A program made the position numbers and the translations under genes. A DNA stretch of 46,740 bases from Candidatus Hermodarchaeota archaeon. Its GTDB lineage: Archaea > Asgardarchaeota > Lokiarchaeia > Sigyniarchaeales > SOKP01. Under the pieces are notes generated by a model that saw only the letters and a list, made by a program, of their open reading frames with translations, ran no database searches and was not told the origin of the DNA. Each line of letters opens with the position of its first letter. The stretch's first letter is position 1. Positions 1 through 46,740 of this stretch are shown here, piece by piece. The stretch covers positions 1-46,740 of the forward strand of contig JBHLLG010000017.1 in NCBI GenBank assembly GCA_048885925.1, read 5' to 3'.

Positions 1-68
1 TTTTCTTGATATTTTCTTTCAATTCTCAATCTTTTTTATATATTATTATAACCGAAATTTTTCCCTTT

Positions 69-420
69 TCAACCAAAAGAAATTCCACTTGATTTTGTTA
101 GTAAACTAAAATCTTCCCAAGCATAGCTCGTATCAATCATAGTTGGTAAATTACAACTGTCGCATTTTTCCATTTCTTTTAAGTATTGTTGAAATTGTGG
201 TAATTTCATGGCTTCTTTAACTGAAATTTCTCGTAAATTTGCTATTGGCTTATTTAATTGAAGACAATTTTCAATATCGCCATTAGAATTAACAAACATA
301 AAGACTTTTCTTGCATGACATCGATAAGATTTCTTTCCTCCGATAAAATGTTTTAAATACATTTCTAAATTTAAGATATGTGAACCATTCCTTTTTGCAC
401 TTAAAATTTTTGAAAAGGCA
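69..420 (-). pseudogene. C-terminal (SPASM/twitch-like) fragment of a radical SAM protein
   Basis: The frame of ORF 69..362 stays open upstream to ~426 (AFSKILSAKRNGSHILNLEMYLKHF...). It has CHA..MFVNSNGDIENC and CDSC motifs, but no CxxxCxxC N-terminal domain and no plausible start. Confidence 0.65.
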
Positions 421-594
421 TTACTTTATATGATTTTTTATATGGATTGCTTCTGCGACTGCAATTGCCTTAAATAGATGAGCAACTTCAAGAAGATTTT
501 CTTCTCTTGCTTTTTCAGCATATAATTCATATTTTCTTTTCGCATTACTTTCTCCAATAATGGCTTCTTTTAAGTTTTGAATATCTGTTGACAT
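421..594 (-). pseudogene. Truncated rubrerythrin (N-terminal 57 aa only)
   Basis: Manual translation gives MSTDIQNLKEAIIGESNAKRKYELYAEKAREENLLEVAHLFKAIAVAEAIHIKNHIK*. This is the typical rubrerythrin first helix pair (GES.A..Y, A..E..H), then a stop. Not in the ORF track. Confidence 0.75.
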
Positions 595-657
595 TATATT
601 AAGTTTAAAGGTTTTATAAATGTAAAAGTAATGATTGAGGAATTAGAATTATTATTT

Positions 658-1248
658 TTAATTTTTTTTCTTCGGAAAGAACATACCTGTTCGATTTTTA
701 TATTCAATATAGGATTTTCCATATCTTACTATTAGATCTTTTTCTTCAGCTTTACAAAACCAGTAAAATATTGGAAACCATACTATAGAATATAAAAAAA
801 GAAATGGTGAATTTAAAAGTAATGCTACCGACCACCAAATAAAAACTTCTCCTAATGCTTGTGGGTGTCTAATCTTTTCATATATTCCCTCATAAAGACT
901 ATGTTCCTTATCTGGAAAAAGGGCTTCTCTTCCTGCATCTCTTACTCCTATTAACATGATATATAAACAAGGCACCAAAATTATTATACTAAGAATAACA
1001 GAAATCCAATAATCCCATATAAAAAATTGAGGGAGTAAAATTGGCAGAGGGAAAAAAAAGTAGAGAATATAATTTATAATTACAATTAATTCAAAAAAAC
1101 TCGCAATAATTCTGTATATCCCGCATTTTCTATATGCAATTTCTCCCATTTTTTTTTCTAATTGTGCCGGTCTTACACTTTTAATATAAAATAAAGTCAT
1201 TAAAACTGTTGAGATAATTAAAATAAATAAATTAATCCATTCAATCAT
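658..1248 (-). CDS. Isoprenylcysteine carboxyl methyltransferase (ICMT/PEMT) family membrane protein
   Basis: Hydrophobic helices; GIYEKIRHPQ, EEKDL..RYG..Y.EY...TGMFFP motifs. Confidence 0.85.
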   Translation of the reverse strand: MIEWINLFILIISTVLMTLFYIKSVRPAQLEKKMGEIAYRKCGIYRIIASFFELIVIINYILYFFFPLPILLPQFFIWDYWISVILSIIILVPCLYIMLIGVRDAGREALFPDKEHSLYEGIYEKIRHPQALGEVFIWWSVALLLNSPFLFLYSIVWFPIFYWFCKAEEKDLIVRYGKSYIEYKNRTGMFFPKKKN

Positions 1249-1263
1249 ATTATTATTCAGAAA

Positions 1264-2286
1264 CTAGCAGTAATATAAAAATTTTCCATTTTTTTCAATT
1301 AATTTAACTTTATCTTGAGCTTGAAGGTATAAGAGATGACCTAAAACTTCACTTAATGCCATATAAGAATTTATCTCATCCAAATCTTCTCCAAAATGAA
1401 TTTGAGAAATTTTATATGCAGTTAAGGGATTATTTTTAATTACACTTGAAATTTCAGCTAATCTCTTTTTATGGTGCTCCTTAATTTGCATTATGCGCTC
1501 GTGGGGATTATAAATAACTTCCTGATGAGCAGGGAAAATTATTTTGGGATTCAAATTGTCAATTCTATCTAAAGATGCTAAGTAGTGTTTTAATATATTA
1601 TTAAAATCATAATCTTTATATTTTTCTGCTAAATAATCTGGTACGACGAAATTTCCTATGTGTGGAGTAATCCTACTAAGTATATGGTCCCCTGAGAAAA
1701 GATATCTTCTCCTTTTATCATAAATACATATATGACCGAAACTATGGCCTGGAGTCCAGATAATTTCCAACATATCAAATATAATATCTGCATCGTGGAC
1801 TATAATATCTGGTTTTTGGTATTGTATGAACTTTGGCCAAAACGTAAAAAACTTTACAATTCGATCTCCTTGCTCTTCGCTAATACCATACTTCATCAGT
1901 TGTTTCGCGATTTTTCTAGCTTCTTGTTCTAATTCTTTTAAACTATTTTGATTGGTTTCCCATTTTAATAATTCATGAGTTATATCATGCATTAAGATTT
2001 TAAGTTTAGGATTTTTTTGTTTTAGAAGGCGAATTAATCCTATATGATCAGTGTGTATATGTGTAATAAAGCAATAATCAATATCTTTGATAGATATGTT
2101 CACTTCTTCAAAAGCTAAAAATAACATTTTCTTCCAATTTCCCATATTCAGACCGGAATCAATAAGGATATTCTTCCCATTTAGCTTAAAGAGATAAAGA
2201 CAAACATATTTAACAGCAAAAGGAACATCAATTTTAATCTGATAGATCCCTTCAATTTCCTTCACTTCAAATTTAAAACTAGGCAA
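1264..2286 (-). CDS. MBL-fold metallo-hydrolase with C-terminal winged helix
   Basis: THIHTDHIG, TPGHSFGH, SGDH and PAH motifs. The likely start is TTG at 2286 (MPSFKFEV...); the ORF track extends to 2364. Confidence 0.85.
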   Translation of the reverse strand: MPSFKFEVKEIEGIYQIKIDVPFAVKYVCLYLFKLNGKNILIDSGLNMGNWKKMLFLAFEEVNISIKDIDYCFITHIHTDHIGLIRLLKQKNPKLKILMHDITHELLKWETNQNSLKELEQEARKIAKQLMKYGISEEQGDRIVKFFTFWPKFIQYQKPDIIVHDADIIFDMLEIIWTPGHSFGHICIYDKRRRYLFSGDHILSRITPHIGNFVVPDYLAEKYKDYDFNNILKHYLASLDRIDNLNPKIIFPAHQEVIYNPHERIMQIKEHHKKRLAEISSVIKNNPLTAYKISQIHFGEDLDEINSYMALSEVLGHLLYLQAQDKVKLIEKNGKFLYYC

Positions 2287-2407
2287 TGTTAAAAAAATTA
2301 ATATTCTTACTTTATTTAGAAAAATTTTGAAGATTTTAGTACTTTCTGATATTAATATTAACAATTAATTCACCAAGAAAATTCAAGATTTTAGAATTTA
2401 GATAATA

Positions 2408-3028
2408 ATGTCAGAATTGAATGAGTTAATACACCTATCAAAAAAATATATTAAACCGGCTAGTCACGTCTTATCACGTGCTTTTCAGAATGATCCCGTG
2501 ATTCGCTGGCAAATTCCTGATGTTAGTGAAAGACTAATGAAGCTTCAATATGTGTGGAAGCTCTCACTTCACATAGGAATTAAATATGGTATCGTTTATG
2601 GTACTTCTGAAAATTTAGAAGGAATTGCGCTTTGGCGTCCTCCTCAAAATGTAAATTTCCCTTATTGGAGATATTTAACTAAAGGAGGATTCAAATTACC
2701 ATTTAAATTTGGCATTAAAACGACTAAAAGAATAAAATTTATTAAAGCTGTTAATGATTCCCTTCGTAATATTTATATGAAAGTTCCTTATTGGTATTTT
2801 GGGTTAATTGGTGTAGATCCAAAATTCCAAGGACAAGGATTTGCGAGTAAGCTAATTAAACCAATGTTAAAACACATAGATGAGGAACATTTACCAATTT
2901 ATTTAGAAACTACTTTAGAGAAAAACTTTAGATTTTTTGAGTATTTTGGGTTTAAAATGCTTGAGGAAATCATTATTCCTAATACAAATATCGTTAGCTG
3001 GTCAATGATTAGAGTTAGTAAAGATTAA
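2408..3028 (+). CDS. GNAT family N-acetyltransferase
   Basis: IGVDPKFQGQGFASKL acetyl-CoA motif A; YLET..N..F..FGF. Confidence 0.85.
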   Translation: MSELNELIHLSKKYIKPASHVLSRAFQNDPVIRWQIPDVSERLMKLQYVWKLSLHIGIKYGIVYGTSENLEGIALWRPPQNVNFPYWRYLTKGGFKLPFKFGIKTTKRIKFIKAVNDSLRNIYMKVPYWYFGLIGVDPKFQGQGFASKLIKPMLKHIDEEHLPIYLETTLEKNFRFFEYFGFKMLEEIIIPNTNIVSWSMIRVSKD

Positions 3029-3144
3029 TTTTTCGATAAAAAAAATTCTTTACTAAAAAAAACTTTAAAAATGTTACTGATCTTGTCAATTAAGAGAGAG
3101 AAATCATCTAAACTTAGTATCTATTCAACATCAAATTATAAAAA

Positions 3145-3636
3145 TTAATATTTCTTTCTCAAAATCCAAATTATCACATAATTTATCGAAGAAATTATGG
3201 TAATCACAATATTTATGAAAACAGTCGTAAAAAAACCAATATCAGCAGCAATTATCAGTGGAATAATTGTAGATGCACTTATCCAACAAATCACTGTAGT
3301 ATAATAAGCATATAAGAATTTTCTTTTATATCTTGAAATTCTAACTGACTCGTCAGTCTAACTTAATAAGTTAAAAGCAACTTCTCCTATACCAGAAAGT
3401 TCATACTTACTTTCCTTTTGCTGTAAATATGGTTGTAAACTTTTTAAATGGTAAGAAAGAGTGGGACTGTCAACATTTTCTAAATTATTTATTACTTCTG
3501 AAAATGATAAAGGGTTCTCTCCTAAAATTTTAATGATATCCCTTCTAATTTTATGGCTTAAAGATCTAAAAAGTTCATCTTCATCGATTCTAGATCTATT
3601 CCTCTTTTTTCCACTTAATTCTCTATTACCCATCAT
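3145..3636 (-). pseudogene. ArsR/wHTH regulator with two C-terminal TM helices, interrupted by one in-frame TAG (3358..3360)
   Basis: wHTH ORF 3358..3636 (LSHKIRRDII..LSYHLKSL). After the TAG the frame continues TDESVRISRYKRKFLYAYYTTVICWISASTIIPLII...IIWILRKKY* to a TAA at 3145. Confidence 0.7.
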
Positions 3637-4034
3637 AATCTTATCAATTTAATCTTCTTTTATTAAAAAATGATTTTATACTTCTTTTGGATACGCATAA
3701 AATGTAATTTAAAATCATCTATCCCTTTAATGATTATACTTTAATATTAAAAGTGATTTGTTCTATTATTCTAATCACATAATTTTAAAATATAATACTT
3801 TTTAAAAAGACGACAAATAATTTTCTTCCCTAAACCTATCAAAATCAATTATTATCTTTTGTTGAACCTTTAAGAAAAAAGCTCCAGTTCAAATTTTTAA
3901 CACATAAGTTTAAATACAATTAGTTGACTAGATATGTGCCTTAATGGATAGAATTGGACTAAAAATGGTTATTAATCATTTTTTAGGAAAGAATCTATAT
4001 GGCTTCAATTTAAAAATACGATATGTGAGAAAGC

Positions 4035-6122
4035 ATGATTGAACCTGAACTTTATGAATCTGTTCAAGTGTTTAAAGAGCTTTTTGATAATATGGGTAGC
4101 GGTGTAGTTATTTATGAGACATATGATGATGGTAATAGTTTTGTTATCAAAGAGATGAATGAATCAGGTTTATCGTTAACTCAAGTTGAAAAGAAAGATA
4201 TAATTGGGAAAAATATTCTTGAAGTATTCCCAGGCATAAAGGATTTTGGGTTATTTGAAGTAATACAAAGAGTTTGGAAGACTGGTGAACCAGAGCATAT
4301 TCCGCCAGCATTTTATCAGGATGATAGAATTTCTGGTTGGACAGAAAATTATGTTTATAAATTACCTTCAGGAAAAATAGTAGCTATATTTGAAGAATTT
4401 ACTGATCGGATAGAAGCAGAAGAAAATTTAAAAAAAAGGATTGAATTTGAAACAACCATCTCAACAATTTCTTCTAAATTTGTTAATCCTGTAGATATTG
4501 AAGAAGCCATAAATTCTTCGCTAAAAAATATTGGAATTATAAGCCAAGCAAGTCGAAGTTATTTATTTTTATTTAATGAAGACAATATTACGATGAATAA
4601 TACGCATGAATGGTGTGCTGAAGGAGTCAATCCTCAACTAAAAGAACTTCAAAATATTCCAATGGCACCCTTCCAATGGTCAATAGACAAGCTAAAGAAT
4701 AATGAGATTCTAAACATTGAAAACATCGAAGATTTACCCCTTGAAGCCTCAGCAGAAAAAGAGGAATTTTTAAGGGAAAATATTAAATCTCTAATTTTTC
4801 TACCATTAAAGATTGGAGAAATTATAGCAGGATTTATTGGATTTGATAATATAAGAGCCCCAGAGAGTTGGCAGGAAGAGGATTTAAACCTTCTTAAAAT
4901 TTCTTCTGACATTATTGGAAATGCCTTAAAACGTAAAAGAACAGAACTAGAATTGGAAGAATTAAATAAACAGTTAAAGAATAAGGTCAAGAAAACAACT
5001 GAAGTATTAAAAGAATCTGAAGAAAAATTTAGGATGCTTGCTGACCAGTCATTAATGGGGATTTTCATTATGCAAGGTGATAAAATTGTTTATGCTAATC
5101 ACAAAATGGCAGATATTATAGGATATCCTTATGAGGAAGCTATAAGTTGGAATCTAGAAGATCAGTTGAAGATTGTTCATCCAGACGATAAAGAGTTTAT
5201 AAAAGAACAAGCACTTAAAAAACAGAAAGGTAAAACCGATGTAATTTATCATTATCAATTCCGTCTTTATAGAAAAACTGGTGAATTAGCATGGATAGAG
5301 AACTATTCCAAAACTATAACGTATGATGGGAAGCCTGCTGATTTTGTAACATTTATAGATATTACAGATCAAAAGAAAATGGAAGAGAAGATAAAGAAAT
5401 CTGAAAAAAAATATCGAAAAGCGTATTATCAAGCAAATCTCTATAGAGATATTTTTGCCCACGATATTAACAATATTCTTCAAAATGTTAGTTCCTCAGT
5501 TGAGCTTAGTTCTCTTTATCTAAACAATCCTGAAAAGCTACGTACTATAAAAGAATTATATGAAATAATAGACGAACAAGTCCATAGAGCAAAAAAATTA
5601 ATAAGAAATGTAAGAAAAATTACTGAGATTGATGAGTCTGAAATTAATTTAGAAAGGATTGATGCAACTCGGATATTAAACAAAGCAATCGAGTTTTTAG
5701 AATCTAGTTTTCAAACGAGAAATATTAACATTCAGCTCAATACTCCTACTAAAAGAAATTATGTATATGCAAATAATCTCTTATTGGATGTGTTTGAAAA
5801 CATTTTAATAAATGCTGTAAGGTACAATGATAAATCAAATATCACTATAATTATTGATATTAGTAAAGAACAAAAAGAAGATAAAAAATATACAAAAATG
5901 GAGTTCAAGGATAATGGAATAGGCATTTCTGATTATCGTAAGGAAAGTATATTTGAAAAAGGAAAGCTAAAGAACCAAAAAAGTAAAGGAATGGGTCTTG
6001 GATTATCTCTTGTAAAAAAAATTATTGATATTTATCATGGCGAAATTTGGGTCGAGGATAGGGTTCCAGGTGATTATAAGCAAGGAAGTAATTTTGTAAT
6101 ATTAATTCCATCTAACCTTTAA
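4035..6122 (+). CDS. PAS/GAF/PAS sensor histidine kinase
   Basis: PAS and GAF domains; H-box FAHDINN, N-box NILINAVRY, G1 DNGIGI, G2 GMGLGL. Confidence 0.9.
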   Translation: MIEPELYESVQVFKELFDNMGSGVVIYETYDDGNSFVIKEMNESGLSLTQVEKKDIIGKNILEVFPGIKDFGLFEVIQRVWKTGEPEHIPPAFYQDDRISGWTENYVYKLPSGKIVAIFEEFTDRIEAEENLKKRIEFETTISTISSKFVNPVDIEEAINSSLKNIGIISQASRSYLFLFNEDNITMNNTHEWCAEGVNPQLKELQNIPMAPFQWSIDKLKNNEILNIENIEDLPLEASAEKEEFLRENIKSLIFLPLKIGEIIAGFIGFDNIRAPESWQEEDLNLLKISSDIIGNALKRKRTELELEELNKQLKNKVKKTTEVLKESEEKFRMLADQSLMGIFIMQGDKIVYANHKMADIIGYPYEEAISWNLEDQLKIVHPDDKEFIKEQALKKQKGKTDVIYHYQFRLYRKTGELAWIENYSKTITYDGKPADFVTFIDITDQKKMEEKIKKSEKKYRKAYYQANLYRDIFAHDINNILQNVSSSVELSSLYLNNPEKLRTIKELYEIIDEQVHRAKKLIRNVRKITEIDESEINLERIDATRILNKAIEFLESSFQTRNINIQLNTPTKRNYVYANNLLLDVFENILINAVRYNDKSNITIIIDISKEQKEDKKYTKMEFKDNGIGISDYRKESIFEKGKLKNQKSKGMGLGLSLVKKIIDIYHGEIWVEDRVPGDYKQGSNFVILIPSNL

Positions 6123-6251
6123 TTTTCAATTATAAATCCTTTCTTACAAGCTTATTAAAATTTAGATAAATCAATTTAGTTTCATTTTATCAAATCTACT
6201 CTTTAAAATATTACTATAAACTTTAAAAGGGATAGAGATAAAAATGAAATT

Positions 6252-7781
6252 ATGGAGACTTATGACTTAGTAGTTATTGGAAGTGGAGCTGGATTAAACG
6301 TTTTAAATGTTGGACTTCAATTAGGAATGGAATGTGCTCTTGTAGAAAACACTAAAATGGGAGGCACATGTTTAACCCGAGGTTGCATTCCTTCAAAGGT
6401 ATTGGTTCATCCAGCTGATATGATCCGGGAAGCTCAACATGCTAAAAAAGTTGGAGTTAAATTCAATGTAGAAAACATCGACTGGGATTTAATAGCAAAA
6501 AGAATGTGGTCTCAAATAGACGAAAGTAAAGATATTGATCAAGGGCTTTCTACCGTACCGAATTTAAAAGTGTATAAGGGTATTGGCGAATTCATAGGAG
6601 ATTATGAGATGAGAGTGAAGGATACTAAAAGTGGTAAAGAACTAGGATATTTCAAAGGAAAACGATTTGTAATAGCATCAGGCGCAAGATCATTCATTCC
6701 TCCAATAGAAGGAATAGAAAGTATGGATTATATTACTAATGAAAACTTCTTTGGCGATAAATTTCCTAAAAAACCATGGAAGAGTCTTATAATTATTGGT
6801 GGTGGAGTAATAGCAGCAGAGTTTGCCCATATTTTTTCGGCAATGGGTACTGAAGTATCAATTGTAGAGATGCTTCCACGTTTAGTGATAACTGAAGAAC
6901 CAGAAATCAGTCAACATTTGGAAATAAACTTCAGAAATTATATGAAAGTTTTATTAAATGAAAAAGCTATTAAGACCTATTGGAAGAAAAAAATGAAGGC
7001 AGTTTTGGTAAAAAATATGAAGACTAGTGAAGAAAAGGAGATTTTAGCAGAAGAAATTCTTATTGCTGCTGGCCGACTTTCAAATTCGGATTTATTAAAG
7101 GTTGAAAATACTGGTGTTGAAACTGATGAGAGAGGTTGGATAAAAACCAATAAATATTTAGAAACTAATAAGCCGAATATTTGGTGTATCGGTGATATAA
7201 ATGGGCTCTATCAATTTCGCCATAAAGCTAATCATGAAGCAGAAATTTGTATTAATAATATATTTGGACCAGAAAATCAAAAAACTTCTGTAGATTATTC
7301 TACAGTTCCATGGGCAATCTTTACATACCCACAAATTGGGCATGTTGGAATGACCCAAACAGAAGCAATTGATAAAGGGTATGAAATTTTTGTTGCAATA
7401 AAAAATTACTCAACTGTAGCAAAAGGATTTGCCATGGGATTTGAGAGTGGACAAGAAGATGATGGATTTGTCAAATTAATTGTTGATAAATCCTATAGAA
7501 TTTTAGGAGCACATGTAATTGGACCTCACGCAGCCCTTTTAGTACAACCTTTCGTTTATTTAATGAACTCTGGTTATACATGTAGTCTACCTGAATCCAA
7601 AGATGAAAAAAACTTACCAAAAGTAAAAAGAGCTTGTCCCGAAGCCGGATCTTTCATGCCTATTTATCATTCAATGGTGATTCATCCCTCTCTTAATGAA
7701 GTAACGGGTTGGGCAATCGGGAATTTGAAACCTGTAAATATTGAAATGGAACATCATGAACATCATCATCATGATCATTAA
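6252..7781 (+). CDS. Dihydrolipoamide dehydrogenase/mycothione reductase-like pyridine nucleotide-disulfide oxidoreductase
   Basis: GSGAG FAD motif, GGTCLTRGCIPSK redox disulfide, GGGVIAAE NAD(P) motif, HPSLNE, His-rich tail. Confidence 0.88.
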   Translation: METYDLVVIGSGAGLNVLNVGLQLGMECALVENTKMGGTCLTRGCIPSKVLVHPADMIREAQHAKKVGVKFNVENIDWDLIAKRMWSQIDESKDIDQGLSTVPNLKVYKGIGEFIGDYEMRVKDTKSGKELGYFKGKRFVIASGARSFIPPIEGIESMDYITNENFFGDKFPKKPWKSLIIIGGGVIAAEFAHIFSAMGTEVSIVEMLPRLVITEEPEISQHLEINFRNYMKVLLNEKAIKTYWKKKMKAVLVKNMKTSEEKEILAEEILIAAGRLSNSDLLKVENTGVETDERGWIKTNKYLETNKPNIWCIGDINGLYQFRHKANHEAEICINNIFGPENQKTSVDYSTVPWAIFTYPQIGHVGMTQTEAIDKGYEIFVAIKNYSTVAKGFAMGFESGQEDDGFVKLIVDKSYRILGAHVIGPHAALLVQPFVYLMNSGYTCSLPESKDEKNLPKVKRACPEAGSFMPIYHSMVIHPSLNEVTGWAIGNLKPVNIEMEHHEHHHHDH

Positions 7782-7887
7782 GAAACTACTTCTTTTTCCC
7801 TTCTTTAAAAATATTTTACTTCTTTTAAAAGACCTTAATAGAACTAATCATCAACTATTTAGATTTTTAATCCAATATTAGGATCAG

Positions 7888-9828
7888 ATGATATTAAAAA
7901 ATATTAATTCAAAAAATGATAATCGAATTGGACAAATCTTTACTCCAAGCTATATTGCTGAATTTATGGTAAACAATATTTTACAATTTATCAATCCTGT
8001 AGATAAAAAGCTTCAAACTTTAAGAGCTTTAGAGCCATCAGTAGGAGAAGGAATATTTTTAAGATTTCTTCTTGCAGAGGGCTTTATTGATATAACAGCA
8101 TATGAAATGGATTATAATTTGAAGGAATATCTTATAAATTCGTATCCAAATGTAGAATTCAAATTTGAAAATTTCTTAGGTTCAGATTTAAATAAGAAAT
8201 ATGATCTAATTATTGGAAATCCCCCTTATTTAGGCCAAAATTACAATGCTAAGATTTTTCAAGAATATATTAAAAAATTTCCATGCTGTTCTAAATATTT
8301 TGTAGGTAATATGGACTTATTCTACTTTTTTATTCATTTAGGGATAGAAAAATTAAACCCAGGAGGACTTCTTTCTTTTATTACAACAAATTACTGGATT
8401 ACAAAATCTAAGAAAACAGGTATAAAACTTTTAAAACCCCATTTGTTAAAAGAATGCTTTCTATTACAATATATAGATATATCGCATTTAAAGATATTTG
8501 AGGGCGCAAAAGGTCAACATAATTGTATTTTTGTAATACAGAAAAAAACTGAAAAAGAAAAGATTCATAATATAAATAAGAATATTGAAATTGTTCAACT
8601 ATTTGGTAAACATCTGATTAATCAAAATGATAATTCAAATAACGAGAGAATTTTTAATGAACTAAGATATAAAAAAAATTCAAATAATTTTAAGAAATAT
8701 AGATCAGCATTAACTAATAACAATTTGAAAAAAGATGAAAGTTGGAACCTTCTATATCCAGAAGAAATAAAATTAATTGTAGATGAAATTGAAAATAATT
8801 GTAGAATTAATGGAAAGGTCTCATTTATAAAAGACTATTTTATAATCCGTAATGGTTTAATTCTCATTAAAGACTCTATCTTCATTTTAAATGAGGGAAA
8901 GAATTTAAAGATTAGAGGGGATGATTATTTTGTCCTTATTAATGGACTATTCATAAAGCTCAACGAATTTGAGAAAGCCAGAATTAAAAAAATGTATAAG
9001 AGCAAATCTATAAAAGCATACGGTTATTATGAAGAATCTCACATAAATTACCTGATCTACTTCAATAAAAGTGAGTTTAATTCGAAAAACAATCAAGAAA
9101 GAAATAGATTACTTGAAAAAAAATATCCTGCTCTCTCAAAATATTTAAAACAATTTAAAACAGAATTAATAGATATCTTAATTAATGCTAAAGAAAACCC
9201 AAAAGATATATATTTCCCAAGAAGAGGTTCTTTCATTCGAAAATTTAATGAAAAAAATCACGAGATATTGTTAGATCTCGAGCCTCTATATGAATCACAT
9301 CCAAAAATATTTTTTAAATTTATTTCAGACAAAAATATCTTCGGTTATTCAAATGAACAATATTATGCCACATCAGATACTTATTTTCTTTGGCCTAAAT
9401 CTAAAGAGAGAGATATTGACTATTTATTCATTCTCGCTTACTTAAATTCTAAAATCGTACATTTTTTATATAGATCTAAAAATATTAAAATTAAAAGAAG
9501 TAAGACTAAACTCGAGCAAGCCCTACCAATTCCTAATTTAAAAAATTTCAAAAGCCCTGAAAAGATTGAAATTATAAAATTAATTAAAGTCCTTACAAAT
9601 TTTCTATCTAATAACGATATTCAATGTGAAAAAGTAATAAATAACTTGTTGAGTATAGGAGATGTTCCATTTATGGATAACATTAAATTTAAGATAAAAA
9701 TTGTTGAAGCTATAAAAGACAATAATTGTATTCTTCTAAAAAACATCATAGATGATCTTTTCTTTCAATTATTCAATATAAGTGAATTCGAGATAAATTC
9801 TTTATTAAAGAAATATTATAATCCTTAA
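7888..9828 (+). CDS. N6-adenine DNA methyltransferase (Eco57I/TaqI-like, gamma class) with C-terminal TRD
   Basis: GQIFTP, LEPSVGEGIF (motif I), IIGNPPY (motif IV), DLFYFF, LAYLNSK in the TRD. Confidence 0.85.
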   Translation: MILKNINSKNDNRIGQIFTPSYIAEFMVNNILQFINPVDKKLQTLRALEPSVGEGIFLRFLLAEGFIDITAYEMDYNLKEYLINSYPNVEFKFENFLGSDLNKKYDLIIGNPPYLGQNYNAKIFQEYIKKFPCCSKYFVGNMDLFYFFIHLGIEKLNPGGLLSFITTNYWITKSKKTGIKLLKPHLLKECFLLQYIDISHLKIFEGAKGQHNCIFVIQKKTEKEKIHNINKNIEIVQLFGKHLINQNDNSNNERIFNELRYKKNSNNFKKYRSALTNNNLKKDESWNLLYPEEIKLIVDEIENNCRINGKVSFIKDYFIIRNGLILIKDSIFILNEGKNLKIRGDDYFVLINGLFIKLNEFEKARIKKMYKSKSIKAYGYYEESHINYLIYFNKSEFNSKNNQERNRLLEKKYPALSKYLKQFKTELIDILINAKENPKDIYFPRRGSFIRKFNEKNHEILLDLEPLYESHPKIFFKFISDKNIFGYSNEQYYATSDTYFLWPKSKERDIDYLFILAYLNSKIVHFLYRSKNIKIKRSKTKLEQALPIPNLKNFKSPEKIEIIKLIKVLTNFLSNNDIQCEKVINNLLSIGDVPFMDNIKFKIKIVEAIKDNNCILLKNIIDDLFFQLFNISEFEINSLLKKYYNP

Positions 9829-9956
9829 TAAAATCAGTCTTTATTGCTCTTTTTTCCTATTTTTCAGAATCGATAAGTTTTTATAGTTTTAGTGGCATAT
9901 GTAAATTGTGAAATGTCAACAAAAAATTGACAGAATCTAATATTAAGGTGAAAAAT

Positions 9957-10568
9957 GTGTCGGATGATTTTGATGATATTATTGATAAAATTAAAAAATA
10001 TTTTAAATTAGATTCAGATATATTTGATATCGATTTTCTATTTATTCCAGAATCGAAAAATGATTTAAAATTGAACCCTGAAGATAAAAATATAAAGGGG
10101 CTTAAGATATCATATCATTTTGAATCAGGGATGGATAATCCTGAAATAAAAATAGAAGGAAATATTGATAAAGAGAGAATTTTTGATTATTTAAAAAATG
10201 TTGATTTATCGAGATATCCAACATTAGAAAAGTTATTTGATACAAAATCTATGGAAGAAATTGATGCAAGTGAACTTTCTTTAGAATATTCTGGAGATAA
10301 TAAAGATTTGGCCATATTAGAACCAATTACTGAGATCAATGATTGTAAAGATTTTACTGAAATAATATTAGAAGTTCCGGGAATGAGGGAAGAAGATGTT
10401 CAAATAAGTTATAGTGAAGAAGGGACAAAATTAATATTCAAAGCAGAAAATCAATTTCGAAAATTTATGAAAAATATATATTTACCTTTTAAATCATCAA
10501 TTAAAGATTCTTTATTAGAAGTGAATAATGGTTTAGCTATTATTAAAGTTAAGAATTCGAAAAAATAA
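9957..10568 (+). CDS. Hsp20/alpha-crystallin family protein
   Basis: C-terminal EPITEI..ILEVPGMREEDVQI..NNGLAII. Likely GTG start at 9957 behind the SD-like AAGGTGA (ORF track starts 9927). Lies upstream of cdc48. Confidence 0.75.
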   Translation: MSDDFDDIIDKIKKYFKLDSDIFDIDFLFIPESKNDLKLNPEDKNIKGLKISYHFESGMDNPEIKIEGNIDKERIFDYLKNVDLSRYPTLEKLFDTKSMEEIDASELSLEYSGDNKDLAILEPITEINDCKDFTEIILEVPGMREEDVQISYSEEGTKLIFKAENQFRKFMKNIYLPFKSSIKDSLLEVNNGLAIIKVKNSKK

Positions 10569-10637
10569 GATGATTTGTTGATTATAATAATCTTTTTGAA
10601 AATATAATTATAAAGTTAATTAGAGAGAGGAAAAATA

Positions 10638-12863
10638 GTGAGTGGAATAACAAGGGAATATAAAGGAAATGGAAAAAAAGTAAGAATAAAAGATGCTTAT
10701 AAAGTGGATGCTGGTAGAGGGAGGATAAGAATTGATCCAGATGTAATCGATGAATTAAAACTTAGAACGGGAGATGTAATTGAAATATCTCATCATGTAG
10801 CAGGAAAGAAAACTGCTGCCTTATTGTACCCAGGAAAACCTGAGGATAAAGGAACGAAAATAATTCGAATAGATTCATCGTTAAGACGTAATATTGGTGC
10901 TTCATTGGATGATATAGTTGAAATTCGTAAAATCGAAGCAAGTCTGGCTGATAGGATAACTTTTGCGGGGTTACAAGAATCTGTTATATTAAGAAGATCT
11001 GATCAGTTAGTAAGAATGCTAGAAAATCGTGTAATAACAAAAGGGGATATTTTAAGTTTTAATGCGATGGGTAGAAGGATTGACTTTATTGTTATTGATT
11101 ACTTTCCTAAAGCAGATGCTGTAAGAATTCATTTAGATACTAAAATTACAATCTCAGAAAAAACTCATAAAGAACTTGAAGAATTAGAATCTAGACGAGT
11201 AACATATGAAGATATTGGAGGATTAGAAGAAGAAATTCAGAAAATACGAGAAATGATTGAATTGCCAATAAGACATCCTGAATTATTCAAAAGGATAGGG
11301 ATTGACCCCCCTAAGGGAGTTTTACTGCACGGACCCCCTGGAACAGGAAAAACTCTATTAGCTAGAGCCGTTGCGTATGAAACAGAGGCACATTTTATAA
11401 CTATTAGTGGACCCGAGATTATGAGTAAATTTTATGGTCAGAGTGAAGAAAATCTTCGCAAAGTTTTTGAGGAAGCTAAAGAAATGGCTCCTTCAATAAT
11501 ATTTATTGATGAGTTGGATTCAATTGCCCCTAAAAGAGGCGAAGTCACTGGTGAGGTTGAACGAAGAGTTGTTGCTCAATTACTTTCTCTATTAGATGGA
11601 TTAGAAGGGAGGGGTGAAATTATTGTTATTGGAGCAACAAATAGAGTAAATGATATAGACCCAGCACTTAGAAGACCTGGAAGATTTGATCGAGAAATTG
11701 AGATAGGGGTTCCCGATACAGATGGAAGGTATGAAATTCTATTAATCCATACGCGTGGAATGCCTCTTCATAGTGATGTCGATCTTCGATTTATAGCTGA
11801 AAAAACCCATGGATTTGTTGGGGCAGATATAGAAGCGTTAGCAAAAGAAGCAGCTATGTTAGCTATAAGAGAATTACTACCAAAAATCAATTTAGATAAA
11901 CCAATCCCTCCAGAGATATTAATGGAACTTCAAATTAAAATGAAAAGTTTTGATACTGCAAGAACTAGTATTGAACCTTCAGCTTTAAGAGAAGTTCTAA
12001 TAACCCAACCCACCGAAACATGGGAAGATATAGGTGGATTGGATGATGCAAAGCAACAATTAAAAGAAGTAATTGAATGGCCATTGAGATATCCTAATCT
12101 ATATAAACATTTGAATTCAAAACCTCCTAATGGAATTTTACTGTTTGGACCTCCTGGAACTGGAAAAACGCTTCTAGCTAAAGCACTAGCTCATGAAAGC
12201 GAAGTCAATTTTATTTCAGTAAAAGGACCTGAGTTTTTATCAAAATGGGTAGGTGAAAGTGAAAAAGCAGTTAGGGAAACTTTTCGAAAAGCTAGAGCTG
12301 CTGCCCCTTGTATCATTTTCTTTGATGAAATTGATGCTATAGCCGGATTAAGAGGTAGATTTGCAGGTTCTCAAGTAACAGAACAAGTTGTGTCACAGCT
12401 ATTAACAGAAATGGATGGATTAGAAGGCTTAAAAGATGTTATTCTACTTGCTGCTACAAATAGACCAGATATGTTAGATCCTGCATTGTTAAGATCTGGT
12501 AGATTTGGAAGACATATTGAAATACCTATGCCAGATAAAGATACAAGGGTTGAGATATTCAAAATTCATCTTAAAAATAAACCATTAGCTTCAGATGTAA
12601 ATATAGATCAATTCGCTCAAGATTTAGAAGGATATACTGGTGCCGATATTCAAGCAATCTGCGAAGAAGCCACACTCTTAACAATTCGTAAAACTATTGC
12701 TAATACCAATATAAATACTCAAAATGCGGAGTCAGTAGAAGGAGTGACCATCTCAAAAGCAGAATTCGATGAATCCATTAGGAAAGTGTTAAGATCTGCA
12801 GATAAAGCTAAAAAGTCTTATGAAATGTATGCAAAAGAACCATCAGAAGATCTATATAGATAA
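10638..12863 (+). CDS. cdc48: CDC48/VAT family AAA ATPase
   Basis: N domain plus two AAA modules (GPPGTGKT twice, [28 protein letters not shown]). Confidence 0.96.
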
Positions 12864-12912
12864 CCATTAAGGTTAAATAAACATAATAAAAATTAGAAGG
12901 GATTAAATTAAA

Positions 12913-13701
12913 ATGGAATTAGAAAGACAAGAAGGAAAGGATGATTTTATTAGTATAGATAACTTGCTTGAAATATTAGGAAATCCCACAAGAAGAATTA
13001 TTCTATCCAAATTAGCAAAGGTTCCATTGGGTGCTTCTGAATTAGCAGCTTCATTTGGGAAAAAAATTTCAAGACAAGCAATACACAGTCAACTTAAGAT
13101 GCTTTCTGATTACGGTATAATTGATAGCTTTGGTGATGATCCAAGGAATATTAAGTATCGTATTAAAAATAACATCTCTCTAAGAATTGATATTACTCCA
13201 GATTACTATAATATGAATTATAATCTTAAGAAAGTCGATGATGAAAGACAACACTTACAAATTGCTAATACTGATTATCACATCGACTATCAAAAGCTTA
13301 AAACTCCAAATAAGAAACTTAGATTTTTAGGAGAAAGAATAAAGGAAATAGAACAAAATATTAAAAATTTAGAAAGCAATCGGAAGGAATTATTGCATAA
13401 AAAAGAATGTTTTATAGTAGAATTAAAAAATATAATTCGAGATCAATACGAAGAGGTTCTTAATAAGAAAGAACAGCCAAATTTAGAGAAAGAAATCTTT
13501 TATACACTTTTTTATGATCCAATGAAATATTTCAATAGGATAAATATTGATAAATTAATTGATGATGTTTTTTTCTCAGAAATGGGGACAATACGTAGAG
13601 ACCAAAATAGAGTTTCAATAAGGCATTTATTAAGAGATTTAACAGGTCTAATGGATTTTTTAAGAGAAGATGAGGATGATTTTTGGTTTTTTGATATCTA
13701 A
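12913..13701 (+). CDS. ArsR-family wHTH transcriptional regulator with coiled coil
   Basis: ILGNPTRRIIL..SRQAIHSQLKML, typical of cdc48-adjacent regulators. Confidence 0.75.
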   Translation: MELERQEGKDDFISIDNLLEILGNPTRRIILSKLAKVPLGASELAASFGKKISRQAIHSQLKMLSDYGIIDSFGDDPRNIKYRIKNNISLRIDITPDYYNMNYNLKKVDDERQHLQIANTDYHIDYQKLKTPNKKLRFLGERIKEIEQNIKNLESNRKELLHKKECFIVELKNIIRDQYEEVLNKKEQPNLEKEIFYTLFYDPMKYFNRINIDKLIDDVFFSEMGTIRRDQNRVSIRHLLRDLTGLMDFLREDEDDFWFFDI

Positions 13702-13741
13702 TTTTTACCTTTTTTAATTTAAGTTAATACCAAATAAACCT

Positions 13742-14242
13742 ATGAACCTACAAGAATTAAAAAAAGAGTTACCCGGTATATTTAAACGGGTTAAAAGGGA
13801 TGTTAAAAAAGTATATGGGCGGCATCGAGCAGGTTTGAGTCTTGGTCTTGTCGATATGGGCATGTATAGAGGTGGATTTATAGGAGGCATGCACTTTGCT
13901 CCAGGAACGGAGATTTTTATGAATAAAAAACCATTAGAAATTATTTTGAGAGAACAACCTTACGAGATAATCTGGTCTTATACATATCACATTCTCTTAC
14001 ACGAGTATGTTCATTCATTAGGGATAATAGATGAGCAACAATGCAGAATTATTACACTTAAGATAAGTGAAAAAATTTTTAAGAATGATGATCATCCTGC
14101 TCTAATTCTAGCAAGAAATGGCATTGCAACCTTTTTTCCTAATTTACCTATGATTTATGCTCCTCCAGATCTTAAACCAGAGGGAATTTCAATTGAATAT
14201 ATATATAATTTTGATCAAGAGAGCTATGATTATTATGTATGA
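13742..14242 (+). CDS. Conserved hypothetical zincin-like (HEXXH) protein
   Basis: HILLHEYVHSLG motif. Confidence 0.65.
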   Translation: MNLQELKKELPGIFKRVKRDVKKVYGRHRAGLSLGLVDMGMYRGGFIGGMHFAPGTEIFMNKKPLEIILREQPYEIIWSYTYHILLHEYVHSLGIIDEQQCRIITLKISEKIFKNDDHPALILARNGIATFFPNLPMIYAPPDLKPEGISIEYIYNFDQESYDYYV

Positions 14243-14285
14243 CTGATTCAATGAGCCACTGTAAGAAAACCCTCTTTTTGAAATT

Positions 14286-14672
14286 TTAAATATGCAGACT
14301 TTTTGGAGTGTTCAAGCACTTATTAAGAGTTGAAATTAATTTATCGTGGGTAAAAGGTTTATCTAAGAAACCCATAGCACCATAAGAATAAACTTCTTTC
14401 TTTATCGTTTTATCTGCGCTAGCAAAAATAATCCTTGAATTGTTATCAATATGGAGGATTTCTTTTAAAGCTTCAATTCCATTCTTAATAGGCATTCTGT
14501 AATCTAAAATGATGATATCTGGTTTTTCATTAAAATTCTTAAACATTTTTATTGCTTCCTCTCCATTATTGGCTATTCCTAAAACTCGAAATCCAGCCAT
14601 ATTCAATAAGATTTCATATAATCGTTGGAGATCCCTGTCATCTTCAGCAATAAAAATTGTTTTTATCTTCAA
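14286..14672 (-). CDS. Single-domain response regulator (REC, CheY-like)
   Basis: AEDD, IILDYRMP, SA and KPF motifs; TTG start behind SD GAGGTG. Confidence 0.9.
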   Translation of the reverse strand: MKIKTIFIAEDDRDLQRLYEILLNMAGFRVLGIANNGEEAIKMFKNFNEKPDIIILDYRMPIKNGIEALKEILHIDNNSRIIFASADKTIKKEVYSYGAMGFLDKPFTHDKLISTLNKCLNTPKSLHI

Positions 14673-15026
14673 GACACCTCGATTCTTAAATGAGCTAAAA
14701 ATTTATAATTTCTGTCTAAAAATAATTTTTACACACAAACCTCTATATTAGATAAATATTTTAAATGTGAATTTCAATTTATTAATCTTACAACCCTATA
14801 ACAGAAGTAATGATATTTATGCTTTAACATTTAATAAAAAAAGTTATCGGTACCTAATTTATACTTTATATATATTAGTATCAAAATGGATTAAAAGCCA
14901 ATATCGAAAAATTTTTTTTTCATTATATTATGAAGAACTTATAGAAATATTTTGCATTTTTCATGATTTAAAATATTTTTTTTTAATATATATATTAAAA
15001 ATGAAGTAAAATATTTCATTTACCAA

Positions 15027-16118
15027 ATGGAGGAGAAAAACATCTCGAAATCATTATCTGATGAAAAAGACAGTGCGAGTGAAGAAGTAATCGAGAAGCA
15101 TATTGAAATCACTCCAGAACAATTAATACTTAAATGGAAGTATCAAAATGTCGATAAGAAATTAATCTATGATATCAAAAGATGTATAGGATGCTCGTTA
15201 TGTAAAATCGTATGTCCTGTAGATGCAATAGAACTTGGCCCTATACCTGAAATTGCTCAGGGAATTTTGGACGATAATAATCCAAAAATCTTGATAGATC
15301 ATGAAAAATGTTGTTATTGTATGTTATGCGCAATAATCTGTCCAAATGATGCATTTCATGAAAACATTACACCTAAAGAGCAAATCAATCTTGATGAATT
15401 CCCCTCAATAGGTAAGTTTTTTAATATAGATATGAAAAAATGTATTGAAGACTCTTCGAATAAGATTTGTCAATTATGTTTAACTGTGAGGGACAGAAAT
15501 AATATAAAGGATTATTATAAAATTCAGAAAGAATGCCCTACTCAATGCTTTTCTATTATATCTCCATTAAAAGGAGAAGTTATAATTAAAAAAAATATGC
15601 TCCATAAATGTGACCCACAGGGATGCAAAGCTTGTGTTAATATATGCCCAACAGAATCATTCTTCATTCCAGAAAGTGCTGAAGATGTCAAAAAATATGG
15701 AAAAATAGCTTGTAATGAAGAAGAATGTTTTTATTGCGGAGCCTGTGAAAATTCTTGTCCTGACGATTTAATAATGGTTGAAAGGAAGGAAGTTCTAATC
15801 AATAATCCTAAAAAAAAAGGAAATTTCCCTTGGATTGAGGGTTGGATAAAAAGTATTAAAGAAATCTTAAGAAAAGGATTAATCCAAGGTAAGAAACAAA
15901 TACAAATCCCCATTATTGAAGAAGAAATAAAGAAGCTAAAAGAAGAAATAGAAGAAGAAATTCCTCAACTATCTATAGAAGATCGAAAGAAATTAACCGA
16001 ATTAAATGAAAAAATTCAAAAATTCCTGAGATCTCCAAAGATTAGATATTGGATCAAGGATAAGAAAACTGAGAAAATAACTAAAGAACTTAAAAAGTTT
16101 TTAGAAAATCAAAATTAA
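15027..16118 (+). CDS. Polyferredoxin (FwdF-like multi-4Fe-4S protein)
   Basis: Multiple CxxCxxCxxxCP motifs (CIGCSLCKIVCP, CCYCMLCAIICP, CKACVNICP, CFYCGACENSCP). Confidence 0.8.
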   Translation: MEEKNISKSLSDEKDSASEEVIEKHIEITPEQLILKWKYQNVDKKLIYDIKRCIGCSLCKIVCPVDAIELGPIPEIAQGILDDNNPKILIDHEKCCYCMLCAIICPNDAFHENITPKEQINLDEFPSIGKFFNIDMKKCIEDSSNKICQLCLTVRDRNNIKDYYKIQKECPTQCFSIISPLKGEVIIKKNMLHKCDPQGCKACVNICPTESFFIPESAEDVKKYGKIACNEEECFYCGACENSCPDDLIMVERKEVLINNPKKKGNFPWIEGWIKSIKEILRKGLIQGKKQIQIPIIEEEIKKLKEEIEEEIPQLSIEDRKKLTELNEKIQKFLRSPKIRYWIKDKKTEKITKELKKFLENQN

Positions 16119-16219
16119 GCCCTTTAGTCTTCAAAATAGAATATTTAAAATTATCCTTGTTTAAATACATATTCTGATAACTAATTTAAATAATAAAATC
16201 ATTTTTAGAGCATTTTTAA

Positions 16220-16522
16220 ATGAAATTAATATTAAAAATTAAACCTAAAAACCAGTCGAAGAAAAAGAGAATTATTGTCTGGGTTCAAAAAAATTCAGAA
16301 TTAAATGAAGATATTCTTCAATTTTTTCAAATATTTAAAGAGGATATACAAATCTCAAAATTAAGCAAAATTTTAAGATATTATGTAGTAACATCTGAGA
16401 ATCCAGCAATTATTTTGAATTTTCTTTCATCGATTCAAGAGTCGATCCCTCAAGTTTACTTTAATAATGAAATTCCCTTAGAAGTAGAAGATTTCATAGA
16501 TAGATTCATGGATTCAAAATGA
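16220..16522 (+). CDS. Hypothetical protein
   Basis: 100-aa ORF with ATG start filling the gap before the tRNA. Confidence 0.6.
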   Translation: MKLILKIKPKNQSKKKRIIVWVQKNSELNEDILQFFQIFKEDIQISKLSKILRYYVVTSENPAIILNFLSSIQESIPQVYFNNEIPLEVEDFIDRFMDSK

Positions 16523-16526
16523 AAAA

Positions 16527-16600
16527 TGGGAGAGGAGGGATTTGAACCCTCGACCCCTAGGTCCCAAACCTAGAATCATACCAAGCTAGACTACCCTCCC
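16527..16600 (-). tRNA. tRNA-Pro(TGG), intronless, CCA not encoded
   Basis: Reverse complement GGGAGGGTAGTCTAGCTTGGTATGATTCTAGGTTTGGGACCTAGGGGTCGAGGGTTCAAATCCCTCCTCTCCCA. Acceptor stem GGGAGGG/CTCTCCC, anticodon arm CTAGG-TTTGGGA-CCTAG, T loop TTCAAAT. Confidence 0.96.
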
Positions 16601-16860
16601 ATTACTGAACGGGCTTTTCATTTTCAAGAATATAAATTTAATATTCATTGGAAATATTCAATGAGAATGAATTAAAATAAATCTAACTTGTTATATAATA
16701 CAAACAATAAAAATTAAAATATTTTTTCAATTTTTATTTTTTTTTACTGAAAATAAATTGAATCTAAAAGTTACTTTTTTATTTAATAGTTAGGATTGAT
16801 CTTATTTTTAAATTCTAATTGATATTCTTTTAATGAATATACCGTTTTATTTTAAGTTTA

Positions 16861-17439
16861 ATGAAAAGAATTATTGGATTGTTAAAGATAGGAGACTTAG
16901 ATCACTCAGTTTTAATGAAATTAATGAAAAATCTTGAATTACTTTTTAAAGATTTTAATATATCCGTCGATATTATACCTAAGACAATAATGTTAGAAGA
17001 AACAGAATATAATGATATTAGAAGACAATATGATGCCTCAAAGATTTTAAATAGAATTAAATATCAAATAAAGAATACTCAAATTTTTCGAATATTAGGA
17101 GTGTTAGATAGGGATATTTATTCTGGTACCTTGAATTTTGTATTTGGTATTGCCTTTAACCCAAATATCAATAATCCACTACTTTCATCCGAAGCTTTAA
17201 TCTCAATTACAAGACTTAGAGAAAAATTTTATAGAAGACCTGATAATTCAACACTTTTCGAATTAAGAATATTAAAGGAAGCCATTCATGAACTTGGACA
17301 TACTTTTACATTACAACATTGCAAGAACTTTTGTATAATGCGATTTTCAAATTCATTAACTGATACTGATCATAAACCTCAAGAATATTGTGAATCTTGC
17401 TTGAATAAATTAAAAAGTATTTTAAAACTTAAGGTTTAG
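16861..17439 (+). CDS. amzA: Archaemetzincin Zn metalloprotease
   Basis: RRQYDA, NFVFG, HELGHTFTLQHC...CIMRFS...D.K...C..C. Confidence 0.88.
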   Translation: MKRIIGLLKIGDLDHSVLMKLMKNLELLFKDFNISVDIIPKTIMLEETEYNDIRRQYDASKILNRIKYQIKNTQIFRILGVLDRDIYSGTLNFVFGIAFNPNINNPLLSSEALISITRLREKFYRRPDNSTLFELRILKEAIHELGHTFTLQHCKNFCIMRFSNSLTDTDHKPQEYCESCLNKLKSILKLKV

Positions 17440-18446
17440 CCTTTTGGAAAGCGATTTATAAATTTATTGTAAAGTTCGTCGCTAATTTTTAAAATATTCT
17501 TATAATTTTTAACTAATTTTATTAAATCATTTGGAATGTTCTGAAAACCGAAATAAGCCCCCGCTAAACTTCCTCCAATTGCTCCAACAGTATCGCTATC
17601 CCCCCCAGCTGTTGCCAGCTCAAAAATACATTCTTTAAAAGTAGTTAATCTTTTTAGAAAAATGAAGATTGAGCAAATCACCGTACTTATTGTATATGGA
17701 TGAACAAAAGCTTGCCCTAAATACTGTTCAATAAAATAAGGTGATTTTACTCCTGCTTGAGAAAACTTAATTAATCCAGGTTCAATGGCTATGTCCAAAC
17801 TAGATTTTAATTTATCTAATAATTTAATAAATTCATCCCATATTTCATCTTGAGAATTAGAAATCGAATTAGAAATGACTTCAAAAAATTCATTTATAGA
17901 AAAACCATCATTAGGATTTCTATTTATTAAATAAGCAATGGCATTTGCAATTATAACAGCCCCTGCTGAAGCAGCGGGATGAGAATGGGTGATTATACTA
18001 GATTTTATTGCTGCTGTTTTTAACCCTTTAGGATTTCTATTATAAAATAAGCCAATAGGAGCAATCCTCATAGCAGTACCATTTCCACCAGAATTTGATG
18101 CTGCTTGTTCCCAAGGGATACCATATTTTAATTTACGAATTGAAGAAATACAACCATATCCCGGTCCTATTGGAGGATCATCTAACCAATTTATATATTC
18201 TCTTATAAACTGATCAACGTTAAAGCCATTACCTTTTATTAAAGCTTTAGCTGTGTGAAGTGTCAATTGTGTATCATCAGTATAAGTCTTGAAAATTGAT
18301 TTATTTTTATGGATAAATTCTTCAAAATTATCGAAATAAGAATATATTTGAGAGCGAAGCTTTCCTTGGAATGGCCTTCCAAGGCTATCTCCAATGGCTA
18401 CACCCAACAAACATCCTTGAAATTTATCCTTCAAATCGATTGTCAT
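17436..18446 (-). CDS. ADP-ribosylglycohydrolase family protein
   Basis: GVAIGDSLG, YTDDTQ, GNGTAMRIAP, THSHP, GGDSDTVGAI. Confidence 0.9.
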   Translation of the reverse strand: MTIDLKDKFQGCLLGVAIGDSLGRPFQGKLRSQIYSYFDNFEEFIHKNKSIFKTYTDDTQLTLHTAKALIKGNGFNVDQFIREYINWLDDPPIGPGYGCISSIRKLKYGIPWEQAASNSGGNGTAMRIAPIGLFYNRNPKGLKTAAIKSSIITHSHPAASAGAVIIANAIAYLINRNPNDGFSINEFFEVISNSISNSQDEIWDEFIKLLDKLKSSLDIAIEPGLIKFSQAGVKSPYFIEQYLGQAFVHPYTISTVICSIFIFLKRLTTFKECIFELATAGGDSDTVGAIGGSLAGAYFGFQNIPNDLIKLVKNYKNILKISDELYNKFINRFPKG

Positions 18447-18600
18447 TCTAATTCATCATTACTTCAGCAAATATAAAATTAACATTTTTTAATCTTTTAA
18501 CTTTTTTGAATAGGCATTAAATATTCATTAATAAGGCTTATATACGATTTTTACTAATATTTGTTTTAAATAACAATTTCAATTTTAAAGATGATTTAAA

Positions 18601-19500
18601 ATGCCTAAAATTGAAAAACTGAAAAATGTAATTACTGCTATGATCACACCTTTTAAAGAAGATCTAACTTTAGATGAGCAAAAATACCGAGAATTTATTA
18701 GATTTCAAATTGAAAATGGATGTGAAATCTTAACAATGGGTACAACAGGGGAAAGTGCTACAATGTCTCATGAAGAACATCACATAGCAATGGATATTGC
18801 TTTAGATGAGGCAAAAAAAAGTGGAAAAAATCCTTTTGTCTTAGCAGGAACAGGAAGTAATTCTACTAAGGAATCTATTTCCTTATCACAATATGCTGAA
18901 AAGAAAGGAGCCGATGGCATATTATTAGTTGTACCATATTATAATAAACCAGCTCAACATTCTCTAATTGATCACTTTTCTGCTATTGCAGATTCTGTCT
19001 CATTACCAATAGTACTATATAATGTTCCAAGTCGCACTGGGACTAATTTAGAACCTGAAACGGTATCTAAGTTAGCAAATTCCAAGGATAACATAGTAGG
19101 AATAAAATGTGCGAGTGGAAACATTGATCAAATTACTAAAATTATTAAAACTACACCAGATGATTTTATAGTATTAAGCGGAGATGATGTCTTAACATAT
19201 CATATTATGGCTTTAGGTGGAAAAGGAGTTATCAGCGTCGCCTCTAATATTATTCCGGCAAAAATGGTTGAATTCACTAATGCTATGCTCAATAATGAGT
19301 GGAACAAGGCAAGATCCATGCAATTAGAACTATATGATTTATTTAAGGTTCTTTTTATCGAATCAAATCCTGGTCCAGTAAAATATGCTGCAAATATAAT
19401 GGGATTAATGAATCGAAGGATGAGATTACCACTTACTCCACCATTAGAAGAGAATCAAGCAAAAATAAGAAATGTGTTACAAAAGCTAAATTTAATTTAA
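18601..19500 (+). CDS. dapA: 4-hydroxy-tetrahydrodipicolinate synthase
   Basis: GTTGES, PYYNKP, LYNVPSRTG, GIK Schiff-base Lys, SGDD, ESNPGPVK. Confidence 0.93.
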   Translation: MPKIEKLKNVITAMITPFKEDLTLDEQKYREFIRFQIENGCEILTMGTTGESATMSHEEHHIAMDIALDEAKKSGKNPFVLAGTGSNSTKESISLSQYAEKKGADGILLVVPYYNKPAQHSLIDHFSAIADSVSLPIVLYNVPSRTGTNLEPETVSKLANSKDNIVGIKCASGNIDQITKIIKTTPDDFIVLSGDDVLTYHIMALGGKGVISVASNIIPAKMVEFTNAMLNNEWNKARSMQLELYDLFKVLFIESNPGPVKYAANIMGLMNRRMRLPLTPPLEENQAKIRNVLQKLNLI

Positions 19501-19521
19501 TTTGTTATAGGGGAAATAAGT

Positions 19522-20343
19522 TTGATTAAAGTACTAATATTAGGACCAACGGGTTCAATGGGTAAATTGATTAGCGCACTTGCAATAAAAGATAATGAAA
19601 TAAGTGTAGTTGCTGTATGCGATATCGCCCATGTAGGCGATGAGTTAGGAAATATAGTAGGTATAAATGATCCAAGCAAAATTAAGATAAATCACATAAA
19701 TAAATTACAGGAGATTATCAAAGAAACACAACCAGAAGTAGTAGTTGACTTCACTACTGCAAAAGCAACTGAAAAAAACTGTTTAATATGTGTGGAGAAT
19801 GGAATAAGGTGCGTTATTGGTACAACTGCGTTATCAGAAGAATTTCTTCTTAGATTTAAGGAACTTGTAAAAAATAATAAAGCACCAGCTGTTATTTCAC
19901 CCAACATGGCTACCGGTGTTAATGTACTATTTAAAACGGTATCAGTATTAACAAATTATTTAAATGATTGGGATATTGAAGTTATTGAGGCGCATCATAA
20001 TAGAAAAGTTGATGCTCCAAGTGGTACAGCTTTAAAAATTGGACAAATTATAAGTAATACCCTTGATTCTGATTTCGAAGGGATTGCTAAATTCGGTCGC
20101 ACTAAAGGTACCCATAAACGTTTAGTTGGAGCTAAGAATGAAATAGGAATTCATTCTATCCGAGCAGGTGATATTATAGGCGATCATACAATTCTGTTTG
20201 GTGGACCTGGAGAACGAATTGAATTGAAACATCAAGCTCATAGTAGAGAATGTTTTGCTAATGGAGCTATAAAGGCTATAAAATTTATCGCTATAGCTGA
20301 AGAAAATAAAATATATTCTACAAATGAGGTTCTAGGGCTTTAA
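19522..20343 (+). CDS. dapB: 4-hydroxy-tetrahydrodipicolinate reductase
   Basis: GPTGSMG, VDFT, GTT, EAHHNRKVDAPSGTA. Confidence 0.95.
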   Translation: MIKVLILGPTGSMGKLISALAIKDNEISVVAVCDIAHVGDELGNIVGINDPSKIKINHINKLQEIIKETQPEVVVDFTTAKATEKNCLICVENGIRCVIGTTALSEEFLLRFKELVKNNKAPAVISPNMATGVNVLFKTVSVLTNYLNDWDIEVIEAHHNRKVDAPSGTALKIGQIISNTLDSDFEGIAKFGRTKGTHKRLVGAKNEIGIHSIRAGDIIGDHTILFGGPGERIELKHQAHSRECFANGAIKAIKFIAIAEENKIYSTNEVLGL

Positions 20344-20388
20344 TAATAATTTATTAGAAGTTCTATTTATAAACTTAGAATCTTAAGA

Positions 20389-20544
20389 TGAGATAAAATT
20401 ATAAAAAAGATCAGTGCAGATCAGTATTATCATTAATCTTTTTAGTTATACAACTATATTCAGATTTCATTACGCCAACGCTTCATTGAAAATATTAAAG
20501 GGTATCCAGGCCTTAATATTGTCACTTCTTATAATTTTATCTCA
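20389..20544. repeat. 156-bp element bounded by 16-bp perfect inverted repeats with internal hairpins (MITE-like or structured ncRNA)
   Basis: TGAGATAAAATTATAA at 20389..20404 and its reverse complement TTATAATTTTATCTCA at 20529..20544. Confidence 0.55.
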
Positions 20545-20603
20545 ATATCTAATTAATTGATTTTAGTTTTTATTTTTATTGTTTCGATTAAATTAATAAA
20601 AAT

Positions 20604-21917
20604 TTATTTTAAATAATCTGGAACGGTCTGATTTTGGATTAAATCATCAAATACTTCTTCATTACGAATTTTATACATATTTCCATCATTTATTAAAATT
20701 TCTGCAGGTCTTGGTCTTGAATTATAGGGACTACTCATAGTGAATCCGTAAGCACCTGTATCTAGAATGGCTATATAATCTCCTTCACTCAATTCAGATA
20801 GTTCTCTCCCCTTTCCAAGAACGTCACCGGATTCACATATAGGACCTACAATATCATAAGTTAAAATTGGCTTCATAGGCTTTTCTTTACAGGGAATAAT
20901 GTGATGATATGAACCATACATCGTTGGTCTAATTAATGTATTAAATCCTGCGTCAATCCCAGCAAATAATTTAAAACCATTATCCTTTATAGTATTTATT
21001 TGTGTTAAAATAATACTCGATTCCGCCGAAATATATCGTCCTGGTTCAAAAAAAACAAATGGTTCTCCAATATCTCCTTCTTGTATCAATTCTTTGAAAT
21101 TATTAAATATTATTTCGCTATACTTTTTTAAATCAATCGGATCTGCATCAGGATGGTAAGGGATCCCCAATCCACCACCAAAATCTATAAATTCAAATTG
21201 AATTTTCAAGGATTTTGCTATTTTTTCAATAATATATCTATAAACTTCAACAGGTTTCTCATAATCATTAGCATTAATTATTCCTGAACCGATATGCTGA
21301 TGAATTCCAAATTTTTTAAATCCTAATTCTTTTGCTCTTGAATAAGCTTTAACAATTTGATTCTCTAAAATTCCAAATTTTATTTGCCTTCCTGCTGTGA
21401 TAGTATGTGGATGATGACCCGCTCCAAATTCAGGATTAAATCTAAATGATATGATATTTTTTTCTCTTTTTTTTCTTTCATAAACTTTTACTAACCTTTC
21501 TAATTGACTATAACTGTCTAAGTTAATCAGAATATCGTTATCAATCGCAAATTCGAAATCCTTATTGGTAAACATGTTACCAGTATAAATTATTTGATCT
21601 GGTGAAATTCCTGATTTTAAGCAAACATAGATTTCTCCTATTGATGAACAATCGTAATTTGATCCTTCAGAATTCAGTATTTTTAAAATTGTGAGATTTG
21701 TATTTGATTTTACTGCGAAATATATTTTATTCTTTTTATATATTGAATCCAAGTTCTTTTTTAATTCTCGATATCTCTTTCTTATCATCTGCTCATTTAT
21801 AACATAAATAGGAGTCCCAAATTTTCCAGCAATTTCAATTGTTTTTAAATTGGCAAAATATAAAAAGCCATCTCTATACTCTAAATCTTTATTGTTTAAC
21901 CAGCTAATATAATCCAT
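20604..21917 (-). CDS. lysA: Diaminopimelate decarboxylase
   Basis: FAVKSN PLP Lys, HQHIGS, DFGGG, EPGRY, GPICESGD, GAYG..MSSPYNSRPRP. Confidence 0.95.
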   Translation of the reverse strand: MDYISWLNNKDLEYRDGFLYFANLKTIEIAGKFGTPIYVINEQMIRKRYRELKKNLDSIYKKNKIYFAVKSNTNLTILKILNSEGSNYDCSSIGEIYVCLKSGISPDQIIYTGNMFTNKDFEFAIDNDILINLDSYSQLERLVKVYERKKREKNIISFRFNPEFGAGHHPHTITAGRQIKFGILENQIVKAYSRAKELGFKKFGIHQHIGSGIINANDYEKPVEVYRYIIEKIAKSLKIQFEFIDFGGGLGIPYHPDADPIDLKKYSEIIFNNFKELIQEGDIGEPFVFFEPGRYISAESSIILTQINTIKDNGFKLFAGIDAGFNTLIRPTMYGSYHHIIPCKEKPMKPILTYDIVGPICESGDVLGKGRELSELSEGDYIAILDTGAYGFTMSSPYNSRPRPAEILINDGNMYKIRNEEVFDDLIQNQTVPDYLK

Positions 21918-21993
21918 ACACCCACCAGATTAGGATATTTAAGAGTAATTTAAATTTAAATTTCAAATAATTCATATATTATAAACCAAATTG

Positions 21994-22875
21994 TTAAATT
22001 TCAATTTTTTCAATTATTCCATCAAATACTTTTTCGATAGGACCTTCCATAAGAACTGTCTTACCTGTATATGTTATTCTCAAGTCACCCCCATCATTGT
22101 GCACAGTTATAGGAACTTTCTCATTAAATATTCCAAGAATCGTTCCTGCTACAACAGTAGCACAAGCTCCTGTACCACATGATTTAGTAATTCCCACCCC
22201 TCTTTCAAATACTCTTACAATACATTCTTCTTTAGAAATCACTTTAACAAATTCTACATTTACTTTTTTTGGAAAATAATGATGAGACTCTATTGTAGCA
22301 CCATACATAGTTAATTTATCATCATTCAATTGTTCTTCAACAAAAATAACTGCATGTGGATTACCCATTGAAACTGCTGTGAAATTGAAAACTTTATCCA
22401 ATATAACTAATGGTTCATTTACACATCGATTTAAAAGGCTGTCCAAATTTACGGGAATGTCTTCACATTTCAAAATTGGTGGTCCCATATCAATCTTAAC
22501 CGCTTTAACTTTATTATCAACAATAATAAGATTGGCAATCATGATTCCTTTGAGAGTTTCTATTTTAATCTCTTCTTTTTTTATGATCCTATTTTCATAG
22601 AGATATTTTGAAAAGCATCTTATCCCATTTCCACACATCTCTGCTTCTAATCCATCATTATTAAATATTCTCATTTTAATATCAGCACGATTAGATTCAC
22701 AGACAAAAATTAAACCATCTGCTCCAATTGAAAAATGAATTTCACATAATTTAAGAGCTAATACGGACTTTTTTTCCTCTGGAACCCTCCATTTAATATC
22801 ATTAATGATAATATAATCATTTCCTAAACCGTGATATTTTCCAAATTCTAAATTCTCTAAAATAAAATCTTCCAT
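21994..22875 (-). CDS. dapF: Diaminopimelate epimerase
   Basis: KYHGLGNDY, EMCGNGIRC, SMGNPH, ERGVG.T.SCGTG. Confidence 0.95.
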   Translation of the reverse strand: MEDFILENLEFGKYHGLGNDYIIINDIKWRVPEEKKSVLALKLCEIHFSIGADGLIFVCESNRADIKMRIFNNDGLEAEMCGNGIRCFSKYLYENRIIKKEEIKIETLKGIMIANLIIVDNKVKAVKIDMGPPILKCEDIPVNLDSLLNRCVNEPLVILDKVFNFTAVSMGNPHAVIFVEEQLNDDKLTMYGATIESHHYFPKKVNVEFVKVISKEECIVRVFERGVGITKSCGTGACATVVAGTILGIFNEKVPITVHNDGGDLRITYTGKTVLMEGPIEKVFDGIIEKIEI

Positions 22876-23091
22876 GGTTCCATCAATTATACTAAATAAA
22901 CACTAGTTTTTTAATTATTAAATTGAATAAAAAGATATTCAACTTTAAAAATTTCTTAATAATTTTAAGACTTTTATATATTTATTTTCATTGTAATTAG
23001 AATCTTTGAGAAAATAAAGTGTAAAAAATGAAAACTTTTAAAATGATATTTATAATATCTATTTTAAATTAATTCGATATTCTGTACTGTA

Positions 23092-23637
23092 ATGAATTTC
23101 AAAAAGATTACGCTTATAGGTTTATTTATTTTTCTTTTGGTTCCAGTTATTAATACTACAGCATTCACATATATAGATAATATAAAAGATGGAAATTATA
23201 TCTTCTTTTTAGTAGATTTAGAAATAGATCAGAATATTGAGTTGAGTATAACTCATGATGAAAGTGGAAATTTTACACTTTTTCTTTTTAATAGAAGACC
23301 CTCAAGTTCTAATGTTAATAATGATAAAACACTTAATGGAAGAATTTTTAATAATCCCCCAACTGTAGCTTTTAATCTAGACAATAGTCCTTACATAAAT
23401 TATACAGCTTTAAAAACTGATATATATTATATAGAAATAATTCTAGTTGGTGGTGGACCAGATACATTTTATTTGACATCAACAATATCTTATAAAAATG
23501 GCACTATAGTAGATAAAGATTTAACGAGGTATTATTTACCAATAATCCCTGGTTTCCATTTAGAATATATATTCTTTTCACTTACTTTCACAGTAGGAAT
23601 AGTAATTATATTAATTAGAAAGAATTTGGGCAAATAA
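23092..23637 (+). CDS. Secreted protein with C-terminal PGF/Loki-CTERM-like anchor
   Basis: N-terminal signal peptide; IIPGF followed by a TM helix and basic tail. Confidence 0.7.
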   Translation: MNFKKITLIGLFIFLLVPVINTTAFTYIDNIKDGNYIFFLVDLEIDQNIELSITHDESGNFTLFLFNRRPSSSNVNNDKTLNGRIFNNPPTVAFNLDNSPYINYTALKTDIYYIEIILVGGGPDTFYLTSTISYKNGTIVDKDLTRYYLPIIPGFHLEYIFFSLTFTVGIVIILIRKNLGK

Positions 23638-23747
23638 AATAACATTTTTAAAACTTCCAAAAATATCTTTCTTTAAATATTCTTTAACTCTTAACGAGAA
23701 AATTTTTTTTGCATTTATATAAAAGAATTGAATGAGAATAAATTGAA

Positions 23748-25424
23748 ATGTATGAAAAAAAACCTTGGCTAAAATTTTATGATAAACATGTACCTGAGCA
23801 TATTGATTATCTTAGAACTACAATGTATAAAGCAGTGCTTAATACCTCTGAAAAATATCCTGATTCAATAGCATATGATTTTATGGGTTATGAATCTACT
23901 TATAAGCAATTAATTGAGGAAATCGATCAGTGTGCTAAAGCCCTATTTAACTTAGGACTAAGAAAGGGTGATCGAATGACAATAGCAATGCCAACAACTC
24001 CACAGGGGGTAATCTGTTTTTATGCAATCAATAAAATAGGGGGAATTGCTAGTATGATCCATCCTCTAAGCCCTCCAAAACAGATTGAATTTTTCTTAAA
24101 TCTTAGTAATAGCACTTTTGCACTTACAATTGATAAATTATATCCTAATTTTAATGCACTTTTTGATAAGACACCCTTAAAAATGTTAATATTAACTCAG
24201 TTAAGTCAAGATAAAGTAGAAGTACCTGAAAGTCCTCAAATTGCCTGGTGGAAATACATCATGGCTAAGGATTATAATGAAATTCCAAAAAGTCCAATAA
24301 ATCCCGATGATATGGCAGCAATTTTATATTCTGGAGGAACAACGGGTCTACCAAAAGGGATAATGCTCTCTAATTATAACTTTATAACAGAGGGAATTCA
24401 AGTTGCGACGTGGATGAATTTATCAGATAAGGACTCAGCTCTCGCAATATTGCCAATATTTCACGGTTTTGGACTTGGAGTGTGCGTTAATGCTATATTT
24501 ATGGGTGGTGGAAAAAGTATTTTAGTTCCCTCATTTACACCTGATCAAGTTGCTGATTTAATTGAGAATAAAAAACCTAACTTAATATTTGGGGTTCCTA
24601 CTTTGTATGAAGCTCTGAACAGAAATCCTAAATTTCAAACTACGGATTTAAGCTTTTTAAAGGCAGCCTTCTGTGGAGCAGATACTTTACCACGAACAAC
24701 AAAAGAAAAATTTGAAGAAATTTGTAAAAATAATGGCTCGAATGTCCAACTTCGGGAAGGATACGGATTAACTGAAGCTGTTACAGGGATTTGCGCTATG
24801 CCGTTAGGTGAATATAGGGAAGGAAGCATCGGAATTCCTTTTCCCGATATGATGATGAAAATAGTGAATATCGGTACATCAGATGAAGCTCCCATCGGTC
24901 AAGAGGGTGAGTTATGTATTCATGGGCCTGCTGTTATGTTAGGTTATTTAAACAATCCCGAAGAAACTGCTAAAACTTTAAAAAAACATAGCGATGGAAA
25001 AATCTGGCTCCATACCGGAGATATTGGAATAATGGATAAAGATGGATTCTTCTATTTTAAAATTAGATTTAAAAGAATGATAAAATCATCTGGTTTTAAC
25101 GTATATCCTGCTGAAGTTGAAAATATTCTTTATAAGCATTCGGATGTTCTTGAAGCTTGTATTATTGGAGTGCCTGATAAAGAACAAATTCAAAAAGTAA
25201 AAGCATTTGTAATTTTAAAAGATCCTAAAAAAGCTAATAAAGAAATGGAAATAGAATTGATAGATCACTGCCATCAAAATTTAATCAAATGGAGTTGCCC
25301 ACGAGAAATTGAGTTTACTGATCAATTACCTAAAACCCTAGTCGGAAAAATTGATTTTAAACAATTAGAAGAACAAGAAAAAGCTAAATTAAAAGCATCT
25401 GGAAAATATTATGGAGAAGATTAA
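23748..25424 (+). CDS. fadD: Long-chain fatty-acid-CoA ligase (AMP-binding)
   Basis: YSGGTTGLPKG, EGYGLTE, WLHTGD, LPKTLVGKI. Confidence 0.88.
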   Translation: MYEKKPWLKFYDKHVPEHIDYLRTTMYKAVLNTSEKYPDSIAYDFMGYESTYKQLIEEIDQCAKALFNLGLRKGDRMTIAMPTTPQGVICFYAINKIGGIASMIHPLSPPKQIEFFLNLSNSTFALTIDKLYPNFNALFDKTPLKMLILTQLSQDKVEVPESPQIAWWKYIMAKDYNEIPKSPINPDDMAAILYSGGTTGLPKGIMLSNYNFITEGIQVATWMNLSDKDSALAILPIFHGFGLGVCVNAIFMGGGKSILVPSFTPDQVADLIENKKPNLIFGVPTLYEALNRNPKFQTTDLSFLKAAFCGADTLPRTTKEKFEEICKNNGSNVQLREGYGLTEAVTGICAMPLGEYREGSIGIPFPDMMMKIVNIGTSDEAPIGQEGELCIHGPAVMLGYLNNPEETAKTLKKHSDGKIWLHTGDIGIMDKDGFFYFKIRFKRMIKSSGFNVYPAEVENILYKHSDVLEACIIGVPDKEQIQKVKAFVILKDPKKANKEMEIELIDHCHQNLIKWSCPREIEFTDQLPKTLVGKIDFKQLEEQEKAKLKASGKYYGED

Positions 25425-25670
25425 AATTGATTTTCTTTGCAATTTTATTCGATTTTGACTGATAAAATGCGTAATATTTATTTTCATTTATCAAATTTTT
25501 ATAATTACCGAACTACTAAGTTAACCTAAAAATAAGATACAAAAGTTAAAACGACGAAAATCGACATATGTGTCTTATAAAATATTGAGGGTTTCAATAA
25601 ACAAATTTTATATTTTTTATAATGTTTTTTTCACTATCAATAAAAATCAAACAAATTAAAGTGATTTAAA

Positions 25671-26930
25671 ATTTCTTTTGATGAATTAAGCAAAAAGTTA
25701 GCTAAATTTATGAAAGATACTGAAGAGATTGAGCTCACAGACGTAGATTTGTTTGCAGAATATCTTGAATTTCAAATGCTTCCAGGTATTATACAAACTG
25801 CTGCCCAAGCTGTATTACCTGGTGTTCCCGGAAAAGCAGAATGGACTCCTGCCAAATTCTCGCTTGATATAGAATTTCCAGGTAAAATTGAGACAATTGA
25901 ATTTGTACGTTCAAAAGGGAAAAGAGTTGTAATTGGAGGAGAGGTTGTTCCTCCATTTTATAATTTTCTTGGCTTGAGCAAACGAAATCCTAATCCACCT
26001 CTCGTAACTTATGATGTATTTGATATGGGTGCTAAAATGATGCTTCCAAAACCAATAAAAGAGGAATATGGTAGCGTTTTAGCAAATCCCGCTCAATGGG
26101 CAAAATTTGCTGTTGATAAATTTGGCGCAGAATGTATTACTTTCCACTCCTTAGAAATAGATCCTGCTATGGGAGATGCTCCAATCTCTCAATCCAGGAA
26201 ATATTTAGAAGATATACTTCAAGCTGTTGATGTACCTGTCATAATTGGATGCTCTGGAAATAAAAAGAAAGATGTAGAATTATTTGAAGTAACTGCTGCT
26301 GCAACTGAAAGCGAAGTGTTAATGCTCTCTGCCGCTGATAAAGCTACATGGGAAGAAGTATGCCAATCGAATTTATCGAATGACCTTCAAATCCCATTAG
26401 CTGTCAAATATGACCATAATTGCCTACTCTGGACAAGCCTAGATATGAACAACCAGATTAAGATGAACAAGGATGCTCTCGAACTTGGACTCCCCCGTAA
26501 TAGGATTGTAATGGATCCTACCTGCGCAACAGCTTAATTTGTGTAAATCTCTTACGTGGCTGCGATTTTGGGGTACGGTATGGAGTACTCATTTAGTATC
26601 TATCAACGCATGCGCATTGCTGGACTGCTAGGCGAAACTGATCTAGCATATCCGATCAGTGGAGGAACCACGAATGCCTGGGGTGCTAGAGAAGCTTGGA
26701 TGAGTGAGAAGCAAGCTCCTGAGTGGGGGCTACGACAATACCGAGGACCTATCTGGGAAGTCCTCAATGCATTAAGCTTATCGCTTGTGGGTTTGGATTT
26801 AGCAATGATGTTTCATCCAGTTGCCGCAAAGCATGTTAAGGATATTACAAAACAATTTTTTGCTGAAATCCCGAAAATTCTAGACGAAAAGGGTTATTAT
26901 GATTGGGTTTCAGCAAATTTGAGACGTTAA
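25671..26930 (+). CDS. cdhD: Acetyl-CoA decarbonylase/synthase delta subunit (corrinoid Fe-S protein small subunit), split by two putative BHB introns; exons 25671..26360, 26391..26530, 26567..26930 (397 aa)
   Basis: IGGE..PFY.F, P..WAK, LQAVDVP.IIG.SG...KD, RIVMDPT..LGYGMEYS, NAWGAREAW and RGPIWE motifs span ORFs 25710..26537 and 26556..26930, which share a frame. The start is ATT 25671 (inferred) or ATG 25710. Confidence 0.9.
26361..26390 (+). other. Putative 30-nt bulge-helix-bulge-type mRNA intron 1 in cdhD
   Basis: Central helix GAAG(26355-58)/CTTC(26385-88), bulges TAT and AAA, exon stem AGCTA-c-ATGGGA/TCCCAT-TAGCT, internal hairpin. Removal gives TWEEV|IPLAVKY. Confidence 0.72.
26531..26566 (+). 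other. Putative 36-nt bulge-helix-bulge mRNA intron 2 in cdhD (contains in-frame TAA)
   Basis: Central helix CGCA(26525-28)/TGCG(26561-64), bulges ACA and ATT, intron stems GCT/GGC and GTGTAA/TTACGT. Removal gives MDPTCAT|LGYGMEYS. Confidence 0.82.
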
Positions 26931-27200
26931 TCAACAATAAAATAAAATTTTTTTCTCACTTATTTTATATTAAATTAGGGATACATTAGTAAGAAATGTC
27001 CTTAAAATGGGCATTATAATTCCAACAAGGATTATATCAATCTACTTTCAAGCTTACTACTCAAACATAAAATGAAAATTTGGAATTCCGTAATCCTAAA
27101 AGAATTCTTGACACAAAATTTATAAAAATCATTTAGGTAAAAGAATAGAACTCGAATGGTATATTTTTTTGTCCAATAAAAAATGCTAATTGAAAGAAGT

Positions 27201-28190
27201 TTACCAAACGATTTGTTTATAATTGCATTTATTACATATAATAGATTCACCTTTTGTTGGAAAATGTGAGAGGATAGCACCACAATTAATGCAAACTAAT
27301 TCAAAAATTTTTACTTTTGATTTAAAATTCTTTTTCATGGACAACTGTTCCATAAGAATTTTAGTAAATGAAGACAAAAATGATGTAAGAATTAAAGGAT
27401 TTTTAGAAAATGTTATAATATCTATCTGATTTGAACCTATTTTGCTTAACATTAGAATATCATTTTCGGATTGCATATCCGTCCCACAGAACCATAACAT
27501 TCCCCTTTCTTTATCTTTTGTAATTAATTGAAGATTTTGAGAATGTAATATGTATTCTATAATACCGAAATATTTATTTACATTTTTTTTTTTACTTATA
27601 GCAATACCAAAGCTCATTAATACTCTCGTAGTACCAGTTAATTGTGTAAATTCTCTGATTTGTGAACTTGGAATTATCTTAGGTGTTAAAATTAATTTAT
27701 CAATTTGGATTTTAATTGGTTCAGAATTTAAAATTTTCAATTTCTTCTTATTATTAACATATGTTATAACTGACTTAAATTCACCGATAGCAGGTGAAAT
27801 ATAAGGAGTGAATTGAAGGCTTATTTCTTGCGAACTTTTTTCTTTTAATTCACCAAGTGCTATCTCTATGGTTTTAACTTCTTCTTCATCGTCCTCAATT
27901 ATAGGAAGCATACGTATCGTCAGAGGAAAACAGCCTAAATAACTTAAGAATTGGGGGGATATTACCTTAATTTTAACTTCAGAAATTGGATAAGAACCAT
28001 TATTATTTAAAGCAATTGAATAAATATAACAATTAGCTTGAGGGCTTAAGCTATTTACAAATTTAATTTTATCTTCTTTATTAATTTTTTCAACTGTATA
28101 GGAATCAATCTTTTTTGAAGGATAGGTTTTTTTACGATTAAATAATACAAGTCCCTGTATCTTATTCGATATTCTTTTTTTTTTTTCCAT
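27201..28190 (-). CDS. Hypothetical protein: Ig-like beta-sandwich + alpha/beta domain + C-terminal Zn ribbon
   Basis: 329-aa ORF; beta-rich YSIALNNNGSYPISEVKIKV segment; C-terminal CINCG...CNKCN. Confidence 0.7.
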   Translation of the reverse strand: MEKKKRISNKIQGLVLFNRKKTYPSKKIDSYTVEKINKEDKIKFVNSLSPQANCYIYSIALNNNGSYPISEVKIKVISPQFLSYLGCFPLTIRMLPIIEDDEEEVKTIEIALGELKEKSSQEISLQFTPYISPAIGEFKSVITYVNNKKKLKILNSEPIKIQIDKLILTPKIIPSSQIREFTQLTGTTRVLMSFGIAISKKKNVNKYFGIIEYILHSQNLQLITKDKERGMLWFCGTDMQSENDILMLSKIGSNQIDIITFSKNPLILTSFLSSFTKILMEQLSMKKNFKSKVKIFELVCINCGAILSHFPTKGESIICNKCNYKQIVW

Positions 28191-28408
28191 CTTATTAAAT
28201 ATTGCTTTCTATACAAAAATTCTTATTATTTAACATTTACTATGAAAATAACTCATTTCTAGTTAAATAGAATTTGGACTTTTTATTAAAATATTGTCTT
28301 ATTTTTTTCTGTTCTTATTAAGAGAAAGTGTTTTCCCCTTAATTAAATTCTTGCATAAGTTATTAAAATAAATATTTTCTTAATTGCAAAATAATTTATT
28401 ATTAATAA

Positions 28409-28504
28409 GTGCAAGATATTACAAAACAATTTTTTGCTGAAATCTCGAAAATTGTGGAGGATAAACGATATTATGACTGGGTTTCGGCGAATTTAAAACG
28501 TTAG
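28409..28504 (+). pseudogene. Diverged duplicate of the cdhD 3' end (last 31 codons)
   Basis: Translates VQDITKQFFAEISKIVEDKRYYDWVSANLKR* versus cdhD VKDITKQFFAEIPKILDEKGYYDWVSANLRR* (26835..26930). A 30-bp core is identical: 28415..28444 = 26841..26870. Confidence 0.9.
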
Positions 28505-28654
28505 TTTTTTTTTATTTTTTTATAAAATATTAAAAAATTTTAAGGGAAAAAGCTTAAAATAATATAGTAACTCTTCAACCATTATTTCTTCCCATTTGAA
28601 TATCAAAAAACCTAGAAAGGAAGAAAAATAACGATTTAAGAAAGAATCATTAAT

Positions 28655-30454
28655 ATGAGCGAATCCAATTTAAAAAGAAAACCTGAAGAATTAATTCAAG
28701 CTGAACAATTAGTTGTAGAAGGCAAGTTTGAAGAAGCTCATAAATTAATGGCGAAAATCAAGGAACGAGGAGAAATTACTCTTAAAAGTGAGTTATTATG
28801 CAATCTCCTTAAAACTGATATTATGATTCAGCAAGGGTTATACGAAGATGCAATCAAACTTGCGAATCAAACATATAATGCGAGTTTAGAATTAAGAGAA
28901 AATGTCTTAGCATTTGATGCTTTAAATTTTGAAACTAAAGCTCTATTATGGCTTTCTCGATCGGAAGAGGTTCTCACTAAAATTAAAGTAGGAGAAGAAC
29001 TTCTAAGGAATTTTAAGCAAGAATTACCCGAAGAATTCAAACTTAGAGAATCAGCTATTGAATTTCTTAAAGCTTGGTTTTACCTTTTGATAAATGATAA
29101 AAATAGAACAATAGAACATAAAGAACGCTCTCTAAAATTGCGAGAAGAATTATGTGATAAACGGGACCTTGCTGAAATCCTTATAGCAGGATCATGGGTA
29201 TATTTTACATTTACAGGTGAATTTGATCTTGCTTTACAAAATATAGAGCGAGGTTTAACCATTGCTAAAGAAATTAACTGGAAACATTTTATCGCAGTTG
29301 GATTTCAAGCTAAGGGTTATATTTTTCACTTTAAAGGAGATTTTAATCAGAGCAATATATTTTTAGAGAAAAGTCTAAATATTCTCAAAAATCTTAATAA
29401 TAAATCAATAATAGCAACTATATATAACACTATGGGTTGGAACTATGTTCTTTTAGGAGATTTAACTAGCTCTTCGAAATATTTAAAAAAAAGTTTAGGA
29501 TTAAACCGTGAATTGGGTTACAATAGAAATACTGCAGATCTGTTAATAAATATAATCATAAATTCAATTGAAATTAACAATCTTAAAGAGGCAAGGCAAT
29601 ATTTTTATGAGTTGGAAGAAATGGAAATTTCCACAAAAGATAAAATCATTAATCTCTGGTATCGTTATGTTAAAGCTTTGTTATTGAAAACAAGTCTAAG
29701 GGCTCCCAATCGAGGAGAAGCTGAAGTAATTTTAAAGCAAATCATTGATGAAAAAGTTGAGAATTATGAACTTAATGTATGGACACTACTTAACCTAAGT
29801 GAATTACTCCTAATTGAGTTGCGTATGCTTAATGATGTAGAAGTATTAGAAGAATTGAAATCTGTAATTGCTCAACTATTAAATCTTGCTGAAAAAAGTC
29901 GTTCTTATTATCTTTTAACTGAAATTTATTTTTTAAAAGGAAAATTAGCTCTGTTGACGTTAGATACAAAAGAAGCAAGAAAATCCTTAACTCAAGCTCA
30001 CCGAATTGCAGAAAGGTGGGGTTATAATCAATTGGCAACCAAAATTTCGCAAGAAAACAACAAATTACATAGTCAGTTAAATATGTGGAATGAGTTAAAT
30101 ACTCAAGAAATTTCTTTATCAGAACGAATAAAATTAGCAGGAATGGATGAACAAATTGAACATCTCCTTCGGAATCGTGTTTCTTTAACTACTCAAGTTA
30201 AAGAAAAGCAAATTACAGTACATAAACAAAGGAAAGTATGTATTGTCTGTAAGGGAGATATATCTGGTTTTATGTACACATGTAAATGCGATGCACTCTA
30301 CTGTGAAAAATGCGCTCGAGCGTTAACTGATATAGAAAATGTCTGTTGGGTTTGTAATACCGCAATTGATATTACAAAGGCGATAAAGCCATACAAGAAA
30401 GAAGATATTGAAGTAAAAGATGAGAAAAAAGATGGATTTATATCTAAGAGATAG
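28655..30454 (+). CDS. TPR-repeat protein with C-terminal Cys-rich Zn-binding (RING-like) domain
   Basis: Helical TPR-like repeats; CIVC..C.C...YCEKC..CWVC. This architecture is typical of Lokiarchaeal expanded families. Confidence 0.8.
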   Translation: MSESNLKRKPEELIQAEQLVVEGKFEEAHKLMAKIKERGEITLKSELLCNLLKTDIMIQQGLYEDAIKLANQTYNASLELRENVLAFDALNFETKALLWLSRSEEVLTKIKVGEELLRNFKQELPEEFKLRESAIEFLKAWFYLLINDKNRTIEHKERSLKLREELCDKRDLAEILIAGSWVYFTFTGEFDLALQNIERGLTIAKEINWKHFIAVGFQAKGYIFHFKGDFNQSNIFLEKSLNILKNLNNKSIIATIYNTMGWNYVLLGDLTSSSKYLKKSLGLNRELGYNRNTADLLINIIINSIEINNLKEARQYFYELEEMEISTKDKIINLWYRYVKALLLKTSLRAPNRGEAEVILKQIIDEKVENYELNVWTLLNLSELLLIELRMLNDVEVLEELKSVIAQLLNLAEKSRSYYLLTEIYFLKGKLALLTLDTKEARKSLTQAHRIAERWGYNQLATKISQENNKLHSQLNMWNELNTQEISLSERIKLAGMDEQIEHLLRNRVSLTTQVKEKQITVHKQRKVCIVCKGDISGFMYTCKCDALYCEKCARALTDIENVCWVCNTAIDITKAIKPYKKEDIEVKDEKKDGFISKR

Positions 30455-30656
30455 AAAATACCAAGAAGTTTTAGCTCAATGTTCTATGCATTTAATAATT
30501 AAAAGTATATATCTCGTATAAATAAGAAATCAACAAATTTCTATGTATGTGAATAGATTTCATATTCAATATCCTTTTCATTTAACCATTCTCTAAATTC
30601 TGTATCGTTCTTAAAACGATCTTTTAGCAAGTATAATATAACTAAAGTTATTTTTA

Positions 30657-30860
30657 TTAAGGAGGTTCTACATCTGGGCGAGATTCTGTAGCTGGTTTAC
30701 CTTCTATGCCCCAATGAGTCTTAGGAACTTCATGGACAAGAACCTCTACAGCGTAAGCTGGAATATTCATATCAACGAAAACTTTAGTTATTCCTGCTAT
30801 TATTTGTTTAACTTTCTCTTCAGAAATTCCTTTCCACATGTTTACATGAATTATTGGCAA
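30657..30860 (-). CDS. 4-oxalocrotonate tautomerase family protein
   Basis: Catalytic N-terminal Pro (MPIIHV), HWGIEGKP. Confidence 0.88.
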   Translation of the reverse strand: MPIIHVNMWKGISEEKVKQIIAGITKVFVDMNIPAYAVEVLVHEVPKTHWGIEGKPATESRPDVEPP

Positions 30861-31000
30861 ATTTTAACAACTCAAATTATATATTATATCATTAAAAATC
30901 TAATTGATTTATGTAAAATTATTTTATATTCAATTTTAATTAGTACCTAATAGAAAAGAAACTTAGATACAATTTAAAATAATACTTTTAAATTAATTTA

Positions 31001-31330
31001 TTATCTTATCTCATCATCCAAGCATTTCCAAGAATCTACTAATAATTGATATTCAAAATATTGATCATTAACTTTAGATCTTGGATTTTTGCATGTACCT
31101 TCCACTTTGATCAATTTTCCTATAATTTCCATGTTTTTTTCACATGAAATAGAATCCTTGGAGTATATAACAATTTGATACCCATCGTCTAAGTCGAAGT
31201 AATTCATATATGGATGAGAATCTAAGAAGGTTGTTAGATGTTGCCATATTTCCTTAGCGATTTTTCCAAAAATCTTAACATCTTTCCCTAAATTATCTTT
31301 AAAATCGTAATAATTAACAACTTTAGCCAT
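31001..31330 (-). CDS. Hypothetical OB-fold-like protein
   Basis: 109-aa ORF; G..V.I.GKI..EIWQH, EYQLLVDSW. Confidence 0.6.
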   Translation of the reverse strand: MAKVVNYYDFKDNLGKDVKIFGKIAKEIWQHLTTFLDSHPYMNYFDLDDGYQIVIYSKDSISCEKNMEIIGKLIKVEGTCKNPRSKVNDQYFEYQLLVDSWKCLDDEIR

Positions 31331-31352
31331 AATTGAATAATAAAAAGTTGAA

Positions 31353-32501
31353 TTAGATTTCTAATAATTTTTCTTTTTTTATATAAGCAGGTAATTTCGA
31401 TATTATTTGTTCCGCTTCATTTATTATGCTTTCAAGAAGTTCTTTCACTGAGGGAATCGAATGAATTCTCCCAGTTACAACACCTCCTAGAATAATTGAC
31501 TCATCCTCGATTTCCTTATATAGATTTTCAAGTCCTTGCATTTCTATTCTCAATATTTTATCATTAGACGGACAAGGAATTCCTCGAAACAAATCAGAAG
31601 CTCCAGAAACGGTTTCATCAACAACTTTTAAAGATTGTGGATTTCTAAGAAATCTCATTGGTCCAAAAAATCCACGTGCAACAAGAGTGTCAGTTTCTGC
31701 TCTCTTAACGATTGCTTCTTTCCACATTTGTTGAAAATCAGCTTCTATAGTAGCAATAAAACGAGTTCCCATTTGTATACCTATTGCTCCTAATGCTAAA
31801 GCTGCTGCTAATGAAGCACCGTCTGAAAATCCCCCAGTACCAATTACAGGTTTATTTACTTTTTTCACAACTTCTGGTAATAAGACCATTGATGAGACAT
31901 CTCTCCAAGCACAATGTGCTCCACCTTCCCTACCTGAAGCGATAATAATATCAACGCCCGCTTTTTCGGCACGTTTAGCACCTCTAACATTTGGACAAAC
32001 ATGACACCAAATAATATCTGGCAATTCTTTTTTAATAGGAATTCTAACTCTTTCTACACCTTTAGATGTGGCATCAATTGCCCAAGGTAATGGATCTCCT
32101 GCTGAAGTTACAATAACTACTAATTTTTCTTTTATTTCTGGTTTTTCTCTTAAAATCTCTATGGTTCCTTTAATTAAACGTCTTGAAGCATAGTCGAAAT
32201 CTGCAGCAACTGGAATGTTAATTCCAAACTTAGCTTCTGGAAAATCTATTAACTTATCATATACATATTGTATTACTCTTTTTATAATAACCTTTGGGCT
32301 CCCTCTTCCAAAAACCTCTTGAGCTATTTCGGGAGTTGCTGAACTGGCACCACCGGTAGCCATTCCGATTGTTGAGATTAATCCTAACGCTCCTTCTTTA
32401 GCAACGGCTATACAGAGCTCGGTTGTACTATATGGACCCATTCCAGCTTGAATTATCGGATATTTAGTTCCTATAATTTCTTGAAATTTTGTAGATATCA
32501 T
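31353..32501 (-). CDS. Nitronate monooxygenase/FabK-like FMN oxidoreductase
   Basis: YPIIQAGMG, SGREGGAH, PVIGTGG, GIQMGTRF. Confidence 0.88.
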   Translation of the reverse strand: MISTKFQEIIGTKYPIIQAGMGPYSTTELCIAVAKEGALGLISTIGMATGGASSATPEIAQEVFGRGSPKVIIKRVIQYVYDKLIDFPEAKFGINIPVAADFDYASRRLIKGTIEILREKPEIKEKLVVIVTSAGDPLPWAIDATSKGVERVRIPIKKELPDIIWCHVCPNVRGAKRAEKAGVDIIIASGREGGAHCAWRDVSSMVLLPEVVKKVNKPVIGTGGFSDGASLAAALALGAIGIQMGTRFIATIEADFQQMWKEAIVKRAETDTLVARGFFGPMRFLRNPQSLKVVDETVSGASDLFRGIPCPSNDKILRIEMQGLENLYKEIEDESIILGGVVTGRIHSIPSVKELLESIINEAEQIISKLPAYIKKEKLLEI

Positions 32502-32582
32502 ATATTCAAAATCAATTTTTAAGTAAATTTATACTTAATTAAAACCATTTATTATGAAAAAGGCTTATTTTTCAAACTTATT

Positions 32583-33068
32583 TTAATTTCTTATTGTTTT
32601 GGCATACTCACAGATAATTGAACCAAAAAAATCGCCAATTTTACCCGTTTCTCTAAAACCATGCTTCTTATAAAAATTTTGAGCTCGTTTTAATGGATTA
32701 GTAGTATCTAATGTCAAAAAGGAGCATCCTTTAGATCTTGCATCATTCTCAACAGCGAGTAATAAATCTGTTGCTGGACTGTTTTTTCCTTGCCTTTCAG
32801 GGATTACAGCCATTCCACGTATGTGTCCTTCCTCAACACTTACTTTTAACCACCCTATTGTCCCTATTATCTTTCCATTTAGATCAATTGCCACGTAAAG
32901 AGTCATTTCTTTCATGCGTTTTTTTACTATATCCTCTGACATTACAGTATCAAAAAAACCTTCTGGAGTATAATACTGACGATATTCTTCGAATGCAGCT
33001 AATAATACTCCATGTATATCATTTGCGTCATCTAATTCCGCCCGCCGAATTTCATATTGCCTATCCAT
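32583..33068 (-). CDS. GNAT family N-acetyltransferase
   Basis: Likely start ATG 33068 (MDRQYEIRRA); IRGMAVIPERQGK, AQNFYKKHGF. Confidence 0.85.
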   Translation of the reverse strand: MDRQYEIRRAELDDANDIHGVLLAAFEEYRQYYTPEGFFDTVMSEDIVKKRMKEMTLYVAIDLNGKIIGTIGWLKVSVEEGHIRGMAVIPERQGKNSPATDLLLAVENDARSKGCSFLTLDTTNPLKRAQNFYKKHGFRETGKIGDFFGSIICEYAKTIRN

Positions 33069-33332
33069 AATTGCTTTAACTCTTAATCTAATAAAAAAAT
33101 TTGAGTAAAAATATGCAACAGACAATATCATTTCTTCTTTTTTTAAGGGTATATTTATGATTATAATAATTTTTAAAGAAAATAAGAAAAAAAATACCAC
33201 CAAAAATAAAAAATTACCACCAAAAACAAAAATATGCCAGTAATTTGCTCTATCAAGCTTTTTATAGTAAAAATTCTCTATAATTTTTAATGGGTAAATC
33301 CCAAATTTAAACTAATAAAATTTTGAACAAAA

Positions 33333-35732
33333 ATGAGAAAAAAAACAATCATTATTTTGAGTTTACTACTTTTTTTAACAATACCAATGTTTCAGAGTTT
33401 AAAATGGTCTACAAACACATCAGATTTTTATATTGATAATAATATAAGAATTGCTAGTCCAGAAGAGTTTAATTTAACACGAGCATTGTTACACACTACT
33501 GGGGATGATCCTGTGATTGATCCAGTTGATTGCTTGGAAACTTCAGGTGCAGAGGTGATTAGACAAGTTGCTGAAACATTATGGTTCTATAATTATTCTG
33601 ATCCAGCATTACCACGTATAAATATGCTTGCTGAAAGTGAGACTTGGAAAAATTCTACTGCTCTTGAGGTTACCCTCAAACAAAGTGTTTTGTTCCATGA
33701 TGGAACTCCATTTAATGCGTCAGTAGTAGAATGGAACATAGATAGAATGATGTATTTATTCAATCACACTGGTACCTTACCTTCTGGCAATCTTGGTCGA
33801 AGTCATCATATATTTGAAGGACCTGATGGTTCCCCCATTCTATCTGATTTCGAAGTAACTGGGACATATACAGGTATTATTCATTTAGCACAACCTTTTA
33901 CATCTCTTATGGACTTATTTTGTAGTATAGGTGCATCAATGATCTCTAAAACAGCACATGCTGATCATGCAACATCTTTTATTGATATATCTACAGACGA
34001 TTTGGTCGGTACGGGTCCCTATATGTATGATTATTATATTACTGATACTGAGATAAAATTTAGTAGATGGGATAATTACTGGCGTGAACCGGTTTTATTC
34101 GAGAATATGGTGTACGAAATCGTTTTTAATAGGGTTACGCAAAATTCTATGATGCAAAATGGAGATGTTGACTATATATCTAATATTGAACCAGCTTTTA
34201 TTAACAATTTTATTGCTGATCTTGATATAATATATGATGAATCAGATACTCCAGGGTTAGTAGTTTATTACCTTGCTCTTAATAATAAAGAGATAAATGT
34301 TACATGGAGAAAAGCTATGTCTTATGCTTTTGACTATACTTATATGATTCAAAATTATTATCAGGATACTAAATTTCGATCTTATGGACCTATATCACCT
34401 GGCTTTGGTGATTGGTATACTTCTGATGTCGAAGCTCTTGCTCCTTACTTTAATATAACACTTGCAAGAATGATTCTTGCAGGTTTAGATCCAACACCTA
34501 ATCCGGTACCTGGCATTCCAGAAGCAATAGGTCGAGATCCACTAGATGATGGAGATTGGGGTCTTGGAGGTAATCAACTTATTTCCTTTAATTACTCATA
34601 TCCGATTGGTAATTATAGGGAGGATTTATTCTATTTGTTGGAATTTTGGTTTGCTGATATATCAATAGAGGTATTAGATGGTGGTGTAGATTTCGCTAAC
34701 TGGAATTACTTCTATGACAGAGTTTTTGGAAACGTACCTGGAGGATACGATGATTTAGGGATGTTTTGGATAGGATGGGGTCCTGATTATCTAGATCCTA
34801 TAAATATGATTCAGCCGCTCTTTTCAAATGAATCTTTTGCGAATGGTGCGCAAGTCAACGATACAGAATTGGAAGCAGCGTTTTCAGAATATTTAACAGA
34901 AACCAATTCTACTCTTAAGGTTGAGATAATGCAAAATATGTCAAAATATATTGCTTCAGAACTATATTCTTATATATATATACAACATCCAATGACTCAG
35001 ACTTGTCACTCCGTAGAAATTTTTGATGTATCCTATGATTTGAATAGGTATATGTTCTATGCCTATCCAATAAAACCTTCTTTGCCATTCTATCCTCAAA
35101 TTAGTAGTTCAGGAGACATTGTATTTTTAGTAGGTGAAACGGGACATGAAATAAGCTGGGATCTGAATGCTTCTGAGCTTTACAATCCAATATATTCTGT
35201 TTATCGAGATGCAACCCATTTAGTTACAAATCCATGGGAATTCGACGAATCTATTAATGTTAGTTTGGATGGATTACCTGCAGATCAATACTCGTATAAG
35301 ATAGTAGTTCAGAATGGGCCATATTCAATAGAAAATTATATAAATGTTGAAGCAGGTGCTAGATTAGAGATATCACATCCTTCCGACATCACTTACACTC
35401 AAGGGGATACGGGAAACGTGATAAGCTGGGTTGTAAATGAAGGGTATGGAGGAGGTGCTATATATTATATCTATGATGAGAGTGACACAGAAGTGGATTC
35501 GGATTCTTGGAATCTCGGAACACCAATAACATTTAATGTGGATAGCTTATCTGTTGGAACTTATACTTATCGTATAGAAGTTCATAACGCATTGGAATAT
35601 ATAGAAGATACAGTAGAAGTTGAAGTACGAAAAAAGAAACCAATACCTGGATTTCCTGTATTGATTCTAGTGAGTTTTGCATTAATCGCAGCAATTTATA
35701 TTGGAATAAAATCAAAATATAAGCTAAATTAA
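33333..35732 (+). CDS. ABC transporter substrate-binding protein (family 5, peptide/nickel) with C-terminal Ig-like repeats and PGF/Loki-CTERM anchor
   Basis: FHDGTPFNA, VGTGPY, WRKAMSYAFDY, GWGPDYLDP; KKKPIPGF plus TM helix. Confidence 0.88.
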   Translation: MRKKTIIILSLLLFLTIPMFQSLKWSTNTSDFYIDNNIRIASPEEFNLTRALLHTTGDDPVIDPVDCLETSGAEVIRQVAETLWFYNYSDPALPRINMLAESETWKNSTALEVTLKQSVLFHDGTPFNASVVEWNIDRMMYLFNHTGTLPSGNLGRSHHIFEGPDGSPILSDFEVTGTYTGIIHLAQPFTSLMDLFCSIGASMISKTAHADHATSFIDISTDDLVGTGPYMYDYYITDTEIKFSRWDNYWREPVLFENMVYEIVFNRVTQNSMMQNGDVDYISNIEPAFINNFIADLDIIYDESDTPGLVVYYLALNNKEINVTWRKAMSYAFDYTYMIQNYYQDTKFRSYGPISPGFGDWYTSDVEALAPYFNITLARMILAGLDPTPNPVPGIPEAIGRDPLDDGDWGLGGNQLISFNYSYPIGNYREDLFYLLEFWFADISIEVLDGGVDFANWNYFYDRVFGNVPGGYDDLGMFWIGWGPDYLDPINMIQPLFSNESFANGAQVNDTELEAAFSEYLTETNSTLKVEIMQNMSKYIASELYSYIYIQHPMTQTCHSVEIFDVSYDLNRYMFYAYPIKPSLPFYPQISSSGDIVFLVGETGHEISWDLNASELYNPIYSVYRDATHLVTNPWEFDESINVSLDGLPADQYSYKIVVQNGPYSIENYINVEAGARLEISHPSDITYTQGDTGNVISWVVNEGYGGGAIYYIYDESDTEVDSDSWNLGTPITFNVDSLSVGTYTYRIEVHNALEYIEDTVEVEVRKKKPIPGFPVLILVSFALIAAIYIGIKSKYKLN

Positions 35733-35800
35733 AAATCTAATATTTTTTTTAATTTTTACTTTTTTTTATTTCTTGATTTTTTGATATGAAGATTATGATT

Positions 35801-36340
35801 TTAAATGGACATATCAACTGGACTTTCCTTCATTAAAAATTTGAATTTGCACACATCATCACCATTTGATTTTCGCTTTAAAGGAATTATCTCACCATTT
35901 ACTCCCATCGCTTTTAGCCATCCTCTATGCCTGAAATTACAAGCACAGATATATTCTTGGGCTTCTTTAGATTTTTCCACTTCTTTCCAGATAAAACATT
36001 TTTCAACTAAAGCAATTCCTTCTTTTTTTGAATGAACAATAAATTTAAATTTCATAACTTTTGGAATAATAACATCCATGAATGTGTTCATTATTTTAAA
36101 AACTTCTGAAATTGAGTTAATTGAATCTTTTTTGATACCCAAAGCATTTAAAATATGCCTAGCTTCAACTTTTCCCATTGAAGAGACTACCATTTGATTT
36201 AGCTGGTTAGCTTCATCAATCCCATATTTTCTTTTTGATTTTAAAAACCATTGTCCATCATGCTGAGCCCAACACATCTGCAATATAAATTTTTGGGTTT
36301 CAAGCGGTATTTTATATTTGTCTTTCAATAAAACCTCCAT
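35801..36340 (-). CDS. DUF6125/V4R-like hypothetical protein
   Basis: W..HDG.WF motif; C-terminal Cys (CFIW, CAC, C.F.F); paralog of the adjacent gene. Confidence 0.65.
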   Translation of the reverse strand: MEVLLKDKYKIPLETQKFILQMCWAQHDGQWFLKSKRKYGIDEANQLNQMVVSSMGKVEARHILNALGIKKDSINSISEVFKIMNTFMDVIIPKVMKFKFIVHSKKEGIALVEKCFIWKEVEKSKEAQEYICACNFRHRGWLKAMGVNGEIIPLKRKSNGDDVCKFKFLMKESPVDMSI

Positions 36341-36374
36341 ATTTCTTCTCCTTCAATTAAAACAATTCCTTATT

Positions 36375-36869
36375 TCATTCATCAAAAAATAAAAAATAAT
36401 CTCTAAAACACTGACCATCAGTATACATTAAACAACCTTCTATTATGGGTTCTACTTCATATTTAATGCCTAAGCTTTCAAACCATCCTTCTATTCGATC
36501 AAAAATTCCACATTCATATTGTTCGATTACTCCTAATTTTTTTATTCCATCATAAGCCCAACATTTTTGCATTTCACAGTGTAGGTGGTTTCTTTCTGGA
36601 AAATTATATGAAAATCCCATAAAATCTGCTTTAAATAAACCCATTGCATTATCAAAGAGATTCTTTAAATCATTGAAATTTCTTATTTTTTCAATCTTAA
36701 AAGCTCTCTGGATTCTCTTTATCTCGATACTAGCTAAGGATTTAATAGCAGCTTTATTTATTTTGTTAGTTTTTATCATACCACACTCTTTTTGGCAGTG
36801 ATAAAACCACATACCATCATGAGTCATCCAGCATTTAATTAAAAGCTCTTTTAAATCTTCTAATTCCAT
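36375..36869 (-). CDS. DUF6125/V4R-like hypothetical protein
   Basis: CWMTHDGMWF, KCWAY, YECG, GCLM...C. Confidence 0.65.
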   Translation of the reverse strand: MELEDLKELLIKCWMTHDGMWFYHCQKECGMIKTNKINKAAIKSLASIEIKRIQRAFKIEKIRNFNDLKNLFDNAMGLFKADFMGFSYNFPERNHLHCEMQKCWAYDGIKKLGVIEQYECGIFDRIEGWFESLGIKYEVEPIIEGCLMYTDGQCFRDYFLFFDE

Positions 36870-37023
36870 AATGAAAATACGATTAGATTTGCTTTTATTG
36901 TTTTTCGATCATATACAACTTTTTTTTAGTTGAATATAATTGAATCCAAAATTTTATATTCTTATCAAAAATATAACAATATAAGAAAACCTTTTTCTAG
37001 TTGTAATTTTTTAATGATGAACT

Positions 37024-37911
37024 ATGTCAAATGAAATAATCCTAGAATTGAAAAATTTCTTGAGAAGTGCAAATCTCTCAAATTATGAAATTAAAACTTA
37101 CACAACACTATTAAGTTCTAATAACCTAACAGCTAGAGAACTTAGCCGAAAGTCGAATGTACCCACAGGTAGAATCTATGAAATATTAGAAGCTTTAAAA
37201 GACAAAGGTATGATTGAAATTCAAGATTCAAGACCAAAGATCTATAGGGCTATATATTTTAATGAGGCATCTCATAATGTTATTTCACACTTAAAAAATA
37301 ACCAACAAAGAAAAATTACATTTTTGGTAAATCAAGCTAAACAATTAGAATCAAAAATTAACGATGTAGATATTTCTATTAAACAAGACACATCAAAGAT
37401 ATTTTGGTCAACTGCTTATGGGTGGCGCGCTATCTTTGACTTATATTTTAAGAAATTTAATAACTTAAAGGAAAAATTGCTGATGACAGGATTCTTAAAT
37501 GAAAATACATTTAAAATTCTTCCACATGCTAAAGTTTTCTATAATGGAATCTTAAATGCATTAAATAGGGGTATTACGATAAAATATTTGTGGAGTTTTG
37601 AATATGACGCATTATCAGATGAACAAAAAGTTAGGAATGAAATGATTTTTGATAAGTTAATAAAAAAACTTAAAGATTTATTCAATTTATCCTCTGAATT
37701 AGAAGGATTTGAGATGAGATTTATACAAAAAAGAATTCCAACCTACTATGATATATTTGATAATAATAGAGTTTTAATAAAACTCCAAAATCCTTTAAAA
37801 CCCTGGCAAATCTTTGCCTGTATAAACGTACTAGACCCAATTTTGGCAAAGGAATTAACTGAAAAATATGAGAATATGTGGTTATTTGAAGCAATTAAAG
37901 GAAACGAATAA
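37024..37911 (+). CDS. TrmB-family transcriptional regulator
   Basis: LSNYEIKTY..L..TARELS..SNVP.GRIYEIL..L..KG....SRPKIY. Confidence 0.88.
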   Translation: MSNEIILELKNFLRSANLSNYEIKTYTTLLSSNNLTARELSRKSNVPTGRIYEILEALKDKGMIEIQDSRPKIYRAIYFNEASHNVISHLKNNQQRKITFLVNQAKQLESKINDVDISIKQDTSKIFWSTAYGWRAIFDLYFKKFNNLKEKLLMTGFLNENTFKILPHAKVFYNGILNALNRGITIKYLWSFEYDALSDEQKVRNEMIFDKLIKKLKDLFNLSSELEGFEMRFIQKRIPTYYDIFDNNRVLIKLQNPLKPWQIFACINVLDPILAKELTEKYENMWLFEAIKGNE

Positions 37912-37927
37912 AAAAATTTTCTTAAAA

Positions 37928-38155
37928 TTAAGCCTTCTCAATTTTCAAATAATATTTATCTCCTTCAATTTTAAATTCCAGAATTTTATCGTTCTTTTTA
38001 TCTATATATCGCTTGATATTTTCTCCTGCTTCAGCATAATCCCCAGTGACTTCAAGTATATCTCCGCTATTCATCTCAAGGAGTTGCCTTTTCGTCTTAG
38101 CTACTGGCATAGGACAAACAAGTCCAGAACAATCTAGTTTATATGAACCTGTCAT
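37928..38155 (-). CDS. tusA: TusA/SirA-family sulfur carrier
   Basis: LDCSGLVCPMPV motif. Confidence 0.88.
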   Translation of the reverse strand: MTGSYKLDCSGLVCPMPVAKTKRQLLEMNSGDILEVTGDYAEAGENIKRYIDKKNDKILEFKIEGDKYYLKIEKA

Positions 38156-38175
38156 ATTTCAATCCACCCCTAAAA

Positions 38176-38541
38176 TTAACTAAATAAAACATTATCTGCT
38201 TCTTCGCACATTTCAACTAATCCATTCATGGTTGTTTTTTCAATCCCATCTATTAATTCATCTTCAGATAATCCACGAGCTTTCATACATACTCCACAGG
38301 CTTTTACGTTTGCTCCTTCTGAAATCACATCAACCATCCATTTTCCTAAATTATCATATGAACTAGGGTCTTGATTTTTTTTCCCAACAAAAATTCCATC
38401 TTCTACTAAGAATATATTAACTTTATGTTCCTCTAATAAAGCAGTCAAAGCGAATCTTAACATAGTATAAGGTCGTTCAGAAGTATAAGCACCATCTGCT
38501 ATTACAATTGTAAATATCTTTCTTTTTTGAGCCAATCTCAA
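38176..38541 (-). CDS. DsrE/TusD-family sulfur relay protein
   Basis: VNIFLVEDGI, ACGVCMKARG. Confidence 0.85.
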   Translation of the reverse strand: MRLAQKRKIFTIVIADGAYTSERPYTMLRFALTALLEEHKVNIFLVEDGIFVGKKNQDPSSYDNLGKWMVDVISEGANVKACGVCMKARGLSEDELIDGIEKTTMNGLVEMCEEADNVLFS

Positions 38542-38714
38542 TACTCCTCTTTCATTCTTTAGTATAGAATTAGATTATAAATATGTAATTACAAAAGCAA
38601 TACACTATTTATTAATTTTTTCGTAATTTTCTATTAAAAAAATCAATAAATAATAATAACTTATGTATTTATTATTAACACTAGAAGATCAAATTTTTCA
38701 AGATGATTTAAAGT

Positions 38715-39629
38715 ATGAATATTGAATACTTGAGAAATTTTATTAAATTAGCGCAATATAAAAGCTTTTCAAAATTAGCAAAAGAAATTCATATTTCACA
38801 AAGTACGTTATCGCATCAAATTTCTCAGCTAGAAAAAGATTTTGGGGAAGTCATCTTAATTGACAGGACTACAAAAAAATTTGAGTTAACTAAAGCAGGT
38901 AACCTTCTACTTAAAAATGCTCAACAAATAATCAATTTATACGACACATCTAAACAAGAAATTTGCAGATTTAAAGATCAAATTGAAGAAGATATTATTA
39001 TATCAGCTTCAACTATTCCAGGCTCTCATATTTTACCACGATATATAGCAGAATTTAGAAACAAAAATCCAAATGTAAATTTTAAAATATTGATTAATAA
39101 CTCTCAGAAATCAATTGAAAATGTGAAAAAAGGTGTTGCCGATTTTGCTGGTATTGGAAGTTTTATGGACTATAATGAAAAAGATTTTGATTATATCAAA
39201 TTAGGAGAAGATGAGTTCAAATTTATATGCTCACCTAATCATGAATTGCTTAAACATGGTAAAATTTCAGTTAATTTTAATGATCTTATTAAATTTCCTT
39301 TCGTATGGAGAGAGAAAGGCTCAGGGATGAGGGAAACTTTTAAAACACAATTTCCAGATTATAAAAAGCTAAATATTGAATTAGAAATAAATGATAATGA
39401 TTCTATTATTTCTACGGTCAGTGAATCTAATTATGTTAGTATTATGAGTGAAATGATGGCTGATAAAGCTGAATCTGCTGGTTTAATTACATCTTTGAGT
39501 ATTAAAAATTATCCTATTATAGCTAAAAGACCTTTATTTTTTATCAAGTTAAAAGATAAAAAACTTAGTCAGTTAAAAAAGAAATTTTGGAATGAGATCG
39601 AATTAAAAATTAGTAAAAAAAAGAATTGA
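38715..39629 (+). CDS. LysR-family regulator (CysL/selenium-metabolism-associated type)
   Basis: N-terminal HTH (SFSKLA..ISQSTLSHQISQLE), ASTIPG..ILP, REKGSG.R; divergent from dsrE-tusA. Confidence 0.88.
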   Translation: MNIEYLRNFIKLAQYKSFSKLAKEIHISQSTLSHQISQLEKDFGEVILIDRTTKKFELTKAGNLLLKNAQQIINLYDTSKQEICRFKDQIEEDIIISASTIPGSHILPRYIAEFRNKNPNVNFKILINNSQKSIENVKKGVADFAGIGSFMDYNEKDFDYIKLGEDEFKFICSPNHELLKHGKISVNFNDLIKFPFVWREKGSGMRETFKTQFPDYKKLNIELEINDNDSIISTVSESNYVSIMSEMMADKAESAGLITSLSIKNYPIIAKRPLFFIKLKDKKLSQLKKKFWNEIELKISKKKN

Positions 39630-39642
39630 TTAATAACTGAAA

Positions 39643-41019
39643 TTATTTTATCAACACTCCTGTTTGATCAAAGTTTAGAAAGGCGCTAATCTTCTCTTTG
39701 AGAGGATAAATTCCCTCCTTAAACAAGGTAATTATGAAAATTGCGAAAAAAATGATTGAACCTAATCCTGGAGCAAATCCGCTTGCAAAATCTATTAATG
39801 TAGAAGAAGTATCCCAAGAAAATATTGTATAAACTAATGAAATACCAGCTATCAAAATAGATATAAACGATATTATTGCAGCAGTTCTTTTACTGAGGTT
39901 TAAATGGATTGGTCCAAGTTCCAACTTGAAATATTTTGGTTGTACTATAATTGATAAAATTGTGTGGCTTATTATTTTATCCTCAAATTCCACGTAAACA
40001 TTTAAGAATCTCCTTTCACTTTCTTTTTTCTTTTTTTTCAATGTCTTCGATTTAATTGGCATGATTGAAAAAATCATAACTGGAGGATTGACTGCCTCCT
40101 TGTTGACTTTAACTTTACCAAATATTGGATGTACCTCAAAACCTTCACCTTCAATTTTTAGATCAAGAACTGGTGGTTCTTTCTTAGTAGTGACTATTTG
40201 AATTGTTGTTTCATAAATAGTTTTACCCTCTTCATCAACAATCTTTAATTCTTTATGTGAAAAGTATACATAAAATAAGTAACTTCTTTGTTCCATCATA
40301 ACAGAATAATATTGCAGCCCCATATTGATTTCATACACTATTGGTTCAGGTTCTTCAGAAAGAGTTACAGCTGGTGTAGGTTCTAATTTTGGTGGGGGTA
40401 GAGTAGGTCCTGCTAAGGCGTCTGAAGGAGGAGGTGGGGGTGCAGCTGCAGGCATTGAAGGTCTAGCAGGAGTGACACCACCTGGAGGTGATGGTGCTGA
40501 CTTTTTTTTTTCTTTTGGGGCTTCTTCCATCTTTCGAAATTCTTCTCTTTCCCTAACGTCTCTTTTTAATAACTTCTCTTCTTCATATTCTTCATCTTTA
40601 TATTTTGCATCATCTGCAATAGAAGATAATCTTGTTTTATCTTCATCATAAGATACTTCTTCCATCAATTCGAAAGCTTCTTGCTTCTTTTTTGCTTTAA
40701 CTTTGGGTTTCTCTTTCACTTTTTCTTTCTTCTTCGGTGGTTCTTTCTTCTTTAGTAACTTTAAATTTTTTAACTTTGTATTCTCGGAAATTTTTGTATT
40801 TGTAACAAAATCAACAAAATAAATGTCCTGACGAGCTATTTGAATTTCTTTCAAAGATACAAAAATGTCTTCTAAGATTTTACTAATCCGAGTTGATTTT
40901 TTATATATTCCCACAAACATGAAATTTAAGATCTCAGCAGAAAAAACTTTGGTCTTTTGATCATAAAATATCTTATTACTAAGGATCTCAAGACTAGAAA
41001 TACTTTTAATAGATTCCAA
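39643..41019 (-). CDS. Membrane-anchored hypothetical protein with charged and Pro-rich linker
   Basis: Lys/Glu-rich low-complexity region, PSPPGG..AAAPPPPPS..PPP, beta-rich domain, two C-terminal TM helices. Confidence 0.7.
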   Translation of the reverse strand: MESIKSISSLEILSNKIFYDQKTKVFSAEILNFMFVGIYKKSTRISKILEDIFVSLKEIQIARQDIYFVDFVTNTKISENTKLKNLKLLKKKEPPKKKEKVKEKPKVKAKKKQEAFELMEEVSYDEDKTRLSSIADDAKYKDEEYEEEKLLKRDVREREEFRKMEEAPKEKKKSAPSPPGGVTPARPSMPAAAPPPPPSDALAGPTLPPPKLEPTPAVTLSEEPEPIVYEINMGLQYYSVMMEQRSYLFYVYFSHKELKIVDEEGKTIYETTIQIVTTKKEPPVLDLKIEGEGFEVHPIFGKVKVNKEAVNPPVMIFSIMPIKSKTLKKKKKESERRFLNVYVEFEDKIISHTILSIIVQPKYFKLELGPIHLNLSKRTAAIISFISILIAGISLVYTIFSWDTSSTLIDFASGFAPGLGSIIFFAIFIITLFKEGIYPLKEKISAFLNFDQTGVLIK

Positions 41020-41245
41020 TTTTGAACTTACCTCTTTTTCAGCTTATCACTTTTATTTAGTCTTCATTAATTAAAAATAACCTTTTATAAGTTTTTATAA
41101 TGATAATATATCTAAAATAGTTATCAAATTCTTTATAAGGAAGAAAGATAAATGATAATGTCAAATTTATAAAATTATTATTTAATATACCAAATTTATT
41201 AACAATATAAATTAAATATGAATATTAAAACAAAAAGAAAAAGGG

Positions 41246-42814
41246 ATGAAATTGGAAAGAAAATATATTTTAACTCATGATTTAGGAACCTCTGGTAATA
41301 AAGCTGTGTTATTTGATTTAAATTTAAATACTATTTTTCAAGTAAAAGTAAATTATCCTTTAAATTATCCAAAACCAGGATGGGCAGAGCAAAATCCAGA
41401 AGATTTTTGGGATGCTGTTAAACATGCTACTACTTCATTAATTCAACAAACTAACATACATATAGATGAAATTATAGCATTAACATTTGATTGTCAAATG
41501 AATTGCACTATTCCAATCGACAATAGAGGTAATCCTCTTATGAAATGTATTAGCTGGCTAGATACAAGAGCAGCCTCGATAACGAATAAATATTCAAAGG
41601 GAATTATAAAAATTTCTGGTTATGGATTAAGAAGACTACTTATGTTTCTTAAAATTACTGGAGGTGCTCCTGGTTTTAATGGAAAAGATCCCATTTCACA
41701 TATTTTATGGATTAAGCAAAATTTTCCTAAAATTTATGAAAACACTTACAAATTCTTAAGTGTAAAAGATTTTATTATCTATAAATGCACCAAAAATGCT
41801 ATAACCTCAAAAGATTTAGGCCACACCTCGTGGATGATGGATAGTAATCTTGGTATGTTCGATTGGTCTGAAAAAATATTAAAAAAATTTAAAATTGACA
41901 AAAACAAACTACCTGAAATAAAAAATTCGACAGAAATAGCTGGAAACTTAACAAATGAAGCTTCGAAGGATCTCGGGTTAAAACCAGAAATCCCTGTATT
42001 TGTAAGTTCCGGTGATTTAACTTCAGCAGCAATAGGTTCGGGTGCAATTTTAGATAATAAATTTATCATTTGTCTAGGAACCGCTGATTGGGTTGCCACT
42101 CACACGTCTAGACGATTAAAAGATATTAGGCACTATGCGGGTAGTATAAGTTCTTCTCAAGAAAATTATCTATGTATTTCAAAACAAGAAACTGGAGCAA
42201 GCTGCCTTGAATGGATTGCTCAACAAATGTTTGTAGGAGAGATCGAACAATTTAAAGGAGCCTCTAATCAATTATATTCACACTTAGATTCACTTCTTGA
42301 AAAATCTAAAGTTGGTTCTAACAATCTTATATTTACACCATGGATGTTTGGAGAAAGAAGTCCTGTTAATAATCCGAATCTTCGAGGAGGATTCTACAAT
42401 CTAAGTCTTGAACATAATAGATATGATATTTTAAGATCTATCTATGAGGGTGTTGCTTATAATATAAAATGGGCTTTAATTTATATTGAAAAATTGATAG
42501 GAAAAACTGATGAGATTAATTGTATTGGAGGCGGGATCAAATCAGATAAATGGTGTCAAATTCTTGCTGATGTTCTTGAACGAAAAATTATACAAATGGA
42601 AGCCCCTGATTTAGCTGCTGCTAAGGGATCTGCTATTATTTCAATGGTAGGATTAGGTATACTTAAAGATTTCTCTAATGCAATTCCATTGATAAAAGTT
42701 AAAAAAGTTTTCATTCCTAATACGGAGAATAAAGGAATTTATAACAAAATTTTTGATGAATATAAGAAAATTTACAAAAGAAACAAAGAAATGTTTATAC
42801 AGTTAAATCTCTGA
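41246..42814 (+). CDS. FGGY-family carbohydrate kinase (xylulokinase-like)
   Basis: HDLGTSGNKA, PGWAEQNP, WLDTRA, GERSP, EGVA, GGG. Confidence 0.88.
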   Translation: MKLERKYILTHDLGTSGNKAVLFDLNLNTIFQVKVNYPLNYPKPGWAEQNPEDFWDAVKHATTSLIQQTNIHIDEIIALTFDCQMNCTIPIDNRGNPLMKCISWLDTRAASITNKYSKGIIKISGYGLRRLLMFLKITGGAPGFNGKDPISHILWIKQNFPKIYENTYKFLSVKDFIIYKCTKNAITSKDLGHTSWMMDSNLGMFDWSEKILKKFKIDKNKLPEIKNSTEIAGNLTNEASKDLGLKPEIPVFVSSGDLTSAAIGSGAILDNKFIICLGTADWVATHTSRRLKDIRHYAGSISSSQENYLCISKQETGASCLEWIAQQMFVGEIEQFKGASNQLYSHLDSLLEKSKVGSNNLIFTPWMFGERSPVNNPNLRGGFYNLSLEHNRYDILRSIYEGVAYNIKWALIYIEKLIGKTDEINCIGGGIKSDKWCQILADVLERKIIQMEAPDLAAAKGSAIISMVGLGILKDFSNAIPLIKVKKVFIPNTENKGIYNKIFDEYKKIYKRNKEMFIQLNL

Positions 42815-43802
42815 AATATGACTTAAACATAGCTAAATCCTCTCTAATATCTTTTATTTTTTCAATTTCTTTTTCTTTTCCTATAATTTTTGTAATGGCA
42901 TCGTTAATTATTTCTAGATCTTTATAAGCCATAGAGTTTTCATACGTTTGATTATCTAAATTTCCTTTCCAAGGCTTTAATTTTGGTGTTGATTCAATGA
43001 ATCTCAAGTTCCAATTAATTTTTTCTTTATAATCTTCAGTTAAAGGTTTCAAATTATCTTTATTCCATCTTTGAATTACCCAAGGAGCATATTCATGTAA
43101 TTTATCAAAATCAAATTCCAAATCAATCATCCATTCATATTGATGATCCCAATTTCCAACTGCAATATAATTATCCATTCCCGCTTGTTCAGGAGGAAAA
43201 TATTTCCAAGAATTCCTAATTACTTTTTCATCTCTAAATGATTTTCCTTCAACATATGGAAAAAAATATCCTAATTTTATTATTGATTGTTTATTATCTT
43301 GACTTATTTTGAAATAAATCTCGATTTGAGTAATATCTATCTTACTTTTTATTATCTCTTCTTGATATAGCTTAAAAATTACATTTTTTGCCTCATTTGG
43401 TAAGCATTTTCCTGTAAAAATCGGATAGTAGGTAAAACAGTAAAATTTATGTCCATTATCATATTTACCCTCATATATTTCAACCCAACATTCTATTAAT
43501 TTAATATAGATGTTGGATTTAATGACATTGTAGATCAATAAAACATCAGCTATAGCAAAAATAACTATAATGATAATAAACAAGGTTAAATTGAAAAATA
43601 TAAACGCTAAGAGATATGAAAGAGCAATATAAATGAGTAAAAACCCTGCAATAAAAAAGAAAGCAATCAGAGAATTATAGGCTTCGTGTTCCTTATCTTT
43701 TTTTGAATATAAAATAATTGGAGCATTTTCGATTACTGTATCTTTTCCATTTTCATTTATAAATTGTTGAAACTCAACTTTATTCCATTCAGAATCAGAC
43801 AT
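42795..43802 (-). CDS. Hypothetical membrane protein (two N-terminal TM helices)
   Basis: 335-aa ORF with hydrophobic hairpin. Confidence 0.7.
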   Translation of the reverse strand: MSDSEWNKVEFQQFINENGKDTVIENAPIILYSKKDKEHEAYNSLIAFFFIAGFLLIYIALSYLLAFIFFNLTLFIIIIVIFAIADVLLIYNVIKSNIYIKLIECWVEIYEGKYDNGHKFYCFTYYPIFTGKCLPNEAKNVIFKLYQEEIIKSKIDITQIEIYFKISQDNKQSIIKLGYFFPYVEGKSFRDEKVIRNSWKYFPPEQAGMDNYIAVGNWDHQYEWMIDLEFDFDKLHEYAPWVIQRWNKDNLKPLTEDYKEKINWNLRFIESTPKLKPWKGNLDNQTYENSMAYKDLEIINDAITKIIGKEKEIEKIKDIREDLAMFKSYFRDLTV

Positions 43803-44110
43803 TATCGAATAAATAGAATAGTATTTATAATAATTTGATTTTATTTCTTAAAAAAATTGCTATACTAAGAATAAAATAGAGTTTCTCTATAAATTTATTT
43901 AAAAATCTCTAAAACTTTAAAAATATGGCATTAAATAAGTCCTCTGATGGAAAGTATAATATTAATGGTTTAAGTGATATGAGAATTAAGATTTGGCCAA
44001 TGAAATAATTTAGATAATTAGAATTTTAAATAAGATGTCTAAAAATAAATAATTTAACTCTCTTTTGAAATTTTTATTTGGCACATAATATTATTTATTT
44101 TGAAGAATTT

Positions 44111-46417
44111 ATGGTAGATTTTGAAGAATTTTTAAGCTTTTTAAGATCTCGAGATTATTATGATGGCCAAATAGTACATATTGAAACCATTCCTGAATCT
44201 AAAGCGCAATTTGATGAATTGAGCAAAGCATTAAAAAAAAGACTTCAACTTTGGTTAGACAATAATAAAATTCGATTATGGAGACATCAAGTTGAAGCGA
44301 TCAATAATATTTTTGAAGGGCACAATACTGTTATAGTTACTTCAACGGCATCAGGTAAATCGCTCTGCTATAATCTTCCTATTTTACAATCAATACTAGA
44401 AGATCCCAAAACTACTGCACTTTATGTATTCCCTACAAAAGCGTTAGCAAGAGATCAATTTAGTATTCTCTCAAAACTGCTTGAAGATACGAATATTAAA
44501 CAGAATAGAATTGGTATATATGATGGAGACGTGGAACCTAATGAAAAAAGGCGGATATTAACTGATGCAAATATTATTATTACCAATCCGTATGGATTAC
44601 ACTTTTATTTACCTTGGTTTAAACAAAAATGGATTAGGTTTTGTAAAAATTTGAAATATATTGTGATAGATGAGATTCATATCTATAATGGAATTTTTGG
44701 ATCTAATTTTGCTCTCTTGCTTAGAAGATTAAAAAGAATCCTTGAAAATTATAATATAAGACCTTTATGGATATTATCAAGTGCTACAATCTTTAAACCT
44801 AAAGAATTAGCTGAAAAATTAGTAGGTGAAGAGTTTCTTGTTGTTGATAAAGACTTTTCTCCAACGGGCGCAAAAAAAGTGATTTTATGGGATTTAATAT
44901 ATGATAATATCTCTAATAAATATCGATCAAGCCATCAAGAAACAAAAAATTTATTTATTAGCCATTTGAGTAAAGGAATTCAAACATTAACTTTTACACT
45001 TTCAAGAAAAATGGCAGAATTACAAACTATCTGGACTCGAAATGCATTACCATTACTAAAAAATAAAATATTCAGCTATCGCGCAGGAATTAGTAAAAAG
45101 AGAAGAAGAGAAATAGAGAAAAATTTCAAACAAAAAAAAATTATAGGGATTAGTTCCACTAATGCATTAGAATTAGGAATAGATATTGGATCTTTAGATG
45201 CAACTATTAGTTCTGGATTTCCAGGGACTATCTCGAGTTTTAGGCAACAAATTGGTCGGTCTGGTAGAGGAACTGATCTTTCAATCTCAACATTGATACC
45301 CATGCAAAATCCATTAGATCTATTTTATATCCATAATCCAGATAAATTATTTGGACCAATAAAAGAAGAAGTTCTCATTACTTTGAAAAATAAAAATATT
45401 ATTAAAAATCACCTCTGTTGTGCAAGTAAAGAGAGTCCATTGACAGCTGATGATTATCTAAAATTTGGAATAAATGGAAAAAGTCTATTCATTAAATATT
45501 TAGAGGAGCTAGTTTCAGAAACTTTATTAATGAAAAGAGGAAATCGCTATTACTGGAATAGTGATTTTTTTCCTAATGAAAAGTTTGGACTAAATGATCT
45601 TTCAAACCGAAGTTATAAAGTTTTACTAAGAAATACCTCTGGTGAAGAATTTCTAACAATTGAAGATGAGAGTTATGTTTTTCGAGATCTACACGAAGGT
45701 GCTGTTTATTTATATGAAGCAGAAACCTATATTGTTGAAGAACTCGATTTAGATGAGAGAAAGGTATATTTAAAAAGATCAAATGTTGACTTTTATACAC
45801 AATCCTTAAAACATACGGATATAACTCCGCTTGAAATAATATCACAAAATAAAATAGGTCCAAATAAGAATATTGACGCTTTTTTTGGAAATGTGAAGGT
45901 TGAGCATGAATATTATTCATATAAAATTATTGATTCTTTAACTCAAGAAACTCGATCGCGTCACTCTTTAGAAAATATCCCTCTTATTGAATTTGAAAGC
46001 CAGGCACTCTGGTATTTGATACCTTTTGAATTCCAAAAAGAATTAGAATTAGTAGGTTATGATCTCGGTGGAACCATTCATGCCATAGAACATGCAATGA
46101 TCGCTATGGCACCAGTATTAGCACAAATTTCTCGATGGGATTTAGGTGGTGTTTCAATTGATTTTGATCCTGTAAAACAACAACCTATAATTTATATTTA
46201 TGATGCTTATAAAGGTGGAATTGGTATTTCAGAAACATTATATTACAATTTGAGCGAATTAATTGAAATTACTTATTCCTTGATTAAATCTTGTAGTTGT
46301 AAAAGCTCTAATGGATGTCCTGGATGTATAATGAGCCCAAAATGTGGAAATAATAACGATCCATTAGATAAAAATGGAGCCTTATTTCTCTTAGAGAAAA
46401 TAAAAGGAATAAATTAA
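44111..46417 (+). CDS. DEAD/DEAH-box helicase with C-terminal DUF1998 Zn domain (Hrq1/MrfA/SftH-like)
   Basis: TASGKS, PTKALA.DQ, DEIH, SAT, LELGIDIG, Q..GRSGR, HAIEHA, YDAYKGGIG, CSC..GCPGC. Likely ATG at 44111 (ORF track 44078). Confidence 0.92.
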   Translation: MVDFEEFLSFLRSRDYYDGQIVHIETIPESKAQFDELSKALKKRLQLWLDNNKIRLWRHQVEAINNIFEGHNTVIVTSTASGKSLCYNLPILQSILEDPKTTALYVFPTKALARDQFSILSKLLEDTNIKQNRIGIYDGDVEPNEKRRILTDANIIITNPYGLHFYLPWFKQKWIRFCKNLKYIVIDEIHIYNGIFGSNFALLLRRLKRILENYNIRPLWILSSATIFKPKELAEKLVGEEFLVVDKDFSPTGAKKVILWDLIYDNISNKYRSSHQETKNLFISHLSKGIQTLTFTLSRKMAELQTIWTRNALPLLKNKIFSYRAGISKKRRREIEKNFKQKKIIGISSTNALELGIDIGSLDATISSGFPGTISSFRQQIGRSGRGTDLSISTLIPMQNPLDLFYIHNPDKLFGPIKEEVLITLKNKNIIKNHLCCASKESPLTADDYLKFGINGKSLFIKYLEELVSETLLMKRGNRYYWNSDFFPNEKFGLNDLSNRSYKVLLRNTSGEEFLTIEDESYVFRDLHEGAVYLYEAETYIVEELDLDERKVYLKRSNVDFYTQSLKHTDITPLEIISQNKIGPNKNIDAFFGNVKVEHEYYSYKIIDSLTQETRSRHSLENIPLIEFESQALWYLIPFEFQKELELVGYDLGGTIHAIEHAMIAMAPVLAQISRWDLGGVSIDFDPVKQQPIIYIYDAYKGGIGISETLYYNLSELIEITYSLIKSCSCKSSNGCPGCIMSPKCGNNNDPLDKNGALFLLEKIKGIN

Positions 46418-46557
46418 AAGAATTTTGATTAAAAAAAATCCTTAGATATTTTGAAATTAATGTAAAATTTTTAAAGATTAAAACCATATTTATACTTAAC
46501 TCCAGATAAGACCTATAAAATTAGGTATTATATTCAAAATTATAGGGTATATTAGGG

Positions 46558-46740
46558 TTGTCATATAATTCAACGTTTAAAATAGTAATTTTTGGAGATT
46601 CCCAAACTGGTAAAACTACATTAGCTCATAGATTTTTAACTAATTTATTTAAAGGCGATATAACTATGACACTTGGAGTTGATTTTCATCTAAAGGCAGT
46701 TGAAGTAGATGGAGAAATGGTAAAACTTCAAATTTGGGAT
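46558..46740 (+). CDS. Rab-like small GTPase, 5' part (runs off the window)
   Basis: Manual translation from TTG: MSYNSTFKIVIFGDSQTGKTTLAHRFLTNLFKGDITMTLGVDFHLKAVEVDGEMVKLQIWD (G1, G2/RabF1-like GVDF, KLQIWD). Confidence 0.88.
   Translation, partial: MSYNSTFKIVIFGDSQTGKTTLAHRFLTNLFKGDITMTLGVDFHLKAVEVDGEMVKLQIWD

What the first reader, a model, noticed from the sequence alone, without database searches (positions are those of the whole stretch)
25671..26930. Two tRNA-type bulge-helix-bulge introns in the mRNA of the Wood-Ljungdahl gene cdhD of a probable Asgard archaeon
Seen: cdhD carries two short insertions relative to the expected CdhD motif spacing. Each has a 4-bp central helix flanked by two 3-nt bulges, and cutting after the second nucleotide of each bulge removes the insertion exactly and restores the reading frame. 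Established: BHB motifs are the substrate of the archaeal splicing endonuclease (EndA) with RtcB ligation, and BHB introns in protein-coding genes are rare, known mainly from crenarchaeal cbf5. Inference: this organism splices a core carbon-metabolism mRNA using the tRNA-splicing machinery. That would be a possibly undescribed Asgard mRNA-intron system, reminiscent of eukaryotic non-spliceosomal HAC1/XBP1 splicing, and it could couple CdhD production to EndA activity. Annotation pipelines would call the gene split or a pseudogene.
Basis: partly seen in the sequence, partly recalled or inferred. Interest (0 to 1): 0.93.

Follow-up and report, generated by a model that had tools for sequence, protein, structure and literature searches.

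The report
tRNA-type introns in Asgard protein genes
The cdhD gene of this Asgard archaeon is interrupted by two very short introns of the kind normally found in tRNA genes, and at least seven more sit in six other protein genes of the same genome, so its messenger RNAs probably need the tRNA-splicing enzymes before they can be translated.

Summary
cdhD (window 25710-26930, +) carries a 30-nt insertion (26361-26390) and a 36-nt insertion with two in-frame TAA (26531-26566). Same-genus orthologs lack both at exactly these junctions. Other species carry diverged copies, some 29 or 32 nt long, which break the frame unless removed. A third insertion site lies 8 nt upstream of the second in three species. 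Every copy has a 4-bp helix flanked by two 3-nt bulges in the register that restores the ortholog's junction, with compensatory changes in the helices. All three exons are under strong purifying selection. The genome has a crenarchaeal-type EndA catalytic subunit and RtcB.

Comparison with 1.2 Mb of two relatives plus one motif scan found seven more 30-34-nt introns of the same build. They lie in CdhA, a CooS-type CO dehydrogenase, aEF-2, a Ras-family GTPase, a CoA-transferase (two) and a 4Fe-4S protein.

No RNA data could be obtained, so splicing itself is inferred. In the literature I could search, confirmed archaeal pre-mRNA BHB splicing is limited to crenarchaeal cbf5. This is therefore a new member of a known kind, in a new lineage and at multi-gene scale.

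The parts
25710..26360 (+). cdhD exon 1 (217 codons)
   Evidence: ORF and Pfam/NCBIfam CdhD. Start matches the orthologs' N-terminus. pN 0.05-0.09 against pS 0.63-0.82.
26361..26390 (+). Intron 1: 30-nt BHB mini-intron, in frame, no stop
   Evidence: Absent from 13 of 18 loci in each of two alignments. Homologous copies in G005, G004 (29 nt), G090 and G063. Structure 93.3% paired, 8 pairs changed on both sides, 0 of 500 shuffles as good.
26355..26358 (+). Intron 1 central helix, 5' strand (exonic GAAG); pairs with 26385-26388 (CUUC)
   Evidence: MFE fold. 100% of cells paired across 5 sequences, with AU to UA/UG changes at the third pair.
26359..26361 (+). Intron 1 5' bulge UA|U; predicted cut after 26360
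26389..26391 (+). Intron 1 3' bulge AA|A; predicted cut after 26390
26391..26530 (+). cdhD exon 2 (140 nt; ends inside a Thr codon, AC|U)
   Evidence: Alignments with intronless orthologs. pN 0.00-0.06.
26531..26566 (+). Intron 2: 36-nt BHB mini-intron with two in-frame TAA
   Evidence: Absent from 14 of 18 loci. Copies of 36 nt in G005, G020, G017, G112 and G139, and of 32 nt in G141, G138 and G113. 97.1% of cells paired against 18-42% when slid.
26525..26528 (+). Intron 2 central helix, 5' strand (exonic CGCA); pairs with 26561-26564 (UGCG)
   Evidence: Invariant except for one C.A mismatch in G139.
26529..26531 (+). Intron 2 5' bulge AC|A; predicted cut after 26530
26565..26567 (+). Intron 2 3' bulge AU|U; predicted cut after 26566
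26567..26930 (+). cdhD exon 3, including the stop codon 26928-26930
   Evidence: Same frame as exon 1 once the intron is removed. pN 0.06-0.11 against pS 0.62-0.86, although it lies behind the stops.

Best explanation
The two insertions are bulge-helix-bulge (BHB) mini-introns in the cdhD pre-mRNA. The proposed sequence of events is this. The transcript folds locally so that four exon nucleotides just upstream of the 5' splice site pair with four intron nucleotides just upstream of the 3' splice site. This leaves a 3-nt bulge on each strand. An intron hairpin closes one side and a weaker exon-exon helix closes the other. The archaeal splicing endonuclease EndA cuts after the second nucleotide of each bulge. 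RtcB joins the exons and probably circularises the 30- or 36-nt intron. Only then does the mRNA encode a full 384-residue CdhD. An unspliced transcript would stop at the TAA five bases into intron 2.

The same process is needed for at least seven other introns in six other genes of this genome. The introns are therefore best read as a tolerated population of elements that are gained and lost, not as a cdhD-specific regulator.

Shown here: exact presence or absence at the junctions, structure conservation with compensatory changes, purifying selection on all exons, and genes for EndA and RtcB. Inferred: the cleavage and ligation themselves, their efficiency, and the fate of the excised intron.
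For: 1. Exact presence or absence. Of 134 family genomes, 113 have cdhD. Most matches are 1149-1164 nt with no stop. At least 15 genomes carry an insertion at one of three sites:
- Site 1: G000, G005, G004, G090, G063.
- Site 2a: G000, G005, G020, G017, G112, G139, G141, G138, G113.
- Site 2b, 8 nt upstream of 2a: G072, G098, G074.
The gaps fall exactly at the BHB-predicted cuts.

2. The insertions must be removed. The copies in G004 (29 nt), in G141, G138 and G113 (32 nt) and in G074 (32 nt) break the frame. The site-1 copies in G090 and G063 and all site-2a and 2b copies carry in-frame stops.

3. Structure is conserved, not sequence.
- Site 1: 93.3% of cells paired against 19-45% when slid, 8 pairs changed on both sides, 0 of 500 shuffles as good.
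- Site 2a: 97.1% paired against 18-42%. The 32-nt class replaces the whole inner stem and keeps it paired.
- The BHB fold equals the MFE in 10 of 17 sequences and lies within 0.2-1.8 kcal/mol in the other 7.

4. Selection. In every exon pN is 0.00-0.11 against pS of 0.62-1.0. This includes exon 3 and comparisons between two intron-bearing alleles. dN/dS is 0.01-0.06 where it can be calculated.

5. Machinery. There is one 198-aa EndA with N-terminal and catalytic domains. It aligns end to end with PDB 3p1z_B at E = 5.5e-38. RtcB scores 569.6 bits. ARAGORN in intron mode calls an intron in 19 of 31 tRNA genes, some probably spurious.

6. Generality. Seven more exact 30-34-nt insertions relative to same-genus orthologs each have a 4-bp helix and 3-nt bulges in the correct register. 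They lie in a CooS-type CODH, CdhA, aEF-2, a family-III CoA-transferase (two), a Ras-family GTPase and a 4Fe-4S protein. The CODH pieces match Pfam Prismane profile positions 3-458 and 458-512.
Against: - There is no RNA-level evidence. The single RNA run offered held about 5% of the sampled words and only contigs of a relative (5 pieces laid, 3 of them under 90% identical). One contig shows an intronless junction, but that could simply be an intronless relative.
- Intron 2's BHB is not the minimum-energy fold in this genome. Its outer exon helix needs a 1-nt slip.
- Intron 1 has one extra unpaired A opposite its 3' bulge. Both cdhD introns are therefore relaxed rather than textbook motifs.
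- Covariation at site 2a is weak by the shuffle control (38 of 500), because the six sequences are close relatives.
- G139 has a C.A mismatch in the central helix.
- The GTPase intron's BHB fold is 5 kcal/mol above the MFE.
- No EndA beta subunit was found, so the enzyme's architecture and substrate range are unknown.
- Motif scans showed no excess over a mirror-image decoy: 10598 against 10658 hits, 56 against 61 hits, and 181 against 181 loci. The motif alone is not diagnostic in this A+T-rich genome.
- Intron 1 of this genome is open in frame, so it could in principle be translated.
Confidence: 0.88

Rival explanations
1. Translational bypass (hopping). The ribosome takes off at a codon before the in-frame stop and lands downstream, as in phage T4 gene 60, so that no RNA processing is needed.
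For: In all nine site-2a copies a GCN codon followed by TAA lies just inside the insertion, a GCU lies near its 3' end, and a hairpin sits between them. This looks superficially like a take-off and landing pair.
Against: - The product would carry three extra residues inside the invariant ...TCAT|LGYG... motif, which all intronless orthologs keep.
- Site 1, site 2b and the seven other introns have no matched take-off and landing codons. Site 1 of this genome has no stop at all.
- The repeated GC and GCU letters are accounted for by the two-base-pair helix next to the bulge and by the central helix.
- One rule, a cut after the second bulge nucleotide, reproduces the ortholog junction at every site.
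Confidence: 0.03
2. The interrupted genes are decaying pseudogenes, or genes genuinely split into two separately translated polypeptides. On this view the insertions are inert DNA insertions such as small palindromic mobile elements.
For: Gene callers would report two ORFs. The insertions are hairpin-forming and patchy among close relatives, as miniature mobile elements are.
Against: - Purifying selection acts on all exons in the spliced frame, including between intron-bearing lineages.
- Fifteen genomes in three genera keep both flanks intact.
- There is no conserved in-frame start for the downstream piece. This genome has a GTG, whereas the G005, G020 and G112 copies have none before the Met inside ...GYGME... 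(read).
- The break points lie inside invariant motifs, for example within the CxxCxxCxxxC cluster motif of the 4Fe-4S protein.
- Essential single-copy genes such as aEF-2 are affected.
Confidence: 0.04
3. The insertions are removed at RNA level, but by something other than EndA and RtcB: another structure-specific nuclease and ligase, or self-cleaving RNA.
For: Cleavage was not tested. No EndA beta subunit was found. Several motifs are relaxed, and the GTPase one is far from its MFE.
Against: - The constant features across all sites are exactly those that define the EndA substrate: a 4-bp helix, two 3-nt bulges, and cut positions two nucleotides into each bulge.
- 29-36 nt is too short for known self-splicing introns (recalled).
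- No Rfam search was run, so small ribozyme motifs were not formally excluded.
Confidence: 0.04
4. Assembly or sequencing artefact.
For: The genome is a fragmented assembly of 181 contigs with 4.4% contamination.
Against: Homologous but diverged copies of the same insertions occur at the same sites in 14 other independently assembled genomes. They carry compensatory substitutions.
Confidence: 0.01

Closest known systems
BHB intron in crenarchaeal cbf5 pre-mRNA (Aeropyrum, Sulfolobus; Watanabe 2002, Yoshinari 2006, Yokobori 2009 = PMC2738675)
   Same: [quoted passage not shown]
- Patchy gain and loss among related species.
- Found in organisms whose EndA is of the crenarchaeal heteromeric type.
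- Gene callers mistake it for a frameshift or a split gene (PMC2738675, passages read).
   Different: - The lineage is Asgard rather than Crenarchaeota.
- The host genes are metabolic, translational and signalling genes (cdhD, cdhA, cooS, aEF-2, a Ras-family GTPase, a CoA-transferase, a ferredoxin-like protein), not an RNA-modification enzyme.
- One gene has up to three sites across the family and two introns at once.
- At least nine introns occur in one genome.
- The cbf5 case was confirmed at RNA level; this one is not.
Archaeal tRNA and rRNA BHB introns, including the intron-rich tRNA genes of Asgard archaea (PMC11291895; preprint 10.64898/2026.10.13.758758)
   Same: The same motif, the same predicted cut positions, a similar size range, and relaxed motifs at non-canonical places. 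The same genome has many tRNA introns by ARAGORN's call.
   Different: - The host RNA is translated, so splicing must precede or compete with ribosomes.
[quoted passage not shown]
- Neither paper mentions introns in protein genes in the passages found.
Non-spliceosomal HAC1/XBP1 mRNA splicing in eukaryotes
   Same: A short intron in an mRNA is excised by an endonuclease at paired stem-loop sites, and in metazoa the exons are rejoined by RtcB (recalled; RtcB's role in XBP1 is stated in the abstract of PMC8718801, seen in the listing).
   Different: - The nuclease there is IRE1, not the tRNA endonuclease.
- That event is a regulated stress switch. Nothing here shows regulation.
EndA-dependent processing of BHB motifs in Haloferax mRNAs (PMC7714728)
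   Same: The splicing endonuclease acts on substrates beyond tRNA and rRNA (abstract seen in the listing).
   Different: I saw only the abstract. It does not describe coding-sequence introns whose removal restores an ORF.

Membership tests
Archaeal BHB (bulge-helix-bulge) intron | Central helix of exactly 4 base pairs | tested here: met
   GAAG/CUUC for intron 1 and CGCA/UGCG for intron 2. 100% and 95.8% of cells are paired across 5 and 6 sequences. The same holds for the 7 other introns of the genome.
Archaeal BHB (bulge-helix-bulge) intron | Two 3-nt bulges on opposite strands, each 3' of its strand of the central helix | tested here: met
   Bulges lie at 26359-26361 and 26389-26391, and at 26529-31 and 26565-67. 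A mirror-image arrangement was used as the decoy in the scans.
Archaeal BHB (bulge-helix-bulge) intron | Cuts inside both bulges give an exact, functional exon junction (the position after the second bulge nucleotide is recalled, not taken from a call) | tested here: met
   Removal at these positions reproduces the junction of intronless orthologs at all three cdhD sites and at the 7 other introns.
Archaeal BHB (bulge-helix-bulge) intron | Flanking helices on both sides (strict hBHBh') | tested here: inconclusive
   The intron-side helix is present and covaries. The exon-side helix is flush and long in the cooS intron (6 bp) and the 4Fe-4S intron (8 bp). In both cdhD introns it needs a 1-nt slip or a mismatch, which makes them relaxed forms.
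Archaeal BHB (bulge-helix-bulge) intron | Cleavage by EndA and ligation by RtcB, seen as spliced RNA or a circular intron | not testable with these tools
Genes for an EndA alpha subunit and RtcB are present.
Heteromeric (alpha-beta)2 EndA with broad substrate range | Catalytic alpha subunit of the crenarchaeal type | tested here: met
   The best PDB matches are 3p1z_B and 3ajv_B (E = 5.5e-38 and 1.4e-36, aligned over residues 18-198), then 2cv8_A and 2zyz_B. That these are crenarchaeal enzymes is recalled. PMC5829648 states that Asgard archaea have the (alpha-beta)2 type with the L1 insert.
Heteromeric (alpha-beta)2 EndA with broad substrate range | A second, structural beta subunit | tested here: inconclusive
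   None was found with PF01974, PF02778, phmmer or jackhmmer over all six-frame ORFs of 60 aa or more. The genome is 95% complete and beta subunits diverge fast, so absence is not shown.
CdhD (delta subunit of CO dehydrogenase/acetyl-CoA synthase) | Full-length match to the family model above its curated cut-off | tested here: met
   TIGR00381 scores 313.8 bits against a cut-off of 252.9 on the read-through translation. Pfam PF03599 gives E = 3.6e-41. Identity to full-length 383-397-aa orthologs is 81-87% as listed (measured over the read-through query), or 84-94% to the same-genus matches.

The most novel reading that the evidence does not exclude
Splicing of messenger RNAs by the tRNA-splicing machinery may be a routine, genome-wide feature of this Asgard family rather than an oddity of one gene.

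- This genome would hold on the order of 10-50 BHB mini-introns in protein-coding genes. Six unbiased finds in about 282,000 aligned codons extrapolate to roughly 23.
- The affected genes would include essential and eukaryote-like ones (aEF-2, a Ras-family GTPase) and several subunits of the Wood-Ljungdahl CODH/ACS.
- Turnover would be rapid: sister species differ in intron content, and one intron is unique to this genome among 30 orthologs aligned.

That would make these archaea the first prokaryotes in which interrupted protein genes are commonplace. It would also give a living model for how intron-bearing genes and the uncoupling of splicing from translation could be tolerated before eukaryotes.
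Probability: 0.55. Interest if true: 0.9.

Novelty: new member of a known kind. Interest (0 to 1): 0.85.

Why it matters
- Scope. In the literature I could search, confirmed archaeal pre-mRNA BHB splicing is limited to cbf5 of Crenarchaeota. Finding it in Asgard archaea, in nine places in one genome and in core genes of carbon fixation and translation, widens it from a curiosity to a property of the gene set.
- Annotation. Such genes are called as split genes, frameshifts or pseudogenes. Metabolic reconstructions of Asgard genomes, for example presence or absence of an intact Wood-Ljungdahl pathway, can therefore be wrong. Motif scanning alone cannot find these introns in an A+T-rich genome, whereas comparison with relatives can.
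- Cell biology. If transcription and translation are coupled, as is usual in archaea, a stop five bases into an intron means that either splicing is very fast or ribosomes are kept off nascent RNA. [quoted passage not shown]
- Intron evolution. Polymorphic sites with intronless sister species provide material for studying how BHB introns are gained and lost.

Tried and rejected
RNA evidence. One metatranscriptome run (X1) was offered with 5% of the sampled words. Laid at 85% likeness or more, it gave 5 contig pieces: 1 at 95-99% identity, 1 at 90-95% and 3 under 90%. There were no joints. One loose end shows an intronless site-1 junction that differs from the window in its flanks, so it comes from a relative and says nothing about splicing here.

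Motif scans of the whole genome against a mirror-image decoy.
- Central helix plus at least 5 of 6 flanking pairs plus ORF merging: 10598 real against 10658 decoy hits.
- Strict motif without coding logic: 96782 against 96608.
- Strict motif with coding logic: 99 against 92 and 56 against 61.
- Length 26-40 nt with a strong intron helix: 181 against 181 loci.
There was no enrichment, so no intron count can be drawn from motifs. Only the two best-scoring real hits proved real (cooS and the 4Fe-4S gene).

False leads.
- The cdhD of G030, listed with 1 TAA, proved to be just its terminal stop.
- The aldehyde:ferredoxin oxidoreductase next to the 4Fe-4S gene looked N-terminally truncated, but it is intact. 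The truncation was an artefact of the end of the locus.
- An 84-nt 'insertion' with a stop at the N-terminus of a TFB-like gene (G000:C2, about 37940) is an upstream duplicate or alternative start, not an intron.
- The 30-nt indel in window ORF 23092-23637 and 18 other in-frame indels have no BHB in register and are ordinary variable loops.

Reverse census. Own ORFs searched against 400 kb of G021 and against the first 400 kb of G006 gave only in-frame, stop-free indels, which I took as ordinary variation without testing them for BHB.

EndA beta subunit: not found.

Literature. Searches, and passages read, gave no report of BHB introns in Asgard protein-coding genes.

No Rfam search, structure prediction or complex prediction was run, because none bears on the question.
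Full report
WHAT IS IN THE WINDOW. The region holds a cdhD gene on the + strand that starts at ATG 25710. It is read by table 11 as two ORFs in the same frame, 25710-26537 (275 aa) and 26556-26930 (124 aa). Read through with TAA as X, it matches TIGR00381 cdhD at 313.8 bits against a cut-off of 252.9. The two pieces match adjacent parts of Pfam CdhD, profile positions 7-180 and 179-227. Insertion 1 is 26361-26390 (30 nt, open in frame). Insertion 2 is 26531-26566 (36 nt, two in-frame TAA). The gene stands alone between an AMP-binding acyl-CoA synthetase gene (23748-25424) and an unassigned ORF on the other strand. It is not in a cdh operon.

THE ORGANISM. All 23 organism-labelled proteins among the best 120 CdhD homologs carry Asgard names, mostly Promethearchaeota and twice Lokiarchaeota. 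The window is contig C17 of a 3.9-Mb assembly of 181 contigs, 95% complete.

PRESENCE AND ABSENCE IN RELATIVES. In 40 related genomes the gene was found in 29. Same-genus matches of 1152 nt without stops stand beside matches of 1218 nt (both insertions, G005) and 1188 nt (insertion 2 only, G020 and G017). In G004 the match is split by a frameshift. In an alignment of 18 same-genus loci, 13 have neither insertion. The gaps fall exactly at the two predicted junctions. More distant families also lack both insertions. The residues on either side (...TWE.V|.P... and ...DPTCAT|LGYG...) are among the most conserved of the protein.

Across the whole family, 113 of 134 genomes have cdhD. Fetching the odd-length or stop-containing matches gave three sites:
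- Site 1 occurs in 5 genomes. One copy is 29 nt long, and one is in another genus.
- Site 2a occurs in 9 genomes. Six copies are 36 nt. Three copies of 32 nt lie in another genus.
- Site 2b lies 8 nt upstream of 2a and occurs in 3 genomes, with copies of 33, 33 and 32 nt.
At least 15 of the 113 genomes are therefore interrupted. Partial matches at contig ends were not judged. The 29- and 32-nt copies shift the frame. All site-2a and 2b copies and two site-1 copies carry in-frame stops. These insertions therefore cannot be coding sequence.

STRUCTURE. In each class, four exon nucleotides that end two bases before the 5' junction pair with four intron nucleotides that end two bases before the 3' junction. 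This leaves a 3-nt bulge on each strand, and an intron hairpin closes the inner side.
- Site 1: the named structure has 93.3% of cells paired against 19-45% when the partner is slid. Eight pairs changed on both sides, and 0 of 500 shuffles reach the covariation score. Within the central helix the third pair is A-U, U-G or U-A, following an E/D codon change in the exon.
- Site 2a: the six 36-nt copies are 97.1% paired against 18-42% when slid. By shuffling the covariation is weak (38 of 500), because they are close relatives. The 32-nt class has a wholly different inner stem that still pairs.
- Folding roughly 75-nt contexts, the BHB-constrained structure is the MFE in 10 of 17 sequences and 0.2-1.8 kcal/mol above it in the rest.
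- For this genome, intron 1's BHB is the MFE (z = -5.16 for 76 nt). Intron 2's BHB is 1.5-2 kcal/mol above the MFE.
- Both cdhD motifs are relaxed on the exon side. Intron 1 has an extra unpaired A, and intron 2 has a one-base slip.

SELECTION. After the insertions are removed, every exon shows pN of 0.00-0.11 against pS of 0.62-1.0. This includes exon 3 behind the stops, and comparisons between two interrupted alleles. The genes are in use in the spliced frame.

MACHINERY. The genome encodes one EndA of 198 aa with both Pfam domains. Its best solved relatives, aligned end to end, are 3p1z_B and 3ajv_B, then 2cv8_A and 2zyz_B. I recall these as catalytic subunits of crenarchaeal heteromeric enzymes. 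PMC5829648 states that Asgard archaea have the (alpha-beta)2 type with the L1 insert that goes with broad substrate range. I found no beta subunit. RtcB is present. ARAGORN in intron mode tRNA genes, 19 with an intron; some of these calls are probably spurious.

IS cdhD SPECIAL? Motif scans could not answer this. Real and mirror-decoy counts were equal in every version. A motif-free comparison did answer it. ORFs of 100 aa or more from 400 kb of G021 and 800 kb of G006 were laid on this genome by tblastn, covering 113,449 + 83,447 + 85,014 aligned residues. Besides the two cdhD introns this found six more:
- A 32-nt insertion in a CooS-type CO dehydrogenase, G000:C4 38336-38367. The two pieces match Prismane profile positions 3-458 and 458-512.
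- A 34-nt insertion in CdhA, C6 5548-5581.
- A 30-nt insertion with a stop in aEF-2, C2 minus strand 56851-56880.
- Insertions of 33 and 31 nt in a family-III CoA-transferase, C35 29-61 and 130-160.
- A 31-nt insertion in a Ras-family GTPase, C12 minus strand 62467-62497.
These rest.

The best hit of the strict scan added a ninth intron. It is a 32-nt insertion inside the CxxCxxC|xxxC motif of a 4Fe-4S protein (C31 minus strand 18957-18988). It has 8-bp helices on both sides and is absent from all 29 same-genus orthologs aligned.

All of these are exact insertions at nucleotide level, each with the 4-bp helix and two 3-nt bulges in the register that restores the ortholog's junction. By contrast, none of 19 ordinary in-frame indels has such a helix within 2 nt of register, and 7 have one somewhere within 9 nt, which is about the chance rate. 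The cooS site is also split in G065 and G074.

Leaving out the two cdhD introns, which I knew beforehand, there are 6 finds in about 282,000 aligned residues. If the genome codes for about 1.1 million residues (my assumption), this extrapolates to roughly 23 introns, with wide Poisson limits. The reverse comparison found no interrupting insertion in 400 kb of either relative, so intron load seems to differ between species.

HISTORY. On a tree of 47 spliced cdhD sequences the genera largely separate. Interrupted alleles are scattered, with intronless sisters at high support: G005 with G008 (96), G063 with G064 (99), G074 with G012 (100), and G098 with G023 and G016 (100). Copies at one site are homologous across genera. 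Either each intron is old and was lost cleanly many times, or introns move between related genomes by recombination. I cannot tell which.

MECHANISM AND RIVALS. The best account is EndA cleavage in both bulges followed by RtcB ligation, which is required for a full-length product.
- Translational hopping could mimic this at site 2a, where a GCN-TAA lies near the 5' end and a GCU near the 3' end. But it would add three residues inside an invariant motif, and it explains none of the other sites.
- Pseudogenes or separately translated halves are contradicted by selection, by the lack of a conserved start, by break points inside cluster motifs, and by the nature of the genes hit.
- An artefact is excluded by diverged copies in 14 other assemblies.
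- What remains open is the enzyme, which is untested. Also open is how unspliced RNA escapes translation.

COMPARISON WITH WHAT IS KNOWN. The cbf5 intron of Crenarchaeota is the closest case. The 2009 paper on it states that no archaeal pre-mRNA splicing other than cbf5 had been confirmed and that others were only predicted (PMC2738675, Conclusion). Papers of 2018 and 2025 on EndA still cite only the cbf5 work for pre-mRNA. Two studies of intron-rich Asgard tRNA genes do not mention protein genes in the passages found. Six full-text searches found no report of BHB introns in Asgard protein-coding genes. Supplements and subscription journals could not be searched.

VERDICT. It is a new member of a known kind, in a new lineage and at multi-gene scale. 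Confidence is 0.88 that these are EndA/RtcB-type introns. Interest is 0.85.

Noticed in passing
G000 contigs outside the window: C4 38336-38367 (+), C6 5548-5581 (+), C2 56851-56880 (-), C35 29-61 and 130-160 (+), C12 62467-62497 (-), C31 18957-18988 (-): Seven further 30-34-nt BHB mini-introns in a CooS-type CODH, CdhA, aEF-2, a family-III CoA-transferase (two), a Ras-family GTPase and a 4Fe-4S protein. Each is an exact insertion relative to same-genus orthologs. Four of the nine known introns lie in CODH/ACS genes.
   Followed up: yes
L058 (G072), L061 (G098), L066 (G074): cdhD, 8 nt upstream of the window's intron-2 site: A third cdhD intron site (CCCA/UGGG central helix; 33, 33 and 32 nt) that is not present in the window's genome.
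   Followed up: yes
window 2791-2989 (+): With introns allowed, ARAGORN calls a tRNA-Trp with a 103-nt intron here, inside the mechanical ORF 2408-3028. The default scan of the window missed it. Genome-wide, 19 of 31 called tRNAs have introns and only 31 are found, so many tRNA genes are probably hidden by introns.
   Followed up: no
window 28406-28501 (+): A short copy resembling the last 32 residues of CdhD (75% identity, one TAA) lies 1.5 kb downstream of the gene. Similar fragments sit near cdhD in G005 and on another contig in G003, and DNA-level fragments in L002 and L015. Its origin is unexplained.
   Followed up: no
L060 (G139) site-2a intron: The central helix has a C.A mismatch (UACG instead of UGCG). 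This could be a decaying intron, an assembly error, or tolerated by the enzyme.
   Followed up: no
G021 (400 kb) and G006 (400 kb) compared with G000: No interrupting insertion was seen in these stretches of the two relatives, while G000 has eight in the matching genes. Intron load appears to differ strongly between species of one genus.
   Followed up: partly
G000:C2 about 37877-38000 (+): The N-terminus of a TFB-like gene is preceded by an 84-nt near-duplicate of its first codons that ends in a stop. It looks like a small tandem duplication and not an intron.
   Followed up: partly
window 23470-23515 (ORF 23092-23637): A variable 9-30-nt indel region among same-genus orthologs, with no BHB. 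It served as a negative control.
   Followed up: yes

What the first reader, a model, noticed from the sequence alone, without database searches (positions are those of the whole stretch)
26531..26566. Intron 2 (36 nt) carries an in-frame TAA, so splicing would be obligatory
Sequence: CCTG CGCA AC^A GCT TAATTT GTGTAA ATCTC TTACGT GGC TGCG AT^T TTGGGGTAC. The helix CGCA/TGCG has bulges ACA and ATT and continues into the intron stems GCT/GGC and GTGTAA/TTACGT. The exon-exon stem is weak (TACCT/GGGTA). Excision regenerates the ACT codon and the conserved MDPT-x-x-x-LGYG motif. Unspliced mRNA stops at 26535..26537 and loses the C-terminal ~120 aa, which nevertheless remain an intact open frame, suggesting continued selection.
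Basis: seen in the sequence. Interest (0 to 1): 0.85.

Follow-up and report, generated by a model that had tools for sequence, protein, structure and literature searches.

The report
Spliced mini-intron inside an archaeal enzyme gene
A 36-base tRNA-type (bulge-helix-bulge) intron interrupts the cdhD gene of a Lokiarchaeial (Asgard) archaeon and very probably has to be cut out of the mRNA, and it is one of several such introns in this genome's protein-coding genes, something previously confirmed only for one gene (cbf5) in a different archaeal group.

Summary
Window 25710..26930(+) is a single-copy cdhD gene (CODH/ACS delta subunit). It is interrupted at 26531..26566 by 36 nt that carry two in-frame TAA codons.

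- **Junction:** removing exactly these 36 nt gives MDPTCAT|LGYG, the sequence found in all 48 insert-free orthologous loci.
- **Homologous inserts:** five related species have an insert at the same codon. Three are 36 nt and two are 32 nt, so the 32-nt ones shift the frame unless excised.
- **Structure:** all six alleles keep CGCA-AC^A...TGCG-AT/G^. All 92 cells of the proposed helices pair, and two pairs show compensatory changes.
- **Selection:** the downstream exon is under strong purifying selection (dN/dS about 0.03-0.06).
- **Machinery:** EndA and RtcB are encoded in the genome.

A motif-free comparison with 1.2 Mb of a congener found seven such inserts in six genes of this genome: cdhD (two), a CODH catalytic subunit, a Ras-like GTPase, ribosomal protein uL11, UppS and a JAB protein. 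All seven have a bulge-helix-bulge (BHB) in the exact splicing register. uL11 is interrupted in about 10-11 of the 23 genomes of the genus that have it.

No RNA evidence could be obtained. In kind this is a BHB pre-mRNA intron, as in crenarchaeal cbf5. The new points are the gene, the lineage and the scale.

The parts
25710..26360 (+). cdhD exon 1 (ATG 25710, MKDTEE...ATWEEV)
   Evidence: ORF and translation. PF03599 CdhD and TIGR00381 cdhD match. The same N-terminus is seen in orthologs.
26361..26390 (+). Intron 1: 30 nt, in frame, no stop. Read through, it would encode CQSNLSNDLQ.
   Evidence: Absent from 54 of the 57 genome-contig loci readable at this site. Present as 30 nt in L021, 30 nt with an in-frame TAA in L026, and 29 nt (frameshift plus TGA) in L067. 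The BHB GAAG-TA^T...CTTC-AA^A is in the exact register.
26391..26530 (+). cdhD exon 2 (IPLAVKYDH...MDPTCA + AC of the split Thr codon)
   Evidence: The Pfam profile runs to position 180 at this end.
26531..26566 (+). Intron 2, the finding: 36 nt, with in-frame TAA at 26535-37 and 26544-46
   Evidence: Excision restores MDPTCAT|LGYG and a 384-aa product of the same length as insert-free orthologs.
26525..26528 (+). 5' strand (CGCA, exonic) of the central 4-bp BHB helix. It pairs with 26561..26564 (TGCG, intronic).
   Evidence: Invariant in 6 of 6 intron-bearing alleles. The exon codons TGC-GCA-AC occur in 6 of 6 intron-bearing but only 2 of 48 insert-free alleles.
26529..26531 (+). 5' splice-site bulge AC^A (cut after 26530)
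   Evidence: The position follows from the junction with insert-free orthologs.
26532..26560 (+). Intron-internal hairpin: GCU/GGC (26532-34 with 26558-60) and GUGUAA/UUACGU (26541-46 with 26552-57)
   Evidence: All cells paired in six alleles. Pairs 30-54 and 39-51 of alignment A1 show changes on both sides.
26561..26564 (+). 3' strand (TGCG) of the central BHB helix
26565..26567 (+). 3' splice-site AT^T (cut after 26566). It lies in a larger internal loop rather than a clean 3-nt bulge, so the motif is a relaxed HBh' form.
   Evidence: The outer helix has only 1 adjacent pair. The more distal helix ATCC/GGRT is conserved.
26567..26930 (+). cdhD exon 3 (T of the Thr codon, then LGYGMEYS...ANLRR, stop 26928-30)
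   Evidence: PF03599 resumes at profile position 179 and TIGR00381 at 280. dN/dS is about 0.03-0.06.

Best explanation
The 36 nt at 26531..26566 are an archaeal bulge-helix-bulge (BHB) intron inside the cdhD pre-mRNA of a Lokiarchaeial (Promethearchaeota) archaeon.

Proposed mechanism:
1. In the transcript, exon bases CGCA pair with intron bases UGCG. This places the two splice sites in unpaired trinucleotides on opposite strands, four base pairs apart, and an intron hairpin buttresses the 5' site.
2. The tRNA-splicing endonuclease EndA cuts after 26530 and after 26566.
3. RtcB joins the exons. This rebuilds the ACU Thr codon and the MDPTCATLGYG motif, and the intron is released.

Without splicing, translation stops at TAA 26535 and yields a 275-aa fragment that lacks the last 120 residues. 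Splicing is therefore required for a full CdhD.

What is shown: the anatomy, the exact junction, conservation and covariation, selection on the downstream exon, and the presence of both enzyme genes. What is inferred: that this RNA is actually cut and ligated, and by these enzymes. The cleavage and ligation chemistry is recalled from textbook knowledge and comes from no call.
For: 1. **Gene identity and continuity.** The two ORFs hit one family with contiguous profile coordinates: PF03599 7-180 | 179-227, TIGR00381 57-277 | 280-376 and NF003375 84-322 | 324-429. There is one cdhD match in the genome.
2. **Exact junction.** The site is readable in 53 of 61 genome-contig loci. Of these, 48 read MDPTCAT|LGYG with no insert, and 5 (L021, L032, L033, L047, L048) have an insert at the same nucleotide. 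In the genome search, 4 of the 19 loci readable at the site had it: G000, G005, G017, G020.
3. **Length variation.** Lengths of 36 nt (4 alleles) and 32 nt (2 alleles) rule out any reading that keeps the insert in frame.
4. **Structure.** On alignment A1 of the 6 alleles, 17 pairs give 92 cells that are 100% paired, against 22-45% when partners are slid by 1-3 columns. Two pairs change on both sides.
5. **Exon-side constraint.** TGCGCAAC occurs in 6 of 6 intron-bearing and 2 of 48 insert-free alleles, although synonymous sites are otherwise near saturation.
6. **Downstream exon.** dN/dS is 0.026-0.065 where dS could be estimated. This includes pairs in which both members carry the intron: L047-L048 0.031, G000-L021 0.033.
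7. **Product length.** After excision in silico, all 8 intron-bearing cdhD genes give 383-384 aa, like the insert-free ones.
8. **Machinery.** EndA is a 198-aa ORF matching PF02778, PF01974 and TIGR00324. RtcB matches at 4.8e-171.
9. **Same pattern elsewhere in the genome.** A motif-free census against 1.2 of the 2.27 Mb of congener G021 found 7 short inserts in 6 genes. All 7 have a BHB in the register that reproduces the ortholog junction: six with a 4-bp helix and one (UppS) with 3 of 4 pairs. The null frequency is 0.026 per register. The probability of at least 6 of 7 is 2e-9, or 8e-6 if 4 registers are allowed per insert. Pfam profiles are contiguous across the inserts: Prismane 3-457|458-512, L11_N 1-25|27-58, Ras 1-34|38-157.
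10. **Essential gene.** The single-copy gene uL11 is interrupted in about 10-11 of the 23 genomes of the genus that have it, at two or more sites.
Against: - No RNA evidence was obtained. The single metatranscriptome found shared only 0.05 of the sampled words, its contigs were 85-95% relatives, and none bridged the site.
- Thermodynamics alone do not favour the BHB. It is not the MFE fold (-13.1 against -14.3 kcal/mol) and the region folds no better than shuffles (z +1.27 and +0.94). A competing register, CAGCU/GGCUG, appears in the MFE.
- The 3' splice site is not in a clean 3-nt bulge and the outer exon-exon helix is weak (1 adjacent pair). Cleavage would therefore need a broad-specificity endonuclease.
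- Only one EndA gene was found and no beta subunit, so the enzyme type is unresolved here.
- Covariation rests on 6 related sequences, and 5 of 500 shuffles reach the observed score.
- A blind BHB plus ORF-fusion scan of the genome showed no enrichment at the true register: 398 hits against about 370 at shifted registers.
Confidence: 0.88

Rival explanations
1. Split gene. The N-terminal 275 aa and a C-terminal piece started at GTG 26556 (or a later start codon) are made as two polypeptides that assemble into CdhD. Nothing is spliced.
For: An in-frame GTG at 26556 opens a 124-aa ORF. Gene callers in public data report 275-aa products for related alleles (P0001 and P0002).
Against: - The GTG is GTA in L021, L032 and L033. 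The next in-frame start there would be the Met after LGYG, which loses the conserved motif.
- The break falls inside an invariant motif.
- This reading does not explain why the exon side TGCGCAAC and the paired intron bases are conserved while synonymous sites are saturated.
- It does not explain why six other inserts in this genome also carry a BHB in the exact register.
- No purine-rich ribosome-binding sequence precedes 26556 (read directly).
Confidence: 0.03
2. Pseudogene or recent neutral insertion. cdhD is broken in these lineages and the open downstream frame is a leftover.
For: There are two in-frame stops. The distribution is patchy: on the gene tree the 6 intron-bearing rows need 5 changes.
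Against: - The downstream exon has dN/dS of 0.03-0.06 with saturated synonymous sites, including between intron-bearing species.
- Six species keep the insert with intact flanks.
- There is a single cdhD match in the genome.
- The same kind of insert sits in the ribosomal protein gene uL11 in about half of the genus, with no second copy found.
Confidence: 0.02
3. Recoding at the ribosome. Either the TAA codons are read through or reassigned, or the ribosome bypasses the stretch (as in phage T4 gene 60, recalled from memory) from GCU 26532 to GCU 26559.
For: The 36-nt form is a multiple of 3. A GCN codon followed by TAA lies at the start and a GCU near the end of the insert. The hairpin between them resembles a bypass element.
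Against: - The 32-nt alleles shift the frame.
- TAA ends 1125 of 1556 long ORFs.
- Among 488 long orthologous ORFs (207,908 aligned residue pairs), interior in-frame stops occur in only 3 other genes.
- Read-through would put 10 unconserved residues, and bypass 3 extra residues, into an invariant motif.
- In the CODH catalytic-subunit gene the same trick would land out of frame (read).
- The matching GC dinucleotides follow simply from the helix.
Confidence: 0.03
4. A real intron, but removed by something other than EndA and RtcB, for example an unknown nuclease or ligase, or self-cleavage.
For: The 3' site departs from the strict BHB. The endonuclease type was not resolved. No RNA or enzyme data exist.
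Against: - The cut positions implied by the orthologs are exactly those of the BHB rule, after the second base of each unpaired triplet and 4 bp apart, in 7 of 7 inserts.
- 36 nt is too small for known ribozyme introns, and Rfam finds nothing there.
- Asgard endonucleases are reported to be of the broad-specificity (alpha-beta)2 type with the L1 loop (PMC5829648, passages read).
Confidence: 0.04

Closest known systems
BHB introns in crenarchaeal cbf5 pre-mRNA (Aeropyrum, Sulfolobus, Desulfurococcales)
   Same: [quoted passage not shown]
- A BHB-type motif and patchy gain and loss among relatives.
- Some are in frame and some are not.
- The insertion falls inside a conserved motif, and genome annotation overlooks it.

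Source: PMC2738675, abstract from the listing and passages read.
   Different: - A different gene (cdhD), a different phylum (Asgard/Lokiarchaeia) and a mesophilic, 29% GC genome.
- Two introns in one gene, and at least seven in six genes of one genome.
- That paper states that splicing had been confirmed for no archaeal gene other than cbf5.
- cbf5 splicing was shown experimentally. This one was not.
[quoted passage not shown]
   Same: - The same predicted motif geometry and the same predicted enzymes.
- Asgard tRNA genes are reported to be heavily interrupted and to have gained introns repeatedly (bioRxiv 10.64898/2026.10.13.758758, abstract read; PMC11291895, passages read).
- In this genome ARAGORN finds 12 tRNA genes without its intron option and 31 with it, 19 of them with an intron.
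   Different: The host RNA is an mRNA, so splicing competes with translation and decides the reading frame. A search of the preprint for 'mRNA', 'cbf5', 'protein-coding' and 'coding gene' found no statement on mRNA introns. A search of PMC11291895 for 'BHB', 'intron' and 'bulge' showed passages on tRNA introns only.
Unconventional cytoplasmic mRNA splicing of HAC1/XBP1 (Ire1 endonuclease plus tRNA ligase/RtcB) in eukaryotes
   Same: It works alike. A protein endonuclease cuts two stem-loop sites in an mRNA and a tRNA-type ligase joins the exons, which changes the reading frame or the C-terminus. This is recalled from memory; RtcB's role in XBP-1 splicing is mentioned in the abstract of PMC8718801 (listing).
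   Different: The endonuclease (Ire1) and the recognition motif are different, and that system is a regulated stress switch. No homology is claimed and no regulation is shown here.

Membership tests
Archaeal BHB intron (EndA/RtcB-spliced) | A 4-bp central helix with the two cleavage sites in unpaired trinucleotides on opposite strands | tested here: met
   CGCA/TGCG with ACA and ATT. Identical in 6 of 6 alleles. The 5' bulge is canonical. The 3' trinucleotide lies in a larger loop.
Archaeal BHB intron (EndA/RtcB-spliced) | Flanking helices on both sides (strict hBHBh') | tested here: inconclusive
   The inner helix h' is present (3 bp plus a 6-bp stem). The outer helix has only 1 adjacent pair, and a distal ATCC/GGRT helix lies beyond an internal loop. 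This fits the relaxed HBh' class, not the strict motif.
Archaeal BHB intron (EndA/RtcB-spliced) | Cutting after the 2nd base of each bulge yields the functional mature RNA | tested here: met
   It gives MDPTCAT|LGYG as in 48 insert-free loci and a 384-aa product. The cut-position rule itself is recalled from memory, not taken from a call.
Archaeal BHB intron (EndA/RtcB-spliced) | The helices are maintained in evolution (conservation or covariation) | tested here: met
   100% of 92 cells paired against 22-45% in slid controls. Two pairs show compensatory changes. Only 6 related sequences were available.
Archaeal BHB intron (EndA/RtcB-spliced) | The host encodes the splicing endonuclease and the RtcB ligase | tested here: met
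   EndA at C22:7621-8217. RtcB at C12:26362-27669. An EndA beta subunit was not found with PF01974 or PF02778.
Archaeal BHB intron (EndA/RtcB-spliced) | Spliced RNA and excised (circular) intron observed | not testable with these tools
   One RNA run was found. Its contigs came from relatives and none crossed the site.
cbf5-type pre-mRNA intron | Located in the cbf5 (pseudouridine synthase) gene of Crenarchaeota | tested here: not met
   The gene is cdhD and the organism is Promethearchaeota by the record titles of near relatives. It works like a cbf5 intron but is not that intron.
Stop-codon read-through or reassigned TAA | The insert stays in frame in all carriers, and TAA is tolerated inside genes | tested here: not met
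   The 32-nt alleles shift the frame. TAA is the main terminator. Interior stops are seen in only 3 of 488 other long orthologs.
Group I/II intron, intein or repeated mobile element | A ribozyme or protein-splicing domain, or repeated copies in the genome | tested here: not met
   It is only 36 nt. Rfam finds nothing but a tRNA in the window. No second copy of any of the 7 introns exists in the genome. Stops exclude an intein.

The most novel reading that the evidence does not exclude
This Lokiarchaeial genus carries a turning-over population of enzymatically spliced BHB introns in many protein-coding genes. These include essential ones (ribosomal protein uL11) and core energy metabolism (two CODH/ACS genes, with two introns in cdhD alone). 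The introns are gained and lost between species, as tRNA introns are. If so, routine mRNA splicing by a protein machinery, and the need to keep ribosomes off unspliced messages, exists in the closest prokaryotic relatives of eukaryotes. A bolder and less likely extension is that splicing of the CODH/ACS messages is regulated and gates the Wood-Ljungdahl pathway.
Probability: 0.7. Interest if true: 0.9.

Novelty: new member of a known kind. Interest (0 to 1): 0.8.

Why it matters
1. **Scope of archaeal mRNA splicing.** BHB splicing of mRNA has been confirmed only for cbf5 in Crenarchaeota (PMC2738675). Here it appears in a different gene, in Asgard archaea, and as one of at least seven cases in a single genome. 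That would turn a curiosity into a genome-wide phenomenon in the lineage nearest to eukaryotes. The questions of how introns invade coding genes, and how cells cope with splicing while translation is coupled to transcription, are central to ideas about eukaryotic origins.
2. **Annotation.** Gene callers report truncated proteins for these genes: 275-aa CdhD clusters P0001 (23 member sequences) and P0002, and uL11 in two pieces. This distorts metabolic reconstructions and marker-gene completeness estimates for Asgard MAGs.
3. **Testability.** The junctions are exactly predicted, so one metatranscriptome, RT-PCR or metaproteome from a sample rich in this genus would settle the matter.

Eight literature searches found no report of BHB introns in Asgard protein-coding genes. 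The library lacks most subscription journals, and no supplementary files were consulted, so prior mention cannot be excluded.

Tried and rejected
- **RNA evidence.** The look-up of sequencing runs returned one metatranscriptome that held 0.05 of the sampled words. Read laying showed 5 contigs at 85-95% likeness. None covered 26442..26661 and no joint was reported. One contig carries an insert-free junction at site 1, but it comes from a relative, so it says nothing about splicing. This is no evidence either way.
- **A spliced product in public protein collections.** The best hits to exon 1 are 89% identical. None is this organism's protein.
- **Blind genome scan.** The scan asked for BHB (4-bp helix, inner helix of at least 4 bp, outer of at least 2 bp; 87,160 candidates) plus ORF fusion. 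It gave 398 hits at the true register against 330-408 at shifted registers. Neighbouring genes swamp the signal, so I dropped it in favour of the motif-free ortholog census.
- **Folding energy as evidence.** It is not significant for intron 2. It is significant only for the CODH catalytic-subunit intron (z -4.65).
- **Careful ML tree.** It did not finish in 288 s, and that run's expression for site 1 also failed. The quick tree (SH-aLRT only, gene tree, 6 distant rows left out) is what I cite.
- **EndA beta subunit.** Not found with PF01974 or PF02778. I did not pursue it further.
- **Intron mobility.** No sequence similarity was found among the seven introns or to other places in the genome.

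The remaining 1.07 Mb of G021 was not fetched, so the census covers about half of that genome. It also misses in-frame, stop-free inserts that look like ordinary indels.
Full report
**What is there**

The window is a whole 46,740-bp contig (C17) of a 3.9-Mb, 181-contig genome with 29% GC. Record titles of its closest relatives name them Promethearchaeota/Promethearchaeia, that is Lokiarchaeia, Asgard archaea.

Positions 25710..26930(+) encode the delta subunit of CO dehydrogenase/acetyl-CoA synthase (CdhD). Table 11 splits the gene into a 275-aa ORF ending at TAA 26535-37 and a 124-aa ORF starting at GTG 26556, both in the same frame. A second in-frame TAA lies at 26544-46.

The two ORFs match one family with contiguous coordinates:
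- PF03599: 7-180, then 179-227
- TIGR00381: 57-277, then 280-376
- NF003375: 84-322, then 324-429

The nearest solved relatives are ACDS delta (9fzy_E) and the CoFeSP small subunit (4djd_D). Only one cdhD match exists in the genome.

**The observation**

The exon-exon helix is weak.

As a fold it is unremarkable. The constrained BHB fold is -13.1 kcal/mol against an MFE of -14.3. The z-score is +1.27 for 86 nt and +0.94 for 58 nt, and a competing register appears in the MFE. The case therefore rests on comparison, not on energy.

**Comparison with orthologs**

In the genome search, 18 of 23 other genomes of the genus had cdhD. The site was readable in 19 loci. Four of them (G000, G005, G017, G020) carry a 36-nt insert and 15 carry none.

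In the 61 loci from genome contigs, which are largely the same species set with record titles, the site is readable in 53:
- 48 read MDPTCAT|LGYG without an insert
- 3 have 36 nt (L021, L032, L033)
- 2 have 32 nt (L047, L048)

The 32-nt form shifts the frame, so only removal of the insert can give the conserved C-terminus.

All six alleles keep CGCA-AC^A-GC...GC-UGCG-A(U/G)^, whereas the loop and inner stem differ. On alignment A1 the 17 proposed pairs are formed in all 92 cells, against 22-45% with slid partners. Two pairs change on both sides.

The exon half of the helix is also constrained. TGC-GCA-AC occurs in 6 of 6 intron-bearing alleles and in 2 of 48 insert-free ones, although synonymous sites in this gene are near saturation (pS 0.45-0.90).

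**Selection on the downstream exon**

The 360-nt downstream exon has pN 0.02-0.13 and dN/dS 0.026-0.065 wherever dS could be estimated. This includes comparisons between two intron carriers. After removal of the predicted introns, all 8 interrupted cdhD genes give 383-384 aa, like the uninterrupted ones.

The alternative restart at GTG 26556 is not conserved. It is GTA in the three other 36-nt alleles.

**A second intron in the same gene**

At 26361..26390 a 30-nt in-frame insert (CQSNLSNDLQ if read through) is absent from 54 of the 57 genome-contig loci readable at this site. It recurs as:
- 30 nt in L021
- 30 nt with an in-frame TAA in L026
- 29 nt, with a frameshift and a TGA, in L067

Its boundaries are GAAG-UA^U...CUUC-AA^A, again a 4-bp helix with cuts after the second unpaired base. 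The 'peptides' encoded by in-frame versions vary freely, as expected of non-coding sequence.

**The same thing elsewhere in the genome**

I compared stop-to-stop ORFs of 1.2 Mb (of 2.27 Mb) of the congener G021 with this genome by tblastn, with no use of any RNA motif. Short inserts with a stop or a frameshift, plus the in-frame cdhD intron 1, appeared in six genes:

| Gene | Location | Length |
|---|---|---|
| cdhD, intron 1 | C17 26361-26390 | 30 nt |
| cdhD, intron 2 | C17 26531-26566 | 36 nt |
| Prismane/CODH catalytic subunit | C4 38336-38367 | 32 nt |
| Ras-family GTPase | C12 62467-62497 | 31 nt |
| Ribosomal protein uL11 | C20 5250-5277 | 28 nt |
| UppS | C37 24652-24681 | 30 nt |
| JAB/MPN protein | C15 18539-18569 | 31 nt |

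In all seven, a BHB lies in the one register that reproduces the ortholog's junction. Six have a 4-bp helix and UppS has 3 of 4 pairs. The CODH catalytic-subunit intron is a textbook hBHBh' (inner helix 8 bp, outer 6 bp, fold z -4.65).

A 4-bp helix in a given register occurs at 0.026 in this genome. The chance of at least 6 of 7 is 2e-9, or 8e-6 allowing four registers each. Pfam coordinates are contiguous across the inserts.

The reverse search found no convincing such insert in the 1.2 Mb of G021, so intron load differs between congeners.

uL11 is interrupted in about 10-11 of the 23 genomes of the genus that have it:
- G000, G003, G006, G007, G019 and G020 near residue 35/36. G005 is likely the same, but its two pieces lie on different contigs.
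- G002 and G004 near residue 27-32.
- G009 and G015 by a 36-nt BHB intron at a second site, TGGG-AG^A...CCC(G/A)-A(A/G)^U.

No intact second copy was found. A ribosomal protein gene cannot be a pseudogene in half a genus.

**Rivals**

- **Read-through or reassignment of TAA.** Excluded by the 32-nt and 29-nt alleles. TAA also ends 1125 of 1556 long ORFs. Interior stops are seen in only 3 of 488 other long orthologs over 207,908 aligned residue pairs.
- **Ribosomal bypass from GCU to GCU.** Formally possible in cdhD, but it would add three residues to an invariant motif and it fails in the CODH catalytic-subunit gene.
- **Split gene and pseudogene.** Contradicted as described above.
- **Assembly error.** Excluded by six independent assemblies.
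- **Known RNA families.** Rfam finds only a tRNA in the window.
- **Repeat family.** The introns are not one.

**Mechanism**

EndA (198 aa; PF02778, PF01974, TIGR00324) and RtcB are encoded. Because the 3' site lacks a tight outer helix, the motif is of the relaxed HBh' kind. Asgard endonucleases are reported to be (alpha-beta)2 enzymes with the L1 loop that goes with broad specificity (PMC5829648, passages read). I found no beta subunit here, so this step is inferred.

tRNA genes of this genome also look heavily interrupted: ARAGORN finds 12 tRNAs without its intron option and 31 with it, 19 of those with an intron. This is in line with reports for other Asgard lineages.

**Distribution**

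On a quick cdhD gene tree (44 rows; 6 distant rows left out; SH-aLRT support only), the six carriers of intron 2 need 5 changes, at least 3 of them forced by well-supported branches. They are no more clustered than shuffled labels (134 of 500 shuffles as low). This points to repeated loss and/or gain, or to recombination. A species tree is needed to tell these apart.

**Known or new**

The kind is known: BHB introns of 16-44 bp in crenarchaeal cbf5. The 2009 paper states that splicing had been confirmed for no other archaeal gene, although others were predicted (PMC2738675, passages read).

Eight full-text searches found nothing on BHB introns in Asgard protein-coding genes. The two Asgard intron papers I opened gave no statement on mRNA introns in the term searches I ran.

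I therefore file intron 2 as a new member of a known kind. The lineage and the multi-gene scale are what make it interesting.

**What is missing**

There is no RNA, enzyme or protein evidence. The census covers about half of one relative's genome. Supplementary files of papers were not consulted.

Noticed in passing
window 26361..26390: A second BHB intron in the same cdhD gene: 30 nt, in frame, no stop, GAAG-TA^T...CTTC-AA^A. Homologous inserts of 30 nt (one with a TAA) and 29 nt (frameshift) occur in three other species. It is absent from 54 of the 57 genome-contig loci readable at this site.
   Followed up: yes
G000 C4:38336-38367 (+) = L144:2336-2367: A 32-nt canonical hBHBh' intron in the Prismane/CO-dehydrogenase catalytic subunit gene (APEY|MEQKA). 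Inner helix 8 bp, outer 6 bp, fold z -4.65. The Pfam profile reads 3-457|458-512. Three of the seven introns found lie in CODH/ACS genes.
   Followed up: yes
G000 C20:5250-5277 (-) = L146; also L160 and L161: The ribosomal protein uL11 gene is interrupted by a 28-nt BHB intron. In the genus it is interrupted in about 10-11 of the 23 genomes that have the gene, at two or more sites. G009 and G015 carry a 36-nt BHB intron with two TAA at a second site. The site in G002 and G004 was not examined at the DNA level.
   Followed up: partly
G000 C12:62467-62497 (-), C15:18539-18569 (-), C37:24652-24681 (+): BHB introns of 31, 31 and 30 nt in a Ras-family GTPase, a JAB/MPN protein and UppS. The UppS one sits inside the DG|NRRW motif and has only 3 of 4 pairs in its central helix.
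   Followed up: partly
whole genome G000: ARAGORN finds only 12 tRNA genes without its intron option and 31 with it (19 with introns, some possibly false). This suggests that many tRNA genes are interrupted in ways the program misses.
   Followed up: no
public protein clusters P0001, P0002, P0114, P0120: Gene callers report truncated CdhD proteins of 275, 275, 266 and 263 aa that end at or right after MDPT(C)A. P0001 stands for 23 member sequences. These are probably further intron-bearing alleles in metagenomes. Their DNA was not examined.
   Followed up: no
L041, L036, L040, L056 and others: Record titles of near-identical cdhD loci in this clade carry inconsistent taxon labels: Hodarchaeota, Odinarchaeota, Thorarchaeota, and one 'Nanopelagicaceae bacterium'. 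This suggests mislabelled or mis-binned MAGs.
   Followed up: no
G000 C83, C5 and C73 (matches to G021 ORFs g021a|+|131526, g021b|-|257113 and g021c|-|9632): Three long orthologs show interior in-frame stops opposite residues, with no insert. They are possible pseudogenes or paralogs.
   Followed up: no
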